From a virus (lineage: Duplodnaviria; Caudoviricetes): a DNA stretch of 25,121 nt. Position 1 is the first letter of the stretch, and the number at the start of each line of letters is the position of its first letter. The stretch is taken from positions 1 to 25,121 of the IMG/VR virus record IMGVR_UViG_3300027977_000190; one strand, given 5' to 3'. This document shows, in pieces, positions 1 through 25,121 of the stretch. The notes beneath the pieces are model-generated. The model was given only the letters and a program-made list of their open reading frames with translations. It was not told the origin of the DNA and ran no database searches. The position numbers were made by a program, and so were the translations under genes.

Positions 1-470
1 CTTAACGTATTTATTTTCGTATCAAGATTCGATCCAGTCGAAAAGAGATTCGTGGTAAAAGTTGAGTTCGTTCCAGTAACGTATCCACTTAACGTATTTA
101 TTTTCGTATCAAGATTCGATCCAGTCGTATATAGTTGAGAATCTGTAGAATACGTTGCATCAAGATTTCCGCTAAATCCAGTTAGCATTGAATAAAGATT
201 CGATCCAGTCGAAAAGAGATTCGTCGTAAGCGTTGAGTTCGTTCCAGTAACGTATCCACTTAACGTATTTATTTTCGTATCAAGATTCGATCCAGTCGAA
301 AAGAGATTCGTGGTAAAAGTTGAGTTCGTTCCAGTAACGTATCCACTTAACGTATTTATTTTCGTATCAAGATTCGATCCAGTCGTATATAGTTGAGAAT
401 CTGTAGCATACGTTGCATCAAGATCTCCACTAAAATTAGTTAATAAAGTATAAAGATTACTTCCTGTGCT
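1..470. repeat. In-frame coding tandem repeats: 87-bp and 84-bp units in a 258-bp higher-order repeat
   Basis: cttaacgtatttattttcgtatcaagattcgatccagtcg recurs at 1, 88, 259 and 346. Units encode TGSNLDTKINTLSGYVTGTNSTFTTNLFS (29 aa) and TGSNLYSMLTGFSGNLDATYSTDSQLYT (28 aa). Confidence 0.92.
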
Positions 471-857
471 TTGTAATTGAGCATCTGTAGCATAATTATT
501 ATCTAAATTGCCAGTATATCCAGTAAATAATCCACTTAAAGAAAGTATTGAAGTATTTAAATTGGCGCCAGTTAATTTTAAATTAATTGTTAATGAGTTT
601 ACTGCTGATTGAAAATATCCACTATTACCAGAAATATAAATTGTATTAACACCATTATCAAATACATAAATTCCATCTTGCCCTGTTAAAAATAAATAAT
701 TTCCAGTTAGATTATTTATACGAGTGTTTTCTCCTGCTGGACCTCTAGGCCCTTCTGGTCCAGCAACATAAACATTAGCGTTTAAATATTGTGTAGGAGA
801 ACTTACATCAATAGTTATTGGGTCTGGCAAACTAACATCGACATTAATATCTGCCAT
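1..857 (-). CDS. Repeat-rich coiled-coil fibre protein (tail/head fibre), 3' end outside the window
   Basis: Not in the ORF track because it runs off the edge. Hand translation from ATG at 857 is open to the edge: MADINVDVSLPDPITIDVSSPTQYLNANVYVAGPEGPRGPAGEN..., with a short collagen-like GPEGPRGPAG followed by 28/29-aa TGSNL repeats. Confidence 0.85.
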   Translation of the reverse strand, partial: MADINVDVSLPDPITIDVSSPTQYLNANVYVAGPEGPRGPAGENTRINNLTGNYLFLTGQDGIYVFDNGVNTIYISGNSGYFQSAVNSLTINLKLTGANLNTSILSLSGLFTGYTGNLDNNYATDAQLQSTGSNLYTLLTNFSGDLDATYATDSQLYTTGSNLDTKINTLSGYVTGTNSTFTTNLFSTGSNLDTKINTLSGYVTGTNSTLTTNLFSTGSNLYSMLTGFSGNLDATYSTDSQLYTTGSNLDTKINTLSGYVTGTNSTFTTNLFSTGSNLDTKINTL

Positions 858-861
858 AAAC

Positions 862-1206
862 TTATCTCGTTACTTCTGGTAGAATAGAAAACTTTCCTCG
901 CATTAATTTAATACTATTTCCTGTTAATATACCAGATGGATATCTTTCTATGTCATAAATATGATCAGATACTGGAATATCTGCAGAAATATATGAATCA
1001 ATATTAATAGATACAGAACCCGACAAAGCACTGGTTATCGTAGGATTTAAATCTAATAAAACTCCTGTAGAGCCGTAGCTAGCCCGAACCTGACCACGCA
1101 CACCATAACCACTTAAATTAATTGCTGACCCATTACTATCTTTTAAATTTAATCTTAATTGTATATAGTCGCCTTGATAACCCGTGATATTATAAAATGT
1201 TGCCAT
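862..1206 (-). CDS. Virion beta-sandwich protein (BppU-N/LtfC-like fibre attachment domain)
   Basis: The pattern QGD..L.L.LKD.NG.AINLSGY...GQVR...YDIE...LMRGKF.I.PEVTR is typical of this phage fold, and the gene precedes the fibre gene. Start moved to ATG at 1206 (MATFY), 8 nt after GTGTAA. Confidence 0.65.
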   Translation of the reverse strand: MATFYNITGYQGDYIQLRLNLKDSNGSAINLSGYGVRGQVRASYGSTGVLLDLNPTITSALSGSVSINIDSYISADIPVSDHIYDIERYPSGILTGNSIKLMRGKFSILPEVTR

Positions 1207-1214
1207 GTAAAATA

Positions 1215-1220
1215 TTACAC
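1215..1220 (-). promoter_or_regulatory. GTGTAA promoter-like motif
   Basis: ttacac on +; 8 nt upstream of ATG 1206; same motif upstream of many genes in the window. Confidence 0.6.
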
Positions 1221-1246
1221 AGAACAATTATTTTATTGATATTAAA

Positions 1247-1582
1247 TTAACGACCTTCTGAAAGAATATCTTTTGCAGACTTAGAAATACTTTTGTTAGT
1301 AGCTACTGGCCTAGTTTTATATTGAGATGAGAATTTATTAAATTCTATTTTTAATCTTTTAACTAAGGTAACTCTATCATCTACTGGAACAAGACCTATT
1401 TTTACTGCATGAGTTTGTAGATCGCTTTTATTTAAATTATTTAAATATACTGTATATTCATCTACATTTAATGTGCCATACCTTGATGAACCGTCATCAC
1501 CCCATACTTGATTTAATGTTAGTGGTTTTTCAACTTTACCATGAGTCTGTTTTAAACTATCGAGTTTTGATTTTTTAGCCAT
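1247..1582 (-). CDS. Hypothetical basic protein downstream of the major capsid gene
   Basis: 111-aa ORF with a good SD (CAGGAGAACAAT-ATG). The LNKSDLQTHAVKIGL segment resembles a small helical (Rho-N/HeH-like) motif, uncertain. Confidence 0.75.
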   Translation of the reverse strand: MAKKSKLDSLKQTHGKVEKPLTLNQVWGDDGSSRYGTLNVDEYTVYLNNLNKSDLQTHAVKIGLVPVDDRVTLVKRLKIEFNKFSSQYKTRPVATNKSISKSAKDILSEGR

Positions 1583-1628
1583 ATTGTTCTCCTGTTTTAT
1601 ATTATATACAAAAAATAGGATTTAGTCT

Positions 1629-1669
1629 AAAAAAAGAAGGCCCCTCAAACTTAATTGAAGGGCCTCCTT
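1629..1669 (-). terminator. Rho-independent terminator after the major capsid gene
   Basis: Minus strand AAGGAGGCCCTTCAA-TTAAGT-TTGAGGGGCCTTC followed by a T7 tract, 20 nt after the MCP stop. Confidence 0.88.
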
Positions 1670-1689
1670 AATTTTTAATTTACTAATCT

Positions 1690-2730
1690 TTAGTAAATGT
1701 TTACTGCGGCAATTGCACGAGCATCGATACAAGCGCGACCTTCTTCTAGGAATCCGTAGAAGCCGATCTTGTCTGCACGAGCCAAGAATTGATCGTCTGG
1801 TAGGGCTGTGAATGTGCCACCTGACTCAGCTTGACGAGCTACTGGACGAACAAAAGCGTCTTTTGTTAAATCCAATCCAATGATAAGTTCATTGTTTGTA
1901 GCGTTCCAGTTTGAGCTATAAAACTCAGTGAACAAGCTTTGATATTTTTGAGTCTTGCCAAGTTCGACTAGATCATGTATTGTGACACCGTAAATTTCTT
2001 GGGTACCACCACCACGATAAATCTCTTCGCGAGCACCAGCTGGAAGATCTGTACTTGCGTTAGTTACAGGATTATAAGCAAAAGAACGAATATCTTGCTT
2101 AACTTCTGGACTAACGAATAGATCTGTTAGGCTGTAAGAGTCAGTTGTAGAACCACCAGCATAAGAAGTATTCTTTCTCTTGATAGCTGTGATTAGTTTA
2201 TTCAAATGACCAAGTGTGAAGGCAACTGTAGTCTCATTGACATCAATTACATTTCCACTTTCACCTAAAGCTTTTAGAAGAACTGCCCAAGCATTACGTT
2301 CTTGTTTTACAAGAACTTCATTGCTCATGCGCTCTACTGCTTTGCTAACTACATCTAAACGACCACGACGAGCGTAGCGTTTTAGGAAGCTAACTGCGCT
2401 ATCTAGACGATAGGTAGCTAGTTTCATTTCACTTAAACCTTCAACTGTTGAAGTTGGAAGTCCACCTGCTACACTTTGACTCCAAGTTGTAACATATCCT
2501 TGACCTTCGTTATAAAGATCAAGTGGAATAGAGGGACTATCATCTTCATCAAAGGGAAGATCGCTATAAATAGCGGCTGCTGTTGAGGCTTGCATTAGTA
2601 CTTTATTTACTACTGGGCCAATAAAAGCTGCAAAAGCTTCGGTTGCTTCTTTAGCAACTGAACCTTCACGACTTCCCATAGCTTTTACAAGCTCGATTTG
2701 TTCTGGGGTATTTTTTAATTTTAATTTCAT
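1690..2730 (-). CDS. Major capsid protein (HK97 fold, probable)
   Basis: 346 aa with a strong SD (AAGGAG), located after protease-scaffold and decoration genes and followed by a terminator. Has a backbone-helix-like segment (RGRLDVVSKAVERMSNEVLVKQE) and a capsid-like C-terminus (GFYGFLEEGRACIDARAIAAV). Confidence 0.8.
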   Translation of the reverse strand: MKLKLKNTPEQIELVKAMGSREGSVAKEATEAFAAFIGPVVNKVLMQASTAAAIYSDLPFDEDDSPSIPLDLYNEGQGYVTTWSQSVAGGLPTSTVEGLSEMKLATYRLDSAVSFLKRYARRGRLDVVSKAVERMSNEVLVKQERNAWAVLLKALGESGNVIDVNETTVAFTLGHLNKLITAIKRKNTSYAGGSTTDSYSLTDLFVSPEVKQDIRSFAYNPVTNASTDLPAGAREEIYRGGGTQEIYGVTIHDLVELGKTQKYQSLFTEFYSSNWNATNNELIIGLDLTKDAFVRPVARQAESGGTFTALPDDQFLARADKIGFYGFLEEGRACIDARAIAAVNIY

Positions 2731-2752
2731 TTTAAATATTCTCCTTTAAGAA

Positions 2753-3310
2753 TTAGAGCTCAATTTTGAGAAGAGCAACGTTTTGTACGGATGTACTTAG
2801 CCATTTTCCAATTTTAACTGCTCCACCTGCTGGTAGAGTTGCTGCGGAAGCTAATTCTCCAGCGGTTGCGCCTACGTAAGCTACGTGACCTGCGGTAGCA
2901 GTTGTTCCGCTGTACATAACAAGTCCTTTTGTTAGAACTGGAACAGCTTGTCCACTTACTACGACACCCATTTCAGCTGCCTTACGTGGATTGAAAAGTA
3001 GTTTTTCACCATTTTCATCTGTTTCACGAACATCCATGAGTGTTAAACCAAGAGCAGAATCACCAGATCCGGCGATAGCTACTTTAGCAGAAACACCATA
3101 TCTTTGTGAAACGATATTGGTTCCGAAATCTCCGCCAACATTACCTGCAAACTCTGTTGGGGAAACATTTGTGATTCCAGGATTAAATCCTGGGGCCATT
3201 ACTTTAACGACAAGACCTTTTACAACTAGTGAACTGTCTCCGCTAAAGGAAAAGAGGTTAACAACATCGTGTTCGCTGTAATCTCTAAATGGTTTTAAAT
3301 TATGTGCCAT
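2753..3310 (-). CDS. Capsid decoration/cement protein (probable)
   Basis: Gly/Ala/Val-rich 185-aa protein between scaffold and MCP, with GQAVPVLTKG and IGKWLS motifs typical of beta-tulip cement proteins. SD AAGGAG. Confidence 0.65.
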   Translation of the reverse strand: MAHNLKPFRDYSEHDVVNLFSFSGDSSLVVKGLVVKVMAPGFNPGITNVSPTEFAGNVGGDFGTNIVSQRYGVSAKVAIAGSGDSALGLTLMDVRETDENGEKLLFNPRKAAEMGVVVSGQAVPVLTKGLVMYSGTTATAGHVAYVGATAGELASAATLPAGGAVKIGKWLSTSVQNVALLKIEL

Positions 3311-3325
3311 ATTTTTTTCTCCTTG

Positions 3326-4009
3326 TTATTTATTAATTAATTCAAATCCGTCTAAACCAAAAGCCGAAGCGTATTTTTCTTTTACACTTGGTTGATTGGC
3401 AGAGGCAGAATTTGGAATTTCGACTGAAGCTTTTGACCCATTATCAACAGCTTGTTCAACAACCTCCTGGGTTGTAGAAATTTCTGATACAACTTCTTCA
3501 GAAGCTTTTACTTCTTTGGGAGTCGTTGAAGCTTTAACGGTTTTATCGTTTTTGTCTTCTTTATCCATTTTCGCTTTTTTAGCAGCTTTATTTTTCTCTT
3601 TCATAAGAACTGCCATTTTATTTTTATAAGCGGAAAAGGCTTCATCATTTAAATCTTTAATGTCTGCGGCTAGAACTTGACGATCTTCGTCAGATAGATC
3701 AAATTCTTCGTCAAAAGAAGCCATTCTAATATCAAACGCTTCTTGTTTGGCTTTAGCCTCTTGTTCAGCTTGAATGATAGATAGTTTTTGATTAACTTCT
3801 TCTATTTGCTTTTTAACTATTTCATGTTCTGCAGTTACTGTAGCAATTTTTTCATTTGCGGCCTTAAGCTCGTTTTCCTTTTCGTTCTTTTCTGCAACGA
3901 AAGTTTCGTTAGCTTTTTTGATTTCCTCTACAATAAATTCAACTACAGAACTAGCTGTAGCTTCTTTAAGAAGGGAATCGGTAATATCTTCAATTTTAGT
4001 TATTTTCAT
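3326..4009 (-). CDS. Nested in-frame scaffold protein (internal start, 227 aa)
   Basis: In-frame ATG at 4009 (M299, MKITKIEDIT) is preceded by GAGAGGA-TATAT, an SD at good spacing, exactly where the coiled-coil region begins. Confidence 0.6.
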   Translation of the reverse strand: MKITKIEDITDSLLKEATASSVVEFIVEEIKKANETFVAEKNEKENELKAANEKIATVTAEHEIVKKQIEEVNQKLSIIQAEQEAKAKQEAFDIRMASFDEEFDLSDEDRQVLAADIKDLNDEAFSAYKNKMAVLMKEKNKAAKKAKMDKEDKNDKTVKASTTPKEVKASEEVVSEISTTQEVVEQAVDNGSKASVEIPNSASANQPSVKEKYASAFGLDGFELINK

Positions 4010-4903
4010 ATATATCCTCTCTTCTCTTACATTTAAATGTTCCTCTTGGGAAATAATATTTTCTAAAGGCATAGTCGGCTCAATAATACTTTGGGCTTGA
4101 TTTTCTATTATCTCCTGTGAACTTTCATTATCTTTTAATTTAATTTCAATAGGCTGTTGCTCTGGGGTTGCAATACCTTGAACATCTGCTGCGGGATTTA
4201 ATGTAAATCCTACTCCTAATGGAACAACTTTTCCTAAAACTTGGCGATATATGTATTTATTATTCTTTAATTTTCCTGAACCACCTAATCCTTTAAGATT
4301 ATTTTCTAATTTTTGTATCTCATTAGCGTCTGTTATAATTTGAGCATTTTCAATATTTTTTTCATTTTCATCTAATACTATAAGATTAAAATCATTAAAT
4401 CCAAGCTCCCAAGAAGCAGATATAGACATATAATTTTGACTCGTTGGGTCATTACTCTCTTCTATTTGCTCTGCAAGATCACGATCAACTACCTTCCATA
4501 TAACTCCTCCAAGAGTAATATTAAATGGAGTTTTCATATCTTTGGCTTCTGCTTCAGTTAGCATATCATTACTTCCAAATTTGCTAAAACTAGCAGATAA
4601 TATACATCCAATAACCTGTTTACGATTATGTTCAATATTAATTGGTTTATTAACAAAATTTTTAGCAATCTTAGCTGCGGTTTCACCATCAATAACATCG
4701 CCATTTTTATTAACTCTATTAACTACGCAAGCATCAAAAGCGACAGGAAGAAGATCAATATTATCTTCTGTATTAATCTCAGGTAAGAATTTTTTTAATT
4801 TTTCTAATGAAGCTACTGAAAGATATTTATCTTTTTCTTCACTAACAACTGGTCTAATTTTAATATTAGAAAATGTAGTTAAAAATTTTGTTTGTTTTTT
4901 CAT
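3326..4903 (-). CDS. Prohead protease fused to a C-terminal scaffold
   Basis: The N-terminal half has NKNGD, PINIEH (candidate catalytic His) and SASWEL (candidate catalytic Ser), as in HK97/herpes-type maturation proteases. The C-terminal half is E/K/A-rich coiled coil. Confidence 0.8.
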   Translation of the reverse strand: MKKQTKFLTTFSNIKIRPVVSEEKDKYLSVASLEKLKKFLPEINTEDNIDLLPVAFDACVVNRVNKNGDVIDGETAAKIAKNFVNKPINIEHNRKQVIGCILSASFSKFGSNDMLTEAEAKDMKTPFNITLGGVIWKVVDRDLAEQIEESNDPTSQNYMSISASWELGFNDFNLIVLDENEKNIENAQIITDANEIQKLENNLKGLGGSGKLKNNKYIYRQVLGKVVPLGVGFTLNPAADVQGIATPEQQPIEIKLKDNESSQEIIENQAQSIIEPTMPLENIISQEEHLNVREERIYMKITKIEDITDSLLKEATASSVVEFIVEEIKKANETFVAEKNEKENELKAANEKIATVTAEHEIVKKQIEEVNQKLSIIQAEQEAKAKQEAFDIRMASFDEEFDLSDEDRQVLAADIKDLNDEAFSAYKNKMAVLMKEKNKAAKKAKMDKEDKNDKTVKASTTPKEVKASEEVVSEISTTQEVVEQAVDNGSKASVEIPNSASANQPSVKEKYASAFGLDGFELINK

Positions 4904-4905
4904 AA

Positions 4906-5496
4906 TTATATTTTATCTATGTCGAATCCATAGATTACACCATCTTCCTCATCATCTAGATATAATTCATTAATATCATTAAATTCAAAATCATTTAAAT
5001 CATAATTTTTTAAATCTTCTTGTGCTTGGGTAAAATCTTCATCATCTGGTTCAAAATTAGCTTCTACTTCATAATCAGAAACTGAAGCTCTTGCAATATC
5101 ACTATCAGCTTTTCTATAAGAATCTTTTACTTTGCCACCACCTGCCATTTTTAAAAACATATTTACGCGCGCCATGGCCCAACCACCACGAGTCATTCCT
5201 GGTCTGTGAGAGGAAGAAAATGCTCCTGCGCCACGACGATATACTTTTTTTAATTGGCCAAGAGTGACTTTCTTTTTATTTTTGCTATTATGTTCTTTTA
5301 CTTTATTTTTAAGTGCTTCTACTACTTTTTTAGAAAATTCAATTGCTTTATCGCTTTTTGTTCCTGCGCTTCCAGGTTTATTTTTAGTTGAACCTTTTTT
5401 TCTTTCGTTTGGTTTTGATGGAGTTTGAGCTGCAGATTTTGGACCTTTTCTTTTGGCGTTTGATTCAAAGCCATATTGTTCAGAATTATAATTCAT
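4906..5496 (-). CDS. Basic/acidic head-region protein with a DUF5824-like motif
   Basis: LKKVYRRGAGAFSSSHRPGMTRGGWAMARVNMF resembles the VY.RG..A....HRPG.....W..ARV motif I recall from large DNA viruses. Lys-rich N-terminus and Asp/Glu-rich C-terminus. Confidence 0.6.
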   Translation of the reverse strand: MNYNSEQYGFESNAKRKGPKSAAQTPSKPNERKKGSTKNKPGSAGTKSDKAIEFSKKVVEALKNKVKEHNSKNKKKVTLGQLKKVYRRGAGAFSSSHRPGMTRGGWAMARVNMFLKMAGGGKVKDSYRKADSDIARASVSDYEVEANFEPDDEDFTQAQEDLKNYDLNDFEFNDINELYLDDEEDGVIYGFDIDKI

Positions 5497-5526
5497 ATTT
5501 ATGCTTAATAATATCTTATCAAATAA

Positions 5527-5532
5527 TTACAC
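5527..5532 (-). promoter_or_regulatory. GTGTAA promoter-like motif
   Basis: ttacac on +; intergenic, 30 nt upstream of ATG 5496. Confidence 0.5.
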
Positions 5533-5550
5533 ATAAATATAATTTAAATT

Positions 5551-5630
5551 AAATAAAAATAACATAATGGATCGAACATTATGTTTACCTAGCTCCTACC
5601 CCCGAGGGTTCGAGACGATGGTCTCACAAG
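5551..5630 (-). other. Three-hairpin structured intergenic element ending in a T-loop hairpin and U-rich tail (terminator and/or small RNA)
   Basis: Minus strand: GAGAC-CATC-GTCTC, ACCC-TCGG-GGGT and AACATAATG-TTCGATC-CATTATGTT, then ATTTTTATTT. Confidence 0.5.
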
Positions 5631-5636
5631 ATTTTA

Positions 5637-6923
5637 TTAGTATCTATTGCTAAAATTTTTATATATTTCAAATATTTCTGATTGAGAAAGAATTGATTTA
5701 TATATATGTATTACACCAATATCTATATTATTCAAATATCTTTTAATATGGGATCTACTACGATAAATTGGTTTTGCGCCTGTATTTGGAAGACCTCTCG
5801 CCCTGCCAGGCTGTATATTTGATTTGCCTAAATAAATAGTCTTCCAACCAATACCGCCACCTAGATCTCCTGTTTTATATTGAATATTATGTTGATTTGC
5901 AACTGGAGTATAAGTAATCCCGTTCATTTTTTTAAAATTTGGTCCAGTAGGAGAATTTGCATTTCTGCTCCATTTCCATCTTGACCCTACTTCATTAGGT
6001 CTACTTGATTTATTTCCTCTAATCAATGGATTAAATTGTAAGTATGCTGTGTTTTGCTGCTCTCCATTAATATAAACTTTAACTGTTGCTGGAGCTTGAT
6101 CAAAATTAGAAGGATTTGGAGAACCACCTTGTATTGTTATAGATAGATGATAAGTTTTACCAAATTCATATTTAAAATCTGTCATAAAAGTATGATTTCT
6201 AACATTATCTTGTATGCTAAAAACAAAAGAAAATGGTTCAAATTTATATTTATATTTTTTAGATCCGCTTGCATATGGGCTTGTTCTATAAATATAGTAC
6301 GGCGATCTATATCCAACAGAAATTTGTCCTGTATTTAAAAAAATACCTTTTTTTTCTCTAATTACTTTGAAACTATTAGATGATTTATGTTTTACTGGAC
6401 TATTTAATCTAATAAAAAAAGAAAAAGTTTTAGAAGTATTTTCTTGTAAAAAATTAAATGTATTAGAATTAGCTGGATCATTTAATTGTAAAAGGGCATG
6501 GGTTCTTTCTTTGACCATGGAATTTCTATTAATCTGGCGATGTTGAAATCTATTTATGGGGATATCGGAGTCATCATTATATTTTTCATAAGAAAAAAAT
6601 GAACCACTAATTCCGCCTTTTCTTTGTAAATTATTTGGGTCATCTGTTTTATTTAAAATTTTCCCATGAGAAAAAACATATGGACTTGCTGGAAGTATAG
6701 ATTCGTATTGATTAAATATTTTTTTTAAAAAAGCATTATAATTACTTTCATTATATATATCTAAAGTATTGTAGCCTTTATAATATAATGGATCAAATAA
6801 ATAAATTAAATTATTTGATTGTGGAGACATTGTAATTGAATTTGGTGAAATATTAATTTCAGATCCTTGGCCAAAAATAGAAATATTACCATTTCCATTT
6901 AAATTTAATTCTATGTTACTCAT
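5637..6923 (-). CDS. LamG/concanavalin-A-like domain protein (probably virion-associated)
   Basis: TFSFFIR, TYHLSITI, VKVYINGE, IYLGK and IGVIHIYKSILSQSEI follow the LamG jelly-roll pattern, with long basic insertions. Confidence 0.65.
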   Translation of the reverse strand: MSNIELNLNGNGNISIFGQGSEINISPNSITMSPQSNNLIYLFDPLYYKGYNTLDIYNESNYNAFLKKIFNQYESILPASPYVFSHGKILNKTDDPNNLQRKGGISGSFFSYEKYNDDSDIPINRFQHRQINRNSMVKERTHALLQLNDPANSNTFNFLQENTSKTFSFFIRLNSPVKHKSSNSFKVIREKKGIFLNTGQISVGYRSPYYIYRTSPYASGSKKYKYKFEPFSFVFSIQDNVRNHTFMTDFKYEFGKTYHLSITIQGGSPNPSNFDQAPATVKVYINGEQQNTAYLQFNPLIRGNKSSRPNEVGSRWKWSRNANSPTGPNFKKMNGITYTPVANQHNIQYKTGDLGGGIGWKTIYLGKSNIQPGRARGLPNTGAKPIYRSRSHIKRYLNNIDIGVIHIYKSILSQSEIFEIYKNFSNRY

Positions 6924-6941
6924 TATTGTATTATAGTAAAA

Positions 6942-6947
6942 TTACAC
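6942..6947 (-). promoter_or_regulatory. GTGTAA promoter-like motif
   Basis: ttacac on +; intergenic, 18 nt upstream of ATG 6923. Confidence 0.55.
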
Positions 6948-6967
6948 TAATTTAACTTTTAAATTTT

Positions 6968-7591
6968 CTAAGACAAAGATTCTTCTATTATCTTAGCTTC
7001 TGCATCACGGCGACGGCTCATGCCTTTTTCTATACTTCCACCAATCCATATTCTTTTCATGTTTCTTATTTGATTAGCTATAAAGGTTAATGCTTTTTGA
7101 TCAAAAGTAGATACTAATTTCATGCCATCTCTTATTAATTTCATTTCGCGGCGGCGATCACCTTCTAAGGCTGCTCCTCGATTAAATACAAGACTAACTA
7201 ATCCGCCTTTTGCATCTTCTGGAAGATTATCAAAATTAGGAAAAGTTTGGCGCGTTAAATTATAGAATTTAGTTACTGTTTTATTGTTAAATACTTTTAG
7301 TGCAAGATCCCATGGAATAGAGATATCTTTTAATCCTCTAATAAGATTCTTAGCGTTGTATCCTTTAATACCAACTACTTTATATAATCTATCAAAAGTT
7401 TCTTTAGGGAGATCTTTCCAATCTTCGCTAAATTCTGCTTTATTTACATAGCCCAAATCATAACCAACACCAATTGTGACTCCACTTTGCTCTCCTGGCC
7501 AGGCTGGATTTTTTAAAAATTTATTATAATAGTTTTCGCCACCGCCAACTTCAAATTCAAGAATAAGATCTAAGGATTTTTTATTTAACAT
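6968..7591 (-). CDS. Endolysin, pesticin/T4-lysozyme-like muramidase
   Basis: ILEFEVGG (catalytic Glu), WPGEQSGVTIGVGYDLG, LVSLVFNRG and RRRDAEA motifs. ATG start at 7591 preferred. Confidence 0.85.
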   Translation of the reverse strand: MLNKKSLDLILEFEVGGGENYYNKFLKNPAWPGEQSGVTIGVGYDLGYVNKAEFSEDWKDLPKETFDRLYKVVGIKGYNAKNLIRGLKDISIPWDLALKVFNNKTVTKFYNLTRQTFPNFDNLPEDAKGGLVSLVFNRGAALEGDRRREMKLIRDGMKLVSTFDQKALTFIANQIRNMKRIWIGGSIEKGMSRRRDAEAKIIEESLS

Positions 7592-7593
7592 AA

Positions 7594-8166
7594 TCAATCA
7601 TATCTATACATTTCTGCGCCCCATAAAGCAAAACGTACTCCTGCGGTAATATCTGCACAAAAGAATGCGGTTATATAACTATTCATGCTCTCACCAGTAG
7701 TAAAAGTTATAGTAAACTTTTGCCATATAGAAGTTAAATTTCCAAGGGCTTCTATAGCTACTCTGTCAACACCTCCGTCTTTTGTTACGTTTACTATTTG
7801 ACCATCAGTAGCCTCTCCGAGAGTTGATTTTGCCCAAATAGAAAATTCATATCTGGTATTTGGTGACCAATATCGTAAAAATCTTTGAGATACAAAAGAA
7901 CTGCTTGTATCCAAAGATTCATATTCTACTGCTGTATTAGAACCATCTGGAGCTATAGTTTTTCCAATTCTAGAAGTATTGTCTCCTTTATACCATCCAG
8001 AATTACTAAGTCCTGCAGTTGGGCATGTAGTTGTATCTACTTCGAAAGGACATGTAAATAAATTAGTCCGTTTATTTATTTTTATTCTTCCACCACCAAG
8101 ATTTTGTTTTTTAATTGAAATTTTATTAGTGTTAACTAAGCTAGAATTACCTTGTAATTTACCCAT
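7594..8166 (-). CDS. Galactose-binding/CBM4_9-like domain protein (head-spike type)
   Basis: APDGSNTA, PNTRYEFSIWAKS, LTSIWQKFTITFTT and LWGAEM pattern of phage carbohydrate-binding jelly-roll domains. Confidence 0.65.
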   Translation of the reverse strand: MGKLQGNSSLVNTNKISIKKQNLGGGRIKINKRTNLFTCPFEVDTTTCPTAGLSNSGWYKGDNTSRIGKTIAPDGSNTAVEYESLDTSSSFVSQRFLRYWSPNTRYEFSIWAKSTLGEATDGQIVNVTKDGGVDRVAIEALGNLTSIWQKFTITFTTGESMNSYITAFFCADITAGVRFALWGAEMYRYD

Positions 8167-8171
8167 TTTAT

Positions 8172-8588
8172 TTAATTATTTATTTTATCTATTGTTTTAT
8201 CTAGTATGTTGTCTGCTGGTACTTTTTCTTTTAGCCAAGAGTTCATAACACCAAAATAAACAAGATGCTCACTATTAATTAAAAATAATTCATTACCAAA
8301 ATTATCCTTATAAGGTTTAATTCCAGAATCTTCAACTAGATCAATTGCTTTTTCTTTTTTGAATTTGATTCTATACATTTTAATAAGGTTGTTATATCGT
8401 TCACGCGCTTGAAGAGTAATAAGTGCATCATCACCAACAAAAGAAATAAGTCCGCCATTATCTTTATCATATTGCTTTGGAGTAGTTGCATCATAAGATG
8501 ATTTGTCATCTTGTATTTTGTTTGGTGTTACAGTAGCACATCCAACAAGAAAAAAATTAAGAACTAATATGCTTGCGAGCTTGTTCAA
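8172..8588 (-). CDS. Lipoprotein, candidate o-spanin
   Basis: Signal peptide with lipobox LVG-C17; TTG start overlaps the 3' end of the upstream gene; located in the lysis cassette. Confidence 0.65.
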   Translation of the reverse strand: MNKLASILVLNFFLVGCATVTPNKIQDDKSSYDATTPKQYDKDNGGLISFVGDDALITLQARERYNNLIKMYRIKFKKEKAIDLVEDSGIKPYKDNFGNELFLINSEHLVYFGVMNSWLKEKVPADNILDKTIDKINN

Positions 8589-8757
8589 GGTCTTTTTCCT
8601 TTACTGCATTTTCGATTCCACTTTGATGATCAACTTCTTTTTGGGCTTCTTGACGCTCTTTCATTTCTTTTGTATTCTTCGCGCCGAATACATTATTGAT
8701 TGCTGCGAATATTCCAGATACTGCTGATAGTAAAGCTTGGAGTATTCCAGTTGGCAT
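8557..8757 (-). CDS. Candidate i-spanin (66 aa)
   Basis: ATG at 8757 (MPTGILQALLSAVSGIFAAINNVFG), with a hydrophobic N-terminus and charged helical C-terminus. Overlaps the lipoprotein gene by 32 nt, as in overlapped Rz/Rz1 pairs. Confidence 0.55.
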   Translation of the reverse strand: MPTGILQALLSAVSGIFAAINNVFGAKNTKEMKERQEAQKEVDHQSGIENAVKEKDLEQARKHISS

Positions 8758-8759
8758 GA

Positions 8760-9209
8760 TTACTCTACGTAACTTGCTGTAGCATCTTTGCATCCAGATG
8801 CAATAGCGTTAAGTACCTTTACTGCAAGAGCACCATTTCCATCTAGTCTAGCAAATTGTTGAGCATAAAGATCTTTTATTACAGTAATATAATTTGCCCA
8901 ATGAGTTTTTTCTGCTGGAAGGTAATCGTTAAGAGCTTTTTGAAGTTGAGCTGGAGTTGGAGTACTTCCAATTGTTAATGCTTCTACGATTGCTGCAACA
9001 TTGTTTATCATTTTAGCTTTTTCGATTCTATCGTTGCCAGAAGTAGCTTGATCAAGAACAACAGTGCAAGCTAATACAACTGCTGGCTTAACATAAGGAA
9101 GAGTATTTTCAACGCTTGTTGCAACATCAACTTTTCCAGTATTGGTTGTGGCGCAAGCACCAAGAAATACGCTCAAAAGAGCAACTGCGGCTAATTGTAA
9201 TTTATTCAT
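8760..9209 (-). CDS. Second lipoprotein in the lysis cassette
   Basis: MNKLQLAAVALLSVFLGA-C19 lipobox, alpha-helical body, 4-nt ATGA overlap with the holin stop. Confidence 0.7.
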   Translation of the reverse strand: MNKLQLAAVALLSVFLGACATTNTGKVDVATSVENTLPYVKPAVVLACTVVLDQATSGNDRIEKAKMINNVAAIVEALTIGSTPTPAQLQKALNDYLPAEKTHWANYITVIKDLYAQQFARLDGNGALAVKVLNAIASGCKDATASYVE

Positions 9210-9496
9210 ATATTTTCTCCATGTGGGTGTATTCTTTCTTCTGCTTCGGCTGTAGAGGCAACTGTGCCTCCTGTTACTGCCGCATCTTTTACTGTTAATG
9301 CAAAAACTATGCCAGAAACAACAGCAACTAATTTTGCAATTCCTACAATATAGACTTCTGCCGTATCTGGAAGAAATGCTACTAATGAAGGATCAGAATG
9401 AATTGCTATTGCCGTAGTAATTGCTATCACTGTGCTAATTCCAGAAGTGGAAGATCTCCAATTAGTGCCAAATATTTTAGATAACATAGCTTTCAT
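9206..9496 (-). CDS. Holin (two transmembrane segments, probable)
   Basis: 96 aa with an NWRSS N-terminal motif, two hydrophobic segments and a charged C-terminus; first gene of the lysis cassette. Confidence 0.65.
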   Translation of the reverse strand: MKAMLSKIFGTNWRSSTSGISTVIAITTAIAIHSDPSLVAFLPDTAEVYIVGIAKLVAVVSGIVFALTVKDAAVTGGTVASTAEAEERIHPHGENI

Positions 9497-9502
9497 TATA
9501 GA

Positions 9503-9508
9503 TTACAC
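9503..9508 (-). promoter_or_regulatory. GTGTAA promoter-like motif
   Basis: ttacac on +; 6 nt upstream of the holin ATG 9496, with no SD between. Confidence 0.6.
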
Positions 9509-9546
9509 TATATTATATATATTAATAATTTTAATATCTAATTATT

Positions 9547-10311
9547 TTAATATTCAATAGCAACTAATGGGGCTTGATTTGTACTTGGTGCAACCAAAAA
9601 GCCATCTCTAATAGAAGAATATAAATCTAAGCCAGTATCATAATATGCGAAAGTAGTTGATGGGCTAGCGGAATTACCAAAAGTATTATAACCAGTATTT
9701 TCACCAAATATCTGCCTATTAAAATTACCATTCACCGCCTTAAAAGAGGATGGTGCTGGAGTACCAGTATTACAAGACGCAATTATATATGGTCCTTCAT
9801 CTAAAACTATATTTGCAGTTGTTGATTTAATTCCAGCATTTGAACCTTGGTTTGATATATCTCCACTCCAAAATAATTTCGCGCCTTCATAGCCATTATT
9901 ACCAGAATATATTCCAACTCGAATAGGAGTATCATTTGTATAAGCTGTAAGTTCTATACATAAATTTAATTTGGATATTTTTTTTCTAATTAAAAATGGA
10001 TGATATGTTATGAATCCAGAATTGGGAGTAGTAGTCGTCATTGATTGAAACCCAAGTGGTAGATACCTTCTAATCCCCGTGCTAGGAGGAAATTGATAAG
10101 CTAAATTTATATCATCATTTTGAAAATTAATTTTACTACCACTTATATTTATATATAAATTATTTAAATTTATTCCACCAACATTATTTATATTTACTCC
10201 TGTCCCACCATTTTGGGTTAAAGCATAAGAATTAGAGCTTATTACATTTTGAACAAGACCTGTAATTTCACTTTGATTTAATTGTTTTAATCTAATTAAA
10301 TTTTCAGCCAT
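9547..10311 (-). CDS. Virion structural protein (hypothetical)
   Basis: 254 aa, N/T/S/G-rich beta-type composition, overlapping the portal stop by 8 nt. Confidence 0.6.
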   Translation of the reverse strand: MAENLIRLKQLNQSEITGLVQNVISSNSYALTQNGGTGVNINNVGGINLNNLYINISGSKINFQNDDINLAYQFPPSTGIRRYLPLGFQSMTTTTPNSGFITYHPFLIRKKISKLNLCIELTAYTNDTPIRVGIYSGNNGYEGAKLFWSGDISNQGSNAGIKSTTANIVLDEGPYIIASCNTGTPAPSSFKAVNGNFNRQIFGENTGYNTFGNSASPSTTFAYYDTGLDLYSSIRDGFLVAPSTNQAPLVAIEY

Positions 10312-12217
10312 TTTCTTTTCCTTGTTGTTTGCTGTGATAAAGAATACCAGCTATATAACTATCAACACTATGCTCTACTGCAATGTCTTGAATATTAGAT
10401 ACTATTTCTAAGTTTTTATCTTTTGGATCATTAACATAATTTAGAGTTTCTACTTCCCAATTTTGTGGATCTTCATTTGCAACAATGATTTTCGTAATTT
10501 CAAAAGCAACTTGTTTTTGTTGTTTTGAGAGTTTTCTTAAACTATGCTTTTCTCTTAAAGAACTTTCTACTTTTTCTTGCAGTTTAGAAGCTAAAACAAA
10601 ATTTTCTTTAATTTTATTAACATCAAAAAATACAGCTTTAGATTGTTTACCTTCACCAATTGGTTTAATATTTTTTGTAGATTGAGGAATTCCTGTAGAT
10701 CCACTTGGTCTACCAGCTTCTGCGCCAACTTTAGCTCCGCCAATTACTGGTTGATAAAGACCTTGATCTCTTAATTCTCTAAATTTTTCTTGAGATAAAA
10801 TTGAATCTTGCGGCGATGGAAGTCTTCCACTATCTATCGCTTGTAAACCTTCCTCTGGAGTTAATACTCCTAATTCTACAAGCCTTGTATATACTCTAGA
10901 ATATTGTATATCATCTTTTAAATCAATATCTTCAAAATGCGGAGCAGGATAATTTTTAAAACCTAATTCTTTACTAATTCTTCTAATTTCTGGAAATAGA
11001 AAGTCATTAATAAATGTTTCACGAGCTTGTTTAAGTCTTTCTATAAAAACTTGTACTTTAATACTTTGGTTTGCAAATTTTTCACTACCAATAAGAATAT
11101 TATTTAAGCCAATTTGAATATCACGATCTACGACTTCATATTTTTGTGGTCCAAGAAGATTACCAATGTCTGGAATAACAAATTGAGCTTTAGTAGTATA
11201 ATCTGCAATTAAAACTCTACCAACACTTTGATTTTCAAAAAGTTTTTGCATTGCTTCAAGATTTTTTTGATTAATTCCACCTTTGTCTGGGTCTGTGCCC
11301 ATTGTAATTAATAATACGGCTTGCTGCATTGTTCTTGTGACTGCCATATCCATTTTTTTCATTTCAGCTTTCCAATTGATATCATCTAGGACTGGATATC
11401 CCATAGGTACAGCAAACGGTTCGTAATCTTGTTTTTTGTAAAAGACCGCCGCTAATCTTTCTCTATCTAATGGCAGAGTTAGAACTCCTATTGTTTTTTG
11501 TTGTATAAGTTTTTGGGTTTCTTCTGGGAGACTTTTAAGCACTTCGTAGTCTTCATCTGTTTTTGGGCTTTTTAATCTTTCTAATTCGTAATCACTTATT
11601 AATTTATAATATCTACCAACAGAGAAATTAATAGTTCCACCAATTTGAACATCCGCTGGATTTAAAATAATATATTTAGCTGGTAAATTAACAGAAGCTT
11701 GAGCAGACAGACCAAATGTTTGAGTAATTTTACTAACATCGTCATTTCTGACTCTTGTATCGAATCTATATATAAATACATTACCGCTACGATAGTATTC
11801 GCGGAAAAATTTATCTTGAAAATCAAAAATATTTATTTTTCTTAAAAGCGCTGAAAAGAAATCTCTGCTTTTCTGACTACCATCTTTAAAGTAAATATTG
11901 CTACAAGAAAACTCTGTCATTAAATCAATTGTGTTTCTAAAAATAGCAAAATTATAATAGGCTTTTTGACATAAAATAACCGCATCACGGATATTCATGT
12001 TTGAATTAGATTTAATTCCAGCTGAATACCTAAACGGAATTATACCATCTTCAATATTCTTATATCGGTCAGTCCTTGTTATTGTAGAAGAAGCATTTCT
12101 TCTCATTCTATCTTCTGAACCTTTAATTTCTTGAGAGAAGGAGGCTTGGGATACCATTAATGGTTGAGCTTCTTCCGTTTTTACTGTTTTTGATTTATTT
12201 TGAGTTTTTTTAGACAT
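10304..12217 (-). CDS. Portal protein
   Basis: 637 aa directly downstream of terL. AIFRNTIDLMTEF, FFREYYRSGNVFIY and YIILNPADV follow the portal pattern. Confidence 0.8.
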   Translation of the reverse strand: MSKKTQNKSKTVKTEEAQPLMVSQASFSQEIKGSEDRMRRNASSTITRTDRYKNIEDGIIPFRYSAGIKSNSNMNIRDAVILCQKAYYNFAIFRNTIDLMTEFSCSNIYFKDGSQKSRDFFSALLRKINIFDFQDKFFREYYRSGNVFIYRFDTRVRNDDVSKITQTFGLSAQASVNLPAKYIILNPADVQIGGTINFSVGRYYKLISDYELERLKSPKTDEDYEVLKSLPEETQKLIQQKTIGVLTLPLDRERLAAVFYKKQDYEPFAVPMGYPVLDDINWKAEMKKMDMAVTRTMQQAVLLITMGTDPDKGGINQKNLEAMQKLFENQSVGRVLIADYTTKAQFVIPDIGNLLGPQKYEVVDRDIQIGLNNILIGSEKFANQSIKVQVFIERLKQARETFINDFLFPEIRRISKELGFKNYPAPHFEDIDLKDDIQYSRVYTRLVELGVLTPEEGLQAIDSGRLPSPQDSILSQEKFRELRDQGLYQPVIGGAKVGAEAGRPSGSTGIPQSTKNIKPIGEGKQSKAVFFDVNKIKENFVLASKLQEKVESSLREKHSLRKLSKQQKQVAFEITKIIVANEDPQNWEVETLNYVNDPKDKNLEIVSNIQDIAVEHSVDSYIAGILYHSKQQGKENG

Positions 12218-12229
12218 TTTACTTAAATA

Positions 12230-12235
12230 TTACAC
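12230..12235 (-). promoter_or_regulatory. GTGTAA promoter-like motif
   Basis: ttacac on + in the 19-nt terL-portal gap, 12 nt upstream of ATG 12217. Confidence 0.6.
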
Positions 12236-12236
12236 A

Positions 12237-14081
12237 TTATTTAATCAATATAGGTGAAAAAGTCTCCGATTGGTTAATTTGTTCTGCTTGCATCATATCA
12301 TGATAGCATTTTATTGCCCAATTTGCTAACATAAATGCAGAATAATTATCTTTTCTTGCTTTATTAGCAGATGAGCTTCTTTTTAAATGTTGCGGTAAAT
12401 CAAAACTTTGAGTACCTCTTCCAGTAGATGAGTGTTCAATTAAAACACATTGCTTTTTAGTCTGATAAATAAAGTCGTCTTGGTCTTCTATAAAGTCCAA
12501 TGGTGTCCAGTCTTTTTTATCTTCACTTTTCATTAAATCTAATGGAATATTTAAAGAAATTGTCTCATTGAAAAAGTTCTCGTCAGAAGCTGTTCTACTT
12601 GCAAACCATACTTTTTTATAATCTATACAGGCCTGAAGATATTCATTTGATTTACGAATAAAATTAGCAGTAAATACTTGATTAAACGCAATTCTTTTAT
12701 TTTCTAAATTATATTGGTTTTTAGCGTTTATAATCATCATTTCATAGTCTGGCCCTTCTAGTTCGGTATTCATATCAAGGGTTTTAATATCAATTTTATT
12801 TCTTTTAAATAATTCTGATTCATTACATGCGGCTAAAAATGTATCTGATCCAGCGTTATCGAGAATAATAAATACAATATTAAAATTCGTCAAAATATAA
12901 TAAAAATAATTAACATGATTTCTTAAGTTACCAAGTCCAGCATAAGTATGTACTAAAACTCCCTGTTTTTTATCTTCATCTAGTTCCATTACGGCCATAG
13001 CAAAATAATCTGCATTAGGACTATCGCTCATATTAGGATCAATACCAATTATATATTTTTTATCTTTATCGCCTTTCATTAAGGTATGAGGTCTTTCTCC
13101 AGTTTTTAATGTGCAGTCTTCCATTTTTTTTGCATTGAAATAACTGTCGCTACCATCCGTGAATTGAGCGCAATACTCTCTAAGAAATCCACTATGGCTT
13201 GATCCTCCTGCTTGGGCTTCTTCAATAATTGTTTTATCTATCATTTCTTCTGGTAAAGCTTCATAGCTCATTTGACTTACAAAATATGTTGCTTCGCCTC
13301 TTTCCTTGCTGTATATTTTCTCTGACCATTCGGTATAAGTTTTATATAAATTTTGAAATGTATAACTCGCGGATGAAAGAGCAATCATTTTACTTGAGTT
13401 CCCAAAGACCATTCTCTCTTCTTGTTTCATAGATCCTTCTTCTATCAATTTATCTTCGAGCTCTCTAATTTCCATTCTCTCTTTTATGTTTTGTGGTGCA
13501 ACCAAGAACGGCATCAATACATTTTTAATAATTTCTTCTGGTAAAAGAAGAAACTCATCAAGCACTAATATATTTGCGCGAAAACCTCGAATTTTTTCAC
13601 CATTAAGAGGAATCGCCACAATACTTCCTCCGTTAATTTGCCATTCAAATTGATCATTTCTTTTCGATTTTGCACCAAAGCATTGAGCTAATAATTCTGC
13701 TCCAGGACTTTGCACTATTTTTTCTAAATTATTAAAAATAAATCTAGCTGTTCTAAAAGTAGGGCCTGCGAGAAGAATTTTAGTGTTTGGTTCAAAAACA
13801 CATTGAAGAAAACAGAATACTGCAGCTATAAAACTCTTACCGCATCCTCGACCAAAAACACACATATTAAAATTTCTATTCATCATAGCTTTTAAATGTA
13901 TTTCTTGATATGGAGCAAGCTTAACTCCACTAATAAGTTCTGTGGAGAAACCAAGATTTGACCTTAAGAATTTAGCCAATGATATTTTAGCTTCTTTATC
14001 GTTAAGATAACCTTTAAGCTGCGATAGTTCAGCATTAATATCTTTAACCTCTTTTATATATTTTTCTGGACAGTATATCAT
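12237..14081 (-). CDS. terL: Terminase large subunit
   Basis: Q-motif LAPYQ, Walker A GRGCGKS, IRGFRANILVLDE Walker B, FLREYCAQF, RNase H-like IIGIDP and a C-terminal RKDNYSA. Confidence 0.93.
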   Translation of the reverse strand: MIYCPEKYIKEVKDINAELSQLKGYLNDKEAKISLAKFLRSNLGFSTELISGVKLAPYQEIHLKAMMNRNFNMCVFGRGCGKSFIAAVFCFLQCVFEPNTKILLAGPTFRTARFIFNNLEKIVQSPGAELLAQCFGAKSKRNDQFEWQINGGSIVAIPLNGEKIRGFRANILVLDEFLLLPEEIIKNVLMPFLVAPQNIKERMEIRELEDKLIEEGSMKQEERMVFGNSSKMIALSSASYTFQNLYKTYTEWSEKIYSKERGEATYFVSQMSYEALPEEMIDKTIIEEAQAGGSSHSGFLREYCAQFTDGSDSYFNAKKMEDCTLKTGERPHTLMKGDKDKKYIIGIDPNMSDSPNADYFAMAVMELDEDKKQGVLVHTYAGLGNLRNHVNYFYYILTNFNIVFIILDNAGSDTFLAACNESELFKRNKIDIKTLDMNTELEGPDYEMMIINAKNQYNLENKRIAFNQVFTANFIRKSNEYLQACIDYKKVWFASRTASDENFFNETISLNIPLDLMKSEDKKDWTPLDFIEDQDDFIYQTKKQCVLIEHSSTGRGTQSFDLPQHLKRSSSANKARKDNYSAFMLANWAIKCYHDMMQAEQINQSETFSPILIK

Positions 14082-15013
14082 AAAACTTTCATATCATAAG
14101 CCAATTGAAGATCTATTTTTTTATAAAAACATTTACTAGCAAAAATAGACTCAATTAATCTTTTCATTTCGTTTCTTCCGTCAACAAATAAGAATTGTAA
14201 ATTGTCATAATCTTGTAAAAGCTCTCTTACATTGTGAAATATATATTCTGGAGTTACTTTTATTTTTTTACTAATATGAGATAGATATTGAAAGCTCAAA
14301 GCATTTGATAATTTTTCTTCAACCATCACAATAATATAAGAATTATTATTTTTAGCTTTTTCAATTTCATTTTTAAAACGATCAAAATTTTTCACACTTA
14401 ATGTGCTAATAAAATCACTAAGACTTTTTCTTTCTATAAAACATTGGCAATTATCATTTGAACAAGCGTAATCTCCAAATCCGAGAGTTTTAATTTCAAA
14501 TGGAATATCAAATTTTAACCAACTTTGCTCGCGAGTATCAACATATATTGTATCTTTGGCTGTTAATTTATTTTTAAAATGATCTCCAACTAAACTAGGG
14601 TGAATAAACTTATTTTTTAAACCTATAGAGGAACATACATCGTAATAATCTTTAAATATCTTATTATAAGATATCGCAGATGGCGCCATAATTGTTCTAA
14701 GCTCTACTTGGGTTGGGGAATATGTTAGGTTTTTAGATTCTTTTCTTTTAATTAATAATTGTTTGCAATATTCTTGAGCTTTCTCTACTGGCTGTTCTTT
14801 AAGCCACTTTTTCATATTATTTTTATCATTAAAATCGCTGGTTAAATATTGTTCTTTTGTTTTGAAATTAATAAGTTCATTTGTTAACAGATCTCTTCTT
14901 TCAAAATATTTTTGATAATATTTTACTTTACTGAGTCCGTATCCCCTTAAAGAAAGATGAAGGCTTTTTTCATCTTTGAATTCTTTACCATCAACTTTGC
15001 AAATCACACTCAT
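14078..15013 (-). CDS. ERCC4/XPF-family endonuclease with a degenerate N-terminal C2H2-like finger
   Basis: IYVDTREQ, GDY and IERKSLSDF are the ERCC4 signature motifs; N-terminus CKVDGKEF....SLH. Confidence 0.85.
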   Translation of the reverse strand: MSVICKVDGKEFKDEKSLHLSLRGYGLSKVKYYQKYFERRDLLTNELINFKTKEQYLTSDFNDKNNMKKWLKEQPVEKAQEYCKQLLIKRKESKNLTYSPTQVELRTIMAPSAISYNKIFKDYYDVCSSIGLKNKFIHPSLVGDHFKNKLTAKDTIYVDTREQSWLKFDIPFEIKTLGFGDYACSNDNCQCFIERKSLSDFISTLSVKNFDRFKNEIEKAKNNNSYIIVMVEEKLSNALSFQYLSHISKKIKVTPEYIFHNVRELLQDYDNLQFLFVDGRNEMKRLIESIFASKCFYKKIDLQLAYDMKVL

Positions 15014-16104
15014 CCGTTTAATATTTCGTCTCTAGAAATTCCTAAAATTTTAGATTTTATCTCGTCCATAGAAGACAGTCGATCTATTTCTTTTTCTACT
15101 ACTTGTTTACGCATTTCTGCCATTTTAATAAGCTTGCTTCTACTTTCTTCTTCTTTCCACATTTGCACAAGGTTGAGAATTGAAGCCGTTTCTTTTACTT
15201 GCTTGCTTAATCTATCGCTTCTTTTAACTTTTAAGTCATTATTTAATTTTTGCTGTCTATTTACGCAGTCATTATATTCTTTACGAGCTGTACTGCTAGC
15301 TTCTACAAGTGTCATTGGAATTTTACCTTCTTCTTGCATAGATCGTTCAATTTGATTTTGAAGTACATTAATTGTTTGTTGAATACTTGAAGATATTACT
15401 ACTTCTGTACAAAGAACTATGTATTGGTCTACCTCTTCTTGAGTTAGATCACTTTTATCGTAAGTATATCTAACAAAACTGCTTTCAAATAACTCTCGGT
15501 CTGGCTCGTTATCATAAATATTAATTTGATGTATAAATCTATGAGTATGCATATAACCAATAAGTGAATTAATTTCTTTTTTATGCTTATGAGTCAATTT
15601 ATTTTTGTCTACACCATCTAAAACGTATTTATTAATTTTAGCAATAGTTCTTTCTTCGCTTCGAGGTGGCCTGTAGCCTTCTGTGGCTGCATTTTCATTT
15701 TCCATGTTATTAAATTTAATATTACTTGGGATACTTTTCATATATTCCAAAATACTTCTTGTTTCTTGAGAAAGATTAGTTAATTTATCATTTTTAAAAA
15801 GAATCCTTGCCATCTCTAAACCAGTCATAGTATCGCAATTGTTGCTTATGTATTCTTTTTGCTCTGTTACTAATTCTATTAAACCTTTAGCTTGATATTC
15901 ATGACTTTTTTTAGGTTTAATTTGTCTAGAAGCTAAAAATTCTTTAACAGCTTTTCCTTCTTTACTTCTGCCATCTAAATCATCTCTATCAAAAGCTAAT
16001 TTAACTAATTCAACTAAAGATGGAGGATTATCTGGACGATTATTCCATTCGTTTAATAACTTTAATTGTTGTTCATCTGTGAGTTCTGGTACATTTTCTC
16101 TCAT
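15010..16104 (-). CDS. Hypothetical helical/coiled-coil protein, possible terminase small subunit
   Basis: 364 aa with HTH-like segments in the N-terminal part and a coiled-coil C-terminus, translationally coupled upstream of nuclease and terL. The function is a positional guess. Confidence 0.5.
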   Translation of the reverse strand: MRENVPELTDEQQLKLLNEWNNRPDNPPSLVELVKLAFDRDDLDGRSKEGKAVKEFLASRQIKPKKSHEYQAKGLIELVTEQKEYISNNCDTMTGLEMARILFKNDKLTNLSQETRSILEYMKSIPSNIKFNNMENENAATEGYRPPRSEERTIAKINKYVLDGVDKNKLTHKHKKEINSLIGYMHTHRFIHQINIYDNEPDRELFESSFVRYTYDKSDLTQEEVDQYIVLCTEVVISSSIQQTINVLQNQIERSMQEEGKIPMTLVEASSTARKEYNDCVNRQQKLNNDLKVKRSDRLSKQVKETASILNLVQMWKEEESRSKLIKMAEMRKQVVEKEIDRLSSMDEIKSKILGISRDEILNG

Positions 16105-16107
16105 AAA

Positions 16108-16794
16108 TCAATATATATCAATTTCTCCATTATATAAATATTTTTTAACTTTAAATATGATTGATTTTTTTAAATTTTTGATTTGCTTGTATCCTGCTGT
16201 TCTATTTTTTTCTGAAGTTTTATAACCCATCAATTTTGCTGCCTGTTCTTCGTCCTTGCCTTCTATATATAAAAGTTTATAAGCTTTCCATTCTATGGCT
16301 TTTAAAACTTTTTCCATTTTAATATGAATGCTTTTCGCTACGGTTTCAATCTCCATTGAATCTGCTGGCATATCATTTATTTCTTGAGAATGATTTTCAA
16401 TACTAACCGTTAATTTAGTATCATGTGCGTTTTTTTTACTTTTTTCCCAATTAGCATATAATGGACAATTATTACATTGCTTTCCATATATCGCGCAGTC
16501 TTCTTCACTTTGTGCTGCTGCTGCACATTTTAAACATGGTCTGCTAAAATTACTATATTTATTCCTAATTAGGTTTTTGATTTGATTACTTATAATTCTA
16601 TTTACCCAAGGCGCTAAGGGTTTTTTATGATTATATAAATGCCACTTTTTAAAAATATGAATTCTTAATATTTGAGATACATCACTAAAATCCATCCAAG
16701 ATATAGCTGTAAGATTCCATTTAGCTCTCCTTTTAGAGATTTCTAAATTTATTTGAGTCATATTGTCCTCAAAAGAGGATAATTTATTATCCAT
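16108..16794 (-). CDS. Phage-encoded sigma70/ECF-like RNA polymerase sigma factor with a Cys-rich insert
   Basis: Region-2-like DFSDVSQILRIHIFKKWHLYN...LAPWVNRIISNQIKNLIRN and region-4-like AYKLLYIEGKDEEQAAKLMG. Insert CLKC-x9-C-x6-CNNC. Confidence 0.75.
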   Translation of the reverse strand: MDNKLSSFEDNMTQINLEISKRRAKWNLTAISWMDFSDVSQILRIHIFKKWHLYNHKKPLAPWVNRIISNQIKNLIRNKYSNFSRPCLKCAAAAQSEEDCAIYGKQCNNCPLYANWEKSKKNAHDTKLTVSIENHSQEINDMPADSMEIETVAKSIHIKMEKVLKAIEWKAYKLLYIEGKDEEQAAKLMGYKTSEKNRTAGYKQIKNLKKSIIFKVKKYLYNGEIDIY

Positions 16795-17218
16795 TTTTTC
16801 TTCTTGGTCTCAGCGAGCCAGCTTCTTTAGAAAAATCCTCTAAAAACTTTTTACGCTCTAATTTCGAAGGTTTAGATTTCTTTTTCTCGCCGTTATTTTT
16901 TTGTCTAGATGAACCTTCTGATGTGCCTGCTATATTACCTATTTTTTCGCCACTTCTATGTACCCCTATTATATCGCAATCCAATTTATTAATATTAGGT
17001 ACATGATTTACTTCTGATTCATCGTCATAATCGTCATCATCTTGATCAATTAATTGAATTTTGGGCTTTTGAATATTAATTGGGGCTGGATTTTTAGCTA
17101 TTACTTTATTTTGGTTTATGTTTTTATCAAATGGATTACCACATCCAGTGCAAAATTTAGGTTTATTTGATGTATAATTTGTAGGAGTACCACAGTCGGA
17201 GCAGTATATTTTTAACAT
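16787..17218 (-). CDS. Zinc-ribbon protein
   Basis: CSDC-x12-CTGC at the N-terminus, acidic middle and basic tail; overlaps the sigma start by 8 nt. Confidence 0.75.
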   Translation of the reverse strand: MLKIYCSDCGTPTNYTSNKPKFCTGCGNPFDKNINQNKVIAKNPAPINIQKPKIQLIDQDDDDYDDESEVNHVPNINKLDCDIIGVHRSGEKIGNIAGTSEGSSRQKNNGEKKKSKPSKLERKKFLEDFSKEAGSLRPRRKNG

Positions 17219-17259
17219 AATATAAATTATATTAAAAATTAATTAAAATTTCAAGAATA

Positions 17260-17541
17260 TTATTTTCCTTTATTACATCCGCAGCCCTTAGGTCGCGGAG
17301 GAGGACCACCATTATTTCCGTATACTCCGTATGAACACGGAACAGCTCCTCCACCAGCGCTAACGCACATATCATATTCGTATTTATCTGATTTCCATTT
17401 TGCACATTCTGGTGAATCTCCTCCACCATTTTGATTTTTGCTGCTTCGGTTATTTTGTTGATTTGAATTTGTAGATTTTTTAACGATTTCAATAACTAAT
17501 ATCGCTCCCAATCCTGCGATTATTGATCCTTGTAATAGCAT
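17260..17541 (-). CDS. Small membrane-anchored Cys/Gly-rich protein
   Basis: Strong SD AAGGAGAAATTT-ATG, hydrophobic N-terminus, five Cys in the C-terminal half. Confidence 0.65.
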   Translation of the reverse strand: MLLQGSIIAGLGAILVIEIVKKSTNSNQQNNRSSKNQNGGGDSPECAKWKSDKYEYDMCVSAGGGAVPCSYGVYGNNGGPPPRPKGCGCNKGK

Positions 17542-17553
17542 AAATTTCTCCTT

Positions 17554-20340
17554 TTAAAATTGAATATTGTCAGTAGATTGAATACCAGAAAATATAAATG
17601 GTAATTTAAAATTATTATTTAAATTAGATGTATAAACTTGAAGATCACCACTAAATATAGGATTTGTTGTTTGGGTATAATTTCCAGTACTTTCTAAATA
17701 ATTTTGTCCAGTAAATATTTTTACTGGTAATCCTAGAGTGTAACTCCCACCTGTAACGCCTAGATATAGGTTAATATTATTTGATATTGTATTTGGAACT
17801 GTGAATACATTAAAATTAACTCTTGAGTTGCCTGTCGTCAAGTATAATCGTGCGTAATTATTAAAATAATATAAATTAGATTGATTATATAATTCTGATC
17901 CTGTCCAAAAAGCTAAACCTAATTTATTAATAGTTGAATCATTTATATTTGTAACGTTAGAAAATACATATGATTTATTTTTTTCTAAAACTATATTTTT
18001 CATTAATTGATAATTTTTATTATCTATTGTATAAGTTGGAAAAGATGGCAATATAGAATATCCAGTAATTATAGTTTCAGTGCAAAGTGTTTCAGTTAAT
18101 TGTTTTGACTTGCATCGGATTGTTCTTCTCAGAGTCAATGGAAGTTCTGTGGAGTCAAAAGAATAAGTTATAAAATTATATTCTTGAAATTGACCTGTTA
18201 AATTTATCCCAGTAGTAGTTGTTATTGTTTTACTAGCGTTTCCAATGATGTTAAAATATCCACTATATACTCCTCCAGCTGTCCATATTATTTTGTCTGA
18301 GGTATTTGAATTTGGATTAAACTCTATTAATCTATAATTATTTAAAACTTTTTTATTATACTCTGGTTCAAAAATTCTAGTTTGATCTGCTTTTATTTCA
18401 AATGGGTTTGAATTTCCAGAATTAATTTGTAAAAATCTATATTTTTTGCCTCTAAATAAATTAAGAATTCCGCTGGAGTTATTGAATTGAATGTTTCCAT
18501 TTTCGAATTTAACTGTAAAATTAGCCCCAGTAATATTAGGTTTTGGAGGAAGCATTAAATCTGTATTTAAAGTAAATCTTAAATCTTGTTGTATTGCACC
18601 AGAAATTGGATTAAATTGTTTTCCTGTAAAAAATCCACTAAAACCAGAGATCCATCTAAATATTTGAGTTGCAGAATTTAAAGGTACAAGCCATGGAACA
18701 TTAGTAGAAGTATTGTAATAAATTTCTCCTTGTTTTAATGGATATATAGTTTTTATGTCTTTGAAAATTCCAGTAGAAGAATATTCGTTTAATTTATATA
18801 TTTTTTTATTTAAATCATTTTTAATGATTGGATTTTCTAAAATTCCACCTGTAGCATAAAGAGTTAAACCGAAATTTTTATTATTTTTATTAATAATTCC
18901 TGAATTATAAAACTGACAAATTTTTCCTTTTAAAATATATGGTGTATATCTACCGCTAGAAAAATCATATAAATAATCATCAGAAAAAATATTAGTATTA
19001 TTAAAATTAATATTTAAATTAACTGGTATTTCAAATCTTTGACTTTTTAAGCCAGTTATATCTGGTAATAAATTTTCTCCAGTAGCTCTATAAATATATA
19101 AGGTTTCATTTTTTGTTATTAAGTTTGAATTAATATTTCCAGTAATATTTTTTGTATTAATTTTTATCTTAAAATAAGATACTCCATTTTTACCAAGTGA
19201 GTATAAATCAATATTTTTCCCAGAAAGAATACTATTTTGTTCATTTGTCCATTTATAATTATTGCCTATAGTGTTTGGACTTTCTGAAATTTCTTCTATA
19301 ATTTGAGCATCAGATTTACCAAAATAAAATTTTTGAGTTATTACTCCTGTGTTATAAATATAAAAATCTTTAATAAAAAATTGAGGATAAGTTCCAGAAC
19401 AGGCGATATTAAAACCAGAATTTATATTAGATAAATTACCAGTTATATTTGCTGCATATAAGCTTCCCCATCCTAAAGTATTTGGAGTATTAGTCAAAAT
19501 TGGCGTATATTTAACATTTAAATTTCCAGTATAAAAAAATACATTATATCTTGGTTGATTTGGAGACTCTTCTATTTTACCAAAAATTTTATCAGAAGCA
19601 GTATTTATATTTTTTCTTTTATTGGATTTATTTCTATCTGTTATAAGTAATACTCTGTAATCATAGTTATTAATATTATCTTTAGTTAGCCCAGAAAGAA
19701 AGAATATTTTATTATAGCCTACTTTTTCTCCAGTAGCGTAACCCAAAACTTCTCCGCTTGCAACTTGATATCCAGATAATTCAGTTTGAGAGTAAGCTAT
19801 ATTTCCTCCCATATCACCGATTTGAACGCCACTATGATCAAAAATTTCATTAAAATTTTTATAAGGAAATGGTCTTGAGCTCGCTCCTGTGCTAAATGTA
19901 TTCTCGTTAACAAATCCTCCTATAACATAATTTGTTGAATCAATTGTCGTGTTATATCCAGACCAAATTTCATCTATATATAAACCTGTAGATTTTGCAT
20001 TTGTATATGGCAAATTTTCTCTAGAATAATAAATATCATCTATATAAGAAAAAGAAACATCCCCTTCAGCTAATCCTTTTTGAGAAAACCAACCATCTCT
20101 ATACCATTTTCCTAAATAATTTTGTTCTCTTTTTGCTTCTATGCTTTCAAAAAAACGTTGATTTTTTTTCGAAGAACCTTTTAAAATAAATCCTAAATTA
20201 TCTGCTTGATTTATTTTATTTTTAAAATCAGATTTTATTAAATTTAAATTTCCGTTTTCAACAAAAACATCGCCTTTTAATGCTATAAAATCATTAATTA
20301 ATCCTGCGGAAATATTTCCTGTTATTCCAAGTCTTTTCAT
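17554..20340 (-). CDS. Large N/T/S/G-rich virion protein (fibre/baseplate-like, hypothetical)
   Basis: 928-aa ORF with beta-rich composition. LNLFRGKKYRF and IVLEKNKSYVF segments recall repeated cupredoxin-like virion domains. Confidence 0.6.
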   Translation of the reverse strand: MKRLGITGNISAGLINDFIALKGDVFVENGNLNLIKSDFKNKINQADNLGFILKGSSKKNQRFFESIEAKREQNYLGKWYRDGWFSQKGLAEGDVSFSYIDDIYYSRENLPYTNAKSTGLYIDEIWSGYNTTIDSTNYVIGGFVNENTFSTGASSRPFPYKNFNEIFDHSGVQIGDMGGNIAYSQTELSGYQVASGEVLGYATGEKVGYNKIFFLSGLTKDNINNYDYRVLLITDRNKSNKRKNINTASDKIFGKIEESPNQPRYNVFFYTGNLNVKYTPILTNTPNTLGWGSLYAANITGNLSNINSGFNIACSGTYPQFFIKDFYIYNTGVITQKFYFGKSDAQIIEEISESPNTIGNNYKWTNEQNSILSGKNIDLYSLGKNGVSYFKIKINTKNITGNINSNLITKNETLYIYRATGENLLPDITGLKSQRFEIPVNLNINFNNTNIFSDDYLYDFSSGRYTPYILKGKICQFYNSGIINKNNKNFGLTLYATGGILENPIIKNDLNKKIYKLNEYSSTGIFKDIKTIYPLKQGEIYYNTSTNVPWLVPLNSATQIFRWISGFSGFFTGKQFNPISGAIQQDLRFTLNTDLMLPPKPNITGANFTVKFENGNIQFNNSSGILNLFRGKKYRFLQINSGNSNPFEIKADQTRIFEPEYNKKVLNNYRLIEFNPNSNTSDKIIWTAGGVYSGYFNIIGNASKTITTTTGINLTGQFQEYNFITYSFDSTELPLTLRRTIRCKSKQLTETLCTETIITGYSILPSFPTYTIDNKNYQLMKNIVLEKNKSYVFSNVTNINDSTINKLGLAFWTGSELYNQSNLYYFNNYARLYLTTGNSRVNFNVFTVPNTISNNINLYLGVTGGSYTLGLPVKIFTGQNYLESTGNYTQTTNPIFSGDLQVYTSNLNNNFKLPFIFSGIQSTDNIQF

Positions 20341-20479
20341 GAATTTAGCCGTGCTTAATTATAACTGCAGCAGTGTTTTTAAAACAACAAGTAATGACTT
20401 AAACTAGATGGTGTTACGGGTCGCTACTCTATTTTTATGTTTCTCTAAACGGCGCTGATTGGTGTTAAAACTAATGCTC

Positions 20480-20714
20480 CATTTTGTTCGTTCTTTTAAT
20501 TTTTAATTTAAAAGACTCGATATTGCTACCGAGATCGGACTATATCTTGCTTACTAGCTTGAGCTAGTAAGACTGGGCGCTCGTGTCTCTGTTATTGTTG
20601 CGGTAACTCAAGAGTTAGTCTCTACACCTTCATGCTTCGTTTATTTGCCGCGAAGCAAGCTTGGCTCGGTATAATCCACTTGGGACTTCCACCGAATTCA
20701 CCCAGTATGGCCAA
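20480..20714 (-). ncRNA. Group I intron ribozyme core, subgroup IA-like
   Basis: Minus strand: P3 CUGGGUG(20705-20699)/CGCCCAG(20579-20573); P4 UUCGGU/ACCGAG; P5 GUCC/GGAU; P6 region GCCAAGC...GAAGG with stem GCUUCG/CGAAGC; R element GUAGAGACUA; P7.1 CUCU..GUUA/UAAC-AGAG; P8 CUUACUAGC-UCAA-GCUAGUAAG; S element AAGAUAUAGUCC(20548-20537); P9 CUCGGUA-GCAA-UAUCGAG; P9.1 UCUUUUAA/UUAAAAGA; 3' end GAACAAAAUG (omega-G 20480). Confidence 0.92.
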
Positions 20715-20734
20715 TGTTAAAGAACTATATTTTA

Positions 20735-20740
20735 TTACAC
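20735..20740 (-). promoter_or_regulatory. GTGTAA promoter-like motif upstream of the ribozyme
   Basis: ttacac on +, 3 nt after the phoH stop and 29 nt before P3. Confidence 0.55.
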
Positions 20741-20743
20741 CTA

Positions 20744-21469
20744 TTAATTCAATTCTTCAAATTTTTCAATAATATAAGCTAAAATATCATTTCTCATGAT
20801 GTCACTTGTGCCAAATTTAAAAGTTACAATGCCCTTACTTGCACTTTTTTCATCATCAAAGAGCTGATATATTTTTTCAAATCCACTATTCTTAATATCT
20901 GATTGACGAATATCTCCAATAAATATTAATTTACTAAACTTGCCCATTCTTGTGCTAACTAATAAAAGATCATGAATACTTAAATTTTGAGCTTCGTCAC
21001 AAATGATATAACTAGCATTGATACTAAGTCCTCTTAAAAATCCTAATGGAAGTCCTTTGACTCTTTCTTGCTTTAACAATAATTCTGCTTGACCTTTAGG
21101 TAAAAGTTCATGTAGCTTATCCATTAAAGGTTGTAAATATGGATCTAATTTTTCATGAAGATCGCCTTTTAAAAATCCTAAGTTATGAGTGCTACTTTCT
21201 ACGGGATTACGAATATAAAATATCTCTCCTACCTTCTTATTATTAATTGCATGAAGAGCGCAGTAGACGCTTAGTAGACTTTTGGCTGTTCCTGCTGGGC
21301 CTTTGCAGAACATCATCTTAGTAGATTTATCTTGTAAAATTTGAATAAACTTCTTTTGATTTTCTGTCCAATTGAGATCTCTAATATTCAAGGGTTGTTG
21401 AATTTTATCTCTTTGAGGAACTACTGGCGACTTGTCCTCTTTTTGTTCTTTTCTATGTTTTTTAGACAT
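20744..21469 (-). CDS. phoH: PhoH-family ATPase
   Basis: GPAGTAKS Walker A variant, LGFLKGDL.EKLDPY, FLRGLSI, IICDEAQN, TRMG, GDIRQSD and DIMRN. Confidence 0.95.
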   Translation of the reverse strand: MSKKHRKEQKEDKSPVVPQRDKIQQPLNIRDLNWTENQKKFIQILQDKSTKMMFCKGPAGTAKSLLSVYCALHAINNKKVGEIFYIRNPVESSTHNLGFLKGDLHEKLDPYLQPLMDKLHELLPKGQAELLLKQERVKGLPLGFLRGLSINASYIICDEAQNLSIHDLLLVSTRMGKFSKLIFIGDIRQSDIKNSGFEKIYQLFDDEKSASKGIVTFKFGTSDIMRNDILAYIIEKFEELN

Positions 21470-21484
21470 GAGGTTTCCATAATG

Positions 21485-21514
21485 GTTTACACTATATTTT
21501 AATTAAGTGTAAAT
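21485..21514. promoter_or_regulatory. Back-to-back divergent GTGTAA motifs
   Basis: ttacac at 21487-21492 (17 nt before the phoH ATG) and gtgtaa at 21507-21512 (11 nt before GTG 21524). Confidence 0.65.
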
Positions 21515-21523
21515 AAAAGAACT

Positions 21524-22162
21524 GTGGCATACTTAAACGCTAATATACCTCCAATCGAATGCTATGTTAGAGGAAACTTCTTAAGAAATCAAGAAGACAG
21601 TCACGATAAATATTTTCATTGTATAGTTTTTGGGGTTGCTTCCTTACCAAATAGATCTCCTCTATTTCATTTTATGATGCAAGATGGAGGTTTATGGTGG
21701 AGAGCACCAATAAGCGCTTTCTGCACAAAAGAAGGAGTCCCTGAAGAAGATTTGCATCAATTAGTTTTATGGGATAGTTTTAGTTATTACATTAGCGTTA
21801 ATCAATTTTATGCTTTAAAAAATGCTAAAATGCAATATTTAGATCGTGGTGGAAACAAAAAACTTGGGCGATATCTTTTTACTTTAGATTGGGCTCATCC
21901 AGAATTAAATGAAACTAATTTTGGTTATAGTGAAACACCAAATGAACATAAATGCGGACACGTATTAGAATTAGATAACGGTAATTACGCAATACAACCG
22001 AATAACAGAATGAAAATTTTTGATGCTAGTTTCGTAACAAAACCAAACGAAACTCTCATTCAAAGAAAAGTAAATGATTATATTTTTACTGTAGAAGATA
22101 ACCCCAAATGGGTTACAGAAGACAGTGATAATTATGATTATAAAGTCCAGGAGATAAAATGA
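21524..22162 (+). CDS. Conserved phage hypothetical protein
   Basis: 212 aa with GTG start. MAYLNANIPP...YLFTLDW...EHKCGH...QPNNR resembles a family common in aquatic phages; function unknown to me. Confidence 0.75.
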   Translation: MAYLNANIPPIECYVRGNFLRNQEDSHDKYFHCIVFGVASLPNRSPLFHFMMQDGGLWWRAPISAFCTKEGVPEEDLHQLVLWDSFSYYISVNQFYALKNAKMQYLDRGGNKKLGRYLFTLDWAHPELNETNFGYSETPNEHKCGHVLELDNGNYAIQPNNRMKIFDASFVTKPNETLIQRKVNDYIFTVEDNPKWVTEDSDNYDYKVQEIK

Positions 22163-22440
22163 ATAAAACTATAAAAATAACACAACAAAATATATTTGAA
22201 GCAGAAATAGCTAACCCTCAAAATTGCGCAATAGCTAGAGCAATAAAAAGAAATATGAAAGGCAAATTAATGAGTATCTCTGTATTGGCTTCTCATGTGG
22301 CATTAAGAATGGATAATAAAATGTTCATTGCTAAAATGCCAAAATCTGGCGCAAGTTTTATTAAGAGGTTTGATCATAGACAACCAGTAAATCCTTTTGA
22401 ATTAAATTTAAATTTTAAAAAAGGTTATTCTTTAGTCTAA
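22159..22440 (+). CDS. Hypothetical protein
   Basis: 93 aa, ATGA-coupled to the upstream gene, CAIARAI motif. Confidence 0.7.
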   Translation: MNKTIKITQQNIFEAEIANPQNCAIARAIKRNMKGKLMSISVLASHVALRMDNKMFIAKMPKSGASFIKRFDHRQPVNPFELNLNFKKGYSLV

Positions 22441-23421
22441 ATTACATTTTAAATTTGGATCTGCTAGATCTGGATTGTGCACTTTTTTAGTACCCCTTTT
22501 ATAGTCGGTATATATATTTTTTATTATCTCTACTGGTTTTTCGATTATCTTTTCTACTTCTACTATTTTTTCTACAGTTGTATCGTTTGATTTTCTATTA
22601 GAAGCTATATTATAAGCTAATACAAGAGATACCGCTAAGGGATCAAATACTACTACAATAAATAAAATAAACCATTTAACTATTGTTTCTATATCTACGT
22701 TAAAAGCTTTGGCGATGAATTTATATGTGCCAATATCTGATTTTGTTATTTGTTTATTCAAAGAGATAATAGAGTTATCAAGAGTATTAATTTCTGTTAA
22801 TAATGAAGTATTAGTATTGTTAATTTTTTCTATATTAGACTCTAATGAAGAGATATTAGATTGCATGCCTTCTAATGATTTAGACTTTAGTTCTACTGAT
22901 TTTTTATCTATTACTTTTTCTTGAGTATCTTTACCAAACAAACCGCCAGATTTGTTTACTGTTGTAGTCGTGGACTGATCTAGTACTTTAGTAAGATTAT
23001 TCTCTTGATTTTTACGGGTATCTGTTAAGGTTTGGACTCTTTCATTATTAGAAGTTATTTGAGAGCTTAATGAACTCTTTTTATTTTCTAATAAGGTTAA
23101 TTCGGATTGTATTGAATCTAAATCGCTTTTTGTTGAATAGAACGCTTGACTTAGAAAGCCAAAGACTCCAAGGCTGGTTATACCCATTAATACTAAAATC
23201 GCACAAGTTAAATAAATTTTTAATAGTTTATTAATTTTATTCCAATAGCGATATAAAAAACTAGTTGCCATTACCTTACCAAACTCTAAACTGCTAGCCA
23301 TTAAAATCGTAGCATAAAAACTACCAGAGAATAATAGTCCTATGCCTTTAACAGAGAAAAAGGCTCCACAAGATGCTACAAAGAATGCACTAAATCCTAA
23401 TAGTATGGTAAATAAGCTCAC
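22432..23421 (-). CDS. Membrane protein with a long coiled coil (DUF4407-like)
   Basis: Three N-terminal TM segments (LEFGK, ITSLGVFGFLS), a coiled coil, and a C-terminal TM with VFDPLA. GTG start 7 nt after GTGTAA. Confidence 0.7.
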   Translation of the reverse strand: MSLFTILLGFSAFFVASCGAFFSVKGIGLLFSGSFYATILMASSLEFGKVMATSFLYRYWNKINKLLKIYLTCAILVLMGITSLGVFGFLSQAFYSTKSDLDSIQSELTLLENKKSSLSSQITSNNERVQTLTDTRKNQENNLTKVLDQSTTTTVNKSGGLFGKDTQEKVIDKKSVELKSKSLEGMQSNISSLESNIEKINNTNTSLLTEINTLDNSIISLNKQITKSDIGTYKFIAKAFNVDIETIVKWFILFIVVVFDPLAVSLVLAYNIASNRKSNDTTVEKIVEVEKIIEKPVEIIKNIYTDYKRGTKKVHNPDLADPNLKCNLD

Positions 23422-23428
23422 TAAGATA

Positions 23429-23434
23429 TTACAC
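23429..23434 (-). promoter_or_regulatory. GTGTAA promoter-like motif
   Basis: ttacac on +; 7 nt upstream of GTG 23421. Confidence 0.6.
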
Positions 23435-23456
23435 GTTTCTTGGCAAGAACTTTTAA

Positions 23457-23648
23457 CTACTTTAACATATCTAATAATTTAATATCTTTTTTAATTAATT
23501 GTTTTTGTTGCTTTTTAAACCTATCTTCTATTGTGTCATCTAAAATAATAGGTTTTGGCCCTCTATTAAAGTCAAATAAAAATAAAAATAATTTAAATGA
23601 ATAGTATATTAATAGAATTTCTAGTAATATAGAAATAAACTGAGCCAT
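23457..23648 (-). CDS. Small membrane protein (hypothetical)
   Basis: ATG at 23648 (MAQFISILLEILLIYY...), one hydrophobic segment and a charged tail; fills the gap between neighbouring genes. Confidence 0.5.
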   Translation of the reverse strand: MAQFISILLEILLIYYSFKLFLFLFDFNRGPKPIILDDTIEDRFKKQQKQLIKKDIKLLDMLK

Positions 23649-23686
23649 GATAGATTTATGATACAATACTTTTAATAATAAGTAAA

Positions 23687-23692
23687 GTGTAA
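23687..23692 (+). promoter_or_regulatory. GTGTAA promoter-like motif
   Basis: 10 nt upstream of the licD ATG 23703. Confidence 0.6.
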
Positions 23693-23702
23693 TTTATATT
23701 AA

Positions 23703-24371
23703 ATGAAATGCAACCAACATTCAAGCAAATGCAGAAATATGTCAAGTCCTTACGGACGAGCATTTGAATTAAAAAAATGCTGTAGAAGAGCACTAATGGA
23801 AATATTTGATAAAATACCTTATATTTTTGAGGGTTCAGATTGGTGGTTAGAGTTTGGAACATTGCTGGGTTTTATAAGGGAAGGAAAAATTATAGATTGG
23901 GATAACGATTTAGATATAGGAGTTATGGAAGAATCAATGACACCAGAAATATTAGAAAAAATAGAAAAAAGATCTGAAGAGTTTGGATTTTATTTTACTA
24001 AAGATTTTCCTAAAATTGGATTTAGAAGACTATATTATAGTAAAACAAATCGTTTATATTGTGATATATGGAGTTTCGAAAAAGATAAAAATAATATGAT
24101 TGATGCGACTTGCAATTGGACACCAGCTATTCATGAAGAAAAATTTACAAAAAATAAAGATACTTTGATAATCAATGATAAGACTTATAATATACCATCT
24201 AATGTAGATGAATTTTTAAATATAAGATATGGATATTGGCAAAATCCTATGAGACAAAAAAAATCTTATAGAGACGGACGTTTGCATATACCTAAATATA
24301 TAAAAGACTTAGATATTAAAAAAATAAACGATCAGACCATATTCAAAAATCCTCCAGAACATAAATACTAA
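23703..24371 (+). CDS. licD: LicD/fukutin-family phosphotransferase
   Basis: WWLEFGTLLGFIREGKIIDWDNDLDIG signature, DIW, and C-terminal P....EFL..RYG.W..P. Confidence 0.9.
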   Translation: MKCNQHSSKCRNMSSPYGRAFELKKCCRRALMEIFDKIPYIFEGSDWWLEFGTLLGFIREGKIIDWDNDLDIGVMEESMTPEILEKIEKRSEEFGFYFTKDFPKIGFRRLYYSKTNRLYCDIWSFEKDKNNMIDATCNWTPAIHEEKFTKNKDTLIINDKTYNIPSNVDEFLNIRYGYWQNPMRQKKSYRDGRLHIPKYIKDLDIKKINDQTIFKNPPEHKY

Positions 24372-24372
24372 A

Positions 24373-24750
24373 ATGAACGTTATAACTTATGGTACTTTTG
24401 ATACTTTTCATTATGGTCACTTAGAAATGTTAAAAAGATGCAAAGAATATGGATCTAAACTTATTGTTGGTGTATCAACTGATGAATTCAATGAAATAAA
24501 AGGTAAAAAAAGTATTTTTAACTTTAATAAAAGAAAAAAATGGGTAGAATCTATTAAATATGTTGATCTTGTTATACCAGAGACTTGCTGGGAACAAAAA
24601 GAAAAAGATATAGAAGAATACAATATAGGCTACTTTATAATTGGAGATGATTGGGCTGGAAAATTTGATAGCTTAAAATGTAAAGTGATATACTTACCTA
24701 GAACAAATAACATTTCTTCTACTAAAATAAAAGAAGTTATTTTTAAATGA
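24373..24750 (+). CDS. tagD: Glycerol-3-phosphate cytidylyltransferase-like (HxGH nucleotidyltransferase)
   Basis: VITYGTFDTFHYGH, LIVGVSTDEFN..KGK, YVDLVIPE, GDDWAGKFD and YLPRT..ISST. Confidence 0.9.
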   Translation: MNVITYGTFDTFHYGHLEMLKRCKEYGSKLIVGVSTDEFNEIKGKKSIFNFNKRKKWVESIKYVDLVIPETCWEQKEKDIEEYNIGYFIIGDDWAGKFDSLKCKVIYLPRTNNISSTKIKEVIFK

Positions 24751-24848
24751 TATATATTTATTCTATGTCCCTATTAGAGGGCCAGCATCTCCGCTTGCAC
24801 TGGATCATCAATATAAACCTTGGGCGCGGGTAATTTTGAAGCTTTTTA

Positions 24849-25070
24849 TCAATAGATTTTTTGTTGTTGTATCTCAGGTAGCTTGTTTATTATTGTTTTT
24901 TTATTGATGTTAGAGAAGAAATAGAATAGTGTCCCTAATAAAAGGATATCTATATTAATGATTTTATATTTATTTTCATATAAATAGTATTGCACATAGC
25001 CCAAATTATAAAGAGTATATGCAAAAAGACTTATAGTAAAAAATAACCCCTTGGATTTTTTTATCTTCAA
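24849..25070 (-). CDS. Possible small membrane protein
   Basis: 73-aa ORF with TTG start and two hydrophobic stretches. No SD or recognisable motif, so it may be spurious. Confidence 0.3.
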   Translation of the reverse strand: MKIKKSKGLFFTISLFAYTLYNLGYVQYYLYENKYKIINIDILLLGTLFYFFSNINKKTIINKLPEIQQQKIY

Positions 25071-25121
25071 TTGTATTCTATTACAATGAATTTTATATAG
25101 ATTTTAAAAAAGGGTACCCTA

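Follow-up and report, generated by a model that had tools for sequence, protein, structure and literature searches.

A group I ribozyme between a promoter-like motif and the start codon of a phage late gene, with a guide that covaries with a target downstream of omega-G

We analyzed a 25,121-nt stretch of DNA (the window) from a virus of the Caudoviricetes, positions 1 to 25,121 of IMG/VR record IMGVR_UViG_3300027977_000190. With moderate confidence, we propose that the leader of the gene for a 928-aa protein is a complete group I ribozyme whose guide pairs just before the start codon, and that this ribozyme is predicted to cut the mRNA off itself, likely circularizing the spacer in between. 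Comparison of guide/target types from related phages shows that guide and target covary around a constant U.G pair. RNA contigs of relatives from lake metatranscriptomes carry an omega-G junction, which suggests a working catalyst. The ribozyme looks like an intron relative that has been trapped between a promoter and a start codon and that has to remove itself.

The ribozyme and its locus

The ribozyme lies at 20516-20777 on the minus strand and matches the full RF00028 model of Rfam (71.4 bits, gathering 50, E 4e-18, model positions 1-253), in agreement with the group I core proposed in an earlier sequence-only reading of this DNA. A search over the whole window at the gathering threshold missed it, and the core was scored in a further Rfam search and alignment. 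The conserved elements P3-P8, the guanosine-binding helix P7 and J8/7 are all present (Table 1). RF00028 scores of the relatives L266, L294, L161 and L210 range from 55 to 83 bits, and types with different guides and spacers share a nearly invariant core. G20480, which is followed by GAGCAUUAG, is supported as omega-G because it ends the same tail motif as the authentic 3' splice site of the standard relative L138, and because omega-G stands at the junction of a relative's RNA circle (see below). In L138, exon joining at this 3' splice site restores a reading frame (AINYGGNA), which we take to resemble a DNA polymerase I motif. Homology between ribozyme types stops at 20482.

Table 1. Coordinates of the features discussed, all on the minus strand of the window.
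Feature	Position	Remarks
phoH, 241 aa	20744..21469	PF02562 positions 6-204 of 205; complete; bounds the element, not an exon
GTGTAAT promoter-like motif	20734..20740	predicted transcription start about 7 nt downstream, near A20726
5' leader AGUUCUUUAA, family hallmark	20717..20726	by homology, omega-G attack site between U20723 and C20722
Internal guide sequence UUGGCC, 3' strand of P1	20709..20714	G20712 wobbles with U20347
Core P3-P9	20516..20706	Rfam alignment; P3 = 20706-20699/20579-20572
P7	20620-20616/20542-20538	part of core; P7.1/7.2 also present
P8 and P9	20571-20550 and 20533-20516	covary among 4 homologues
P9.1 hairpin (20515-20492) and 3' tail ending in omega-G (G20480)	20480..20515	tail motif (A)ACAAAAUG
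Spacer, body of predicted 133-nt circle (20479-20347)	20351..20479	rod-like fold bringing both ends together
P1 target strand GGCU↓AA	20345..20350	predicted cut between U20347 and A20346, 6 nt before the AUG at 20340
928-aa late gene	17554..20340	downstream of ribozyme; AUG at 20340

The ribozyme interrupts no gene, and phoH ends intact just upstream. An intron in phoH is ruled out by the full length of PhoH, and an exon 2 reading into the 928-aa frame by the TAA at 20361-20359, which closes that frame; there is thus no interrupted gene that exon ligation would restore. The P1 of the Rfam alignment falls in the coding end of phoH and was likewise discarded, since this stretch is identical in ribozyme-less relatives. 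The same PhoH carboxy terminus occurs in 80 relatives, 76 of which have no ribozyme; in the remaining 4 neighborhoods the ribozyme is present each time alongside the 928-aa gene. Among the features of mobile introns, the list of open reading frames holds no ORF within the element, and we found neither a homing endonuclease gene nor an empty homing site.

The 928-aa product, possibly a fiber-like structural protein, matches no Pfam or PHROG family. Its 18 relatives, 4 of which share just the N-terminal 54%, are annotated only as "hypothetical protein", and the structure model in the Atlas is poor. The ribozyme stands upstream of this gene in all 6 viral-contig loci, the window's own record included, and none of the 6 is a ribozyme-less allele. 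To judge from these loci, element and 928-aa gene family have been passed on together. Further afield, a search of a phage database returned a 50-nt match only, bacterial genomes gave 9 pattern matches and no family member, and no copy of greater length turned up in a search for the L305-like strain.

From the motif GTGTAAT we infer a transcription start near A20726, which would mean that the RNA begins in the would-be loop L1 and has no 5' exon. The exact motif occurs 10 times in the window, and 7 of the other 9 copies sit 5-30 nt before the start of a same-strand ORF; the looser pattern RTGTAAY is not enriched in the window (18 against 15.25 expected). In ribozyme-less relatives, GTGTAAT is found 9-11 nt ahead of the ATG of the next gene, and across the ribozyme family the spacing GTGTAA(T/C)-7 nt-AGTTC is constant. 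The leader motif is present in 11/11 non-standard members and in 0/4 standard introns, the latter found with the P3-P4 pattern alone. In the subtype L161/L357 it is located in the L5 loop instead, and the guide follows the promoter-like motif so closely, after only a few nucleotides, that a 5' exon does not fit in between. Two local pairings were considered and rejected. A P1 with UAGGU (20743-39) is ruled out since L049 and L062 have AGU instead of GGU and since GTGTAAT occurs as a general motif, and a pairing of the leader's GUUCUUU with AAAGAAC (20496-90) is not conserved.

Guide, target and spacer

In the standard relatives L211 and L222, the guide is joined to P3 by 3-4 nt (AAA or GAAA), and there is no P2. 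Because UUGGCC is homologous in position to these guides, we take it to be the internal guide sequence, and the long-range helix that it forms with GGCUAA is therefore P1 opened in L1, not P2. The sequence-only reading had recognized this pairing, which is real and covaries, and had named it P2, a label that has to be given up. Its permuted topology, with the strand of the 5' splice site downstream of omega-G, is supported by the covariation and by the standard relatives: omega-G is at 20480, the target GGCU lies downstream at 20350-20347, and all types have the same order.

The covariation was assessed with a strict rule: the 45 nt preceding the ATG have to contain a site that forms 3 Watson-Crick pairs with the guide and places a U opposite its G. 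The rule is passed by 12 of the 14 guide/target types (L280 among them only through a different G) against a rate of 0.324 in mismatched combinations (permutation, 1/20000); L221 and L231 fail. A permutation of duplex energies gave 289/20000 for the 45 nt before the ATG, another energy test gave 36/20000, and the energy controls were flat (5558/20000 upstream, 18877/20000 in the coding region, 16256/20000 in the spacer). For 8/14 types, the best guide duplex anywhere downstream lies 3-26 nt before the ATG. Besides GGCC/GGCU of the window, the covarying guide/target pairs are GGUCC/GGACU, GGGC/GCCU, GUCC/GGAU, GACC/GGUU, AGCG/CGUU, GCCC/GGGU and GCC/GGU; all 8 keep the U opposite the guide G, at sites 3-35 nt before the ATG. 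The two ribozyme copies on one 132-kb contig (L217, L220) have guide/target pairs that differ from each other, each of them matched. In the 4 type-A homologues, the target GGCUAA is invariant amid otherwise variable sequence. In L221, a C stands in place of the reactive U, and a terminator and a promoter of the gene's own lie ahead of it. Recurrent matches to the guide some 40 nt inside the coding sequence were set aside; they reflect conserved LGLGG codons and show no covariation.

Two observations weigh on the other side. P1 is short, with 4 pairs including the wobble and 2 A-U pairs, which counts against self-targeting. Moreover, in the sister subgroup (L210, L294, L309 and L335) the whole leader pairs with a downstream stretch over 8-26 bp without a U.G pair, and given this subgroup, leader/downstream pairing may have a structural role that needs no cleavage.

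The spacer folds into a rod that brings its ends together. RNAalifold assigns it 30 pairs in 4 homologues, 10 of them with compensatory changes. In single-sequence folds of the 14 types, whose spacers measure 62-141 nt, at least 5 of the first 15 spacer nucleotides pair with the last 45 nt in 12/14, a criterion that is lenient for short spacers. A sigma-70 promoter within the spacer (TTGTTT-18-TATAAT) was rejected, being absent from the promoter scan list and not conserved.

Mechanism, RNA contigs and competing explanations

Together, these features suggest a model for the processing of the 928-aa gene's transcript. Transcription would begin about 7 nt after GTGTAAT. UUGGCC would pair with GGCU↓AA, and free guanosine or GTP would attack after U20347, so that the attacking G would become the 5' end of the message, G + AAAUUC + AUG. 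The 3'-OH of U20347 would then attack after G20480 and close 20479-20347 into the 133-nt circle. The freed ribozyme would circularize in turn, omega-G attacking the ribozyme's own leader after U20723 to give a predicted 243-nt circle here. The mRNA would be left with a 6-nt leader, and short leaders also precede the other late genes of this phage.

All RNA data come from metatranscriptome libraries, which can contain DNA, and consist of assembled contigs that belong to relatives rather than to the window's exact sequence. In run X4, a 278-nt RNA contig with a depth of 119.6 matches the window over 20515-20713 at 96% identity. Beyond omega-G it continues for 30 letters to its end, and the 22 of them that were compared repeat the start of the contig, which indicates a 248-nt circle. 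The junction joins omega-G to the C of the relative's own leader motif (AGUU↓C), and an X1 contig has the same junction. As omega-G is thus joined to the ribozyme's own 5' leader, the catalyst appears to work in nature, with omega-G as nucleophile, and ribozyme RNA appears to be abundant in lake metatranscriptomes. An RNA contig of run X2 (depth 117.9) is colinear from phoH through omega-G into the spacer; therefore unprocessed RNA, or DNA in the library, is also present. Neither a spacer circle nor a joint at U20347 was seen among the RNA contigs of X1, X2 and X4, which gave no coverage of the spacer and in which the spacer of the expressed strain is off the reference, so that this speaks neither for nor against the model. 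One X1 contig starts with adapter letters about 2 nt past the ATG.

Alternatively, the invariant AGUU↓C of the leader, where omega-G attacks, might be an ordinary 5' splice site (20723/20722). The element would then be a group I intron in the untranslated region with a weak guide pairing (G-C, U.G, U.G) and ligated exons ...AGUU + GAGCAU..., the RNA circle would be a full-length intron circle with omega-G on the 5' splice site, and the AUG-proximal target would be an alternative or regulatory docking site. The exact joining of omega-G to the C after AGUU agrees with this, as does the invariance of AGUUCUUU in the main subgroup, and an exon further upstream is conceivable, given RNA contigs that extend from phoH into the ribozyme. 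We nevertheless judge such an intron unlikely. The leader never changes while the guide does, and therefore a leader P1 would shrink to 1-2 contiguous pairs for the guides GUCC, GGGC and AGCG, whereas the downstream target covaries with the guide. The upstream 48 nt show no complementarity to the guide (5558/20000), the subtype with its motif in L5 has no such leader, and no ligated-exon joint was seen in the RNA contigs. It is also rather unlikely that the ribozyme only cuts its own 3' end, by hydrolysis at omega-G, and then circularizes, with guide and target serving as a structural clamp or translational switch over the start region rather than for cleavage. The long duplexes of the sister subgroup, the position of the target 6 nt from the AUG and the fact that the RNA data show omega-G chemistry only would all fit. 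However, a U stands opposite the guide G in 13/13 subgroup-1 types with a matching target and is lost only in L221, with its own promoter. In addition, the pairing extends past the wobble with compensatory U-A, A-U and C-G pairs, like a true P1, and a duplex of just 4-6 bp would be weak for a clamp.

That the element is a decaying, inactive intron remnant, carried along with the gene and without function, would match its failure to interrupt a gene and its sporadic distribution (4/80 phoH neighborhoods). We find this very unlikely in view of the near-invariant core, the covariation of guide and target, the omega-G junction in RNA at high depth, and the retention at all 6 loci of the 928-aa gene family. 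Hardly any credence can be given to the arrangement of the sequence-only reading, in which a P2 is opened in its loop and a downstream guide UGCU-G-CAGU forms P1 with GUUGU (20388-84) and P10 with AGCA to yield a circle of 96 or 93 nt. The strings on which it was built are indeed present on the minus strand (UUGGCC 20714-20709, AUA 20708-20706, GGCUAA 20350-20345, GUUGU 20388-20384, AGUUCUUU 20726-20719, AAAGACU 20336-20330 and UGCUGCAGU 20372-20364), and the P10 columns do contain 2 compensatory pairs, although the spacer rod, whose base these columns form, accounts for them. Yet the downstream guide and P1 at 20388-20364 are not conserved: among 4 homologues, the splice-site U is replaced by C in 2 and by A in 1, two inner pairs break, and 70% of the cells are paired with no compensatory change. 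Moreover, UUGGCC is homologous to the guide of standard relatives and not to P2, and with U20347 as the P1 site the predicted circle has 133 nt. The proposed extension of the helix by AGUUCUUU/AAAGACU fares no better, as the window's best leader duplex reaches -3.2 kcal/mol against a shuffled mean of -4.2, and only 3/13 types reach 0.06 or below for an extension of this kind. Nor is a helix enclosing the AUG supported in the window's subgroup.

Comparison with known systems

To our knowledge, the group I ribozymes of bacteria and phages are, apart from one that is coupled to a riboswitch, introns that lie within genes. A literature search, mostly at the level of listings, did not turn up any bacterial or phage group I ribozyme that is naturally permuted or self-targeting. 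The excised Tetrahymena intron circularizes by attack of omega-G near its 5' end. The RNA contigs resemble this circle in that omega-G is joined to a position within the ribozyme itself, a few nucleotides from its 5' end; unlike in Tetrahymena, only 4 nt would be lost from the phage ribozyme, and the site lies in an invariant motif.

Tentatively, the window's ribozyme may belong to a freshwater-phage family of self-targeting group I ribozymes that are RNA-processing devices rather than introns, in which private guide/target pairs release a late structural mRNA and two stable circles, a 60-140 nt rod and a ribozyme of about 245 nt, have a job of their own in infection. If so, the circles might for example be nuclease-resistant trans-acting ribozymes or decoys.

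Several natural systems share parts of this picture. The lariat-capping GIR1 is, as described by Roth et al. (2021, PMC8637638), likewise derived from group I, located upstream of an ORF and responsible for an mRNA 5' end, which it forms by branching as a 2',5' lariat cap with a remodeled core; the phage core, in contrast, is standard group I (71 bits in Rfam), and the predicted 5' end carries an added guanosine. The same source describes bacterial circularly permuted group II introns, which are also natural, permuted, outside genes and the origin of small circles of unknown function, but which belong to another ribozyme class with other chemistry and, in that account, do not abut an ORF. Closer in setting is the c-di-GMP-dependent group I ribozyme of Clostridioides difficile (Hausner et al., 2014, PMC3984707), a domesticated ribozyme in a bacterial-type 5' UTR in which the choice of cleavage site sets what precedes the start codon. 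It is reported there to have a riboswitch aptamer and to lie in the usual way between its 5' and 3' exons, whereas no aptamer is seen in the phage element and the guide's target is downstream of omega-G. The mitochondrial ND5-717 of mushroom corals (Chi et al., 2019, PMC6545197) is described as a natural group I intron with a permuted transcript, back-splicing and a circular, exon-containing RNA. According to that description it is opened in P8, spans 18-19 kb and restores the ND5 reading frame, whereas the phage ribozyme is opened in the loop of P1, restores no reading frame and sits in a phage 5' leader. A conserved phage family would add a guide target downstream of omega-G, a ribozyme with which a late mRNA begins, and a tie to one gene family. 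It would represent a new natural topology and likely a new role, in which a leader removes itself and small RNA circles form.

The nearest layout is an engineered one. The "self-targeting and splicing" constructs for circular RNA (2023, PMC10457212) are described as guide and ribozyme, insert, and then a target ending in U, with P1 between the two ends, and such ribozyme-insert-target constructs circularize the insert with P1 alone. The phage element differs in being natural and phage-encoded, in having as insert a non-coding rod of 62-141 nt, and in carrying behind the target a whole mRNA that would be released with an added G; it also falls into a phage-type class that has P7.1/7.2 but lacks P2. 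If the proposed mechanism is true, circular-RNA technology would gain compact ribozymes of about 245 nt, along with many orthogonal guide/target pairs of natural origin, and it would be shown that nature reached the "self-targeting and splicing" layout before its engineering in 2023.

A group I ribozyme between phoH and the 928-aa ORF

This 25-kb fragment of an uncultured phage, whose genes include a terminase, an ERCC4 nuclease, PhoH and a ferredoxin-like gene, contains a complete group I ribozyme in the 403-nt gap that leads from phoH to the 928-aa ORF on the minus strand. The RF00028 match covers the full model (71.4 bits, gathering 50, E 4e-18); it was obtained with a 701-nt query, a second genome search agreed, and a whole-window search at the gathering threshold missed the ribozyme. 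The P9 hairpin with UCUUUU scores as a terminator-like site and belongs to the ribozyme fold; it might also end some transcripts.

Coordinates of features in the window (arrow, predicted cut)
Feature	Position	Strand	Remark
phoH	20744-21469	minus	upstream neighbour of ribozyme gap
RF00028 match	20516-20777	minus
P9 hairpin + UCUUUU	20516-20533
Spacer motif	20425-20452
TAA closing the 928-aa frame	20361-20359
Target GGCU↓AA	20350-20345		reactive U20347
928-aa ORF	17554-20340	minus	downstream of gap
ORF	16108-16794		weak Sigma70_r2 match

The ribozyme does not interrupt any gene. PhoH spans Pfam positions 6-204 of 205, and its C-terminal residue is identical in position across 80 relatives on viral contigs, only 4 of which carry the ribozyme (L002, which is identical, L049, L053 and L062). 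Because phoH is intact and ends alike with or without the ribozyme, the P1 that Rfam places within it is spurious. The 928-aa gene occurs in the same 4 relatives, the other 76 having neither, and its frame is closed upstream by a stop codon. The slot downstream of phoH is hypervariable among relatives. Up to a 143-aa ORF (window 17219-20743, compared with loci L003-L081), it measures about 40 nt in some relatives; in others unrelated genes take up 0.4 to more than 3 kb.

Relatives of the 928-aa protein, which matched no family in family searches, are preceded by the ribozyme in 6/6 viral-contig loci, including the window's own record and one contig that begins inside the ribozyme. Genes behind other members of the ribozyme family share an N-terminal region (..KLGLGG..). 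In bacterial genomes, none of 9 pattern matches was a true family member.

The motif GTGTAAT probably serves as late promoter in this group of phages, whose mRNAs would then be almost leaderless. In ribozyme-less relatives, after phoH in many, the ATG of the next gene lies 9-11 nt past GTGTAAT or AGTATAAT. The window has 10 exact copies (1214-23693; for example 9502-9508, 12229-12235, 23428-23434 and 23687-23693), and, of the nine besides the copy ahead of the ribozyme, 7 sit 5-30 nt upstream of a same-strand ORF start; the looser RTGTAAY is not enriched in the window (18 observed, 15.25 expected). The ORF with the weak Sigma70_r2 match could encode a sigma factor for GTGTAAT. Across the ribozyme family, GTGTAA(T/C) and AGTTCTTT are separated by a constant 7 nt, and we infer a transcription start near A20726, with which the RNA would open directly with AGUUCUUUAAC-AUUGGCC-AU-P3.

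The guide and its downstream target

A search with the P3-P4 pattern alone recovered 15 loci, 4 of them standard in-gene introns (L211, L214, L222 and L223). In L211 and L222, where the helix was read, the 3' strand of P1 is the guide, linked to P3 by AAA or GAAA, and there is no P2; in L211 the exon ending ...ACAACGUU is followed by the guide GACGUUGU, AAA and P3. UUGGCC-AU-ACUGGGUG of the window occupies this same position, which argues that UUGGCC is the internal guide sequence, and not the P2 strand proposed in the sequence-only reading. The remaining 11 loci have no matching exon strand upstream, and all of them have AGUUCUUU and the promoter-like motif.

By comparison across the family, the putative target of the guide sits downstream of omega-G, the G at the predicted 3' splice site, and covaries with the guide.

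Guide and target pairs of the window ribozyme and related loci (arrow, predicted cut)
Locus	Guide	Target
Window type	GGCC	GGCU↓AAAUUC-AUG
L209, L212, L218	GGUCC	GGACU↓AAAC
L220	GGGC	GCCU↓AAAA
L216, L268, L290	GUCC	GGAU↓
L238, L299, L307	GACC	GGUU↓
L272	AGCG	CGU↓UAAC
L161	GCCC	GGGU↓AAAC
L357	GCC	GGU↓AAAC

A guide G faces U in every pair, and the pair after the U.G likewise changes in step (U-A, A-U, and C-G in L299). A strict rule (G, three Watson-Crick pairs and U opposite G, at most 45 nt before ATG) held in 19 of 21 loci and 12 of 14 types, against 0.324 for mismatched combinations (permutation 1/20000); L221 and L231 fail it, and L280 passes via another G only. Duplex energies agree: matched combinations average -6.69 versus -5.19 for 15 representatives (36/20000) and -6.41 versus -5.33 for 14 (289/20000), with controls at 5558/20000 (upstream), 18877/20000 (coding) and 16256/20000 (spacer start). 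The best guide site anywhere downstream of P9 lies 3-26 nt before ATG in 8/14 types.

In L221 (type D), C replaces the reactive U; beyond the target come a terminator-like hairpin, a second GTGTAAT and then the gene, which gives ribozyme plus spacer the look of an independent RNA gene. Two copies on one 132-kb contig (L217 and L220) have distinct matched pairs, GGCC/GGCU and GGGC/GCCU, which look orthogonal. L213 and L219, but not the window, have an additional ATG upstream, in frame and overlapping the target (AUGAAGGCUAAA..AUG).

Omega-G, the spacer and RNA contigs

The assignment of omega-G to G20480, where the tail ...AACAAAAUG terminates, finds support. The standard intron of L138, which lies in a gene, ends in ...GAUAACAAAAUG, with exon joining restoring the frame to give AINYGGNA (resembling a DNA polymerase I motif), and homology among ribozyme types ends at 20482; both support this position. 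From omega-G to the target the spacer measures 129 nt (62-141 nt across 14 types). RNAalifold on four homologues predicts a long, irregular hairpin (30 pairs, 10 of them with compensatory changes) and leaves the final ~17 nt, target included, unpaired. In 12/14 types the last 45 nt pair with 5 or more of the first 15 spacer nt, a lenient criterion for short spacers. This predicted rod would bring both reactive ends together. A motif, CGUUUAGAGAA..CA..AAAAUAGAG, is kept in type-A spacers, and also occurs in an RNA contig of metatranscriptome run X13 with different flanks.

Twenty-four metatranscriptome runs (lake, freshwater, other aquatic) contained 7-18% of the sampled words of 20200-20800, small shares that are not evidence alone. 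Contigs from X1, X4 and X13 align to 20515-20713, the X4 contig with 96% identity (7 differences and 1 gap) and a depth of 119.6, compared with 2-13 for phoH contigs, a weak hint only. Against a second reference, the homologue L219 (omega-G at 1425), a 278-nt X4 contig opens within the leader, with 15 letters preceding the guide, and closes with the 8 letters up to omega-G plus 30 more; the 22 of these that are reported match its own beginning, a repeat characteristic of a closed 248-nt cycle assembled at k=31. At the junction, the C of AGUU↓C directly follows omega-G; since L305 DNA also has a C after omega-G, the position is uncertain by one base. A 948-nt X1 contig has the same junction over 19 letters, and an X2 contig (depth 117.9) runs colinearly out of phoH, past omega-G and on into the spacer. 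Among the run contigs compared with L219, no spacer-circle joint was reported.

A self-targeting model and its alternatives

On balance, we lean towards a self-targeting scheme. The RNA would begin within the equivalent of loop L1, leaving no 5' exon. The guide would dock the target and guanosine would cut after U20347, itself forming the 5' terminus of a message whose leader, at 6 nt, would be short like those of the phage's other late genes. U20347 would then attack after G20480, closing the 133-nt rod into a circle, and the freed ribozyme would circularise at its own leader.

If AGUU↓C were the 5' splice site of a conventional intron, the RNA junction would be accounted for, but the guide/target covariation and the subtype of L161 and L357 would not. 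Those two have almost no 5' leader, the guide following a few nt after the promoter-like motif, and their GUUCUUU is relocated to the L5 loop, which suggests that this motif makes a tertiary contact; X1 RNA contigs resembling them reach depths up to 288.6. Hydrolysis at omega-G, with guide and target as a non-catalytic clamp, would fit the sister subgroup without the U.G pair (L210, L224, L241, L294, L309, L335, L336 and L342). Its members are preceded by ATAAATAAT, resembling a T4 late promoter, and in the first six, for which the downstream part is available, a far-downstream stretch can pair with all of the 5' leader, GUUCUUU included (8-26 bp, all Watson-Crick, no U.G). The sole full downstream ORF read there, in L294, is small (121 aa) and unrelated.

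The helices of the sequence-only reading fared less well, although every string it named is present where it was placed. In its P1 (GUUGU/GCAGU), two of four homologues have C and one has A in place of the proposed splice-site U, inner pairs are broken and no change is compensatory. For its extension AGUUCUUU/AAAGACU, the best leader duplex of the window reaches -3.2 versus a shuffled mean of -4.2, and only 3/13 types are at 0.06 or below. Its P10 columns do contain two compensatory pairs, but these are assigned to the base of the spacer rod. A dead relic has to be weighed against the assembled contigs of relatives: they suggest that in nature the ribozyme of a close relative uses omega-G and becomes circular, although the libraries may contain DNA.

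Natural relatives of parts of this scheme are described in published work: a permuted group I precursor in coral mitochondria (PMC6545197), permuted group II introns in bacteria (PMC8637638) and a 5'-UTR group I ribozyme in C. difficile (PMC3984707). In a literature search, no group I ribozyme targeting a site downstream of omega-G turned up for phages or bacteria. The window ribozyme has the same order of parts as engineered self-targeting and splicing constructs, for which P1 alone suffices for circles (PMC10457212); closure of the rod would hence be expected as a second step. The homology arms of engineered precursors resemble the spacer rod in that both would draw the reactive ends together.

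Follow-up and report, generated by a model that had tools for sequence, protein, structure and literature searches.

The window analysed here, a 25,121-nt stretch of DNA from an uncultured freshwater phage, carries on its minus strand a phoH-like ORF (20744..21469) followed by an ORF of 928 amino acids (17554..20340), and the 403-nt gap between them (20341-20743) holds the core of a group I ribozyme. The phoH-like ORF is complete without splicing and matches the Pfam PhoH family (E 2.3e-49) over residues 35-237 of 241, corresponding to profile positions 6-204 of 205. Neither Pfam nor PHROG returned a match for the 928-aa ORF or for the genes found downstream of related ribozymes. Because the only gap ORFs of at least 30 aa are two of 30 and 46 codons, there is no homing endonuclease gene, just as an earlier sequence-only reading of this intergenic core had stated; ARAGORN detected no tRNA gene in the whole window. 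The lineage to which this phage belongs lies far from cultured phages, the large terminase being less than 30% identical to the best cultured-phage records. Directly downstream of this T4-type large terminase ORF (12237-14081) lies an ORF for an ERCC4-domain nuclease (14078-15013; Pfam E 4.7e-11).

The group I core and its relatives

In a cmscan search of positions 20250-20850, the Rfam model RF00028 (Intron_gpI) matched the minus strand at 20516-20777 with 71.4 bits against a gathering threshold of 50 (E 3.7e-18). The alignment spans the full model (1-253), and a second search returned the identical place and score. P3, P4-P6, P7 (GAGACUA / UAGUC), P8 and a GCAA-capped P9 are all visible in it; the sequence-only reading, which had described a complete paired core on this strand and proposed an Infernal search, is thus borne out. 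The minus strand carries, in order, the 5' strand of P3 (20699-20706), the 5' strand of P7 (GAGACUA, 20616-20622), the 3' strand of P3 (20572-20579), P8 (20550-20571), the 3' strand of P7 (P7'; UAGUC, 20538-20542) and P9 (20516-20533). A P9.1 hairpin (20492-20515) lies 3' of P9 and leads into ...GAACAAAAUG, whose last base is the putative terminal (omega) G, G20480; the corresponding (A/U/G)UG end is kept in 26/26 complete relatives. A 35-nt insertion between P7 and the 3' strand of P3 corresponds to the P7.1 of the earlier reading, and this one feature is the basis of the tentative subgroup IA label. Phage group I introns with P7.1/P7.2, such as that of T4 td, are of the subgroup IA2 type. 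The catalytic core as a whole extends over 20480..20706, and its helices P3, P8, and P9 covary in 26 sequences. By its RF00028 match, its U·G-marked P1 (see below), and its omega-G, the element is a group I ribozyme with predicted catalytic activity.

The ribozyme was missed when the whole 25-kb window was scanned at the Rfam gathering threshold, and a multi-locus Rfam scan in evalue mode detected 0 of 6 related loci. One locus missed in the joint scan (L159) scores 58.8 bits with RF00028 when scanned alone, and the whole-window miss is therefore ascribed to a filter effect; Rfam scans of 400-600 nt recover the family at 59-71 bits. Of 12 related loci, 6 gave RF00028 scores of 66-80 bits, and the scores among relatives overall were 58.8-80.2 bits. 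Since both the whole-window and the multi-locus scans miss the ribozyme, the family would be overlooked by routine annotation. The minimum-energy fold of the gap, computed from the single sequence, did not reproduce the core. At E values up to 10, the GIR1 and riboswitch models of Rfam gave no match in 20250-20850, where RF00028 was accompanied by one chance match only. The placement of P1 and P2 over the end of phoH in the Rfam alignment was rejected, as it includes many non-pairs.

Two words of the core, each of which occurs singly in approx. 130 viral contigs, were combined at a distance of 24 nt into a family-specific pattern: all 32 loci having both words also have GTTCTTT and GTGTA[AT] upstream. 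The pattern was found at 26 further loci in metagenomes and at none in 185,579 bacterial and archaeal species (one genome each). Among 50,697 phage records, the only sequence match to the ribozyme consisted of 50 nt within an ordinary intron of Pseudoalteromonas phage H101. Matches to 15-mers, such as that in L099, lie inside coding sequence and were discarded as chance hits. The family comprises 68 loci from uncultured phage contigs, all copies being intergenic. The collection of homologous loci that the earlier reading had suggested thus yielded 30 distinct sequences, 26 of them complete, with covariation in P1, P3, P8, and P9. Two types can be distinguished: in type 1 (10 sequences, the window among them), an invariant AGUUCUUUAA element directly follows a promoter-like motif, while type 2 (18 sequences) has this element within the L5 loop, and its guide is separated from GTGTAA by only about 8 nt. 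Two copies (L338 and L341) occur approx. 62 kb apart on a single contig of 132 kb; they have different guide triplets (GCC and GGC), exons, and downstream genes.

Pairing of the internal guide with a downstream site

The predicted internal guide sequence, UUGGCC (20709..20714, minus strand, wobble G at 20712), is linked to P3 through AUA, and P2 is absent. The wobble G occupies a fixed register, 9 nt before the GGGUG of P3, in 26/26 complete members. The proposed P1 substrate strand is GGCU|AAA (20344..20350, minus strand), with the predicted cut between U20347 and A20346; it is located 133 nt 3' of G20480 and 6 nt 5' of the AUG of the 928-aa ORF, and in the window it is the sole guide-complementary site from omega-G to 330 nt past P7'. 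With the guide taken at its fixed register, a complementary NNN-U followed by AA is present in 25 of the 26 complete members, 149-211 nt after P7', and this site is unique downstream in 13/26 sequences. Within the 85-115 nt upstream of the guide, a guide-complementary site occurs in 2/26 members, and one followed by AA in 0/26. The earlier reading saw too little room here for a normal 5' exon, P1, and P2; the distance from GTGTAA to P3 on which it drew measures 28 nt rather than the 29 given.

Along P1, the successive pairs of the 26 sequences in alignment A3 are U-A (24/26), G·U (25, with G-C in 1), G-C or C-G (15 and 11), C-G, U-A or G-C (23, 2, and 1), and C-G, U-A or A-U (21, 2, and 1). 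Thus, the U·G wobble is kept in 25/26 while three neighbouring pairs covary, and the pairing of P1 is as good as that of P3, P8, and P9 on the same alignment. Across these four helices, 92.5% of the cells are paired, as opposed to 33-44% when the partners are slid by 1-3 columns, and the observed covariation was reached by 0 of 500 shuffles. Moreover, the guide triplets GCC, GUC, GGC, CCC, CCU, and CCA each match their own site triplet (six of six), and a hand count showed that only 1 of the 720 possible triplet assignments fits all. An invariant G·U pair with covarying neighbours beside P3 is what characterizes a group I reaction site, as opposed to a plain closing stem. It is therefore very probable that P1 forms with the downstream site. 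Another interpretation of this region was rejected. A 3' splice site situated farther downstream, with the 133 nt being extensions of P9, is opposed by the conserved (A/U/G)UG at 20480, and the pairing of GGCU with the guide, which includes a U·G wobble, is that of a P1 substrate and not of P10. Since omega-G (20480) precedes the U·G site (20347), the splice sites stand in the permuted, or self-targeting, order.

The same alignment bears on the possibility that the element is inactive, i.e., that a former intron persists as a relic or as a structural leader in which the long-range helix is a closing stem. Chance pairing is easy in such AU-rich sequence, the activity of the ribozyme is a prediction, and one member (L340) carries C instead of U at the site, the single exception in the family. 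However, the 30 distinct sequences diverge in their peripheral stems and exons with the catalytic core unchanged, and the G·U pair is kept while its neighbours covary; omega-G, the P7 strands, and the wobble pair would not persist in a relic, which makes this explanation quite improbable. The exons of L340, L119, L341, and L331 share AAGG(C/U)UUUUUC approx. 117 nt after P7' (L340:476-600, minus strand). In L340, this internal site, which fits the guide with a U·G pair, may be an alternative or a decoy reaction site.

The segment between the two predicted reaction sites, hereafter the exon (20347..20479, minus strand, 133 nt from the base after omega-G to the 5'-splice-site-like U), is the part of the RNA predicted to become circular. 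The homologous segments of the 26 complete members are 86-149 nt long. In the subgroup of the window (6 sequences), the consensus fold of the exon is a rod in which the 5' and 3' ends are paired (30 pairs, 13 of them compensatory), and three other subgroups are structured too, with 21 pairs (9 compensatory), 22 pairs (6 compensatory), and 24 pairs (14 compensatory). The sequence of the exon varies from subgroup to subgroup, each of which is associated with a single downstream protein family. A tRNA or permuted tRNA was considered for the exon and discarded, since ARAGORN found none in the 26 exons, each doubled in tandem.

Neighbouring genes and the promoter-like motif

Among 80 loci of phoH relatives in IMG/VR, 4 have the ribozyme, namely L002 (identical) and L049, L053, and L062 (78-82% identity), and 76 do not. 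The latter carry various different genes downstream of phoH, usually with the start codon preceded, at a distance of a few bases, by GTGTAAT or GTATAAT. The site after phoH is a hotspot of gene swapping (L003-L081, 200 nt after the stop codon), in which the PhoH proteins are 83-99% identical and the swapped-in genes include one for a zinc-ribbon-like MLK(L/I)YC..CG protein and several for N-rich large proteins. The ribozyme lies upstream in 5 of 5 loci that encode relatives of the 928-aa protein, which indicates that the ribozyme and the 928-aa-type gene travel together; no allele of the gene without the ribozyme was found among these five loci.

The presence of the ribozyme in just 4 of 80 phoH loci resembles a mobile insertion, as would be expected of a conventional self-splicing intron residing in a phoH read-through transcript or in a 5' UTR. 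The 5' splice site would then be located upstream, e.g., in the last phoH codons following GAAGAAU, while G20480 would precede the 3' splice site. Rfam does put P1 at the phoH end, and in the window GAAGAAUUG from this region can form 9 bp with UAGUUCUUU, U·G pair included, so that splicing of GAAGAAU|UG to G20479 would give GAA GAA UGA. This pairing, however, is lost in relatives, where L049 and L053 have GAAGAAC, with C for U, and L347 and L351 have other sequences; it is impossible behind other genes, and this candidate P1 was therefore ruled out. PhoH needs no splicing to be complete, stop codons occur in all frames between G20480 and the next AUG, the guide adjoins P3 and has no upstream partner, and the family is also found behind unrelated or divergent genes. 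Three loci (L164, L234, and L326) have an upstream ORF that is transcribed divergently, which leaves neither a read-through transcript nor a coding 5' exon available there. The present comparison of sequences largely refutes the conventional-intron reading, which we regard as highly unlikely. With its flanking ORFs intact, an upstream site absent, and divergent neighbours in some loci, the element does not qualify as a group I intron interrupting a gene; it is, as these comparisons indicate, a stand-alone group I ribozyme gene. The earlier proposal that the core is kept for something other than ordinary gene splicing gains support from the family evidence, the intact ORFs, and the downstream P1 strand.

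A putative promoter motif, GTGTAA (20735..20740, minus strand), is located 3 nt after the phoH stop codons, and GTGTA[AT] is present upstream in all 28 members for which 5' flanking sequence is available. The window contains 14 copies of GTGTAA, most of them 6-31 nt upstream of ORF starts and on the proper strand (e.g., 1215-1220, 9503-9508, 12230-12235, 21487-21492, 21507-21512, 23429-23434, and 23687-23692). GTGTAA-N4-20-ATG was observed 8 times against 2.5 expected, a number reached in 0 of 100 shuffles. GTGTAA resembles the T4 late promoter, TATAAATA. Pfam gives a weak Sigma70_r2 match in the ORF at 16108-16794, and it may be speculated that the product of this ORF reads GTGTAA as a late factor.

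The spacing between the motif and the RNA that follows is fixed. The A of AGUUCUUU is positioned exactly 8 nt after GTGTAA in 10/10 type-1 members, whereas in 18/18 type-2 members the motif is found in the L5 loop, and in 15 of these 18 it is the wobble G that lies exactly 8 nt after GTGTA[AT]. This constant 8-nt spacing suggests that transcription starts at the purine in question, A20726 in the window, where the invariant AGUUCUUUAA element (20717..20726, minus strand) would be the likely 5' end of the RNA. The GTGTAA-to-ATG distances within the window are not constant, however (6, 8, 12, 18 nt and others), and the start at this purine is therefore putative. The laboratory L-21 ScaI form of the Tetrahymena ribozyme begins at the wobble G, and so would the type-2 RNA. 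A 5' hairpin with AGUUCUUU as its loop was also considered, but good stems exist only in L106/L119 and L200, and the fixed 8-nt spacing from GTGTAA favours a start at the A of this motif instead.

The invariance of the motif (28/28 members with 5' flank) also raises the question of whether it acts in trans. According to this alternative, AGUUCUUU(A/G)A would guide the ribozyme to RNAs with (U/C)AAAGAA(U/C), either to cut them or to donate a leader. The motif is exposed, at the likely 5' end in type 1 and in an A-flanked loop in type 2, and has one G able to wobble-pair; nevertheless, the L5 position of type 2 is far from P3 and is not that of a guide, a proper guide with a partner in cis is already present, and no conserved target was found. 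A trans-acting or trans-splicing ribozyme thus has very little probability. Searches of the exon, P9.1, and gene start for a partner of AGUUCUUU gave only A/G-rich matches of 5-7 bp at varying places.

The units also differ at their 3' ends. In L340 and L331 (the latter a partial member), an intrinsic terminator is located approx. 20 nt after the cut site, and the next gene has a fresh GTGTAA of its own; in 8 further members, the unit is separated from the gene by a second GTGTAA together with an AT-rich hairpin. In the remaining 17 of the 26 complete members, the cut site is 4-12 nt before the start codon of a gene that has no GTGTAA of its own. The suggestion that the ribozyme has its own promoter is strengthened by the motif in 28/28 members at fixed spacing, the divergent upstream genes, and the terminators belonging to the units, the motif's function as a promoter being putative.

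Predicted reactions and known parallels

The arrangement described above is consistent with the following pathway. Transcription would start approx. 9 nt after GTGTAA, and there would therefore be no 5' exon. Free guanosine or GTP would attack after U20347 and thereby release the message for the 928-aa protein with a 7-nt leader, composed of the added G and AAAUUC. The 3'-OH of U20347, held in P1, would then attack the bond after G20480 and join U20347 to G20479 (predicted junction ...ACGGCU joined to GAGCAUUAG), which would yield a rod-like circle of 133 nt and a free ribozyme of approx. 247 nt. We infer catalysis, the circle, and the transcription start from the sequence, and assign a probability of roughly 55% to the full pathway, in which cleavage 6 nt before the start codon is combined with back-splicing of the 133 nt into a circle. 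Of the roles listed in the earlier reading, circle formation and 5' processing are favoured by the downstream P1 site, and trans-splicing has found no support.

The main rival of this pathway is a role in cleavage only, as P10, i.e., pairing of the exon start with the 5' part of the guide, amounts to at least 4 bp in only 3 of the 26 sequences (L234, L316, and L350, by hand count). According to this explanation, the element would be a self-cleaving leader that is cut at GGCU|AAA by means of P1 and free guanosine, with the second step absent or reduced to hydrolysis at omega-G, and a long structured leader would be converted into a short-leader mRNA with the 133 nt being a tether. In addition to the weakness of P10 in 23/26 members (hand count), such a role would account for the cut lying 4-12 nt before the start codon of a gene lacking its own GTGTAA in 17/26 members and for the subgroup-specific exon; the lack of conservation of the segment between subgroups would fit a mere tether or leader as well. 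However, the omega-G context is kept in 26/26, the exon has a covarying fold of its own, and P1 alone suffices for circularization in engineered constructs (PMC10457212). Moreover, in the 8 members in which a hairpin and a second GTGTAA separate the gene from the unit, as well as in L340 and the partial L331 with their terminator and new GTGTAA, trimming of mRNA is not the purpose, since these signals intervene and yet P1 and the core are intact. Cleavage alone is thus a possible but rather unlikely role. A type-2 start at the wobble G would make P10 impossible there.

Returning to the circle-forming pathway, in units whose cut site is followed by a second promoter or a terminator, nothing but the ribozyme and the circle would be produced, and the circle, or else an RNA comprising ribozyme and exon, is probably the purpose of the unit.

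The closest cultured-phage relative in terms of sequence is the intron of phage H101, which is 86% identical to the window over 50 nt of P3-P6. Like the window ribozyme, it has a phage-type core with an RF00028 score above the cut-off, an insertion between P7 and P3, and an ...AAUG end. In contrast to the window family, which is intergenic, has neither P2 nor an upstream P1 strand, and has its P1 substrate 3' of omega-G, the H101 intron interrupts coding sequence and has P2 as well as a normal P1, formed by CCAGAU| and GUCUGG, on its upstream side. It is an unannotated classical intron (L087, KR534323.1, approx. 8020-8970; 66.4 bits) that begins inside a CDS annotated to 8050, and a second partial group I match and another P7 3' strand follow in an 860-nt 'intergenic' stretch of H101, where the gene has probably been split and wrongly annotated. 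In L092 and L097, two closely related introns of the classical group I kind lie in the same polymerase-like ORF, one of them with approx. 240 nt of extra sequence replacing the P8 region.

Two natural group I or group I-derived ribozymes, the lariat-capping GIR1 and the c-di-GMP-controlled ribozyme in a 5' UTR of Clostridioides difficile, exert their action at the leader or 5' end of the message that follows them. This resembles the action predicted for the window ribozyme, in that no split gene is restored; the window ribozyme differs from GIR1 in having a core of the ordinary group I kind, omega-G, and a U·G-marked P1. GIR1 is described also in PMC8637638. That text further presents bacterial circularly permuted group II introns, for which circles were shown and which are stand-alone elements located outside ORFs with permuted splice sites (PMC8637638). 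Going by this account, they share the stand-alone, permuted layout with the window, but belong to another ribozyme class with branching chemistry, and their circles are observed while that of the window, a group I element, is predicted. The same text names the giant ND5 intron of mushroom-coral mitochondria, which is back-spliced, as the sole natural permuted group I case (PMC8637638).

The most similar layout is that of engineered Tetrahymena constructs with the order ribozyme-insert-target, which circularize in vitro and need only P1 and no P10 (PMC10457212). In these and in permuted intron-exon (PIE) designs, the guide and ribozyme are placed 5', the insert follows omega-G, and the target ends in U, as in the window. 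They are laboratory designs built on the Tetrahymena intron, whereas the window belongs to a natural phage family with a promoter-like motif and a predicted circle. The window family further differs in its structured insert of 86-149 nt and in that a gene mostly follows directly after the cut site. In a related design, the core stands at the opposite end of the precursor (PMC11417360).

Searches of freely accessible full texts gave no description of a group I ribozyme of natural origin in phages or bacteria that is permuted or stands alone. Within this scope, the layout is known for group I only in engineered constructs and one coral mitochondrion. To our knowledge, nearly all group I ribozymes described to date are introns, the few accepted exceptions being GIR1, one riboswitch-controlled leader, and coral mitochondrial back-splicing.

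Against this background, we advance a broader proposal, which we hold tentatively and at slightly less than even odds: phages encode the first natural non-organellar group I ribozymes wired for back-splicing, each a stand-alone gene with its own promoter that produces a small, rod-like circular RNA of 86-149 nt as a working phage RNA. If this were true, nature would be using the layout that engineers adopted for circular RNA, and compact ribozymes (approx. 250 nt) from AT-rich phage genomes would already be suited to the circularizing topology. The same cut would, in most copies, also free a short-leader message of a late structural gene, and the dependence on guanosine would tie late-gene output to the GTP supply of the cell. 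Phage-infected bacteria would contain a natural source of circular RNA, which would raise the question of what the circle does; it could be, e.g., a nuclease-resistant regulator or decoy.
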